From Dictyostelium discoideum (Eukaryota): a stretch of DNA of 64,000 nucleotides. This document shows positions 1-64,000 of this stretch, one piece after another. Below the pieces are notes generated by a model that saw only the letters and a program-made list of their open reading frames with translations, searched no databases and was not told where the DNA came from. A program made the position numbers and the translations under genes. Positions within the stretch are counted from its first letter, which is position 1. Each line of letters begins with the position of its first letter. The stretch spans positions 1,632,001-1,696,000 of the forward strand of contig CM000154.2 in assembly GCA_000004695.1 (NCBI GenBank). Direction: 5' to 3'.

Positions 1-14
1 GTAAATATATTGAA

Positions 15-334
15 TTGTTAGAGAAAAATAAAAATACAAATAATAAAAATGGAAATAATTTTAAATTTACAATTATGGATGATAATATAATTTCTGATTT
101 AAAACAAGAGAAATTTAATAACCAATCAAATTCCAAATATAAAATTACTGATAATAATTATTTGGATGATCAACAAGAACATGAAAATACTGAATTAAAA
201 TCAAAACAAACTTCAAGAAATAATAATAATTATAAAAATAATAATAATAATAATAATAATAACAATAATAATAAAAATAAAAATAATAATAATAATATAA
301 ATACTAATATTAGAAATGGTAAAAATAATAATAA

Positions 335-382
<48 letters not shown>

Positions 383-851
383 TCAAAATAATCAAAATAA
401 TATTAGAAATGGTAAAAATAAAAATAATAGTAATAATAGTATTAGAAATAAACCAAGAAATAATCCAGATGATATTTATTTACCACCTCAACATTCATCA
501 CAAGGTCCAAGTTATCAAGAAGAAAGTTATTCATTTCAAGATGTATCAGGAACTGAATCTGAATACATTCAACAAATTAATGATACAATTCAAGAACTAA
601 ATACAACATTTAATGAAAATTCATCATATTTCACCGAAACTCCAATTTTTACTGAAACTCCAAGTGATACAATCCCACCAAATCCAACTGTTTCTCATGT
701 AAATCCAACACCAACAGTAACTACAAATCCTCCAAGTGAATCATCAAGTCAAGAATTAACTGAAACACCCGCTCAAGGAAATTCTTCATCATTTTTATTT
801 ACAAATATTTCATTGATTTTAACATTATTTATTATGTCTTTTTTATTTTAA
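15..851 (+). CDS. Asn/Ser/Thr/Pro-rich protein with a C-terminal GPI-anchor-like signal. It is 5'-incomplete: the window opens with gtaaat, probably inside an intron.
   Basis: Open frame 15-851 (the listed first codon is TTG). The first in-frame ATG is at about 75. There is a long (AAT/AAC)n poly-N tract. A Thr/Pro-rich segment (TETPIFTETPSDTIPPNPTV...) is followed by GNSSS and the hydrophobic tail FLFTNISLILTLFIMSFLF*. Confidence 0.45.
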
Positions 852-984
852 ATAAAAGTAACTTTGTTGTAATTTAAAAAAAAAAATAATAATAATAATA
901 ATAAATATATAAAAATAAATAGTAACCCCATTTATTATAAATTATTTTACAAATAATAACCCCACGTTAATTATTTATATTTTA

Positions 985-1026
<42 letters not shown>

Positions 1027-1090
1027 GTCCTGTGGTATTAATAATAATTTTTTATTATTTATTATTATTATTTCAAAATTTCATAAAATA

Positions 1091-1876
1091 ATGAAATTAA
1101 AAAGAATATTATTTTTAATATTATTTTTGTTTATTTATTTTTGTATAGTTTTATCTTCAAAATCTTTAGAAAATGTTAAAAGTGATCAATTTGAAATTGG
1201 GAGAGAATTTAATGTATTATTACCAATTTTCGATGAAAGTTTCATAATGGTAGAATTAGAGTGTTTTCAAGTTGATGAAAAATCATCATTTAAAATTGAA
1301 AAGATTGGTGATGAAATGTATGTTGGAATTAACTATTTTGATGGTAATTGTTCAAATATTGAAGGTGAATTTCAATTTAAATGTACAAATAATTTTATGG
1401 ATATAATTTCATGTGAATTCTTTAAAGTTGCATGTTCAAATAAAATCGTTATACCATTTGAAAAAGAAAAAAAAAAAGAAACCATTTTAATGGAATTGTA
1501 TGGATATAAAGGTGATTTTGAAAATAGTCAAGAATTATTACAAGTATTAAATGATTTTTCCAAATTACCAAGAACATTTTCATCACCACATAAAGTTGCA
1601 TATGCTGATGATTTTGATTCAAACGATCAACTACAAGCAATTCAAATCAATACAAAACAAACTGAAAATGAAATTATTCCAGTTATTGAAAAAGAAAAAG
1701 ATGATGATTTGAAAACAGCTGATAAAAACAATACAAAAATTTCAAATGAAAATAATAATAATAATAATAATATTAACAATGAAAAAAATAATAGCAATAA
1801 TTATTTAAATTTAAATAATTATTTAATATCTTCAATAATTATATTAATAAATTGTTTAATTTTTTGTTTAAATTAA
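1091..1876 (+). CDS. Small secreted Cys-containing protein with an N-terminal signal peptide and a C-terminal hydrophobic tail (GPI-anchored or TM). Function unknown.
   Basis: Single ORF of 261 aa. The N-terminus is MKLKRILFLILFLFIYFCIVLSS (signal peptide). There are six Cys in the mature part and an Asn-rich linker. The C-terminus is ISSIIILINCLIFCLN*. Confidence 0.5.
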   Translation: MKLKRILFLILFLFIYFCIVLSSKSLENVKSDQFEIGREFNVLLPIFDESFIMVELECFQVDEKSSFKIEKIGDEMYVGINYFDGNCSNIEGEFQFKCTNNFMDIISCEFFKVACSNKIVIPFEKEKKKETILMELYGYKGDFENSQELLQVLNDFSKLPRTFSSPHKVAYADDFDSNDQLQAIQINTKQTENEIIPVIEKEKDDDLKTADKNNTKISNENNNNNNNINNEKNNSNNYLNLNNYLISSIIILINCLIFCLN

Positions 1877-1889
1877 TTTTTTTTTTTTT

Positions 1890-1922
<33 letters not shown>

Positions 1923-1971
1923 ATTTGTTTTTTTTTTTTATTTTCATGTTACCCCTTACCAATTAATCGCA

Positions 1972-2661
1972 ATGATAGACTTTAAAAAATTAATGCTTGA
2001 AGAGAAAAAGAAATTATTATTAGAAAAGCAACAAAAAGAAAAACAAGATCAATATCAATTACAAAGAGATAAAGAAAAAGAAGATTTTATTGATGAAAAT
2101 GATAAACAACAACAACAACGACAAATCAAAGATAATAAAGAAAATGATGTAGATTTTGATCAACAACTTTATGAAGAAAATTTAATAATAAAATTAAAAC
2201 AATATAAATTTGGATCAATAGATTCAATATTTTATATTGAAGATTTTATAAATAAACAAGAAGAAGAAACCATTTTATCAAATGTATATAATAAAGAAAA
2301 TGAAAGTAAATGGACTCAATTAAAGAAAAGAAGATTACAAAATTGGGGTGGTAATCCAATATCATCTGGTATGATAGAAGAGGAAATACCTCAATGGTTA
2401 AATATAATTTGTGAAAAGATTCACAATTCTTCAATATTTCCAACTAGAAATGCAAAACCAAATCATGTACTTTTAAATGAATATAATGTAAATGAAGGTA
2501 TAATGCCTCATAAAGATGGACCTCTTTTTTTCCCAATGGTTTGTATTTTAAGTTTAAATTCAACATGTAAGTTTTTATTTTTTTTTTTATTTTTTTTTTT
2601 ATTTATTTAAAAGTGACCAACCATTTTTTTATATATCCAACATAATAATAATAATAATTAT

Positions 2662-2695
<34 letters not shown>

Positions 2696-2951
2696 TTTAA
2701 TGGATTTTTATAATAATTTAAAAGAAGAACCATTTGAAAAGATATTTTTAAGACCAAGATCACTTTTAATTTTTACAGAAGATGCATATAAAAATTATTT
2801 TCATGGTATAAAAGAATCATATTCTGATTTAATTACTGAAGATGTAATGAATAAAAACTTGGATGGAATTAATTTACATAAAGAATTTGATAGAGGTATT
2901 AGAGTTTCATTAACAATTAGAATAGTTCCAAATACAATTAAAAAAAAATAA
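1972..2951 (+). CDS. ALKBH6-like 2OG-Fe(II) oxygenase (AlkB homologue). Two exons: 1972-2566 and 2695-2951. The intron is 2567-2694.
   Basis: Exon 1 contains NHVLLNEYNVNEGIMPHKDGPLFFPMVCILSLNS (human ALKBH6 has HVLVNEY..GIMPHEDGPLY.P.V.TISLGS). The donor t|GTAAGT is at 2567 (phase 1). The acceptor aaaag|GT is at 2694. Exon 2 contains LRPRSLLIF...RGIRVSLTIRIV (ALKBH6 has EPRSLLVL...RVSLTIRRV). Phase is consistent (595 + 257 nt). Confidence 0.7.
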
Positions 2952-3028
2952 AAAAATAAAAAAAAGAATAAAAGAAAAAAAAAAATTAAATGAATAAATC
3001 TCTTATTTTATTTTTATTTTTATTTTAT

Positions 3029-4351
3029 TTAATTAAATAAATCATTTGAATAATGATCCATTACAAAGGTAGAGAGTTGATTAAAAAAGTAAATGAATGC
3101 AAATTCTGGAATATGAGGACTCATTAATATATTAATTTTAATCCATCTATCAATACCACCTCTTTTATAAATTTTAAAACTATAATCGAATGGGAAATTA
3201 CCTAAATCAATACCAGACTCCAACAAACTATTCCAATAAATTTTAAATAATTTTTCTTCATTTTCTCTTCTAAATTTAATTTCACAATTACTAATTATAA
3301 ATTGAGCCATATCAGAGAAAGGACAACCAAAACCAATTTCACTAAAATCTAAAAGATATAATTTATCATTTTTATTGTGTTGTTGTTGCTCAACGCCATC
3401 TAAAACCAATGGCACCATAACATTACCAGCATGAAAATCGCCATGAATTAAAGAGAATGCATTCTTTTCATTACTTGTATCAATTCTTGTTTTGAATTGT
3501 TCCCATTTTAAATAATGATTAAAATAAATTTCAATAACTTTCAAAACTTGATCAACATTAATTAATGGTGATGTTTCTTTATATTGTTCTTGTATTTTCT
3601 TTATAATTGGTAAAGTCTTTTCTTCCCATGTTGATTTCAAAACTTGATAATTCTTTTTGACCCATTCTTCTTTACCACAATCATTACCTTGATAAATATC
3701 GAAATCTTTTAACCAAGAATTTGATTGATTTGATAAAAGTTTTTTACAATCTCCCCAATTTTCTATATGAATTTTCGAAGTCTCTAAAAAACATTTCTTT
3801 ACAATTTCAAATGGATCATATAAATCTAGATTCAAACCTTGGACTTTACCCCAACATTGATTACCCATCACTTTACAAGCCGATACATATTCTGATAAAT
3901 CTTGCATTATAATTGAATATTCACCAGTTTCATTATTTTTATTTGCATAATAAATTATTGGTAAAAAATCAAATTTCATACCACTTTCTTTATTTGATTT
4001 CATTTGTTTTTGATAAAATTCAGCTTCCCTATATGTTTTACTTTCAAGTGATGATACAATACATGAAGCACTATCGTTTTTAATTGATTTAATAACAATA
4101 GAATTTGGTAATGAAATTGATGATAAACTATCATCATCATCATCATTGTTATCAACATTCTTATTATCCCATTTTAAATAAACTCTTGATATTTCACCCA
4201 TTAAACCACCTTCTAACAATTTTTCTTGAATTTTAAATTCAATCAATTTGATTTTCTCTAAATCTTGTTTTGGTAATTCTAGTTGATCTTTAATAATTGA
4301 TTCAATAAATTCAATTGTTAAATCATTTCTAAAAATAATTGATTTTACCAT
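3029..4351 (-). CDS. Putative phosphotransferase of the APH/choline-kinase/EcKinase-like fold (DUF1679/CHK-type).
   Basis: Single 440-aa ORF. It carries the Brenner/catalytic motif FSLIHGDFHAGNVMV and a downstream LYLLDFSEIGFGCPFSDMAQF (the D-x-S/E metal-binding region typical of APH-fold kinases). Confidence 0.55.
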   Translation of the reverse strand: MVKSIIFRNDLTIEFIESIIKDQLELPKQDLEKIKLIEFKIQEKLLEGGLMGEISRVYLKWDNKNVDNNDDDDDSLSSISLPNSIVIKSIKNDSASCIVSSLESKTYREAEFYQKQMKSNKESGMKFDFLPIIYYANKNNETGEYSIIMQDLSEYVSACKVMGNQCWGKVQGLNLDLYDPFEIVKKCFLETSKIHIENWGDCKKLLSNQSNSWLKDFDIYQGNDCGKEEWVKKNYQVLKSTWEEKTLPIIKKIQEQYKETSPLINVDQVLKVIEIYFNHYLKWEQFKTRIDTSNEKNAFSLIHGDFHAGNVMVPLVLDGVEQQQHNKNDKLYLLDFSEIGFGCPFSDMAQFIISNCEIKFRRENEEKLFKIYWNSLLESGIDLGNFPFDYSFKIYKRGGIDRWIKINILMSPHIPEFAFIYFFNQLSTFVMDHYSNDLFN

Positions 4352-4472
4352 TTTTTTTATTTATTTATTTATTTTATTGAATTAATAATTGGGTGGGTGA
4401 AAAAAAAAAAATAAAAAAAAGAAAAGTGTTTAAATATAAAAAAAAAAGAACTAAAACCAAAAAAAGTTTTAA

Positions 4473-4508
<36 letters not shown>

Positions 4509-4789
4509 CTATTTTTCCCAAAATAAAAAAAAAATGAAGAAAATAAAACTAAAACCTTTCGACTAGATAATATTACTTTTGGTAATATGTCTAAAAAAAA
4601 ACACCTGTTTTTTGATTTTTATAGATCTTTTCAAAAAGATTTTTTTTTTTTTTTAAATTTATTTTTATTTATTTTTTTTTTTTTTTTTTTTTTTTCTTTT
4701 AGTTCAAAAATAAAAAAAATTAAAAAATTTTTTATTTTACATATATATAAGTCGATAAATAAAAAAAATTAAATATAAAAAAACAAATA

Positions 4790-4816
4790 ATGATTGTATG
4801 TTTTAATTATTTAATG

Positions 4817-4854
<38 letters not shown>

Positions 4855-6483
4855 AAAAAATTAAAATTTAACATATTAATTCTTCATCTTTTTTTTTTTT
4901 ATTGATAAGACATTAAATTATGATAATAATAAAAAATCAATTACAATTCCAACTAAAATATTTATAAATAATGAATGGGTAGATAGTATAGATTGTAATG
5001 AAAATTTTAGTTTAATTAACCCAACCAATGAAGAATGTTTAGGTATAATTGGATTAGGTGGTAGAAAAGATGTTGATAGAGCAGTCGAAGCAGCAAGATC
5101 AGCAATTAGAGGTAAATGGTCAACGATGGCACCATTGGATAGAGGAATACTTTTGAACAAGTTGGCAGATAAATTAGAAGAGAAAAGAGAACAAATGGCA
5201 ACCATTGAATCAATTAATGTTGGTAAACCAATTGGTGAATCATTGGTTTACGATTTAAAACAATCGATTACATTCTTACGTTATTTCGCAGGTTGGGCTG
5301 ACAAAATCACTGGTCGTACAATTCCAATCTCAAGTTCATCAGACACATCAACACCAACAAGACAAGTATTAGCATACACTAAACAAGTTCCATTGGGTGT
5401 TTGTGCTTTAATTTTACCTTGGAATTTCCCACTTCAATTATTAATGTTTAAACTTGCACCAGCATTAGCAGCAGGAAATACAGTTATCATTAAACCATCA
5501 GAATTTACACCATTATCAACTTTTTATTTGGCAGAATTAATTAAAGAAGTTGGTTTCCCACCTGGTGTGGTAAATGTAGTTTGTGGTCTTGGTTCTGTAG
5601 TTGGTGATGCAATGAGTTCTCATATGAAAATTAATAAAATTGGTTTCACTGGTTCAACAAAAGTTGGTAAAATGGTTCAAAACTCTGCTACCAATAGTAA
5701 CTTAAAACATTGTTCACTCGAATTAGGTGGTAAAAGTCCAATCATTATTTTTAATGATGTTGAAGATTTAGATTTAGCTGTTATTCATTCGTAATGTATA
5801 TTAAATTTATATATTATATTGTTATTTTTAAATACTAATTATTTATTTTAATTTTTAGTTTCCATGGATTATTTTGGAATGCAGGTCAATGTTGTTCAGC
5901 AGCATCTAGAATTTATGTTCAATCAGGAATTTATGATCAATTTGTAGAAAAGATTAAAAAACAAGTTGAATCAAGAGTATTAGGTGATCCATTAAGTAAA
6001 GATACTCATCAAGGTCCACAAGTTAATAAATTTCAATTTGAATCAATTTTAAGATATATTGAAACTGGTAAGAGAGAAGGAGCAACATTAGTATGTGGTG
6101 GTAAAAGATTTGGTAATAAAGGTTACTATATTGAACCAACCGTTTTTTCAAATGTTACTGATGTTATGACAATTGCAAGAGAAGAAATTTTTGGACCTGT
6201 AATGTCAATCTTAAGATTTGAAACTGTTCAAGAAGCAATCGATCGTGCAAATGATTCAGAATTTGGTTTAGTTGGCGCTGTCTTTACAAAAGATATTAAT
6301 AAATCAATCATTGTTTCCGATCAAGTTCAATCAGGTTTAGTTTGGGTAAATAGTTTTAATATCATTGATCCATCCATTCCATGGGGTGGTTTTAAATCTT
6401 CTGGTAAAGGTAGAGATGCTTCTGAATATTGTCTTTCAGTTTGGACTGAAACTAAGACTACTGTACTTGATGTAAAACTTTAA
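4790..6483 (+). CDS. Aldehyde dehydrogenase (ALDH1/2 class, NAD-dependent). Exons are 4910-5790 and 5859-6483. A proposed 6-nt initiator micro-exon at 4790-4795 (ATGATT|gtatgt) is tentative.
   Basis: The translation aligns along its full length with human ALDH1A1/ALDH2: KIFINNEW, LELGGKSP, the catalytic FFNAGQCCSAASRIYVQ (Cys) and EEIFGPV. Intron 5791-5858 runs tc|GTAATG...tttttag| and is phase-consistent. The frame containing IPTKIFINNEW has no ATG downstream of the 4877 stop, so a short upstream exon is required. ATGATT-GTATGT at 4790 with acceptor aag| at 4909 is in phase. The 3'UTR is a pure (AAT)38 tract. Confidence 0.8.
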
Positions 6484-6597
<114 letters not shown>

Positions 6598-6614
6598 AAT
6601 AATAAAAGATGTAA

Positions 6615-6659
<45 letters not shown>

Positions 6660-6799
6660 AATATATGTATGTTTTATTTAATTATTTACTTGTATTATTA
6701 CTTTTTTTTTTTTTTTATATATTTTTTTTTTTTATATTTTTTTTTTATATTTTTTTTTTCTTTATTATTATTATTATTATTGATAAATTATTTAATTAT

Positions 6800-9700
6800 T
6801 TATTTCTTAGATAAATCGATTTCACCTGAAGATTTTGAGGATTTACAACAACAGCAGAGATATTTCTTAACTTTTTTAATGAAAGAAGATCTCATTTGGA
6901 GCCATGCTACGACGTAAGCGGCAATACAAGCTACAAGGGCTAAAGCTTGAATAAGACATGCAATTAATTCACCAGCGGCGCTTGGTGATTTGATGTGAGT
7001 GAGTGAGAGAGAAACTGTAACAATATTGATGGCAGTTAAGAGATATTCGAGCCATAATTGATAATGATCGAAATATGGTTTACGGATGAATAATAATACA
7101 GCATAACCAATGAGAGCGATATCAATGACAACTACTTGAACGATTGGAACGGCTAAATCAGTACCAGTTAATGGATAGTTGGTCATTGGTTTGAATGATA
7201 AGATACCAATGATAACGGCCATAATGAATCTCTTGATAAACATGAAAACAACGAAACGATGATCAGTCTTTGGTTTGTAGTGAACGTAGAGACAGCCAAA
7301 TCTTTGTTTAAAGGTTGGATTGTGGAGACGAGCTTCTGGAACTGCAAGAAGGAACCAAATGGCAATTGGTAAACCAATACCATAGAGAACAAAGATAATG
7401 GCACCTGGAATGATGATTCTATAGTCATGTAATGGTGTAACCATAGCAAATGAGGCAGCAATTAAGACACCAATGTAACCAAATGTTAAAATACGTACAA
7501 GTACATGAATGAGACGATTAGTGACCACTTCTTTCCAATGAATTAAACTTTCCATGAATGAAATGATGGCATAGGCTAAAAGTAATGGAACTAAGAAAAC
7601 ACCCAATAAAAGACCAAACCAGAAGAGAATATTTGGAAGGAGGTAAAGATCACCTGAACCTAAACTATTTTCATATTGTGCCATAGATAAAATTGTACGG
7701 GCAGTGTTTGATGTCCAATCAGTTGGAACACTCCAAATTTGTGGTGGATTGATTGATGGTGGAAGTGGAATACCTAAATTTGACCAATCGAGATACTCGG
7801 TGAAACTGATGAAACGTGATGGGAAAACAACACCAATATGACTAACGAGTGAAATTAATTGGAATTGATCCATAAATGTCCATGCTTTGTGGGAACGTTG
7901 ATCTCTCCACCATAAGACTGAAGCTTCTTCATGGGTTGCTTTTGGGAATTGACCAGATTTATTTTCTTCTGCATAATCTTTAGCACGTTTAATATCGATT
8001 GGAACAGTGGTACCAATATCAATAATGTAGAGAATACCAACGAATGCAATGAAAATGCATGCCAATGCAATTACACCAGTTTCAACATTGGTATCAAAGA
8101 ACCAAGTACGACAGAAACCTTCGAATGGACCATATCTATCACCTTCCTTGCAAAGTCCATCAACTTCACACCAACCACAAGTAGTTCTTGAAAGACATGA
8201 TTCACTATCGGTATAATAGGTACATGGTGGTGGTGGGACTAATTCATTACAAGTTTCACCCATATGAGCACTATCACAAACACAAGTATAATTTGCAGTA
8301 TTACATGTACCATAACCATTACAACTATCTTTACATCTACGAATTTCACATTGAGCGCCTTCCCATTCTGATGAACAATAACAGAAACCATTTTCACATT
8401 TACCATTATCAGTACCAGTACAATTATTTAATGTCAAACAAAGTTCTTTATTGAAAAAAAAAAAAAATAATAAAAAAAAATCATTAGTTCTCCTCACGAG
8501 TAATTAATGATTTTATATAATAAATAAATAATAATAAAATATTTACCTTCTTCACAACCTTGACCTTGGTAATTGTGGTCACAAACACATGTACCATAAT
8601 TACATTCACCATGACCAGAACAATCTGATGGACAAATTGATTTAAATGTACCATAGAAAACACTATCTGGATAGAAAACTGAAATTGTTTTGGTTATTGA
8701 ATCAACTGAAATTGCAACTGATTGGGTGTTGGCTATATTTTCAGAAAGTGAACCTGTATTACCACCACTTGTATCAGTACCAATAAGTTGAGAACCTGAT
8801 GATGTTGTAGTAGAGAAGAAGAGTTGACCTCCTTTTACATCAATTCCTGCTGAAGGACATAATGAACCAAGAATTGTAAATGAATGTAATAATGTGATAT
8901 CAGTTGCTGAATAGTGGAAAATATCGACTTGAGTAATATATGAATTCATTCCACCTGCTTGACCACAAATATATAAAAGTTGTCTCTCTTCATCAACTAC
9001 ACCTGAACTTCTTAAGTTTGCAATTGATGAATTTGAATATATGGCAATTTTAGCTTTTAGAGTCATATTAAATACTAAAATATCACCATCAGAATCACCA
9101 ATAAAAGCTAATCCAAGTTTTGAATCTACAGTACTATAAAATTTGGTAAATAAAATTCAAGTTAGTTTAAAATAAAAAGTGAAATAAAAAGTGAATAAAA
9201 TAAAAACTTACATTGAAGATGGATCATTAATTGCAGCATCAAGTAAAATTTCATCATAACTGCTTGTACCAAATGTACCAGTAGCAGTATCATTAATGTG
9301 AATCAATACAGCCTCACCAGTAGCACTCTTTGAGGATAAAAAGAAAACGTCATCACCATATGATACACCACCATTAAGAGTAGTTACAAGTGAACTGTAT
9401 TTTTCATCATTGAGAAAGTCTGTGGATTCCATTGAAGTAATATCACCTTTTTTAACTCTGTTGAGGGAACCAATTGACATTGTGTAAACACGGTTTGCAG
9501 TAACGGCTGATGAAATTGGAGAAACTGGAACTGAAGTATATTGATTCCATGTTGCTTGGCTGCCTGTGTTTCCATCTTTTGAAAATTCTTCCATTAAACT
9601 TATATTTAATTGAAAGTAATTTACATCTCCACCAAAACTATAAAAAGAATTTGCTAGAATTGAACCAATTGGGAAATCTGCTGAAGTTGGAAAACCTGGT

Positions 9701-9837
9701 TGATCTGATGTGAAGGAAATTGGTTTTTCTGGATTGATTGAAAAACGTTCTATGTCATCATCTGAATAAGCAAAATTAAAAATTGCTAATAATATTCCAA
9801 TTAATAGAATCATTGATCCTATTTTTTGTGATTTCAT
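6800..9837 (-). CDS. Signal peptide + large lumenal/extracellular domain + 2 tenascin-type EGF-like modules + a block of about 8-9 TM helices (TMEM8/PGAP6-like architecture). Exons are 9837-9212, 9133-8547 and 8445-6800.
   Basis: The N-terminus is MKSQKIGSMILLIGILLAIFNFAYS. Intron 1 is ...AT|GTAAG (9211) to ttttatag| (9134). EGF 1 is CPSDCSGHGECNYGTCVCDHNYQGQGCEEG. Intron 2 has donor G|GTAAAT (8546) and acceptor caataaag| (8446). EGF 2 is CENGFCYCSSEWEGAQCEIRRC..CNGYGTCN..CVCDSAHMGETC. It is followed by multiple hydrophobic helices. Phase bookkeeping is 626 + 587 + 1646 nt, giving 952 aa. Confidence 0.55.
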
Positions 9838-10256
9838 TTTTTTTTTTTTTTTTTTTTTTTACTATATTTGTTTATTATTAAAATTGGGAAAAAAAAAAAA
9901 AAAAAAGATTTTTTTTATATATTCGTATTACAGAAATGAAATGTTTTTATTTTTTTTTTTTTTACAACGGGGTATAAAAAAAATTTTTACAAAACTTCGA
10001 AAAAAAAAAAAAAAGTAAAAACTATTCTGTTTTTTTGTTTTGTTTTATTTTATTTTTTTTTTATTTTTTTTTCTTTTTTTTTATAAGCTAATAATACAAA
10101 CTAATCTAAAAAAAAGAAAAGAAAAGAAAAAAAAAAAAAAGAAAAGAAAAAAGGTCTCTAAAAAAAAAAATAAAAAAAAACAATATTTATATAAAATTTA
10201 AATTTAAAATAAAAAAAAAATCTAAGCCCCAACCTTTTTTTAAAAAAAAAAAAAAG

Positions 10257-10294
<38 letters not shown>

Positions 10295-10449
10295 AATTTT
10301 TGCCGTTGAATCTACTTTTTGTTATTTTAGATTATATGGTAAATTTTTTTTGATTAACTGACAAAAGATGCATTCACAAACCAAAAAAAAAAGACTTTTT
10401 TTTTAAAAGAGCCAAAACATGCACAGAAATTGTAATAAAACAATTTTTT

Positions 10450-10496
<47 letters not shown>

Positions 10497-10939
10497 CTTT
10501 AGGATTATTAAAAACAATTTTTTTTTTCTTTTTTTTTTTTTTTATCACCCAATCAAATAATTATTTTTTTAAATTTATTATTTTTTAAGTAATCAAATCG
10601 GTTCATGTTTTTCTACCCAAATTTTCTGGAAACCCACTTTTTTTTTTTTTATTTTCTTTTTTTTTAAAAAAAAAATTAAAAATCGAGAATTTTTGAAAAG
10701 ATATTTATTTTCAAAGTTTTGGTTTTATTTTTTATAAATTGTATACAAGTCACGATATTTAAACCAAGTGTTATTTGGCTTAAATTTGGTTTTTTTAACA
10801 AATCCAAAGAAAAAAAAAAAAAAAAAAAACAAACAGAACCAAACCAAAACTTTGGTTAAAACATTTAGATATTTTTTTCAGATTACAAATCGACATTTAA
10901 ACCATTTGTTTTATTTATTTTATTTATTTTATTTATTTA

Positions 10940-10984
<45 letters not shown>

Positions 10985-11302
10985 GAGGTTTTGGTTTTGG
11001 TTTGTTTTAATTTAAATTTTAATTTTAATTTATTTTTATTGGCATGGGAGAAATAGATTATTGTTAAATATTTGGACAATTATATTATTTTTTGTTAACT
11101 CGTTTTGAATCTCTTGTTTTAATTTTTTTTTTATTTTTTTTATTTTTTTTTTAAATTTTTTTTTTAATTTTTTAATTTTTTTTTTTATTTTTTTATTTTT
11201 TTATTTTTTTTTTTTTAAGGTATAATTATTTTTATTCTTATTTTCATTTTTATTTTTATTTTTATACTTAATTATTATAGATTTTAAATTTACATACAAT
11301 TA

Positions 11303-11351
<49 letters not shown>

Positions 11352-11528
11352 TTTTTTAAAAAAAAGGTATTTATAGATTTTACACACAATTATATCATTT
11401 TTTTTTTATTTTCATAAATATCAATAATATCTTCTTTTTTTATGATCACAATTGTTATATGATTTTTTTTATTTTTATTTTTATTTTTGTTGGGGGTGGG
11501 TGTTTCTACTATTATTTTTATTTTTAAT

Positions 11529-11568
<40 letters not shown>

Positions 11569-11761
11569 AACCAATTAACCCACACCTTTAAAAAAATCCT
11601 CTATTTAATAAAAAAATTTAATAATTTAATAATTTAATAATTAATTTCCAAATTATAAATTTATAATCATATAATAACTTTTTTTTTTAATCAAAAAAAA
11701 AAAAAAAAAAAAAAAAAAACCTCTAAAAAAAATCTAAAAAATATTAAATTTTTTTTAAAGA

Positions 11762-12799
11762 ATGGGTAATTTAATAATTACAACATTTAAAGGACTATTC
11801 CTTGTATTATATATTGTATTTATATTTTCATGTATTGCATTAAGTGATGCAATTATGATGATTAGTATACCTGTATTATTGGTATCAAGAAGTTATTTTA
11901 GAAAGATTACAAACGCAATTGCACATTTCGGATGGCCATTAATTACATTAGCATTTGAAACATTAGGTAGAAATAAACTTGTTTTCACAGGTGATTCAAT
12001 TAAAGATTATCAAAATTTTGATAACAATCAAAAGAAAGTTTTAGGTAAAGATCGTAATGCATTGGTATTGATTAATCATACATATCATTGTGATTGGTTA
12101 TTATCATTCAGTTTGGGTGAAAGAAGTGGCAGAATTGGGAATATCAAAATAGCAATGAAGGATATAATCAAGTATGTCCCCTTTGCAGGTATTGGCATCT
12201 GGGCAATGGGTTTCATATTCCTATCGAGAAAATGGCAAAACGACCAACCCAAGATCAATAAAGCCTACGAACACCTTCGTAAAGATGGCGAACCATTTTG
12301 GTTCGTTACCCATCCAGAAGGTAGCAGAGTGAGTGAAAAGAATTTAAAAGAGTCTCAAGAATTCTCAAGGTCTCGTGGTTTACCAATTTTGGAGAATCTT
12401 TTAATCCCACGTGTCAAAGGCTTCACCTCATCAGTGGTTGCATTACATGACCAAATCGATGCAGTCTACGACCTAACGGTGGCATATAAAAAGAAGCCTG
12501 GAAATATCTTTAGACTATTATACGGTGCCAATCCAACTGAAATTCATGTTCATGTGCGTAGATTCCCAATTTCGTCAATACCAGTTAACGATATCAAAGG
12601 TGTTGAACAATGGTTATATAAAACTTATCAAGAAAAAGATAGACTATTAAAATCATTCAAAGAGAATGGTTATTTCTCTGATGGTAAATTTTTAGATCAA
12701 CCATTTAAACCTCAAAAATATTTAAAGAATTTATTTGTTTGGATAATTAGTTTATTAATTTTTTTTACAATTTTAATAAATTTATATTTTAAAAAATAA
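11762..12799 (+). CDS. Lysophospholipid acyltransferase (1-acyl-sn-glycerol-3-phosphate acyltransferase / LCLAT1-AGPAT3-5-like).
   Basis: Single 345-aa ORF. It has the HX4D motif (LVLINHTYHCDWL), the FPEGTR-type motif (FVTHPEGSRV), N- and C-terminal TM segments, and the C-terminal acyltransferase_C-like region. Confidence 0.75.
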   Translation: MGNLIITTFKGLFLVLYIVFIFSCIALSDAIMMISIPVLLVSRSYFRKITNAIAHFGWPLITLAFETLGRNKLVFTGDSIKDYQNFDNNQKKVLGKDRNALVLINHTYHCDWLLSFSLGERSGRIGNIKIAMKDIIKYVPFAGIGIWAMGFIFLSRKWQNDQPKINKAYEHLRKDGEPFWFVTHPEGSRVSEKNLKESQEFSRSRGLPILENLLIPRVKGFTSSVVALHDQIDAVYDLTVAYKKKPGNIFRLLYGANPTEIHVHVRRFPISSIPVNDIKGVEQWLYKTYQEKDRLLKSFKENGYFSDGKFLDQPFKPQKYLKNLFVWIISLLIFFTILINLYFKK

Positions 12800-12865
12800 A
12801 TAAAAAAAAATAAAATAAAAAAAATAAATATTTGGTGTATTATTATATATAATATATATGATTTA

Positions 12866-12912
<47 letters not shown>

Positions 12913-12946
12913 AAAATTTGTAAGATATCCTTTGTTTTGATATTTA

Positions 12947-13218
12947 TTATGATATAAATACTTTTTGAACCCTTTCGATTGGTTCTATACACATAGGACA
13001 AACTTGAAGGAATTGAGAACAATAGAAACAAATTGCATAATGGCCACACCAAAGTAAAACAGTATCTGATGGTCTTTCCCAACAAACTTTACAACATCTG
13101 TCATCCTTTGAACTTGAACTTATTGTACTATGTAATGTACTATTATCACGTTTATGCTTATGAGTACTATTATTATTATTATTATTATTGTTGTTGCTAT
13201 TTATATTTACACTATTTA

Positions 13219-13290
<72 letters not shown>

Positions 13291-13397
13291 TTTTGTTATT
13301 TCCACTATCTATTAATTCAATGGATAGTTGTTGTTTTAATTGTACATTATTATTATTTATATTATTTATATTATTATTATTATTATTGTTGTTGTTG

Positions 13398-13472
<75 letters not shown>

Positions 13473-14620
13473 ATTGCGTTCAATTGATTTAAACCACTAT
13501 CACTTGATGACCATGAAGATGCTAAAGAATCTGTTGCTGTATTAAATAAAGGAGGCGAATTTAAAGGTTGGGGTGTTGGATGATGTGAGCTATGATACAT
13601 ATTATTACCACCATTTGTTGGTGGTTGATTGCTATTATTATTGTTATTATTATTACTGCTATTATTATTGTTGTTATTATTATTACTACTATTATTATTA
13701 CTATTGTTGCCCCCATTATATATATTATTATTTGAAGAAGAAGCGGCTAAAGATTGTTGTTGTTGTTGTTGTTGTTGTATATTTGAAGAAGTTGGTGAAG
13801 GTTTCATATTTGTAATTTTATTAACTTTACAAAATTTTTCACTTAACATCGTAATGATTTGATAATGTGAGTTTTGTTTCGCAAAAAATATGGCAGTTTT
13901 CCCTACAGCGTCCCTTTTATTCACATCTGCTCCCATATTTAATAAATATTTCACTAAAATTTGATTTCCTTCATTTGCTGCCCACATCAATGGTGTCATC
14001 TTTTGTTTATCACATAAATTAACATCAATCATTATCATACCATTATTATTATTATTATTATTATATAAATTATTACCACTATTATTTAAAGTTGAAGAAG
14101 ATGAAGCACCACCCAATGTGGGTGATGAATTATATGTACTTTCTTTTTCTGACCTATTATTATTATTATTATTATTACTATTATTACAATTATTATTATT
14201 ATTATTATTTAAATCAGTTGTACAAGTAAATAAAATTTCGACTAATTTTTCATCACCTCTTTTAACAGCTGTAATTAATGGAGTTAATGATAATTCAGTG
14301 ACAGAATTTGGGTTTGCACCAGCACGAAGTAATAATGATACTAATTCCTCTTCACCATTGATAACACAATGATGTATTGGTGTTAAACCTGAATTATTTG
14401 GAATATTTATATTGGCACCCATTTTAATTAATTCGATGATCACTGATTTCTTTCCCATTTGTGATGCTATATTTATTAATGTGCTACCTGATGAATCGGT
14501 AATTGAATTGATGTCAACCTTTTTCATTTTTTTCATTATCTTTTTAAATTTTGAAACTCCATATTCACTTTGTATACTTTCAATTGCACGATTTCTTAAC
14601 TTACTTTCTGATTGTCCCAT
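12947..14620 (-). CDS. Ankyrin-repeat + C-terminal C3HC4 RING E3 ubiquitin ligase with an N-myristoylation consensus (MGQSESK). The linker is poly-N/poly-Q.
   Basis: Single 557-aa ORF. ANK repeats: GSTLINIASQMGKKSVIIELIKMGANIN...GLTPIHHCVINGEEELVSLLLRAGANPN... and MTPLMWAANEGNQILVKYLLNMGADVNKRDAVGKTAIFFA. RING: CKVCWERPSDTVLLWCGHYAICFYCSQFLQVCPMCIEPI. Confidence 0.75.
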
Positions 14621-15548
14621 TTTATTATTATTATTATTATTATTATTTTTTTATTTATTTAAAAAATAAAAAATTATTTAAATGGAGATATTATTTATTT
14701 ATTTTTATTATTATTTTTTTTATTATTTTTTTTATTTATTTTTATTTATTTATTTTTATTTATTTTTATTTATTTAATTATTTATTTATTTTTTGGTGGT
14801 TTAAAAAAAAAAAACTTTACCCCTTTTTTTTTTTTTTTTTTTTTTTCCCAACTATCCTTTTTTTTTTTTTTTTCCTTTTTTTTTTTTTTTTTTTTTGTAG
14901 TTTAGAAAAAAACTCTTTTTTATCTCCTTTTTTTTTCCTATAGGAAAACTGATTTTTTTTTTTTTTTTTTTTTTTTGTAAATAATTTATTATTGCTCTTT
15001 TTTTATATGAAAATTTTTTTATTTTTTTTATTTTTTTATTTTTTTATTTTTTATTTTTTATTTTTTTTTGAAATTATAATAAAAAATTTCTATAGTGTCT
15101 TGTTATTTTTAGAATTGAGATATATAATTATTTTTTATTTTTGTATTTTTTTTTTTTTTTTTTTTCAAAAAAAAAAAAAAACTAATTTATTATTAATTTT
15201 TAATGTTAGAGTTTTTTTTTTATGGATATTTTATATGTTGTGTTGTAAAAAAAAATAAAAATAAAAAATAAAAATAAAAATAAAAAAAATGTGAGATGTG
15301 GTTGTTATAAATAAACTATATCAAAAATAAAATTTAAAATAAAAAAAAAATAAATAAAAAAAAAAACACTTCAAAGGGGTTGGTATTTAAAAAAATTCTC
15401 AATTTTTCGGACTTTTAAGATAGTTTTGTGATTTAAATAAATTATAATAGGGATTTTTTTGAAAGATTTTTAAAGGGCCCTTATTTATTATTATGGTTAT
15501 TATTATTTTAACCACGGGGATTTTATTGTAAGTTAAAGGGGGTAAACC

Positions 15549-15648
15549 NNNNNNNNNNNNNNNNNNNNNNNNNNNNNNNNNNNNNNNNNNNNNNNNNNNN
15601 NNNNNNNNNNNNNNNNNNNNNNNNNNNNNNNNNNNNNNNNNNNNNNNN
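15549..15648. other. Assembly gap (100 N).
   Basis: Run of n characters. Confidence 1.
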
Positions 15649-16132
15649 TATTATTATTATTGTTATTATTATTTTTATTATTATTATTTTATTATTATTT
15701 TAAATGTAATAAACTAATAAATAAAATTAAATAATTAAATAATTTAAGAGTTAAAGAATAAAAAAAAAAAAAAAAAATAAAATTAAAAATAAAAAAAAAA
15801 TTAATAAAAAAAAAAACACTTCTAAGGGGTTGGTAATTAAAAATAGAATCAAAATTAAAAAAATAAAAAAAAAATAAAAAAATAAAAAAAAAATAAAAAA
15901 AAAATAAAAAAAATAAAATAAAATAACAATCTTTTTTTTTTTTTTATTTTTTTTTTATTAATCTAGGGGTAAATATTGAATGGTAGTGGTGGTTAAGTTA
16001 CATTTATTTTTGCATTGCAGAGTCGTCGGATATATTACTTTTTATTATTTTTTTTTCCAATTTTTTTTTTCTTTTTTTTTATATATATTTTATTATTATT
16101 ATTATTATTATTATTTTTTTTTATCTATTTAT

Positions 16133-16942
16133 CTATTTATTTAAAAATTTATTTAAATCAAATAATTCTTCCTCTAATTTTTTCTTTTGTTTTTGTAATT
16201 TTCCAAACGATAGTTTTTCTTTTTCTTTTACAATCAATTCATCCAATTGATTGTTTTCGATCATAATTCCTTTATATTGATTTCTTATAAATTCAATCTC
16301 TTCAATAATATTAATATTTATATCATTATCATTATTTTTATTATTATTATTATTATTATCAGTTTCTTTATTTTTATTTTTATTATTTTTATTATTTTTA
16401 AAAGTTAGTTTTACTTTTTTTCCATTTTTTTTTATTTTTTTTTTTATTATCTTTATTTATTTTTTTTATTTATTACATACCTAAAATCATTGGATCATCA
16501 AATTCATTATTGGATTGATTTCCAAATGAATAATCAATATTGTTAAATAAATTGGAAATTAAATTAATGATTTGATGTTTGGTTTGTTCCAAATGTTGAT
16601 TTTCCAAATTATAATTTTCCAATTCTTTATCCAATAATGAAAATTCTTTTTTAATTTTAAATTCCAATTGTATAGTTTGTTCGATTGATGGTTTTTTAGT
16701 GTTTTCAATATTTTCCAATTGAAAATATAATTTCTTAATATCATATTGTTTTTTCGCCACTTCAACTTTTAATTGATGTGATTCCAACTCTAATGATTGT
16801 AATCTTTCACAATTTGTTTTCTTTATAGTTTCATTATATTTTAAACTGGAATAAACTTGTTTTAATCTTTCACTTTGTTTATTAAATAATATATTTAATT
16901 TCATTATTTGATTCTTTAAAATTTCATTATCTTTACAATTTA

Positions 16943-16994
<52 letters not shown>

Positions 16995-17051
16995 TATTTG
17001 ACTTTTTAAATCATTGTGAAAATTATTCTTTTCTTCTTCTTCCATTTTCAT
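16133..17051 (-). CDS. Coiled-coil protein with a poly-N tract, function unknown. Exons are 17051-16481 and 16365-16133.
   Basis: Exon 1 ORF is MKMEEEEKNNFHNDLKSQI...DDPMILG with donor G|GTATGT at 16480. The acceptor is aaataaag| at 16366. Exon 2 reads (E)TDNNNNNNKNNDNDININIIEEIEFIRNQYKGIMIENNQLDELIVKEKEKLSFGKLQKQKKKLEEELFDLNKFLNK*. Phase is 571 + 233 nt. Confidence 0.5.
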
Positions 17052-17758
17052 AAATTAAATAATTCAAAAGATAGAGTGAATAAAAAAAAATAATAATAAA
17101 AAAAAAAATAATGTTTAAAAGACTAATAGATTTAAAATTGTATTTATACTCTTTTTTTTTTTATTTTTATTTTTTCAATTATTAATTTTTTTTTTTTTTT
17201 AATTAAAATAAATAAATAAACATTTGATTTAATTAACCCATGTTTGTAAATCACGATAATATATTATTAATAGTTTAATGACATTTTTATCCATTTATAG
17301 AGTTTAGTTTTGTTTTGTTTTGTTTTTTTTATTTATTTTATTTTTATTAATTTTATTTTATTTTATTTTTATTTTTTTTAAAAAAAAAAAAAAAGTGTGT
17401 GTGGGTTTAAAATATATAATACAAATGTGGTAAAAAACAGTATTTTTTATTTTTGTTGGATAACACCGTTCATTAAAAAAAAAAAAAAAAAAATTAAAAA
17501 AAATAAATAAAAAAAGGAAAAAAATTTAATAATTAAATTAAGTTTTCAAAATAAAATTTTTTTTTTTTATTTTTTTTTATTTTTTTTCTAAATTAAATTT
17601 TTTTTTTTACTTTTTTTTTATTTTTTTATTATTATTATTATTATTATTTTCCATTCATATATACCATCATCACTTATTAGTTTAAAATTACAAATATAAA
17701 ATAATATAAATTGGGAAGAGGGTAAAAATTATTTTCCATACAGCTTCAAATCAGTATT

Positions 17759-20129
<2,371 letters not shown>

Positions 20130-20257
20130 TGAAAAATACATTTAAATAATAATAAATAATAGTTTTTTTATTATTAAAAACATAAAATATAAATAAATAA
20201 AGTATACAAATACATACTTAAAAGTATTTTTAATAATACATAGTTTATTTGTTTTTG

Positions 20258-23200
20258 TTATTCAGTTTTTAAACCAGTTTTAATTGATTTTTTTAATATT
20301 TTAAAATATTTATGTTTTAAATAATATTCATAAAGTATAAATCTATATACTAGTGTTCCAATTATTAATGGTATAAGCAAAAGTAATAAAAATATAAGAG
20401 GATTAATTTTACTATTACCATTTCCAATGTCATTATCATTTGGTGAGGGTTTTTCTGTTTGATTTGGTTTAATATTATATAAAGAAAATGATTGAATTGA
20501 ATAGTCATCAATAATGTTATAATACTTTCCTTGGATATATGCATATATTGTTGTATTTACACTAATTTTTAAAGAATTATTAATTGAGAAATCATAATTT
20601 TTAAAATTATATAATGGAGGAATTGATTTATAATATGTGTCATTATAATTTGAAATATAAATAAATATTAAATCGTTAATATCTGTTGTGGAACTTGATA
20701 CTAAAGAAATCAGAGTTGATGGATGGAATGATGTTACTAATGGTACCATTTCAATTAAGGGTCTATCTCCATAAACTGTTATTGAAATTGTTGCTTCTGT
20801 TGAATAGAGATAATCATAAGGTTGGTTTGATTTCTCAACGGTTGCAATTGCAACTATATAATATACACCAACATAGTTTGGAGAGAATTTACCAACATAT
20901 TGATAATCATAAGTTGAGCCAGTTGGTTGTTTAATTGCATCAATTAAAAGTGGTATGTTGGATTTGGAATTCGAATATTTAATTGAGAAAAATATTGAAC
21001 AACTTTCACCTGGATAAAGTGTTGTACAACTCATTGTGATGAATTGATTTTTACTTTTATCCAAATAACCTCCTTGACCTGGATTAATTATTGGTTTGTT
21101 TGGACGAAGATATTTCTCTACAGTGTAAATGAAATCTAATATATTACTATTTGCTTTAAAACTATTTACACACATCATTAAAAAGATTGTAATGGTTTCT
21201 TCAGAATTTGGTGATGATAAAAATAAACTTGATGGAAATAGTTGAGATTGAGGTGATGGGATTGTTGCTGGATCATTTTGATTTGATGAATTTATAAACT
21301 CAATAACTGGTAAACAACCATTATCACAATTACCATAGATTGTTACATTTTTATAATAGGTACCTGATGGTTTTGAAACATATGGGTCAGAACATCTATC
21401 TCGTAAGATGATTTCAGAATTTGATGGCTCTGAACAAATAAAATCCTTTGGACAATCAATTGCACTAATTGAAAACTTTTGATATGATAAACTTGGAGAT
21501 AATTTCAAAATTAAACTAGTTCCATTTAATGGTTGTGAATCTTCAGTTGCATCACCATTACCAACTTCAACTTTGAATGATCCAATATGTTGAAAGTTTT
21601 TATTATTTGGATAAATTCCAAAATCAAGAGAGTTTGAAATATATTCACCATATTGTAAAAAAATTGGAGGATCCATTTGATATGTATAAACTAAAACTTT
21701 ACAAATTTGTTTACTATTTAATAATTTATTAAAAAAATTCTAAAAATTAAAAAAAAAATAAAAAAAAAAGAATTTTAAAATTTATTATGATAATTATTAA
21801 AGTGATTCTATTCTATTCTATTCTATTCTTTTTTTTTTTTTTTTTATTTTTAAACTTACTTTAAAATTTTTTGAACAAATACAATAATAACCTTTTTCAA
21901 TTGAAGATATATTAAAAGGATTTAAATATTCTAAACTATTTGAAACTTGAATATCTAAAGATGATTGACAAACTGATAAATCACTTGAACTTTTTATTAA
22001 TGTATATTGATATAAAGTTTTAAGACCAACTAATAATGAATTACTTTGAATTGTAATTAAATAACTATTTGAATCTTTTTGATATTTTGATTTGATAGTT
22101 GGTAATAATTGATCGAAATCAAATGTTAATTTAAAGTATTTTTGAGTAATTCTTGAACATGCTTGATTTATACAACCAATGGCTCTAAGATGTAATAAAC
22201 AACCAAATTCAGGTGTTGTACATTGAATTACTAAATAATCATCTTGAAAATATTCTATACCACTGGAGCTATTTAATAGTGGTGGATTAGTAATACCTTG
22301 ATCAACTATATCATAAAATATACTATAGTTTTTATAAAAGGTAATGGTAGTAATTGAAGTTGAAGTTGTATCCTCTATGGATGGTATTAATATTTTCAAT
22401 GGTACACTATTGGTAAAATTAATTTGATTAGGTGGTGAAATTATTGGTGGTGGTATGGTTGGTTGAACTTTATAAATGAAATCACCTGTAAAACTGAAAT
22501 ATTGATCCAATTTAGAAAGTACTTTAAATGTAATATTATTCATACCAATGGTTGGTTCTGCAATTAAATCGACACCATACTTTGGATTATATTTATTACT
22601 TGGAGGATCTGATAAATCAGTTGAATAATAAATCCATGATGATGAAATACTATTAATTGATGGGGTGGTTTTACAATCAATTAATATAGTCACCTTTACA
22701 TCAAAAATAAGTGTATCACCATTGGAGGCAGAGTATGGTGATGGTGTTAAGGTACAATTAATTAAACCTTGAAATTTATAAATACTTGAGGCAACATCGC
22801 TACTTAAACGACCACTCTTAAATGAACGTACTTTTAATTCTATTGTATCGATATTTGTAAATGTTAAACCTTGACTAGTTGGGAAAGCTATTGATGTTTC
22901 AATTGGATCACTAGAATCAATTGTATAACGTAATGTATAGCCAGTGGTAACTTGAATATCGTATACTAAATTCACTATTGTATCAGTTTTATAGGAACCA
23001 GAAGGTAATGTAAAAGTTGGTGCTGGTAATGGTGGCATACAAGAGAAACTAGATTTATCAAATGAAAAACGACCAAAACAACCACAACTATTGATTTCAT
23101 TTCGAGGTAGTAATGAAGTTGGTGGATAAATATAGCTTAATGATGAGGGACTCTCTTTAAAGGTTGGCATTGTTGGACAAGCAATGCAAGCAAATGGCAC

Positions 23201-26200
23201 TACACTCTTTGGAGAAACAGTTTCATAATCTATATCAATTTGATTAGCTTGTAATGGTAATGTTGATTTTGGAATCACAATTTCAAACTCTATAAAATTT
23301 GAAGATTCTGTTGAAATTGAAATTGAAATATCTTTCATTGTTGTTGGATTTGGTAATGGTGTAATTGATATTCTAGAGATTTTAGTTGTCGATGGTAAAT
23401 TTAATATAACATAGCCAAAACCTGTTTGACCACTCGTACACCAATAGCTATTTGCATTATCATCGAATAAATTATTACAGGTATTACCAGTACCATCATT
23501 ACTACTTGATGAACATGATATTGGTTTAATTTGTTCACCTCTTTCATTAAAAATTCTAACTGAAAGTAAACCAACTTTTTTATCAATATTATTTGAATAA
23601 TAATTATCACTTTTATTATATTGATAGACTGATGAAATTAAAAGTTGTTTTGTTTTCAATAACTTAAATTCACCATCAATACAATCACATTGAGATGGAT
23701 CATTTAAATTTCTAAATGAATTTGTTGGACATTTTGATAGACAATAATTTAAACCACCATTAACTACAAATTCTTTTGAAGTATCTTTACAATGACAAGT
23801 ACAATCGGTTAAATTTAAAGCCAAACCATCGGAATCTAAACAAGATGAAACACAATTACCTTTACATAAAGTTTCACCAATTTGAGGATCACATGAATTA
23901 ATAATCATATCATTTGTATTTTTATAACCTAATTCCTTTGGTGATAATGCTCTGTTATAAGTTTTAAATTCATCAATCATAAAAGAGATTCTATTAAATT
24001 GTGAACCACCAATATATTGATAGTTTGATTGAGCATTGAAAGCTGTAGTTGTGAATATAGTCCTACCAACTCTTTCACCATTTATATAGAAACTAATGAT
24101 ATTATTAGTTTCAACTATAACTGCAAAATGAAAGAATGATGCTGGTATTACCATTGAAGGTACTGTTGAATCTTTGAAAATGATTTGTTGTGTTGATGGG
24201 TTTGTTATTGAAGGTGTAATTGTTTTGTTACTTGCAGTGTAAATGAATGATAATTCCCATGATTGATAAATTCCTGTAATACCAACAATAGAATCAATGT
24301 TTGGTAAATTTGCTGTATCAATTTTTAACCACATTTCAATTGTAGTAGCACGATTTAAAAAATCTGTTGGTAAAATATTACGTGGTGAATTATAATCTGA
24401 ATTTGTGAAAATCAATTGATATTTTGGAGTTACCAAACAACTATCAGTTATGCCATTTGAACCGAACCCTAATCTATTTGAATTAATAGTGAATGCAGAT
24501 GGTGAAGTTGGTATTGTACATTCATATATTGTGTTATTCATTAATGGTGAATAATAACCAATTGGAGTATCAATACATGGTTGAAGGTTATAATTATCCC
24601 AAGTACCTAATTTATATTGTTTTGGTAGACCACATAGGTAAGGACAAAATGGTGAAATACCAATTTTACCATTGCTCAATAGAAAACTGGCAATCGTATT
24701 TTCAGGAATATCTCTACAAATATCACAAACACCATCGAAACCATAATAAAAATTCACTGTAACATCAGTGACACATTCACTGTGATCATAATGTCTACAA
24801 GTTGGATAAGGACATGAATTTGGTGAAACTGTTCCAACGACTGGTGGTATAATTATTGGTGGTGGATAAATGATTGGTTTATTTGTTGATTTTGGATAAA
24901 CTAAATTTAAAACATATCCATCTTGTTGAAATAATAATGAATCTGAACTTTTTACTACATTTGAAAATAAACTAGATGTAATAAATCTAACATTATTCTT
25001 ATTACCAAAATCATACATTAAAATATCAGTACCACCACCACCACCACCATTACCAATACCAACTAATTGTCCTGTACCTGATAATTGATTTAAAATTGTT
25101 AAATCTAATGTTGTTGATTCTATCTTTTTTACCAAATCTCTACAATAACAAATATCTTCAAATGTAATCTTTTTTGATAAACTATAATAAAATGATGATG
25201 TTGTTGAAGAAGATGGTGAAATAATTTGATTAAATGATTTATATATTGAATTTATAATATTAAAATCACAATAAAAATAATTTAAAGAAGTTGATAATAT
25301 TAGAGTACTGCTGCCACTACCTGAAGTTATTAAATTTGAACTTGATTTTATTAAATTTGAAATTAAAAATAAATTTGATTCAATTGATTTTAAATTATTA
25401 AAATTTAAATTTTGATACTCTCCAATAATAATATTCTTTGATTCAATTGATAAATTATTTAATAATAATAATTCATTTACTAATAATCCGATTAAAGTTG
25501 AACTGGTAGTAAATTCTAAATAATATTCTAATAGAGTTTGACCTGCTTCAAATAAATTTGGAATTTGAATTTCAAATTGATTTGTTGATCCAAAAAATAT
25601 ATCAATACATGATAATTGATAATCATTTAATTGTTTTAAATCTTTTAAAATATTTGTTAAAGTTGAATTTATTGATAAATTATAAGTTGATGATGAAGAT
25701 GATACTGCTGCTACTGTTGAATAAGGAGAATAATCTGGTAAAAATTGTAAAATATTTAATAATGAATTTAATGAATTTAAAACTGTATTAATTGAATATG
25801 ATGTTTGATCAATTATTTTCGATTTTAATGGATCTGATAAAATCAATGGATCAATTGGTGATAAAAGTGATTGAATGTTTTTTGGAATTGGTGGTTGTGA
25901 TAAATTTATAAAATTATTAATTATTAATTTAATTTGTTCAATCATTTCATTCCAATATGAATTTGAACGATTATATTGATCAATTGATTGATAATTACTT
26001 AAAAATGATGAAACATAATAAAAATAGGTTTGTTTTGAAGAGAAATAAGATTTAATTGAATTCTTTACATTTAATCCTTTATCAATAAATAATAAAATTA
26101 TTTGAATATCTGATAAATTTGGTGAATCATTATCAATACATCTTGAAATTGGTAAAATAATTTTACAATCTTCTAGATTATTATTATCTGTATAACATTT

Positions 26201-26617
26201 TAATTTTTCATTAAAATTAAATGAACTATTTTTAATATTTTCTATGTTTAACTTTTGTTAAAAAAAAAAATAATAAAATAATAAAATAAAAATAAAAATA
26301 AATGAATATGTTAATATTTTATTTATTTTATAATTATTATAATTAATAATAATTTTTTTACAAACATTTAATTTATTTATTGAAGGATTATTATTTGAAA
26401 AAGTATATTGTTCACATGGTTGTGATTTTTTATTAATTATAAATGATGGGGAATTTAATGTAGTTGGATATCTAAATGAACTATAAATTAAATTTGAAAT
26501 TATTGTCGAATAATAGTTCTCCCATTCAATTTGTGTTTGATTATAAATATTTTCACAATTTGTTTGTGTGAAAATTGTGAAAAATAAAAAAATAAAAATA
26601 ATTTTTGGGAAAAGCAT
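20258..26617 (-). CDS. Giant (about 2040 aa) type-I membrane glycoprotein. It has a signal peptide, a concanavalin-A/LamG-like jelly-roll, an F5/8 type C (discoidin) domain, Cys-rich EGF-like stretches, a single C-terminal TM and a short basic tail. Exons are 26617-26366, 26251-21860 and 21739-20258.
   Basis: Exon 1 is MLFPKIIFIFLFFTIFTQTNC... Its donor is AAT|GTTTGT (26365) and the acceptor is t(n)gttaacaaaag| (26252), which removes an in-frame TAA. The LamG-like region is IEMWLKIDTAN...FHFAVIVETNNIISFYINGERVG...NRALSPKELG. The discoidin-like region is NLFDDNANSYWCTSGQTGFGYVILNLP. Intron 2 is AAA|GTAAGT (21859) to ttaatttttag| (21740). The C-terminal TM is LIFLLLLLIPLIIGTLVY. Exon lengths are 252, 4392 and 1482 nt, all in phase. 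Confidence 0.55.
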
Positions 26618-26896
26618 TTTTTTTGATGGAAATTGGCGACCAAAAAAAAAAAAAAAAAAAATCTAAAAAAAACTCTTTTTTATTTTTTTTTTTTTTTTTT
26701 CAAAAACTCAAATTGGAGAACTCAATTACTGAGAGAAAAAAAAAAAAAATTTAGATTTTTAATTTATAGTTTACAATCTAAATTTTAATATTAAAACTGT
26801 AAATTAAAAAAAAAAATGAAATAAAAATATATTTTAGTAAAAAAAAAAAATAAAGAATAATACATTTTTATGATTTTTTATTATTTATTTATTTAT

Positions 26897-28154
26897 TTAT
26901 AATTTTGAATTTAATAATTTATCTTTAATTTCTTTTGAAACTCTAAAACCTGATTCTAAGGCACCTTCCATATAACCAATCCAAACTGAAGCAGTTTCTG
27001 TACCAGCCCAATGAATTCTACCAACTGGAGCACGTAAATGTTCACCACATTGGTAGAGAGTACCTGGACTAGTGTAACCTAAATAACAACCACGTGAATA
27101 TTCTTCTTCTTTCCAACTTTTCTCTAAAAAGATTCTTGGAGATAATGCTTTTGGACCCCACCAACGAGCATAACAGTCTAAGACGGCTCTCTTTCTTTCT
27201 TCTGGTGATTTTTCAGCCCAATCTTTAGCGGCTGAAGCAGCAATGAAACCAACGATAGCTGTTTTCTTATCGTCATGTGAAGAGTCATCATAGCAGATAA
27301 AGATTGGACCTTTATCAGAGATGGCTTCAGCTGAATAACCTTCTTTTCTCCAGAATGGTTCATCATAGATGGTGATGGTTTTAATGACGGAACCCATTGG
27401 CATTCTTTGAGTGAGTTCATCACGTCTTGGTGGCATAGATGGTGAATAATGAATACGGCCAGCCAATGTTGGTGGAATTGCAACAACAATGTATTTTGAA
27501 CGATAAGTTGAACCGTTATCAGTTTTAATGGTACATTGATTGGCATCTTGAATAATGGAACGCACTGGTGCATTTAAAGTGTAATGCTTCTCACCGATTT
27601 TCTTTGCTAAACCTTCAGAGATTTGTTGTGAACCACCAATTAAACGATCTTGTTGTGCTCCACCATGAATATCTGCTAATAAACCATAGTTACCAGCTGT
27701 ACGAATGAAATGTAAGAAAAATAAGAAACTAACTTCAGTTGGTTCTGCGGCAACGCAAACACGACAAAACCAATCGATGATGGATCTTGCGTCATTACCT
27801 TTAACATTCTTCTCCACCCATTGTGCTACTGTTAACTGATCATATTCCTTTGATTTACTATGTGCATATGGTTTATCTGGATTCAATTCGGCTGATAATT
27901 CATCGATCTTGCTAATTGACTCGAATAATCCTTCTAAATTATAACTCTTATTTAAATTACTAATATTACCTTGATAATAAACTTTCTTACCATTAATCTC
28001 TAATACATGTTTACCTTCATCATATTGTGGGAATGATTTAACTCCAAGTTCGTCACATAATTCTTTTAAATATTTATGTGTACCTCCCATCCATTGTCCG
28101 CCTAAATCAAACCAATAATCTTCAACTTTAATTGACTCTGTTCTACCACCAAAT

Positions 28155-28191
<37 letters not shown>

Positions 28192-28196
28192 AAATT

Positions 28197-28234
<38 letters not shown>

Positions 28235-28374
28235 AAATTTTTTAATTAAAAAATTTTACTTACATCTTTTGGTTTTAATACCATTACATTTAAACCAGCT
28301 TTTTTAAATTGATAGGCAGCATTTAAACCTGTTAAACCACCACCAACGATAACAACATCATAGAGTGTCGACAT
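26897..28374 (-). CDS. Flavin-containing amine oxidase (monoamine oxidase-like) with the C-terminal tripeptide SKL and no C-terminal TM anchor. Exons are 28374-28264 and 28156-26897.
   Basis: Exon 1 is MSTLYDVVIVGGGLTGLNAAYQFKKAGLNVMVLKPKD (the FAD GxGxxG fold). The donor is GAT|GTAAGT at 28263. The acceptor is poly-A...aaag| at 28157. Exon 2 reads [29 protein letters not shown]... and then aligns to human MAO-A/B through ...GRIHWAGTETASVWIGYMEGALESG. The last residues are ...LLNSKL*. Confidence 0.8.
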
Positions 28375-28657
28375 TTTCGTTTTATTAATATTACATACAC
28401 ACCCAATTGTGAAACGAATTGGAAAAAAAAAAAAAAAAAAAAGTAAAAAAAAAAAAAAAGAAAAAAAAAAAAAAATCAAAAAAAAAATCAAAAAAAATCA
28501 AAAATAATTAAAATATTTGACCTCATAAATAAAAATCTTTCTAATTTAAAATATTTGAAATTTCTATTATTTCTTCAAAACCACACATTTTTAATTTTAA
28601 TTTTTTTTTTTTTTTTTTTTTTTTTATGCTTATTTTAAATAGTGTTTGCAATATGTA

Positions 28658-28688
<31 letters not shown>

Positions 28689-28755
28689 AGTAATTAAAAA
28701 CCTTTTTTTTTTTTTTTTTTTTTTTTTTCAAAACCCAGGATTAATTAATTTCATT

Positions 28756-29907
28756 TTAGGTTTGTGTTTTTTTTTCTTTATAATTTTTCCAAACAATTAA
28801 TGATATTAAAAAAGTTATAATAAAAATTAATCCATTTAATGCATATGTTGCTTGAGGATAATAAATTCTATTACCTGAATTTGCTGTGAAATATGAATAA
28901 ATATTTTCGAAAATTAAAGAAGCCAAAAAAGTTGCCATTGATCCAATTGCCTGAGTACCTGTTATAATAGTACCTTGTAAATTATATGGTATAGAATTTG
29001 AAACAATTGATTGAATTAATGATAAATTATTTGTACCATTTGCATTTAAAGCACTACCTAAAATCCATAGATATTTACTATATCCTGAAAATACCAAAGA
29101 TATATGTGCAATTATTCCAACATTAATACCAATTGATACAGTTTTTCTAGGTGCTTTAGTTATTATTATTATTAAAATAAAATTATTAGTTTATTGTTTT
29201 AATTATTATTTAATTTTTTTTTTTTTTTTTTTTCCCCACTTACAAAAATATTTTAATAAAATTGGAATAATTAAAACACCCCAAATTATAATGAAAACAC
29301 CTTGACTACCTAAATAAAGACCATTTTCTTTTGAACCCCAATTATACATCAATTCTGAATAAAAATAATAACTTGTATTTACATCCTCTGATGAAAAACT
29401 CATTAAAACATAAATTAAAATTACAAATGATATAAAAGGTGAATTTGAAAATAAATTTTTAATCAATTTAAATGGATTTAATGTTTGATTATTAGAATTA
29501 TTTGTATTAATTTTTTTTTCAAGTTTTGCATTTTCAGTACTTTCTTTTAGAAATGGTATAATTGAAATACATAAAATCATTAATCCACCTGCTACTAACA
29601 AAATAATATATGATGATGACGATGATGATAATGATAATGATGATAATCCAATGAAAATTAAAGGACCTGTTATAACACCAATTCCAATAGATGCACCTAA
29701 TAATGAGTATAATAATGGTAATTGATCTTCTTCCGATAAATCTTTAAGGAATGAAAATATTGCAGCAGCCGCTGCATTACTAATTCCAGCAAAGGTATGA
29801 GAAACATAAAAAAAATATAAACAATTTGTTTTTACTGTTATAATACATGCTACCACATCTAATATTGACGATCCAATACCTATATACATAATTGGTTTTC
29901 TACCATA

Positions 29908-29940
<33 letters not shown>

Positions 29941-30346
29941 TAAATAATTTATATTTTTGTCATATTGATATCCTTCAGATTTATAAAATTACAAGAAAAA
30001 TTATGATAACTTACTTATCTGATAAATTTCCAAGTAAAGGTCCAAATAAGAAATAAGTAGCATATGGGAGAGAATCTGAATATGATTTATAATAACTAGC
30101 TTTTGATTGAGTTTCAAATATTGATAAATTTGGGAAATTATAATTTACATAGTTTAAAAATATATTTGGTATTTCAATTGAAAAAACATAATCAGACATT
30201 ACAGCCAATGTATAAAATAAATAAATTAATAATAATTGTTTAAAATATTTATGGTGTCTTAAAGAACTTTTTACTTTTATTTCATCATCAACACCATTTT
30301 TATTTAGTAATGGTTCTTTTGAAGATTCTTCATCATTTATTAACAT
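28756..30346 (-). CDS. Major-facilitator-superfamily transporter (HIAT1/MFSD14 'tetracycline-transporter-like' subfamily). Exons are 30346-30015, 29908-29244 and 29153-28756.
   Basis: The MFS signature GPLLGNLSDKYGRKPIMYIGIGSS is split by intron 1 (AA|GTAAGT at 30014, acceptor tttaaag| at 29909). Intron 2 is T|GTAAGT (29243) to aatactaaag| (29154). About 12 hydrophobic helices. Phases are 332, 665 and 398 nt. Confidence 0.7.
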
Positions 30347-30583
30347 TATTTTTTTTTTTTTTATGAAAGACTTTATTTAAAAAAAGATTTAATAAAAAAA
30401 AAAATTAAAAAAAATTTAATAAAAAAAATATAAAAATAACCAATCAAAAAAAATAGTAGTTTGGATATTTTTATAAAAAAAAATAAAAAAAAAATATATT
30501 TCAGATATTTTTTAAAAAAAAAATCTTGGTAAATTTACAATTTTGTAAAAAAATTAAAAAAAAAAAAAAGAAACATATATCGG

Positions 30584-33349
<2,766 letters not shown>

Positions 33350-33663
33350 TATTTTATAAAAAATGTTATTATTATTATTATTATTTTTAAAAGAAAATTT
33401 TTTTTTTTTTTTTATTAGATATAATAAATAAATAAGTGTATTTGTTATATATGGTGGAAGAAGTGTTTTATTTTTTTTTTTTTTTTTTTTGCAAATAATA
33501 TTACGATTTTTGCTGCTTTGCAACTATTTTTTTTTTTTTTACTTTTTTTTAAAAAATGGTTATTGTTTTTTTTTTGGTTGATATTTTGTTTAAAGATATT
33601 TTTTTTTTATTATTTTTATTATTTTTTTTTTTTTTTTTAAAAAAAAAAATTGGGGCTTTTTAT

Positions 33664-33701
<38 letters not shown>

Positions 33702-33974
33702 CCCAAAAGGATTTTTAAAAGGGTTCTTTTTTTTTTTTTTTTTTTTAAAAAAATTTTAAAAAAATTTTTATTATTTCCCTAATTTAAAAAGGGCCAAATC
33801 CTTTCCAATATTTAAAAAATATATGATCGGAAATTTTTAAAAAAATTTTTTTTTTTTTTTTTTTTTTCCTTTGGAAATTTTATGATTAAATTATTTTAAA
33901 TAGATTTTTTATTTTATTAAAAAAAAAAAATTATGGCTATTTTTTTTATTATTATTAATATTTTTTTTTTTTTA

Positions 33975-34066
33975 TTTTTTTTTTTATTTTATTTTATTTT
34001 ATTTTATTTTATTTTATTTTATTTTATTTTATTTTATTTTATTTTATTTTATTTTATTTTATTTTA
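33975..34066. repeat. (ATTTT)n pentanucleotide satellite of about 18 units.
   Basis: Direct read: attttattttattttatttt... Confidence 0.85.
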
Positions 34067-34163
34067 TTATTATTATTATTATTATTATTTTTATTTTATT
34101 TTTTTTTTATATAAATACAGAATATATTAATAATTTATTATTGTTGCAAGGTTTAAAGAAGAC

Positions 34164-34197
<34 letters not shown>

Positions 34198-34223
34198 TGA
34201 TCAAAAAAAAAAAAAAAAAAAAA

Positions 34224-34323
34224 NNNNNNNNNNNNNNNNNNNNNNNNNNNNNNNNNNNNNNNNNNNNNNNNNNNNNNNNNNNNNNNNNNNNNNNNNNNNN
34301 NNNNNNNNNNNNNNNNNNNNNNN
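34224..34323. other. Assembly gap (100 N) inside a 2.8-kb gene-free, homopolymer-rich region.
   Basis: Run of n characters. Confidence 1.
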
Positions 34324-34474
34324 AAAAAAAAAAAAAAAAAAAAAAATGTGGATGGGAGCTTTAATAAAAAGGAATTGAAAAAAAAAGTTGCGAAAAATTT
34401 AAAAAAAAAAAAAGATCCAAAAAATTAAATAAAAAGTTAGCACCCCTTTTTTTTTGGGGGCTGGGTTAAAATTT

Positions 34475-34520
<46 letters not shown>

Positions 34521-36378
34521 AAAAAAAAACATTTTTGATTTTTATAAAAAAAAAAAAAAAAAAGAAAATAAAAAAAAAAAAATTGATTTTTTAAAAAAAG
34601 AAAATAAAAAAAAAAAAAAGTAGATATTTCAGAAAAAAAAAAAAAAAAAAATTATTTATGGTCTATTTTTAGGCCAATTGGAAATATCTATTGTAATAAT
34701 TACACATTTGCACAAATTAATCGAGATGATCTTTGCATTTTTAAACAAATCGTCCAAATCCTCACTCTTTTTCGATCACCTCTTTTTTAATCACTTTTTC
34801 AATTTATTTTTTTATTTTTTTATATTTTTTTTTTTATTAAATAATTATTTTTTCTCATTTTTTTATTATTCATTTTTTCTAAAAGAAAAAAAAAGAAAAA
34901 TGGATAGAAAAAAAAAAAAAAAAAAGAGAAAATGAATAATATTAAAAAAAATTATAATATATTAAAAAATGAATGGAAAATTTTTTTTACATGTTCTCTT
35001 AATCTGATTTTTTAAATTTGCAATTTTTCGCAAAAACTCACGCATCTTCGTGCAAAAAAAAAAAAAAAAAAAGTTTTGTATAAAGAGAGCGATAAACCCT
35101 GAATTTAAAAAAAATATCTCTAAATTAGTTTAAATAGTCAACTCGGAGAGAATAGGTTTTTTTCGCTCCAATTTTGAAGAAAAATATCTCTTCAAAGTTA
35201 GAATCTTAGATAGCCTGCAATTTTTCGTGCATTCCATCACCAAATCTTTGAAAAAAAAAAAAAAAAAAAGTTTTTAAAAATTTATCGATTTGAAAATCGC
35301 AAATATTTAATTAATTACCAAAAATCCGTTGATGTCATCGATGACCAAAGTTTTTTTTTACCGAGCAACCAATAATAATTGGTAAATAATATTTGCACTG
35401 GTTTTTTTTTTTTTTTTTTTTTTCTTTCTTTTTTTTTGTTTTTAGTTTTTTTTTTTTTTTTTTCTTTCTTTTTTTTTTTTTTTGTTTTTTTAATCTTTTC
35501 ATTTTTCCAAAAAAAAAAAAAAAAAAAAAAAGTGTGAGTAAAAGTGTAAATAAAAGTGAAAATAAAAAGAGAAGAGAAAAATAAAAAAAAAAAAAAAACA
35601 AAAATTAAAAAAAAAACGAAAAATTAAATAGATTTTTATTGTATATGTTTATGAAATTGTTCAGTTGCAAAAAATAAAAACCCTTGTATTTTTAGAAACA
35701 TAAAATATTTTGAGAATCTTAAAAAATCCAATAATGGGGTTTAGAAAAAAAAAAAAAAAAAAAAACAAAATTACCACAATGTAATTAGAGTATTTTTAGC
35801 TTTATTTTTAAGGAGTCCTCCAAAATATCTTTTTTTATCAAAAAAAAAAAAAATTTCCAATAGTCCATTTAAAAAAAAAATTTTAAACGAGTGATTAAAA
35901 ATATTTTTAAACATTGGGGCAACTCAACAATGAAGCCCCTCTCCACTTTTAGAGAAAAAAAAAAAAAATATCTTTTTTTTTTTTTTTTATTTTATTTTAT
36001 TTTATTTTTGTTTTTTTCAAAAAAAAAAAAAAAAAAAATTATTTTATTTTATCATCAACCAAATTATCATAATTCGATATTCTTACGAGGTTTAAACTTT
36101 TTATTTGCCCTATCACACGCTCTAAAACAAAAATGTTTACCAAAAATTGTTACAACCTGGTTACAACATTCTAAATAGAATTGACATTGTTCTTTTGGAA
36201 TTACTAAAGTAATAAAAAAAAAAAAAAAAAAATGAAAAAAAAGTGTTAATTAATTATTTCACCCCACATTTTTCCGCATGTAAAAGTCAATTCAATTACA
36301 CATTAGTTTTTTTTTTTTTTTAAAATGAAAACCAACTGCCAACTTTCGACACTTTTATATGTTTATATTTTTATTTTA

Positions 36379-37008
36379 TTACTTACTATTTAATTTATTT
36401 TCTTTTGTAATTATTTTAAAAGTATTTTCAGTTTCTTGGACGATTATTCCTTTTTGACCAACAAAAGTTGGACATTTTGATTTGGTGACAATGACTATAG
36501 CACCATGTAAATCAGCTTTTAAAATTTTATTTACAAGAGCGGGTCCTTTTTGTTGTTGCATTACATCTTGAATATATTGAGTCCATAATTGGTGTAATGG
36601 TAAATATTGATCGTATATACAATTTTCAGAGGAGATTGAAAAGAATGAGAGTTCTCTTTTCTTTTTTGAACCTAATTTTTTGGTTTTTAATTTCTCTAAA
36701 CGTAATCTCTCTTTTCTTTCTCTTTTAATTTCTTTACTTGTTCCACCATATGATAAAAGTACAAATGGTTTATCTATATTCTCATCAACTATATCTTTCC
36801 TAATACTAGGTTCAATGAATCCAAAACTTTTACCAATAACATCACACTTTTCTTTTGACGCTATAAGTTTATCATTTTTATTTCTATCTGATAATTCTGA
36901 ATTAATCTTTTGAATCTCTTCATAACTTAATTCACCTGTTTTTGTAGTTTGTGTTTTTTTAACTTTATTATTATCATAGTTATTATTCTTTTTTATTATT
37001 TTTTTCAT
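36379..37008 (-). CDS. RNase P/MRP protein subunit p29 (POP4/Rpp29).
   Basis: Single 209-aa ORF. The C-terminal Rpp29 domain reads LHGAIVIVTKSKCPTFVGQKGIIVQETENTFKIITKENKL (Pop4 consensus: lhGa.l.V..s..p..vG..Giv..eTkntf.i.t.dn). Confidence 0.7.
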   Translation of the reverse strand: MKKIIKKNNNYDNNKVKKTQTTKTGELSYEEIQKINSELSDRNKNDKLIASKEKCDVIGKSFGFIEPSIRKDIVDENIDKPFVLLSYGGTSKEIKRERKERLRLEKLKTKKLGSKKKRELSFFSISSENCIYDQYLPLHQLWTQYIQDVMQQQKGPALVNKILKADLHGAIVIVTKSKCPTFVGQKGIIVQETENTFKIITKENKLNSK

Positions 37009-37967
37009 TTTATTAATTATATGTACAAATTTAATTATTATTATTATTTTTTTTTTTTACGAAAATTAAAAATAAAAAAAATCAAGTTGGTTTGTGGGAA
37101 AAAAAAAAAATAAAAAAAAAAAAAAAAAAAAAGTAAAAACATTCAGATTTGGGACTAAAAAAAAAAATATTTTTTCATTTTTTTATCAAAAATTTTTTTT
37201 TTATAATTTAATTATTCCATTTAAATTTTTTTGTAATTGTTTTTTTATTTTTAGGAACAACTGAATATATTAAAAAATAGATTTTTTTATCAAAAAAGAA
37301 AAAAAAAAAAAAAGAAAAACAAAAAAATTGGTTTATTTTTTAAAAAAAACAACACCATGAAATAAATTTTTTTGTTTTTCTTTTTTTTTTTTTGTTTTTT
37401 TTGACAAATTATAAATACAAAATTTTTGATTAAAAAAAAAATTAAAGATAAACCAATTCAACCAAATCAATTTTTTATATAAAAATCAATTTACAAAATC
37501 AAATTCTAAAAATATATAAATTTTTTATTAAATTAAAAAAAAAACAAGAATGATTGAATTAAAATTGATATATTTTATCCCGATAAACTCAATTTCCTGA
37601 ATTAATAATTTACCAATTCCTTGTTTTTGTTATTTTGGGTAATATTCCAATTAGTAAAAATATTTTTATTTAAAGTTGTGATTCTATAATTATCAAATTC
37701 AAATAAAATTCTTTTTTATATATTTTTTTTTTTTTTATTTTTTTTTTTTTTTTATTTTTTTTTTTTTTTTTTTGAAAATTTTTTGTCAATTGAAGTCGCA
37801 AATTATTTTTTTTCGATTTTTTTTCATTTTTTTTTTAAATGATTTAATAATCAAATAATTTATTTGTTTATATTTTATATTTATAAATTTTATATTTATG
37901 TGTAAAACTTGTATATTATTATTATTAAAGAAATTAAAGATATAAAATAAATAAAAATAAAAAGAAA

Positions 37968-40900
37968 ATGATAATAATAAATAAAAATAATGATAAGAAA
38001 TCATTGTTTTTATTATTGGTATCATTGATTTTTGTATTATTTGTATCAAATGTCATAGCAGATACAGATTATGCAATATCACCTGTATCACTTTTATTAC
38101 CATATAGTACATCAAAATATAGAAAACCATATAAATTAGAAGCAAATAAAGGTTGTTTCGAATGGATCAATACAAATCCAGATTTGGTCGAAATCACACC
38201 ACTCTATGAATCAGCAGCATCATGTTCACCATCTTCAAATGATAAACAGCAAAATATTGGAGCACCAGATTTATCACTTTGGGACAATTCACTCAATCAA
38301 CCAAATAAAAAATGTTCAAAAGCTGTTTTAGTATCTGTTAGATCAGGTACTGTTTCCGAAAGAAATTCAGCTTTCATTTATGCAGAAGAACAAGGTATGT
38401 TTTTTTTTTTTTTTTAATTATTATTTCATTATTTTAACTATGCACAAAAATACTTACACTCCTCAATATTATTTCTTTTTTTATTTTTTATTTTTTATTT
38501 TTTTTATTTTAAAAAAGTTACTGGTAAAAAATTACAATGTGAAGTATTTGTTGATAGAATTTCATCAATTGTTATTGAAACAACAACTAAAACAATGTAT
38601 AAGGATGATTTAGAAGAATTACATGTTAGAGCATATGATTCAGTTGGTAATGTATTCTCATCAATCATTGGTTTAGAGTTTGAATGGTCAATTACCTCTG
38701 GTAATATCATTCAAATTGTACCATTTAGAGGATTCCCATTGGATGATGTCGCATTAAAAATGGAACAAGAATCATTGCAAACCTCATTTGTATTAGTTCA
38801 AGGTGTTGATACTGGTCGTACTGAAATCAATACAAAATTAACTGAACCAACCTATAAAGATATTCAACATTCAACAACAATTTCAATTCTTGAACCACTT
38901 CAATTAAATCCATCTTATCTTTTATACGTTATTCCAGGTACTCAAATTCAATATCAATTATTAACAAAGAAAAGAAATATTTTAGAAAGTAAGTTTAAAA
39001 AAAATATTATTAAATTTTATTAATATTTTTATTAATTATTATTATTATTATCATCATCATCATCATCATTATTATTAAAAGATATACCATTACCAAATCC
39101 AAATTATATTTGGTCATCAAGTAATTCAAAAGTTGGTAAAGTTGATAATTCAGGTAATTTTATGGCATTGGATTTAGGTAGAACAGATTTAAAGGTACAA
39201 CATAAGAATATGAGTGATAATAAGGTACAAGCATTTGTAAATGTTGTTCATCCATCTTATTTAGCAATAAAGATTGAGCCATTAAAATCTGGATTAGGTC
39301 CAGTTTCAAATTGGAATTTAATTGAAAATAGAGATTATATCCTCGTCGTTGAACTTTATGATGCATCTGGTCATAAAATTCATAGTTCAGAGATTACATT
39401 TGATTTAAATATTCCAACTGAATATTTTGAACGTTTACCATCTTCTCAAATTCCACCAAATACTCCAAAAAGATCTGATACTTTTTATTTAAAAGCTATT
39501 AAACAAGGTTTAGTTGCATTAAAAGCATCTTTGGTTAAAGTTTATGTAAGTTGTATATTTTATTTTATATTAAATATTATTATGTAAATTAATTTTTTTT
39601 TTTTTATTTTTTTTATTTAAGGATTTAAATTTAAAGAAATATACACAATTATTAAATCCAATTAGTGTTGAACAAGAAGTTACAATTCATTCTCAAATTC
39701 AATTAAGTCCACCAATTGTTTATTTACCATATTTACCAAATCATAGACAATATTCAATGATTAGACCAATAGGTGGATCAGGTGAATATAATTGGTATAC
39801 AAATAACTCTGCAATTGTTACAGTTGACCCAACCGGTGCAATTACAAGTCAAACCAGTAGTGGTCAAACAGAGGTAATCGTTGTAGATAAAAAGAATCCA
39901 CATAATAGAGATAAAGTATTGGTTATTGTTTTACAACCTGATGAAATCATTATCACTCCATCACAAGTTGAAGTTCAAGTTGGTCAAACCTTAAAATTAT
40001 CAACTCAATTATTATCAAAACAATTATCAAAAGGTGTTCATTTCGATAGTTGTAATTTAGATGATTTAGAATGGAGAGTTGATGATTCAAATGCCAACAA
40101 TGATAATAATGGTGGTGGTGGTAGCAATCAAGAGAGATCATTCTCATTATTACCATTACAAAAAACAAATACACCAAAGAAAGAACAACCAGATCTTTGT
40201 TCAACTCGTGAATTTTTAGCTATAAAAGAAGGTTCAAACGTTATTTCAGTATCATATATGGGTATGAGAGCAAAAATTTTAATCTTTGCTTATCCACCAT
40301 TAAAGAGTGATCAAAGTGAAATCTTGTTAACATTGGGTTCAACATTAAATGTTTTCTTTAGTGGTGGTCCAGAACCATGGCATTTGGAAAGAAAGAGTCA
40401 TTTCCAATCAATTGTTTCAAATTTAACCAATGAACAAAATGTACTTTCAATCGTACCAGGTAATGGTAATTCATTCCGTGTCACTTGTCTTACTCATACA
40501 AATCCTTCAAAACCAATTGGTATCGAATTAACCATTGGTAATAAAGTAACCACTACCAATCCATATCCAGCTAGTCCATCAATTACAATTCCATACTCTT
40601 GTCGTCCCCCAGCTTCAATTCAATTACAAGTTGCCAATTTACCAAAAGATCATCAAATTCAAGATTCTTCACATCATCAACAAATACAACAACAAGAACA
40701 ACAACAACAACAACAACAACAGCAATCAACTTGTCAAGATACAATTTTCTCAATTAAAAAACAAAAACAAGGTGAAATTGGTACTTATAAAATTCGTAAT
40801 GATCGTGATATTCCATTTATCGCACAAGTTTTCGATGATAATGGTAAACCATTCACAAACTATAGTTCATTGGTTTTCGATTGGAAATCATCAGATCAAA

Positions 40901-43900
40901 CTCAAGCTAAATGGTTAAGAGATTATAATCAAAATGATCATCTTTCAACTTTATCATTAAGTAAAGAACAAGGTAAAGTTATAATTACAGTTTCAATTCT
41001 TGGTTATGATCAAGAGTTATTAAGACAAAACAAAATTCGTTCTTCAGATTTGGATACAAGTAAATTGGTTTCATCATTAGAACTTCATTTATTATCAAGT
41101 GTTGTTTTATTCCCAGACTATTATACAATGTATTTAAATGATAAAAATCATTTAAAGATTGAAGCAATTGGTGGTAGTAAAAACTTTGCTTTTACCTCAA
41201 ATAATAGTAAGATTGCATCACTTTCTTATCAACCAAATTCTGATTTCGTTACTGTAATTCCAAATCAACAAGGTTATCTTAAAGTTGAAGTTAGAGATAT
41301 TTGTTTAGGTAGTGATAATAATAAAGATCAACAACAACAATATCAACAAAAACAACAAAAACATCAACAACAACAACAATCAAATACATCACCAAGTATT
41401 GTTCAAATTAGTGAAGTACATTCAATTGAATTGGATGTTCAAGATATGGTTCAAGTTGGTGATTCAATTAATTTAATTGTTAAAGGTTTTTCACAAAATG
41501 GTCAACAATTCGATAGTACTCAATATCAATATATGAATATCATTCCACATATTGATAATCCAAATGTTTTATCAATGACTCAATCATCTGATAGCCAAGT
41601 TTTCACATTAAAAGGTTTAGATCAAGGTTTAGTCACTTTATCAGTAACCATTCAAAATCCAAAGACTTCATTCAGTGCCACATCAAAAACCATTCAAATT
41701 CAAGTATTCCCACCATTCCGTGTTTCACCAAGTGTTTTACATTTAGTACCAGGTGGTCATTTCCAAATCCATTGGACTGGTGGAGCACCAATTCGTCAAG
41801 ATGTATCATTTGTCTCATCAGATCCTTCAATTGTAAACTTGAGTGGTCGTGAAGATTTAGTTGGTGAATTGGTTGCATTAAAAGTTGGTGAGGCTACAAT
41901 CAAAGCCATCGCTCAAATCGTCGATCCAATCACTGGTAAAAAAACTATAATTGGAGAAGATAAATTAATGGTTTACGTTAAGAATATGACTGGTATTAGA
42001 ATTCATAGTAGTATTAATAAGATCCTCGTTGGTAATGAAGCCAAATTACGTGTTGTTGGTGCAAATGGTGAAACTCCATTCACATATGGTACCGTTGATT
42101 TATTCTTCAAATGGGAATGTTTAGATAGTAACATTGCAACCTTATTACCAATTTATGAACGTGCCAATACAACCGTTGAAGCCGAAGGTTCATTCAGTGT
42201 TCGTGTAATGGGTAAGAATGCAGGTTCAACCTCTATTACAGTTTGGGCCTATAGTGGTGGTGATAAAACTAAACATTTATTCCAAGCTGCTTCACTTCAA
42301 ATTAATGTAATTCCTGATATTCCAATTCAAACTACATCACTTCTTTTACCATTGAATACACCATCATCATTTATTGTCAATAATCATTTAGACAAGACTG
42401 GTATCGAATTCTACCCATTAATGGATGGTCATGGTAGTTCATCATGTAAGGATGTAATTGACATTGGTGATAATAAGATTGTAAGTTTGGATAAGATTGG
42501 TACTTGTTATGTTAGTGCCGTTAGAGATGGTCGTATGGATACAAGTAAACTCTTTAAGATCAATTCAAAACCATTCTCACATTTAGAATTACTTCCAATC
42601 AATCCAACTTCAACAGTTATTCCAATTGGTGGATCAATGTCATTTGCAATCTATTTACGTGATGATATTGGTGAGGTATTCACAGAGTATGGTTCAAGTG
42701 CTATCTTTAGTAGTGAAGTTAGTAACACTGGTATCATCTCTTCCTCAATCGATGCAAATGTTGTAACCATTAAAGGTATTCGTGCAGGTTTAGTTACTCT
42801 TCATGTCTACCTTAAAGATATGCCACATTTGGATGATTATATCAAGATTTTCGTTGGCCGTTTAGTTGAACCACATCAACCAATTCTTCATGTCGGCTCA
42901 ATGATTACCTTTTCAATTGCCAAAGATCAATTGGAACAAAGAGGTTTCTCCTTACCAAGTTCCGATGAAAAGGTTTGGTCATCCGGTGACCCATCTATTT
43001 TACAAGTTGACCCAATCACTGGTAAAGCAACCGCTATCGCTGCTGGTACAACCACCATTAATTACATTAGAAATCCATCATCTCAAACTCAAGTTGTCAT
43101 ATCTAAAATTGGAAGAATTAAGGTTGACTTTTCCGATCAAATCATTAATAACTCAAAGAAGAGATATGAATACAATTTGAAATTCTTTACTGCTGGCTCT
43201 GACATTGAATTATCTCAAGATTCAACCATTGATCAAAATATTAAAGGTATTTGTACAATTAAAGAATCTACATTTGCAACTGCATTCTTTGAAAAGGTTA
43301 AGGGAAAAGAACAATATCGTTGTGTTGTTCAGCCATCTGGTGTCGCTACCTCTTCAATTGATAAAGTTACTTTGTATGTTGAAGTTTCAAACGCTCATAA
43401 AACTTATCAATATGATACAACCATTAATCTTCCATTCGAATCAACCTTTTCAATTATCAACGTTAGAGATAATAAGATTCAACTTTCACCACGTCAATCC
43501 ACTTTTATCTTGAATATTCAATCATCAAGTCCAATCTTTGTTGAATCATCAGATAATTCATTATTATCAGTACAACAAATTAGTTCAAGTGGTGGTGATG
43601 ATCAATTAAATAATTTATATAAATATGCAATTCAACCAATGAGTGTTTCAACTAGTTTCCAAAATGTTCCATTGTTAATTAGTAGTGCTGATGGTAAGAG
43701 TAAAACAACTGTCACTGTCTCCTATTCAAAGAGTGGTTCAACTACTAGTGATCAAAATACAAGCTATGTTGAATCTTCAACCATTAATTCTCATCCATTC
43801 TTATTCTCTTTCATCATTATCGTTGGCACTCTTTTAATTGGTTTATATGCTTCAAAGAAACATAATGATAAACCAAGAGTTTACATTAATCCAAATTCAA

Positions 43901-44010
43901 ATCTTCAAACAAGTTCAATCTCTTCTCCATATAGAACTCCACCACCACATTCATTCACTTCACCAAATAGATCCACTTATGGTTCTTCAAGTATATATTT
44001 AAATAATTAA
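37968..44010 (+). CDS. nup210: Nuclear pore membrane glycoprotein gp210 (Nup210). It has a signal peptide, a lumenal array of about 1850 aa of Ig-like/BIG2 repeats, a single TM and a short C-terminal tail. Exons are 37968-38394, 38518-38988, 39082-39545 and 39622-44010.
   Basis: Multiple blocks are colinear with human NUP210. ISPVSLLLPYSTS..LEANKGCFEWINTNPDLVEITPL matches [57 protein letters not shown] matches [51 protein letters not shown] matches AYLPLKA...VTLGSSKEMLFEGGPRPW. IQVFPPFRVSP matches IEVFPPFRLMP. The introns run G|GTATGT (38395) to aaaaaag| (38517), a|GTAAGT (38989) to attaaaag| (39081), and TAT|GTAAGT (39546) to tatttaag| (39621). All phases are consistent, giving about 1917 aa. 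Confidence 0.85.
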
Positions 44011-44100
44011 AAAAGAAATTAAATAATAATAATGAAATTAAATAATAATAATAATTAAATAATAATAATAATTAAATAATAATAATATAATAAAAATAAA

Positions 44101-44110
44101 TAATAAATAA

Positions 44111-44204
<94 letters not shown>

Positions 44205-44210
44205 TACAAA
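44101..44210. repeat. (AAT)n microsatellite downstream of nup210.
   Basis: Direct read. Confidence 0.85.
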
Positions 44211-44406
44211 TAACAATACAAATAACTAATATTTATATAAAGAAAAAAAAAAAGAAAAAAAAAAAAAGAAAAAAAGAAAACTTCAAAAAAAAAATAAAAA
44301 ATTAAATAATTAAAAAAAAAAATTATCTCTTTTATTTATTTGAATTACATGTATTTGTTTTTTTTTTTTTTTTTTTAAAAAAAAAATTTTATATCAAAAA
44401 ATGATA

Positions 44407-45550
44407 TTATTGATATGATTCATAGTTTTTATTATTATTATTAACTAATGAACCAAAGTATAAGGTAATTGTTTTTAATTTTTCGTTAATGTAATTCTCT
44501 TCAATTTCACATAATTCACTACCCCCATTTTCTTTGGAAATTAATGCAAGTTTTGCGATATCAACTTTACTTGTATTCTTTGGTAAAAAATAAACAACAT
44601 TCGGTGTAACCTTAATTGCATTTTTAAATATTTCAAAACTAATAATAAAAAAACAGAAATGAATATTAGTTAATTCCATGAATATTGTTTAGATTTAAAT
44701 GATAGAGATATGTGTGATAATAAAAGATAATTTACCCATTTGGAGTCATTGAATCTAAATGAAAAATTGAAGAGTCTGTATAATTTGGACCACCCCAAGG
44801 TGGTGATAAAAAGATAACATCAGCTTTAAGGTTTGATAAATTCATTGCATCAGAATTTACAAATTCTATATTGGTATTTTCACTACTATGTCCATACACC
44901 CAACTATTATGTTTTGCCATTAATAATTTCATTGGATCCAAATCCACCGATACCACAACATTACATGTGAAACTAAATTGTATTGTATTACCACCAGCAC
45001 CACAAAATAAATCAACCAATGTATTACAACTACATCTTTCCGCAATATGTTGGGCTATTAATTCTGGTGTCACTGAAAACCATGATTCTTGATCCAATAC
45101 AATACCTTCATCAAATTTTGAAAATAATCTATATCTTTGTGAATAATATTTACTCATAATGTCATTATTATTATTTTTAATTAATGTATCAAATTTATTT
45201 TCATTTTCATTTTCTTTTTGTTTTTCTTTTTCATTTTCTTTTTGTTTTCCATTTACATTTTCAACATCCTTAGTTTCACTTTCACTTTCATTTTCATTTT
45301 CTTCTTCTTCCTCATCTAGATTTTCACTTTCATTTTCACTTTCATTTTCACTTTCATTTTCACTTTCATTTTCATTATTTTCTCTACTCTTATTTGCTCT
45401 TTGTTTAATTTTTTCAAATCTTTTCTTTGTTATCTCTAATTTTTTTAATTGTCTCCTAATTCTTTTCTTCTTTACTTTATTAAAGCTTTGAAATTCTGGG
45501 CTATTAATCTTTGATTTTGTATTTTCTATTCTTTTATCCATGACTATCAA
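44407..45550 (-). CDS. tgs1: Trimethylguanosine synthase (TGS1/PIMT cap hypermethylase). Exons are 45550-44736 and 44638-44407.
   Basis: The sequence RYRLFSKFDEGIVLDQESWFSVTPELIAQHIAERC...VDLFCGAGGNTIQFS...VVSVDLDPMKLLMAKHNSWVYG...ADVIFLSPPWGGPNY matches the TGS1 methyltransferase domain. Intron: GG|GTAAAT (44735) to ttattattag| (44639). Exon 2 reads (G)FEIFKNAIKVTPNVVYFLPKNT...KLKTITLYFG (human: [21 protein letters not shown]...KLKTITAYFG). The N-terminus has an (ENES)n acidic repeat. Confidence 0.8.
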
Positions 45551-45925
45551 AAAAAGTTATATGAAAATGAAATTATAAAAAAAAAAATGAAAACAAAAAA
45601 AAAAAACAAAGGTGGTTATGCGGGTTTGTCGCCTCTTTTTTTTACTTTTATTTTTTTATTTTAAAAATGAAAATAAAAATAAAAAAATAAATGAATAAAT
45701 AAATAAAAAAACAAATAAATAAATAAATAAATAAATCTAATTACAATTAAAATTAAAATACAACAACCAAAAGTGAATTTACATTTTTTGTAAATCATAT
45801 TTTAGTGCTTTTTTTTTTTATCTTTATTTATCTTTATGATAAGGTTATTCATTTCCTATTTAGTTAATAGTATTATCGGTCACAGAGTGCTAAATAAATA
45901 AAATTCTACACCTATTTTTATTTCA

Positions 45926-46762
45926 TTATTTATTTGGAGTCTTTGTTGTATCATTATTGCTATTTGATTTAAAAATACTTGAAAATGCTTCAGATTTCAT
46001 TTTCTTTGAAATTTCTTCATTTGTTTGTGCCAAAGTATTAGAAGTAAAGCTAGATTCTGATGCTAAATTTGATTCTAATGATCTTTTTTTATTATCAGGT
46101 TTTTTATCAGATTTTTTACTTGATTTCTTTTTACTATTTGCTAATTTCTCTTGTAATGTAACTTTCATTTGTTCAAATTCTTCACCTGATGGATTTATTG
46201 TTATTAAATCATTTGTAATATATTCTTTTGAACATAAAAAACATGATAAATTATCTTTTGATGAATCTATTTCTTTTTTATTATTATTATTATTATTGTT
46301 ATTATTATTACTATCATCATTTTTTAATTCTTTAAAAGCCTTTTCAGAGAATACATGACCACATGTCTTTAAAAATTTGAATTTATAATTTGAACTTCCA
46401 ACTTCAATCTTTGTTATTGGACATAACCAAGGTGAGACAGTTGAATCTTTTTCATGAGCAGGATTTGGTGAAAAGTTGACAGTATAAATTGAACGTAATG
46501 ATCTAATATGTGAAAAGTTTTTTGATGTTTCTAATGAACCATTTAATAATGCCTCTATTATATTATCTTTATTGAATAAATTTCCCAAGTCATCTAATAC
46601 AATTGGTTCACTTAATGTATCTTGAGCTAATGCACATAAAAACCATTTTCCAAAATCAACTTGATCTTTATCAAATACTTTTACTTCTTTTTTCTTTGTT
46701 TTAACTAATTCACATCTTGTTGGAATTGTACCACCATCTAATCCCATTTTTCTAAAATACAA
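45926..46762 (-). CDS. Replication termination factor 2 (RTF2/RTFDC1), with the Rtf2 RING-like zinc-finger domain.
   Basis: Single 278-aa ORF. MGLDGGTIPTRCELVK...WFLCALAQDTLSEPIVLDDLGNLFNKDNIIEALL...CPITKIEVGSSNYKFKFLKTCGHVFSEKAFKELK aligns with human RTF2 (MGCDGGTIPKRHELVK...CPVVGLEMNGRHRFCFLRCCGCVFSERALKEIK). Confidence 0.7.
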   Translation of the reverse strand: MYFRKMGLDGGTIPTRCELVKTKKKEVKVFDKDQVDFGKWFLCALAQDTLSEPIVLDDLGNLFNKDNIIEALLNGSLETSKNFSHIRSLRSIYTVNFSPNPAHEKDSTVSPWLCPITKIEVGSSNYKFKFLKTCGHVFSEKAFKELKNDDSNNNNNNNNNNKKEIDSSKDNLSCFLCSKEYITNDLITINPSGEEFEQMKVTLQEKLANSKKKSSKKSDKKPDNKKRSLESNLASESSFTSNTLAQTNEEISKKMKSEAFSSIFKSNSNNDTTKTPNK

Positions 46763-47055
46763 TACTTTATGTCAAATAAAAAAAAATTAAAAAAAAAATT
46801 AAAAAAATAAAAAAAATAAAAAAAAATTTTAAAAAATAAAAAAAAAAAATAAAAATTAAAAAAAAAAAAAATTAAAATAAACTTAATTTTCCCATTTTTG
46901 TGAAACTAAAAGTACTCTTATTTTTAACATTTTTAATCTTGGCAAACTTTCTAGAAAGTTTTATTATAATAGAATTTAATTTTTATTTCTTTTTATCTTT
47001 TTATTTTTTTATTATTTTTTTTTTTTTAAACCAAAAAAAAAATTTTTTTTCTAAA

Positions 47056-47086
<31 letters not shown>

Positions 47087-47412
47087 GGTTGAAACAAATA
47101 ATTTTATATTAACAATGGCTATATAAAATAATATTGTCATTAACAATCATTTTTTTAAATTATTTGGTTCTTTTTTTTTGGAGGAGAAATAATAAAAAAA
47201 GTGAAAACTAAAAATAAAAATAAATAAAAATTAATCGTTTTTTTTTTTTTTTTTTGAATTTTTTTATTTTTTTTTTTATTTTTTTTATTTTTTTTTTTCT
47301 TCGTTCGTTAATTCGTAAATTTTTTTTTTTTTTTTTTTTTTCATTTTTTTCTTATTTATCATTTTTTTTTGTTAATATTATAATAAATTTTTGATCAATC
47401 TAAAAAAATAAA

Positions 47413-49553
47413 ATGGCACCAGCAAAAGCAGCAAAAGCAGCAACTAAATCAAAAAGCACACAAAATAAAGTTGTAAAGAAATCAATTGGAGATTCAAAGA
47501 AACCAGTTTCAACCAATAAAGGTGTTGGTAAAGATAATATAAAAGTTAAAGAATTTAAATCCGATAAAAAACCATTAAATAATAAATATAACGACAAAAA
47601 AAACACAACCACCACCACAACAACAGATAAAGAAAATGAATCAAATAAATCAAATGAACCAAAAAAGAAATTAACAAAAAAAGAGAAAAGAGAAGAGAAA
47701 TTTGAAAAGAAATCAAAATTTGATAAGAATCATTCATTAGTTAGAGATTTAAAGATATTATGGGTTAAAATTAAAGAGATTAAATTATCAAGTGAAGAAA
47801 GAGCAACTTTGATTGAACAATTAACTCAAAAACTTAAAGGAAACGTATTGAATGTCATTGTCAAACATGACGCATCACGTGTAGTCCAAACCCTATTAAA
47901 GTATGGCAATGAAGCACAAAGAGAGATTGTATTCAAAGAATTAAAAGATCAAGAACTTACAATTTCAAAGACACAATATGGTAGATTTTTAATTTTAAAA
48001 CTCTTAAAATACGGTACTGAAGAACAAAGAAACACAATCATTAAACAATTCTATGGTAAATTCGTCTCAATGATCTCTCATAAAGAATCATCCTCAGTTG
48101 TAGAATATATCTTTTCAGAGATTGCTTCAAAATTACAAAAAACTCATATCATTGAAGAATTCTATGGTCCAGAATATCGTTTATTCAAAACTGAACAACC
48201 AAGAACTTTAGATTCAATAGTTGAATCTTCACCACAAAAAAAAGAACCAATCATTACTTATCTTTCATCACAATTAACTAAAATTTTATCATCAAAAGGT
48301 GAACGTTTAGTTCAATTTACAATTATTCAAACTTTATTAATTGAATTTTTTAAGTAATTATTATTTATTATTTATTATTATTTTTTTTAGATAGACATGC
48401 AATAATTATTTACTAATTTTTTTATTTTTTATTTTTTTTATTTTTTTTAAATAGACATGCATCACCAGATAATTGTGTTGATATGTCAGAAACATTAGGT
48501 GAATTATTATTACCAATGATTCATAGTAAAGAAGGTAGTCAAGTTGCATATTATGTAATTTCATATGCAACACCAAAAACAAGAAAATCAATTGTAAAAT
48601 CATTAAAAGATTTCATTCCAAAGATTGCAAGTGAAGAGTATGGTTTCTTAGCATTGGTACGTTTATTGGATGTAACAGATGATACTCAAATGATTATTAA
48701 ATCAGTTTTCAATGAATTGATTCCAGTTTTACCAGAATGTTCAATCACTAAACAAGGTTCACTTTGGATACTTCATTTATTGGCACCTTATTCAGCTCAA
48801 AATTTCACTGAACAAACTTTATCACTCCTCACTAAATCAATGGTGAACAGTTGTGGTATTCAACATGAAATTAGTAAAAAAGATCGTGACCAAAGAAGAA
48901 AGGAATTGTTGAATTGGATCTCACCAAAATTAATCGAACTTTGTTCAAATCACACTCAAGACTTACTCTCAAGTCAATGGGGTACAAAGGTTTTAAATCA
49001 AACTTTAAAGAATGCCGATGGAAATAAAATCATCTTAATGAAGAGAATCTTGGATCTCCTTGAACAAGAAGAGTTCCTTGAAGAACAACATATTAACATT
49101 CAATCACTCTTACGTAATGATCATATTAAATCAACTGATCTTCCACAACAATTGATTGAAAAACATAATTGGATCGATCTTTGTACTAAAAATCAAAATA
49201 TCGTTTACATCTATCGTGATCTCTTAAAATCTTTACCAAATGATCTCAAAGATAAAGAAACTATTCAATTAAAAAAATCAAAATCAAAATTAGAAGCTAC
49301 CAAATTTAAAGGTATTGAAAATTTATTTAATTTAAAAGATGATTTAGAATTACAACAACAAAATGATGAAAAGAAACCAGTTGAAGATAAAAAGAAACCA
49401 GCTGCTGCTGCTACAACTGTCACCAAAAAAGTAACTGAAGAACCAACTACTACCACAACTACTATCACCACATCTAAAAAAGTTACAAAAACTACAACTA
49501 CTCCAGCAGCAGTTACTTCAACAACAATTAAAAAATCAACAATTAAAAAATAA
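47413..49553 (+). CDS. Puf-A/PUM3 (yeast Puf6)-type pumilio-family protein (CPL domain). Exons are 47413-48353 and 48455-49553.
   Basis: There is a Lys-rich N-terminus. PUF-like repeats include KHDASRVVQTLLKYGNEAQREIVFKEL and ...KTQYGRFLILKLLKYGTEEQRNTIIKQF. The intron runs AA|GTAATT (48354) to ttaaatag| (48454), phase 2. Exon 2 continues (K)HASPDNCVDMSETLGELLLPMIHSKEGSQVAYYVISY.... The C-terminal tail is Thr-rich. Confidence 0.65.
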
Positions 49554-49586
49554 ATAAATAAATATTAAAAAATAAATAAAACCATT

Positions 49587-49632
49587 TAAAAAAAAAACAA
49601 ACAAACAAACAAACAAACAAACAAACAAATAC
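49587..49632. repeat. (CAAA)n tetranucleotide microsatellite.
   Basis: Direct read: aacaaacaaacaaacaaacaaacaaa. Confidence 0.85.
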
Positions 49633-49660
49633 ATAATTAACTTTATATTTATTATTTTTA

Positions 49661-51962
49661 TTACATAATTAATGATTTACATTTTGATTTATAATTTTTT
49701 GAATCAAAATTTAAAGTATCCTTAAAATAAGTTATTAAAAATCTATGATTACAATCTAATGCTAAAGTTACTAAAATTTCAATTAATGGTTGAGCAAGAG
49801 ATGACAATAATGAATAAGTTGATTTTATATATTGAAATACTTTTAATTGAGAATATAGAGTTGATAAATATAATAATCTTTCAATGAATTGACTTTGATT
49901 GGAATTTATAATTAAATCTATACCTTTTGTATCACATTTACAAACGATATCATCCACAATTAATTCATGATCATTCACAGAGATACCGCCAATACTTGTA
50001 TTTGGGATCACTGAAATGTTTGGTGAATTGTAAAATAGTTTACCAGTTTCGTAATAGTTGAATAGTAGTAATGATCTTTGAATACCGTGTTTAAAAATTA
50101 CAAATAGTTTCTTTGGATTTCTAATTATTGATTGAACATATGATATTCTAGTTTCGACAGATTCATCTCTTTTCTTAAATACATGAGGTAGTAATTGCTT
50201 TTGGAATTTTTCTTTAAAATCATCAATATTCTCTACTAAAAAGTTTACTGCCTCAAGAGTAATACTTGAATAACCATTTTTTGTTTTTGTTTCCATTGAG
50301 TTTTGTGGTATTTTTAATTCAAATTTATCTAATCTTAATTTATATTCAATTGGATAATTTATTTTTAAATGGTTTAATAAATCAACTCTTTTAGTGAATA
50401 AAATTCTTAAAATATTATCATTAAGTAAACTATTATTAATATTTGATTTTAAATTTTCAATTAAAAAATTAAATAATTGTAATTCATTTTCTTTTTCGCC
50501 ACAACAATATTTATTATAATTATTATTATTATTATTATTATCATCTGTTTGTTGATTTGGATTGATTGAATAAAATAGGTAATCTTCTTCAATTGGTTGT
50601 AATTTCATTTCGTAATTCTTTAAAAACCATTGAACTAATTGAATATCTGAATTTAAATTTAAAAGAGTTTTAAAGTAATGTTTAATTGTGAATGAACGAC
50701 CACCACCACCAATACCACCACCAGAAATACTTCCATAATCTTTTAAATATTGAATTTGTCTATTTAATCTACCACTACAAAATCTAAATAAAATCGTTTC
50801 AACCTCTTTATGAATCATTTCATCTAAAATTCTTGAATAGAATCTATCTTCTTTAACTTTATTATAACCATTTTGTTCTAATGTTACACATTTATACATT
50901 AATAAATAAAATGAATAATTTTGAATATAATCTTCATCTCCAAAAAATGGTAATAACATTTTAATAATTCTTTCAACATTTTTTTCAAATATAAAATTAT
51001 TATTATTATTATTATTACTACTACTATTATTACAACCTAATTTAAATTTAAATAAAATTGTTGATAATTGATCTTGAGTAAATTTATTCTTTATTTCATT
51101 AATTTCTAATAATGATAAAGTTTCAAAAGTTTCATCTTGATAACTTTCTAAAAATTTATAAAATTTAATATCTTGAACTTCTTCATAATTAATTTTATAT
51201 TTTGATTCATTTTCTTGTTTTGATTTTGAATCTGAATTAATCTTTTTTAAAATTTTCAATTTTCTTAATTCCCAAATTTGATTTAAATTATTTTTATTTT
51301 TTAAATTTAAACCTAATGATGCGATTGTAATACATGAATCTATTAATGTTTCTAATGTTTCATTATAAATAAAATAATCTAATTTATAATAAAATATTGG
51401 TTGTGCTGATGGTGATGTTGATGATGGTAATAATAAATTTGGTGTTGATACTAAATTAATTGGAATTTCAAATTTTAATTGATTAACTAAAAATTTAAAA
51501 ATTTTATTATTATCTAAACCACTACTACTACTAGTACTATTAATATTATTATTATTATTATCTCCACTACCAATTTCAATATTATTAATATTACTATTAC
51601 TATTAATATTACAATCAATTGTTTGTTTCCAAATTTCTAATTGATTAATTTTATTTTTAATATTATTACTATTACTAAAAAAATGATTAAATAAATAATT
51701 TGAAATTTTAAATGCTTTTAATTTAATTGATTTAATTAAATATTTCTCTTTCACTTTAAATAAATTAAATGATTCAACTAAACTTGAAAATGCATAAATA
51801 TTATCATATTGTAAAAATAAATTTATAATTTCTTTTAATATTNNNNNNNNNNNNNNNNNNNNNNNNNNNNNNNNNNNNNNNNNNNNNNNNNNNNNNNNNN
51901 NNNNNNNNNNNNNNNNNNNNNNNNNNNNNNNNNNNNNNNNNNCATTATTAGTTATTGATAGT

Positions 51963-52024
<62 letters not shown>

Positions 52025-52237
52025 TTGATTATTTATATTTGAAAATGATAAATCTCTTCTTTTTTCAATTAAAATTTTTTCTTTTAAAATTGTATAAAAT
52101 TTATTTTTAATCATCCACTCTACATTATTAACTTGATCATATGAATAAACTTTATATCTAAAAGAAACCTTTAAGTGTGATAATATTTTTTTTTTTAAAA
52201 ATATATTTCTAAAAACTTTCCAAAATAATTCTTCCAT
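49661..52237 (-). CDS. Asn-rich hypothetical protein of at least 858 aa. No family recognised. The ORF spans an assembly gap.
   Basis: It is one continuous ORF in the track, but only because the gap N's are translated as X. The real length and frame across 51843-51942 are unknown. There are poly-N tracts, a Gly-rich GGGIGGGG motif, and no introns detected. Confidence 0.45.
51843..51942. other. Assembly gap (100 N) inside the coding region of the 49661-52237 gene.
   Basis: Run of n characters. Confidence 1.
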
Positions 52238-53009
52238 ATTTAATATATTATAATAGTTTTATAAATATAAAGAAACTAAATAAAAAAAAAAAAAAAAAAA
52301 TATTGAAAATGAGGAAAAATTAATTGTGAAAAAAAAAAAAAGTGATGGTGGGAAAAAAAAAAAAATTAATCTAAAAACACTTTTCACAAAACAAAAATAA
52401 AAAATTTGGAAAAAATTTCTTTTAAAAGAATACTTTGAAAAAAAACAAAAAAATATATTTTTTTGATTGCCACCAATTATTTGATGCTATTTTTATAAAT
52501 TTGATTCCAGATGAAAATGGAATACTATTCAGATTTAAAACTTTATTGTAAACAAGAATTAAAAAAAATAATACAAAATAACAATTATAATTAAATTTAG
52601 GGTTAAAAAAAAAATAATAATATAAAAAAACTTTTTTCATAAACAAGTAATATTTTCAAAAAATAATTATTTTATTTTTATTATTACTATAATTATTATT
52701 ATTGTTTTTTTTTTTTTTTTTTTTTTTTTTAATTACCAAAACATTTTTTTATTTTTTTAATTTTTTTTTCATAAATTCACTTTAGTGCGATTTTTTTTTT
52801 TTTTTTTTTTTTATTTTTTTTTTTTAATTTCATTTTAAAATTTAAATTGCCACTGGTTATTGGGGCAATAAAATAAATAAACATAGTCAAATTGTAACCA
52901 TAATATAAAAACACATACATACGTTCACATACACATACACACAACTCAAATAATATAGAGTAATTAGAAGAAATAAATCAAAAAAAAAATATATATATAT
53001 ACTCAAATA

Positions 53010-54057
53010 ATGGATAAAAAAAGTTATAGCAGTATTCCATCATCGACAACACCAATGAGTGGGTCAGGAGGTGGTGGTGGAGGTGGTGGTGGATCATCAG
53101 AATTAAATTTTAAATTAACATTAGAAGGATTACAAAAAGAAGTTAAATCATTAAAAACCAAATTAGATAATTGTGAAAGAGAGAATAAAGATTTAAAGAA
53201 ATCAATATATGACCTAACTATTAGATATGATATGGTATCACATCAATTAGGTAAAGGTACACAAAAACCATTCAATATAGATGCAGTGTTTGGTGCACCA
53301 CAAACACCTGAAGTTAATTCAAATGGTACTGATGGTCATCCATCAATAGTTTCAATTCAATCACCACCTCCAACCCTAACTTCAAACGTCAGTGATGAAC
53401 GTTTATTATTAACTTCAACTCAACAAAGAAATAGTAATAAAAAAATGGATGAACGTCATTTCTTTTATAAATTTACTTTAAAGGTATATATATATATATA
53501 ATATATAATATATATAAACATTATATATATAAATAATAATAATAAATTTATACTTATATTATAATTTTATTTTATTTTTTTTTTAAAAAAAAGGGACATA
53601 ATGCAAGTGTTTATACAGTTGATTTTTCACCATGTGGTAAAATGTTAGCATCAGGTAGTTTTGATAAAACAGTTAAAGTATGGGATGTATTTAATCAAAG
53701 AGAAATGGCAACATTTAATGAACACACAGTTAATGTTAGTGTATTACAATGGAATAATAATTCTACAGAGATTTTATCAGGTTCATATGATAAAACAGTT
53801 AAACTTTGGGATTTAAATTCAAATAAATTAATCTCTTCCTATAATACAAGTGGTTTCATTTTAGATGTTAAATTCTCACCAATTGATAATAATATTTTCT
53901 TTGCTGGTAATACACAAAATCATGTAATTGGTTTTGATAAGAGAACTCCAAATTCAATTATAGTTTTAGAAAATGATGCATTAATTAATTCATTGTAAAT
54001 ATATAGATTGAAATACCACAACTGTGTAATTTAATTTTTTTAAAAAATTATTATTAA

Positions 54058-54089
<32 letters not shown>

Positions 54090-54866
54090 AGGTATGTATT
54101 TAAAGATGGTCAACATATTTTAACAGGTGATTCACTTGGTAAATTAAAAGTTTGGGATTCAAGAAAAGGTAATAAGATTAATTTTCCAGAATCATTTCAT
54201 TATGATGGATGTGTTGATGGATTGGCAGGTAGTTTTTCAAATTCAGCAAACAATGCATTGGTTGACGGTTCACCATTTGAAATCGGTCCAGAGAATAGAC
54301 CAATCAGTGGTATTACAATGTCATCAAGAAGTGGTGGTAGTGGTGAAGATGATGGAAGATTTTTAGCAGTCAATAGTTATGATAATGTAATTAGAGTTTA
54401 TGATCGTTCAAAAGTATCCATTGTATCACATCCATATTCTTTGGCACCAATGAGTTTAATTCATTCATTAACTGGTCATAAAAATAAGAATTGGCCAATT
54501 AAAAGTAGCATTTATGTTGGTAAAGATTATAATCAAGATAGTGTAGTCAAGAGAACTTTAGGTGTTGGTAAATCAATGAATGACGGTTCAAAATCAATCA
54601 TAGATGATGACGATGACGATGATGATGATGAACAACCTGATATTAATCAATCGGTTTTATTAGCTACTGGTTCTGCAGATTACAATGCTTACATCTACGA
54701 TATTGGTTTTGGTAAACAATCTGGTAAAGTCTTACAAAAGTTAGAAGGTCACACCGATAGAGTTTACTCTGTTAAATTTCATCCTTCAGAACCAATTTTA
54801 GCTTCCTGTTCTGCTGATAATACAATAAGATTTTGGACTCCAAAGAAAAAAATATTTAATAATTAA
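53010..54866 (+). CDS. Coiled-coil + WD40-repeat protein (ATG16-like overall architecture; exact orthology not established). Exons are 53010-53483, 53594-53994 and 54092-54866.
   Basis: Exon 1 has a poly-G run then a coiled coil: LEGLQKEVKSLKTKLDNCERENKDLKKSIYDLTIRYD. Intron 1 is AAG|GTATAT (53484) to aaaaaag| (53593). WD repeats follow: GHNASVYTVDFSPCGKMLASGSFDKTVKVWDV, ILSGSYDKTVKLWDL, GHTDRVYSVKFHPSEPILASCSADNTIRFW. Intron 2 is TT|GTAAAT (53995) to tatttttttag| (54091). Phases are 474, 401 and 775 nt. Confidence 0.65.
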
Positions 54867-55074
54867 AAATAATAATAATAAAAAAAACAATAATAATAAT
54901 AATAAATATATTAATAAAAATATTACTTGTATAAGAAATAAGTTTTTTATTTATTCTTTTTTTATTCTTTTTTTTTTTTATTAAACCCTAAATTATAATT
55001 GCATTGATATACTATTGAGAGATGGAGTTTTTAAATCTATTGTTTTTAATCTTTTGGAGTTTTAAAACGGTGAA

Positions 55075-57323
55075 TTAAATTTCCAAAAAAAAAGAACCAT
55101 CAATATTATCTTTATGGTATATAAGAATTTCTTTGTAATTTGGGAATCCTTCATTCTTTATTTGGTAATTTGAAATGATTATTTGTATAATAATTGATTT
55201 GGTATATTTTTTACACATTTTTTGATATGTTTTATATATATTTGAAACAATATCTTTAGTTATATATTTACCACTATTGGTATAATATGTTTTGATAACT
55301 ACCATTAAATTAGTTTTTGAATTATCACTTGAGCTTTCAAGTTTAAAATTTAATCTAATTTCGAAAATGGTGCAATCATCGCACAATAAAGAAATATAAC
55401 CTGGCTCTTCGATTGCAATGGTTTTTCTAGCCTAATCTAAAATATAAATAAATAATAAATACCAAAAATTAAATCCAAACCAATTAAATTAAATTATATA
55501 CATACCCATAAAACAAATTTGAACTATCCTTAACTAAATATAATTGTTTAAATTTAATCATTATATCATTATCATCAATAATATCTCCAAAAATATCTTT
55601 AAGATTTACAATTATTGATTTGTATTTTTGTAATAAATCATTTTTTAAAATTATTATTATTGATGTTATATATTCGAATGAAAATCTTACAAATTTATTG
55701 TCAGGTGGATATCGTGTAATAGTGGATAAATAATCCATTGGTAACCTTGTTGCTATTAAATTCAAATCAACAGTAGGAATTATAATATTGAAAAAACCTG
55801 AATTTGAATTTTGGACAAGATAAATATGTCCCGATTTTGAAATCTCTTTAATTATATTACCAGAAATTACTATTTCCCAACTAACTTCAACACCGCAAAC
55901 GATATGGTATAGCAAGCATTCCAATGTATTCCAATTATATTCAAATTTCTTATTTCTAATTTTGGTTTTAAGCTTTGAACAAGCGACCTATATTAATTTA
56001 TTTGGAAATGTACCATTTTTTGTTTTATCATTATTATTATTTTTGTATAATTTAATATATTTAATTAATTTTTGTAAATATCTTGGTACAACACCAAGGT
56101 TCTTTAAAATAATGTCAAATAAATCATGTTGCAATTCTTCTATTTCACAATTAAGTTTTGAACATATGATCTACTTTGAAGATTGAAGAGACAATATGTT
56201 GATACTGATGTTTTCAAAATCCCATTTCAATAATTCAATATCAGTTGGTCCTGGATTGGTTCCTGTTAAAAATGGAATTATAAATATATTGGTTTCGTCT
56301 GCGAATGATTTATTTCGATTGCATCTGAAAAAACCCAAAAGTTCAACCATTTCTTTTATAAATTCTGGTTTTTTATAATTTTTTGTGCATTGTTCATGGG
56401 CTATTTGAAATTCATCCAAATGTAATAATATCGCAATAGAATTATAATAATTGGTTCTATGCTTTGATGCTATGAAATTAAATGTTTGTTTTAAAAGAAT
56501 TTAAATGATTTTCGTTTGATGATAATTTATCAATTAAATCTGATGTCTGCAAAGAACATCCTAAAATGGATCTTGAGAATAATCTTTTACATAAACCTAT
56601 CTCTGGTGAGTATTTAATATCTTCTTCTATCACTTTGTCACCACCATTGAAATCTATCTTTAAATATATACAGTTTTTCATTAAACAATTAAACGAGTGG
56701 CTTTCTTTTCCTAATGATTCAATATATTTCAAACATTCAATACCCAATCTGGTTTTACCTATTCCTTTACCAGTTAAACAAGTTAAAAATATATGATCAG
56801 ATCTTGATTTGGATTTATTTTTAAATCAAACATTTTTTCAATATTTCCTGAAATCATTCTGATTGATTTTTCTCTTTCCAAAAATGTAAAATCTTGGTCA
56901 TCATGATATTCTTTGTCCAAATTTTCTTTGATATCTTTTTTAATTATTATTTCTAATTGATCTAAACCTATATTTTTTAATTTAAAAAATTAATTTTTAA
57001 TAACTATTTTAATGTAAATTACCAAATACTTACTTTTAACTTCATTTCTTTCAATTTTTTTATTTTTTATCTCTTCCCACATCTCTTCTAATATTGCGAA
57101 ATATGTTGTATCGAGATATTGATTCTTTGGTAAAATACAATCTCCTCTTACATATTCCAAATTTTTTTTAAAATCTTGAACTTCGGAATTAATTGATTCT
57201 AGGTCACTTTTAAAAAAAACTAACTCACTTCTCTCTGAAAGATTAAACTCTTTATAAATTTGTTTATGTAGGTCACAAAGATAAGTTTCATCATTGGTAT
57301 ATTTAATTCTCTTTGTTTTTAAA
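55075..57323 (-). pseudogene. Fragmentary P-loop NTPase-like gene. It has no initiator exon, at least one frameshift, and two in-frame TAG stops, so it is probably a pseudogene. Two introns are still recognisable.
   Basis: The minus-strand ORF opens at an acceptor (aacaaag|AGAATT at about 57323) directly after a TAA. There is no ATG between it and the upstream cathepsin gene. Intron 57033-56968 (A|GTAAGT...atatag|) joins to ...LTCLTGKGIGKTRLGIECLKYIESL... (Walker-A GKGIGKT), which ends in TAA at 56478. The next ORF (56171-56419) is in a different frame. ORFs 56171-56419 and 55484-55924 share a frame but are separated by TAG at 56171-73 and a second TAG near 55985. A 3' intron is TAT|GTATAT (about 55493) to tttagattag| (about 55410), after which the frame continues to 55075. 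Confidence 0.45.
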
Positions 57324-57436
57324 TAAATTTATAAAAAAAAAAATTAAAATAAAAATAAAAAACGGGAATATAATTCCAATTAATTATTGGTGTGGAAAAA
57401 TTATTAATGTGTAAATGAAATTTTATTTGAAACAAT

Positions 57437-58684
57437 TTAAACACGGGCTTCGGCAGCACTTGCATCACTAGAAATTGAACAAGTTTCCATTGAAATGAAA
57501 AAGAAACCTTGTTGACCCCAGTCTTTAAAGATAAACAATTATTTTAATGTTTGTTGGTAAATTATGAGAATAATAATAAAAAAATTAAAAAAAAAAAGAA
57601 ATTATTAGTAATCAAAATGCTTAAGATAATTAAATAACTATAAAATTAAAAACTTACCAGCACCCCATGAATTAGCAACAATCCAGTAGTTTAATTGAGA
57701 GGTTTGATCAAAGCCCCAACCAACAATTTTAATAGCATGACCACCTAATAAAGATGAACCTGGAGTCATAACGTAAACACCTATTTATTAAAGTTTAATT
57801 AATAAAATGGTCATCAAAAAAATAAAAATAATAATAATTATAATTATACATACCTGAGCTGTAGCTCATAAAATCTTCATAAACTTCCATAGTACCAACG
57901 ATTGGACCATAAGCTAAAATGTTTTCTTGGATACATTGAACTGAAGAGCAAGTCTTTAAGGTGAATGGCTTAGCTCTGTATAAACTGTAATCTTCACTAT
58001 CGGAACATGATCTTTGACAAGAGTAGACAGTACCGTTACCAGCAGTGTATGGGACGCATGAGTCAGTTGGTAAACCTTTAAGTTCCATATATTCCCTATT
58101 TTATTTTTTATAAATAATTTAAAAATAAAGTTAATAAATGAATAATATTAAATTAAAAAAAGAAATAGATAATAAGAATAAATAACATACCAAGCTAATT
58201 GTGGGATACCACCACTACAACCATCATTACCATATACATCACAAGCAACTAAAGTTTGTGGACTGAGAGCACCTGGGTTAGTTTTATTATTTGAGGCAAT
58301 ACATAATCTATCACTTAAAACTTCAGATGAAGAAAAGGCCCAACATGAACCACATTGTTCTTGGTTGAGGATTGGGTGGATACAGTCTGGCCATTGGACA
58401 CGAGAATCGAATGAAGTTGGGATTGAACCTTTGAGTTCTTCACCATTTTCAGTTAATTTGAATGGAGCAGCAGTTTTTTTAGTACCCATCATACCAATGA
58501 TATCACCAAAAGTCTTACCTTCGAAATTTTTATTTCTATGGGCAGTCCATGATGATTTTTTATTATTATTGATTGAATTGATGAGGTTATCATCTAAAAC
58601 TGGTTTATCAAGGAATGAACCTAAACAAACTGAAGCAAAGTAAAAAGATACAAAGATTAAACAAATGATGTATGAAAATCTCAT
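57437..58684 (-). CDS. Cathepsin B-like papain-family cysteine protease (secreted). Exons are 58684-58191, 58095-57854, 57780-57658 and 57522-57437.
   Basis: Signal peptide MRFSYIICLIFVSFYFASVCLG. Active-site Cys in QGSCGSCWAFSSSEVLSDRLC. Introns are TG|GTATGT (58190) to aaaatag| (58096), G|GTATGT (57853) to aataaatag| (57781), and G|GTAAGT (57657) to tctttaaag| (57523). Exons 3-4 read ...GGHAIKIVGWG...YWIVANSWGADWGQQGFFFI... (human CTSB has GGHAIRILGWG...[20 protein letters not shown]). All phases are consistent. Confidence 0.85.
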
Positions 58685-59040
58685 TTTTTTATATATATAA
58701 ATTATTTAGTGAAAAAAAAAAAAAAGAAAAAAAAAAAAAAAAATTAAAAAATCATTTTTTCCAGCATAAAAAAAAAAAAAAAAAAAATTAAAAATAAAAA
58801 TAAAAATAAAAATTAAACCGTTCTACTGAAAATTCGAAATGATAAAAATATCTTAAACAATTGTGATGCAATTGCACCTTTCTTTTGAATTTTCTTTCTT
58901 TAATTTTTTTTTTTTCAAAACAAATTTAATTAATTTGATTTTATAAATAATATCCTAAAATTTTTCTTTATTTTTTTTTTTTTTTTCTTTTTTTTTTCCA
59001 AAACAAAATTAATTAATCTGGTTTTAAAAATAATATCCTA

Positions 59041-59075
<35 letters not shown>

Positions 59076-59216
59076 GTTTTTAAATTTATAATGATATTAA
59101 TTTTTTTAAGAATAGTTGGGGGTTATTAAATAAATATTTATTTTATATGTTTAAATTATAATTTTTTTTATTTTTATTTTTTTTTTATTTTTTTTTTTTT
59201 TTATTATTTGTTTTTT

Positions 59217-60747
59217 TTATTCCATCATACTTGAAGTATCATCAGTGAAATTTGAAGGAGCAACACCACCTCTTGAATTTGAAAAGAAAAGTTCACGACG
59301 AATTTCAGCGGTTATTATATGATGATTATGTTTTCTAAGGATGATTTTAAGTTTTTCTTTTTGATCTTTTGTAATATCAGTTTTATAACGTTGAACAAAG
59401 GATAAGAGAGCACGATGCCATAGTACAGGTAATTCACGAACTTCTTCATCAAACATAACGAAATGATCGACCAAACCATCGATTACACGATATGGAAGAG
59501 CGTATTTTTTATCACACAACATACGAATGAACATACTTGTGGCACCATTGTAACGAGTTAATTGAGATAACTTCATTAAGGCAACCGATGAATGTAATAC
59601 TGGAATTGAAACTTTACAAACAACACTACCAATGATTTTAGCTTCCAACAATGTACAATCACCACTCTCTGCCAATGGTAATAAAATTGCCTTATAAAAA
59701 GCGGCTGGTCTATACAATGATTTCTTTAATGCCATATAGAGATGATAATTTAATTTCTTATATTCTGCAATATTATCTCTAACTCTTGGTAAAACAACAA
59801 TTGATAAAAATCTTTGAGTAATCTTTGAATTTGTACTCATACAAAATAATTTAGTTGCAACTCTAATTGAATGTGGTGTCCATTTATCTGGACGTGTTAA
59901 ATATAATAAATCTTCCCAATTTGTAAAATTTGGTAAAATTCTAAATGCTCTTGGTATTTTACCTGATGTATAAGTTTCTAATAATTTACCAACTCTTTTT
60001 TTTTTTTAAAAAATTATTAGTTAGATTCATTCATAAATATTTTATTATTTTTATTATTTATATTTTTATATTATTATTATTATTATATAAAACTTACTTT
60101 GTATAAACATCAATAACTTTTGGATTAATAGCATTTTCAGAAGATACTTGTCTTGATTCATGTTCTTTTAATTTTGATTCAATGATATCACCAAGAGTGA
60201 AACGAGTTTGAAATTGTTGTTCTTGGCCATCACCACCACCACCACCCATAAACATTGAAAGTACTCTTTCATCTTCTTCATCGATTTCAACTTCACCACC
60301 AACACCAAATTGACTTTCAGTATCAGAGAATTGTTCAAAACCATCATTTTCATCGAAATCATTACCATTTGAACGTCTTTTATTATCATCTTGATCAGCA
60401 TCTTCATCGTCATCATCATCATCGATGAAATCGTTGAATGATAAAAGTTTAGATTGAATTCTCTCTTGTTCAAAAGTTAATAATTTCTCTTGTTTCTCTT
60501 TTTTTCTATCTTCAACTTCAACTTCAATTGCTTGTTCTCTAATTTGATCTAAAATCTTTTTAGATAAGGCTGATGGAATAACCGATTCAGTTTCATCAAT
60601 ACCAGTATCGTTCTCCATTTCGGCTTTCTTCTTTCTTAATTTACCAACTCTTTTATGTGGTTTTTGATATGCACTTTCTGATTCTTCAATTTGTTTACTT
60701 AATGGATCATGTCTTAATTTATGAACTTTTTTTACATCTTTACCCAT
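59217..60747 (-). CDS. Bystin (BYSL/Enp1; 40S ribosomal-subunit biogenesis factor). Exons are 60747-60098 and 59994-59217.
   Basis: Exon 1 has an acidic poly-D N-terminal region and ...ERVLSMFMGG...TLGDIIESKL... (human: ERAIEMFMNK...TLADIIMEKL). The intron runs AA|GTAAGT (60097) to aaaaaaag| (59995). Exon 2 reads (K)VGKLLETYTSGKIPRAFRILPNFTNWEDLLYLTRPDKWTPH...VVLPRVRDNIAEYKKLNYHLYMALKKSLYRPAAFYKAILLPLAESGDCTLLEAKIIGSV...VLHSSVALMKL..., which is near-colinear with human bystin. Confidence 0.8.
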
Positions 60748-60805
60748 TTTTTTAAATCCTATATAAATATATATATATATAACTATTTTTTTATAAATAA
60801 ATTTA

Positions 60806-60842
<37 letters not shown>

Positions 60843-61028
60843 CAATCGTTTTGGTCGTTTTTTTTTTTTTCGAAATTATTTTTTTTTATTTTTATTTTTA
60901 ATTTTTTATTTTTATTTTTTTTTATTTTTTTTTTTTTTTTTACAATTTCCTTTTTTTTTTTTTTATGATTGGTTGATTTTATTTTATTTTTTTTAATTTT
61001 TTATTTTTTTATTTTTTTATTTTTAGAT

Positions 61029-61638
61029 ATGATAGAAATTGAAGATCAATCGGATTACCAACAAAAACAAATTAGTTTTTTAGAATCTCAAGTAATTGAA
61101 AAAGGAAAAAGATTAAATAAAATTTTATTATTAGTAAAAGAAGAAAAAGAATTGGAAAATAAAAAATTAAATAAATTAAATGATACACTAAAAGAACAAT
61201 CTGATAAAATTGAAAATTTAAAATTAACTTTAAATAATAATGTAATTATTATTTTTTATTTTTTTTATTCAAAAAAAAAAAAAAAAAAAAAAACAAATCA
61301 AATAATTAATTTTCCAAAAAAAAAAAAAAAAGATAAATAAATTTGAAAAAGAAAAAAGTCAATTAGAAAATGAATTAAATGAATATATTAGAAATAATCA
61401 AATGATAGATTTACAAATTACACAATATTTATCATCAACTTCAAAAAATAACAGTGATTATGATTTAAATAATAAATATATTTTTGAAAGAATTGAATAT
61501 TATAAAAACAAACAAATTGATTTACAAAATAAATTATCAAATTTAAAAACTGTTGACAAAGAAGAAGAAGAATTAAAATCAAAATTTTTAAAATTATCAA
61601 CAATTGAAAAGAAATTAAATGATAAAGTTTTAAGTTCT

Positions 61639-61641
<3 letters not shown>
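61029..61641 (+). CDS. Small coiled-coil protein of about 173 aa, function unknown. Exons are 61029-61241 and 61333-61641.
   Basis: The sequence runs MIEIEDQSDYQQKQISFLESQVIEKGKRLNKILLLVKEEKELENKKL...LTLNNN|GTAATT (61242), then aaaaaag| (61332), then INKFEKEKSQLENELNEYIRNNQMIDLQ...IEKKLNDKVLSS*. Both exons have lengths that are multiples of 3, with heptad-like periodicity. Confidence 0.5.
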
Positions 61642-61672
<31 letters not shown>

Positions 61673-61745
61673 TAAAAAATAATAAAAATAAATTTGTATA
61701 CTATTAAAATTAATTACTATTTTTTTTTTAAATTTATTTATTTTA

Positions 61746-61776
<31 letters not shown>

Positions 61777-61801
61777 TTTATTTTTATTTTTATTTTTAAT
61801 T

Positions 61802-64000
61802 TTAATTATTATAATAATCAAAAATATAAGGTGGTACATAACCTTCAACGATTTTTCTAGAAGTATGAGAATATTTACAAAAATCTTCCAAGAATCTAAG
61901 TAAACCAATAACATCTTCAGGATAATCAGCATCATCTTTATTATTTTCTTTTGGATTAGCTAAAGCGATATTGATATGAGATTTAATGTATTGACCAACA
62001 AAAGCTAAAAACTTTTGAGTATGAAGTGAATGGAATTGTTGAAGTATTGTAATACAACCAATGATGAAAGGTGTCCAATCATAGCTATTCTTTTGTTTCT
62101 TTGAAGACATGACATTCAATTTTGAATTGAATTGGAATTTTGAAACTTGAGAGAGTACGAATAAAAACAATAGACATGGGAATTGTTCCAATGGAGAGGT
62201 GGTGATATAGATCTTTGTGAAAGGGTCATTAATACCTGCAGTATCTAAATACTGAGCCAAATCAAACAATAAAGTATTATCATCACTTGGATAAGGATTT
62301 GAATCTGGACGTTGGAAATGAGATTCTATATCATTCAATAATGATTTATTCATGATATCCAATGAAGAGAATAACATATTCGAATCGATTTTACAATGGA
62401 AATTTAATTGATTTGAAATTTGTCTTCTAATTAATTGAATTTGACCAATCTTTGTTAGGACATCAATGAAAATTGGGTAGAGTAACTTTGTTTTATCCAA
62501 TGCTTGTTGATAACGAATCATTGTGTCTGGTATATTGGTGGTTGGACGTAAGTAATCTTCAAATTCATTCAAGAAACCTTTAAGACTTTTCTCAACCAAA
62601 GAACGAGTTTGACTAACGAAAACTTGTAAATCCTTTACCATCATAAAACTAAACAACTTATCCAAACCTGTTAAACCAAAGATACCAACCGATTGATGAA
62701 GAATTGACCAAGTGTTTATACCAACCAATTCTTTACCACTAGATGGATCGAACCAACCAATTTGATTCAAATATAATGTAGTTTTACAATTGGTTTGATT
62801 TAGCAATTCCCTTGCTAAACGACCAATCATATTGACAGATTGTTGAGAATTTTGATCAGATTGTGATGGGAATTTTGGAATTGGAATTGCAACCGATTGA
62901 TATTGTGATTGCCAATCGTATACTTTTTTCTTTAAAAAACTATTACACTCTTGTTCAACGTAGAAATTGACAATACGTGAAAACTCCTCTTGCCAAATCT
63001 TTAGACCTTGAATGTTTACATAATCTTGAATGTATTGGAATGAACGTCTAAAACCATCCAATATATTTGACAACTCTTTTAGACGTTGTAATAATTCAAT
63101 CTCTTGTTGTTGTTGCTTATTGGATGGTGCTTGATATGGTTTACCACTGAAAATCAATGTTTTATCCATTGCCAATGCAATTTGTAATACCAACTCCTTA
63201 CGAATACCATCCTCGAGTAATTGTTTTGGATCGACTTCAATGATACCAACCAATGTTGTCTCCATTGCTAGAATACCCTCAGTGAAAACCGATACTGAAT
63301 GGGTTGCTCTTGCCAAATCGTATCTTTGATCCAATTGAGCGAAATCTCTTAATCTCTCTTTCTCAACTTTTGTTGGCATCTCTTGAATATTATTAGTTTG
63401 CATATTAATGATTTGTTTTAAGATTAAAAACATTTGTTTTGGTACGATTTCCAATACCTTTCTAACATAACCAACCAATTCACCAGAGTAATACTCTGAT
63501 ACCGATATAAGATCGGGTGATGAACATTGAGCGATTCTAACCAATGGTAAATCGAGAATTGATACTAATTTCAAAAAGGTGGCACGAAGTTTTAGTACAC
63601 ATTTTGGATCGGATTTAATACCCTTTTGCATTTGATCGACATAGTTATTAACGATTTCCCATGCATATGACATATCGGCACAAACTGAAAGATTGACCAA
63701 TACCTCCTCTTTGATATTAACGATTTTAATCATTTTAGTTAAAAATTGTCTAGTTTCAATTAAAAATTGTTTCACTTGAATACTTGAATCGATTTGTTGA
63801 AATTGCTCAACCTCTTCCAATGCCAATGAGAGTTGTTGAATTTTTCTACCGGTACTTGTTGAATCGGTAGAATCTAATTGACTAATCTTTTGAGAGATTT
63901 CACCAAACCATTTTTGAAGATTTTCATTCTTTTTCACACGAGTTAACGCTTTCTCACCAGAGAAATACTCTGAGAGTTCAACCATTGAATCTGATGCCAA
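61802..64000 (-). CDS. Large alpha-helical protein, C-terminal 731 aa only (the gene continues beyond the window end). Probable strumpellin (WASH complex subunit 5)-like.
   Basis: The ORF is open to the window edge. The C-terminus is ...TPFIIGCITILQQFHSLHTQKFLAFVGQYIKS...EDVIGLLRFLEDFCKYSHTSRKIVEGYVPPYIFDYYNN*. This matches my recollection of the strumpellin C-terminus, but I cannot align it here. Confidence 0.4.
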   Translation of the reverse strand: MASDSMVELSEYFSGEKALTRVKKNENLQKWFGEISQKISQLDSTDSTSTGRKIQQLSLALEEVEQFQQIDSSIQVKQFLIETRQFLTKMIKIVNIKEEVLVNLSVCADMSYAWEIVNNYVDQMQKGIKSDPKCVLKLRATFLKLVSILDLPLVRIAQCSSPDLISVSEYYSGELVGYVRKVLEIVPKQMFLILKQIINMQTNNIQEMPTKVEKERLRDFAQLDQRYDLARATHSVSVFTEGILAMETTLVGIIEVDPKQLLEDGIRKELVLQIALAMDKTLIFSGKPYQAPSNKQQQQEIELLQRLKELSNILDGFRRSFQYIQDYVNIQGLKIWQEEFSRIVNFYVEQECNSFLKKKVYDWQSQYQSVAIPIPKFPSQSDQNSQQSVNMIGRLARELLNQTNCKTTLYLNQIGWFDPSSGKELVGINTWSILHQSVGIFGLTGLDKLFSFMMVKDLQVFVSQTRSLVEKSLKGFLNEFEDYLRPTTNIPDTMIRYQQALDKTKLLYPIFIDVLTKIGQIQLIRRQISNQLNFHCKIDSNMLFSSLDIMNKSLLNDIESHFQRPDSNPYPSDDNTLLFDLAQYLDTAGINDPFTKIYITTSPLEQFPCLLFLFVLSQVSKFQFNSKLNVMSSKKQKNSYDWTPFIIGCITILQQFHSLHTQKFLAFVGQYIKSHINIALANPKENNKDDADYPEDVIGLLRFLEDFCKYSHTSRKIVEGYVPPYIFDYYNN

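Follow-up and report, generated by a model that had tools for sequence, protein, structure and literature searches.

A putative Crinkler-type ATPase-nuclease gene, very probably dead in place in Dictyostelium discoideum AX4 and annotated there as a small live gene

On the minus strand of chromosome 5 of D. discoideum AX4, between a cathepsin-like gene that closes with a standard TAA (stop codon at 57439-57437) and a WD40 gene that ends at 54866, a coding signal cannot be assembled into an intact gene, yet the reference annotation places a protein-coding gene, DDB_G0288561, upon it. What did this locus encode, and does any part of it still work? An earlier note made from the letters alone had reported the signal and taken it for a decaying P-loop NTPase gene. 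The signal is indeed present in the window, i.e. the stretch of 64,000 nucleotides that we analysed and to which all positions refer, and the protein adjoining it matches DDB_G0288563 of AX4 exactly.

We compared the relic with four syntenic orthologues by MAFFT alignment. In these four other genomes the genes for P0001-P0004 stand in a shared order (Strumpellin, Bystin, Peptidase_C1, ATPase-nuclease gene, WD40), and two isolates carry the gene whole, at 744 and 743 aa, while it is frameshifted in two others. The relic is the orthologue of the 744-aa protein ACTFIW_012467: in tblastn of P0001-P0004 against the window, residues 14 to 744 were covered by five pieces in three frames, and the window held a single copy. 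Both GT..AG introns are kept in the relic and in all four orthologues. The two introns proposed earlier are thus real and conserved, but the second acceptor had been misplaced (gattag before GCT), the true one being ttttag at 55437. The relic also does not end at 55075, as had been assumed, but continues to the orthologous stop at 55048-46. Its layout is as follows:

55046 to 57332, minus strand: whole relic of the CR-type gene for an ATPase and putative nuclease, from the first base alignable with the orthologues to the orthologous TAA stop
57034 to 57320, minus strand: remnant of exon 1, N-terminal header (...KRIKYTNDETYLCDL...EVKS)
56968 to 57033, minus strand: intron 1, conserved, GTAAGT...ATATAG, 89% A+T
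55437 to 55505, minus strand: intron 2, conserved, GTATGT...TTTTAG, 87% A+T
55046 to 55048, minus strand: original stop codon TAA, in register with the orthologous frame

Alignment with the orthologues exposed the following lesions, each of them specific to AX4 with respect to the four orthologues:

57321 to 57332, minus strand: breakpoint where about 415 bp are deleted (by blastn, window 57321 corresponds to position 5619 of L001 and window 57332 to position 6035)
56826 to 56827, minus strand: frameshift 1, 4-bp deletion (ATTC of the orthologues lost)
56501 to 56503, minus strand: frameshift 2, 1-bp insertion (TTT-A to TTTAA)
56171 to 56173, minus strand: nonsense TAG (orthologues: TCA, Ser, or TTC)
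55988 to 55990, minus strand: nonsense TAG (GAG or GAA, Glu, in 4/4 orthologues)
55427 to 55430, minus strand: frameshift 3, 53-bp deletion whose junction falls after the first six bases of exon 3
55085 to 55093, minus strand: frameshift 4, +2 insertion (9 T vs 7 in the orthologues)

The largest of these explains the missing beginning. The gene had been thought to start at a splice acceptor, but the ATG of the orthologues lies only about 12 codons upstream of KRIKY, with no upstream start exon in any of them, and it was removed by the deletion of about 415 bp, which took intergenic/promoter DNA, the ATG and roughly 11 initial codons. Its breakpoint lies within a T-rich run and is ambiguous there. 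No ATG was found in the window at the alignment columns of the start codon; the DNA missing upstream in AX4 is present in L001-L003, while L004 has a shorter spacer and keeps the ATG. Instead of the one frame switch described before, we found four frameshifting indels (-4 after 56827, +1 at about 56502, -53 after 55430 and +2 in 55093-85), in addition to the two in-frame TAGs, which are where they had been reported (56173-56171 and 55990-55988). The 53-bp deletion leaves an immediate third in-frame TAG at 55429-27, and the +2 insertion gives a premature LEI and stop ending at 55075. A family-wide Asp of the C-terminal domain has furthermore changed from GAT to GAA (Glu) in AX4 only. That the gene is degenerate, 5'-truncated and unable to encode the full protein was therefore well seen.

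The substitution pattern on the AX4 branch is neutral: polarised substitutions gave N:S = 37:9 plus 1 stop, small counts to be read against a random expectation of 3.98. On the intact branch the ratio was 21:15, which departs from neutral (p=0.003), and the two branches differed in Fisher's test (p=0.049, again on small counts). The gene as a whole evolves fast, with a dN of 0.13 vs 0.002-0.008 in its neighbours, and it sits in a sharp, gene-sized island of divergence in which the N-terminal header and the C-terminal domain are the fast-evolving parts. Positive selection was not demonstrated, dN/dS being <1 in every domain. We rejected the idea that the island arose by gene conversion from a paralogue, because the paralogue is only 38% identical.

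Damage is not confined to AX4. The L002 orthologue, from assembly GCA_054859385.1, carries +1 and -1 frameshifts (1-bp indels, at L002 positions 6592 and 7487, that could be assembly errors) and the L004 orthologue a 17-bp slippage deletion; in D. dimigraforme only a 156-bp remnant of the gene is left, and in D. citrinum the gene is absent. In ACTFIY a paralogous locus is broken as well. The gene is dispensable, and its loss has recurred across the D. discoideum species complex.

If the gene is dead, what is DDB_G0288561? Its main matched part within the relic is:

55273 to 56350, minus strand: main matched part of DDB_G0288561 (277 aa, Q54IS2), by mapping of the annotated model

The model starts at an internal Met at 56350 and covers the helical and nuclease-like parts only. 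The relic might still make this shorter protein and use it, as its protein-coding status in NCBI, UniProt and dictyBase-derived records and the GT..AG boundaries of the model would suggest. Its 215-nt 'intron' (56174-55960), however, skips exactly the two TAGs; it is coding-like at 79% A+T, vs 87-89% in the real introns, and is coding in every orthologue. The model further bridges the 53-bp deletion and ends past the true stop; the promoter region upstream is gone, and a working product would hardly be expected with neutral AX4-branch substitutions and the family-wide Asp changed. A newer annotation, made by another pipeline on identical DNA, drew quite different models: one of 631 aa, in which the relic is fused to the cathepsin gene, and another, separate from it, of 285 aa. 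We consider a working short protein very unlikely: DDB_G0288561 is a model patched around the lesions of a dead gene, fragments of which, such as the annotated 277 aa, may keep residual expression. The listing of DDB_G0288561 (Q54IS2) as a small working gene is hence to be corrected. We found no mention of it in the literature.

The opposite doubt, that AX4 has an intact gene and the lesions are errors of sequencing or assembly, draws on the error-proneness of AT-rich homopolymers and on two lesions (+1 and +2) that lie in short A or T runs. The lesions are not sequencing errors, because the 2,456-bp region is 100% identical, with both TAGs kept, in an independently produced chromosome-level assembly (GCA_054883475.1, L006). 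Moreover, the 415-bp and 53-bp deletions and the two substitutions to TAG are not homopolymer artefacts, and the neutral substitutions would be out of place in an intact gene; error as an explanation is scarcely conceivable. The strain of the ACTFIT assembly might be directly related to AX4, and ACTFIT therefore confirms the sequence and does not demonstrate an independent origin of the lesions. The earlier note had favoured a third account, a recently duplicated and decaying member of an NTPase multigene family, or else expression by TAG read-through. The species complex does contain paralogues (P0005 and the B-box-headed P0019), but the window has one copy, the locus is orthologous by synteny in the four other genomes, some with the gene intact, and the nearest paralogue among the matches listed is 38% identical and lies elsewhere. 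As for read-through, the orthologues have TCA and GAG at the two TAGs, the four frameshifts and the missing start codon would remain beyond repair, and the adjoining cathepsin gene closes with a standard TAA. Duplication or read-through thus appears extremely improbable, and an alternative genetic code was likewise rejected.

The living protein, of approximately 744 residues, falls into four parts: it opens with a header of about 100 residues that evolves fast, followed by a P-loop ATPase of the AAA+ class, a helical/winged-helix region and, at the C-terminus, an alpha/beta domain. The ATPase carries a Walker A (GxGxGKT), a Walker B (hhhhDEFQ) and a sensor (TGTN), and the clean Walker A noticed before is found as LTGKGIGKT at 56771-56751. 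In the relic the recognisable motifs are:

56751 to 56771, minus strand: Walker A GKGIGKT, still intact (G181 and K182 nearly invariant in 54 family members)
56405 to 56428, minus strand: Walker B LLHLDEFQ (D295 invariant and E296 nearly invariant in the 54-member family set)
56255 to 56272, minus strand: sensor-1-like strand FLTGTN (G346 and T347 nearly invariant in the 54-member family set)
55279 to 55365, minus strand: C-terminal nuclease-like core FEIRLNF...VVIKTYYT (family motif D-x-R...Q-x-K-x-S)

The C-terminal domain, with predicted secondary structure beta-beta-beta-alpha-beta, carries a D-x-R...Q-x-K signature that is putatively restriction-endonuclease-like, its Asp conserved in 42/44 sequences and its Gln in 33/42. 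In the Dictyostelium orthologues the Q-x-K triad is altered (K-T-Y or S-T-K), and therefore the living protein, too, may lack nuclease activity. The AlphaFold2 model had a pLDDT of 80.4. AlphaFold2 run from 5 sequences gave a pLDDT of 44, with a header order (beta-beta-alpha-beta...beta) that is compatible with a beta-grasp but no proof of one. Structure comparison placed the ATPase in the AAA+ neighbourhood of ORC/Cdc6, STAND and TnsC.

Searches of Pfam, NCBIfam and PADLOC with the conceptual protein, its intact orthologues and its relatives gave no meaningful match; the family profile had no significant hit among sequences of solved structures (best E-value 0.045; ORC1 E=0.056, TnsC E=0.5), and the C-terminal domain profile no credible one in PDB and Pfam (Dis3, E=0.23). 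Word-indexed homology searches had only species-complex proteins among the matches listed, to which the family profile added none. A P-loop family does exist nonetheless, though it is not a Pfam family: a profile search collected 151 representatives (E<=1e-3), and those that carry a name are all from eukaryotes. Among them the link to Crinklers emerged. The Gigaspora protein P0176 has a Pfam Crinkler header (E=7e-17), and the family profile matches its cluster representative, P0042, at E=2.6e-15 and P0158 ('crinkler family protein') at E=4.9e-4, while the C-terminal-domain HMM matches residues 671-767 of P0176 itself (E=2.5e-27), the LQIKYS motif included. By profile similarity, what glomeromycete fungi carry behind genuine Crinkler headers is this combination of ATPase and C-terminal domain.

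CR (Crinkler-RHS-type) effectors have been described as an NTPase with an HTH and a REase C-terminal module (Zhang et al. 2016, as summarised in PMC5289972). The Dictyostelium protein resembles the Crinkler-header (PF20147) proteins of Gigaspora in the homology of its ATPase and C-terminal domain and in the order of its parts (header, P-loop NTPase, helical/winged-helix region, D...QxK domain). Its family likewise occurs in free-living eukaryotes and in glomeromycetes, and its members swap headers, with B-box, SAM and other domains among the relatives. The differences lie in the header, which has no detectable similarity to the Crinkler Ubl (no Pfam match to PF20147 at E<=10; hhalign probability of 0.08 against Gigaspora Crinkler headers), in the altered Q-x-K and in the death of the copy in the window. 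We found no literature linking Crinklers to Dictyostelium in substance.

Could the living gene rather encode an immune sensor of the STAND/NLR kind than a Crinkler-type effector module? The earlier note had seen a STAND/NB-ARC likeness, and part of this holds, given the structural neighbourhood of the ATPase; no NACHT, NB-ARC or KAP match was found in Pfam, however. NB-ARC and NACHT profiles matched neither the query nor its 54 relatives, of which one had a weak AAA_16 and another a weak AAA_22. As in NLR genes, the Dictyostelium gene evolves rapidly and is polymorphic for its loss, a trait in common with STAND NTPases at large (Apaf-1, CED-4, plant NLRs, Avs). But Apaf-1, CED-4 and ZAR1, while matched structurally, scored no better than ORC/Cdc6, TnsC or MuB, and the LRR, WD40 or TPR sensor repeats of STAND proteins are absent: Pfam showed no repeat-family match, and the C-terminal part is modelled as a compact, nuclease-like alpha/beta domain with the D-x-R...Q-x-K shared with Crinkler-header proteins. 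A STAND/NLR-like sensor is unlikely on these grounds. With ORC/Cdc6, archaeal Walker-ATPases (2qen, 2fna) and TnsC/MuB the protein has Walker A, Walker B and sensor motifs in common, but it differs from them by its extra N- and C-terminal domains.

The locus is thus very probably a unitary pseudogene of a CR-type ATPase-nuclease gene that died in place in AX4. The deletion of about 415 bp would first have cost the AX4 lineage the promoter and start codon of the gene, after which neutral drift would have brought the four frameshifts, the two nonsense substitutions and the change of the conserved Asp, an order of events that we infer. By analogy, the living protein may be an NTP-regulated one acting on nucleic acids, of the 'CR effector/toxin' type that takes part in biological conflicts. 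The AX4 copy resembles other cases in which a dispensable conflict or immunity gene has become a unitary (polymorphic) pseudogene: it died in place with its introns kept, has intact syntenic orthologues and neutral substitutions, and other lineages carry independent lesions. It is unusual only in being annotated as a live gene in a reference genome.

Apart from this annotation, the family and the divergence island, nothing distinguishes it from ordinary pseudogenes, and the interest of its family is moderate. The species complex nevertheless has an unannotated, Pfam-unmatched family of Crinkler-type ATPase-plus-nuclease-like proteins, and an island of divergence together with several losses is a pattern typical of conflict genes. 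A bolder reading, which we hold to be unlikely, is that the gene serves in conflicts of social amoebae and is polymorphic for its presence, encoding a toxin or immune factor of the Crinkler-type ATPase-nuclease kind whose variability is kept by selection, with AX4 as a natural null. The island, the independent losses and the fast header and C-terminal domain would then reflect antagonistic co-evolution rather than simple dispensability, with kin or cheaters, prey bacteria, symbionts or viruses as opponents. AX4 has no working copy at this locus and wild isolates have one, and therefore studies of conflict, immunity or toxin functions would need the wild alleles.

The minus-strand sequence between a cathepsin-like gene and a WD40 gene is very probably a unitary pseudogene of an ATPase-nuclease gene. 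Three-frame translation between the cathepsin-like stop and the WD40 end recovered the coding segments that the earlier note had described, together with its Walker A motif at 56771-56751 (-) and its TAG codons at 56173-71 and 55990-88. The window has 15-33% G+C, with short, AT-rich introns, and the relic (55046-57332, -) is the sole copy within it. The cathepsin-B-like neighbour, spliced from the window, matches DDB_G0288563 of D. discoideum AX4, chromosome 5, exactly. Using the conceptual protein of the relic as query, a homology search gave, among the matches listed, four orthologues (~700-744 aa, 66-84% identity) in recently sequenced D. discoideum and D. cf. discoideum isolates, and one paralogue (38% identity) at a different locus. 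Gene order is kept in 4/4 genomes (Strumpellin, 173-aa gene, Bystin, Peptidase_C1, relic orthologue, WD40, 845-aa gene, PUF) and, since the paralogue lies elsewhere, the window copy is the orthologue of a single-copy gene.

The intact copy of isolate ACTFIW allowed its gene model to be rebuilt exactly (three exons, introns of 68 and 69 nt). Projecting this model through a five-way MAFFT alignment yielded the following catalogue, in which all deletions, insertions and nonsense changes are AX4-specific.

Features of the relic (minus strand) and its borders
57437-58684, cathepsin-like gene DDB_G0288563, stop codon at 57439-57437
57321-57332, junction of an upstream deletion of ~415 bp (5620-6034 in L001, the ACTFIW locus)
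57033-56968, -, intron 1, conserved, GT..AG
after 56827, 4-bp deletion
~56502, 1-bp insertion
56173-71, nonsense change TCA to TAG
55990-88, nonsense change GAG to TAG
55505-55437, -, intron 2, conserved, GT..AG
55429-27, TAG made where 53 bp are deleted, six bases past the start of exon 3
55093-85, T-run with a 2-bp insertion
54866, end of the WD40 gene

The ~415-bp deletion takes out the cathepsin-to-gene spacer, the ATG and ~11 codons; the proposal that the relic starts at a splice acceptor did not hold. Against the orthologues we count four frameshifts, not the single one seen before, and the acceptor first chosen for the second intron was wrong, its placement having hidden the 53-bp deletion. 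In the C-terminal domain, an Asp found family-wide is Glu in AX4 only. Overall, what the earlier note observed was confirmed and extended, while its interpretation was only partly right.

The lesions are not sequencing errors, an explanation that we consider hardly credible: an independent chromosome-level assembly, GCA_054883475.1 (strain tag ACTFIT), reproduces the 2,456 bp of 57445-54990 at 100% identity, and the one mismatch and four gap openings that separate it from AX4 over 11.7 kb all fall outside this stretch. A direct relationship between ACTFIT and AX4 is possible, and the identity therefore confirms the sequence and not an independent origin of the lesions. The alternatives raised earlier, a decaying recent duplicate or TAG read-through, are together very improbable, and a duplicate is contradicted by the four syntenic orthologues and by a paralogue as distant as 38% identity at another locus. 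It is also unlikely, if slightly less so, that the remnant gives a functional short protein. With the pair of D. cf. discoideum copies used to polarise substitutions, 37 non-synonymous and 9 synonymous changes and one stop fall on the AX4 branch (ratio 4.1 vs 3.98 expected at random), and 21 and 15 fall on the sister branch to the ACTFIW and ACTFIR copies, a departure from neutrality (p=0.003; AX4 vs sister branch, Fisher's test p=0.049). Counts are small; they are consistent with a gene already dead through most, if not all, of the AX4-specific branch, and with moderate purifying selection on the intact copies. As the likeliest history of the pseudogene, we envisage a dispensable ancestral ATPase-nuclease gene of the Crinkler/RHS (CR) type adjoining the WD40 gene; in the AX4 lineage it would have lost start codon and promoter to a deletion, though a different lesion may have come first, and the sequence would then have drifted neutrally.

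This has consequences for annotation. The AX4 reference lists on the relic a 277-aa 'hypothetical protein DDB_G0288561' (Q54IS2; 55273-56350, -), whose model begins at an internal Met at 56350, ends past the true stop, and contains a 215-nt 'intron' that, at 79% A+T, resembles coding sequence in composition and skips both TAGs; the model also bridges the 53-bp deletion. In the newer ACTFIT annotation (5001-8692 of L006, its copy of the locus), relic and cathepsin gene are joined into a single 631-aa protein, and a separate 285-aa gene is added. Such conflicting models are what gene callers yield on a pseudogene, and the reference gene DDB_G0288561 is mis-annotated, its model being patched around pseudogene stop codons.

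Searches of the living protein against Pfam, NCBIfam and PADLOC found nothing. When 1.84 billion representative proteins were searched exhaustively with a profile, 151 scored E<=1e-3, and all named family matches are eukaryotic: the dictyostelids Cavenderia and Synstelium; Arcella, Luapelamoeba, Capsaspora and Endogone; and the glomeromycetes Ambispora and Gigaspora. Residues invariant or nearly so across 54 members are G181 and K182 of Walker A, D295 and E296 of Walker B, G346-T347 and R239. The C-terminal domain has a predicted beta-beta-beta-alpha-beta core and a conserved signature, D-x-R...Q-x-K-x-S...(T/S)N, an arrangement that we take to resemble the D...QxK motif of TnsA-type restriction-endonuclease-fold nucleases, a reading confirmed by none of the database matches. 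Fold-level figures for the ATPase are ~12 for Cdc6 and ORC, 11.6 for TnsC and 11.2 for MuB among AAA+ groups, and 11.5 for ZAR1 and 10.1 for CED-4 among STAND proteins; a STAND-type sensor is an unlikely alternative label, to which the C-terminal domain gives no support. Two Gigaspora relatives are annotated crinkler and carry the Pfam Crinkler N-terminal domain (P0176, E=7e-17; P0158, E=8e-7), and P0176 also has the C-terminal domain of the family (E=2.5e-27). PMC5289972, a review summarising Zhang et al. 2016, gives 'header + NTPase + HTH + REase' as the most frequent CR effector architecture. Since it shares its ATPase and C-terminal domain with crinkler proteins, and the CR architecture, we place the Dictyostelium module in the CR class: the living protein is probably a CR-type ATPase with a C-terminal module. 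No Crinkler Ubl domain is detectable in its header, and Dictyostelium orthologues have K-T-Y or S-T-K in place of the Q-x-K triad. In other members the N-terminal domain joined to this ATPase differs: SAM, GGDEF and Tim17 in single members each, and by motif a B-box zinc finger in P0019 and P0030 (D. discoideum ACTFIR and relatives; one Pfam match). Swapped headers are typical of CR-type proteins.

Of the eight genomes examined, ACTFIW and ACTFIZ alone have a clearly intact copy at the locus. In ACTFIR, the copy gained one base just upstream of Walker A and lost one 895 bp further on (L002 6592, 7487), frameshifting 1-bp changes that could be assembly errors, and the ACTFIY copy has a slippage-type 17-bp deletion between direct TATCCA repeats (L004 ~7648). 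P0002 and P0004, the proteins annotated there, are constructs of the gene caller, lacking Walker A and 36 residues respectively because invented introns mask the damage. Of the two outgroup species among the eight, D. citrinum showed no trace of the gene and D. dimigraforme keeps only 156 bp (~75 codons). The WD40 block is inverted in both (L007 6921-9115; L008 8064-10474) relative to all D. discoideum-complex genomes, in D. dimigraforme together with the remnant, and rearrangement therefore accompanies gene loss. At the paralogous locus, the ACTFIY orthologue of P0005 is split into 198-aa and 341-aa models (L009 4700-7204; cf. L005 6001-8584) and has in-frame stops and frame changes, one of the latter gap-free at codon ~649, probably a second, independent pseudogene of the family.

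The AX4 locus is an ordinary pseudogene with three modest points of added interest. Beyond the mis-annotation, an unannotated family of Crinkler type is present in social amoebae, and the rapid evolution and repeated loss of the gene form a pattern typical of conflict genes. Sliding-window divergence between lineages is 12-19% in the gene and 2-9% in most flanking bins, intergenic ones included, and the island edges are the gene edges. Between ACTFIW and the ACTFIZ or ACTFIY copies, dS is 0.28-0.31 vs 0.05-0.14 in neighbours (cathepsin-like gene, last WD40 exon, one Bystin exon) and dN 0.13-0.14 vs 0.002-0.008; dN/dS is 0.44-0.61, vs 0.02-0.14 in neighbours among non-AX4 copies. The header (0.64-0.83) and C-terminal domain (0.62-0.90) are least constrained, and positive selection is not demonstrated because dN/dS exceeds 1 in no domain tested. 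The inflation is roughly uniform over all sequence pairs, a pattern accounted for at least as well by weak constraint, a local rise in rate or both as by ancient balanced alleles.

The sole exception in the flanks is a smaller second island at ~51500-53000 (9-21% between AX4 and other isolates, 1-5% nearby), spanning the 5' end and upstream region of an 858-aa ORF (49661-52237, -) without Pfam domain; in this interval the other isolates seem closer to one another than AX4 is to them. The cathepsin-like protein reads TAHRNKNF in AX4 and TARRNENF in all other isolates (H and K replacing R and E), with dN/dS of 0.2-0.5 from AX4 to isolates vs ~0.1 among the others, on small counts. At 54560-54660 (+), the last WD40 exon encodes a run of eight Asp and one Glu (DDDDDDDDE), an unremarkable low-complexity insert of the kind ordinary in Dictyostelium.
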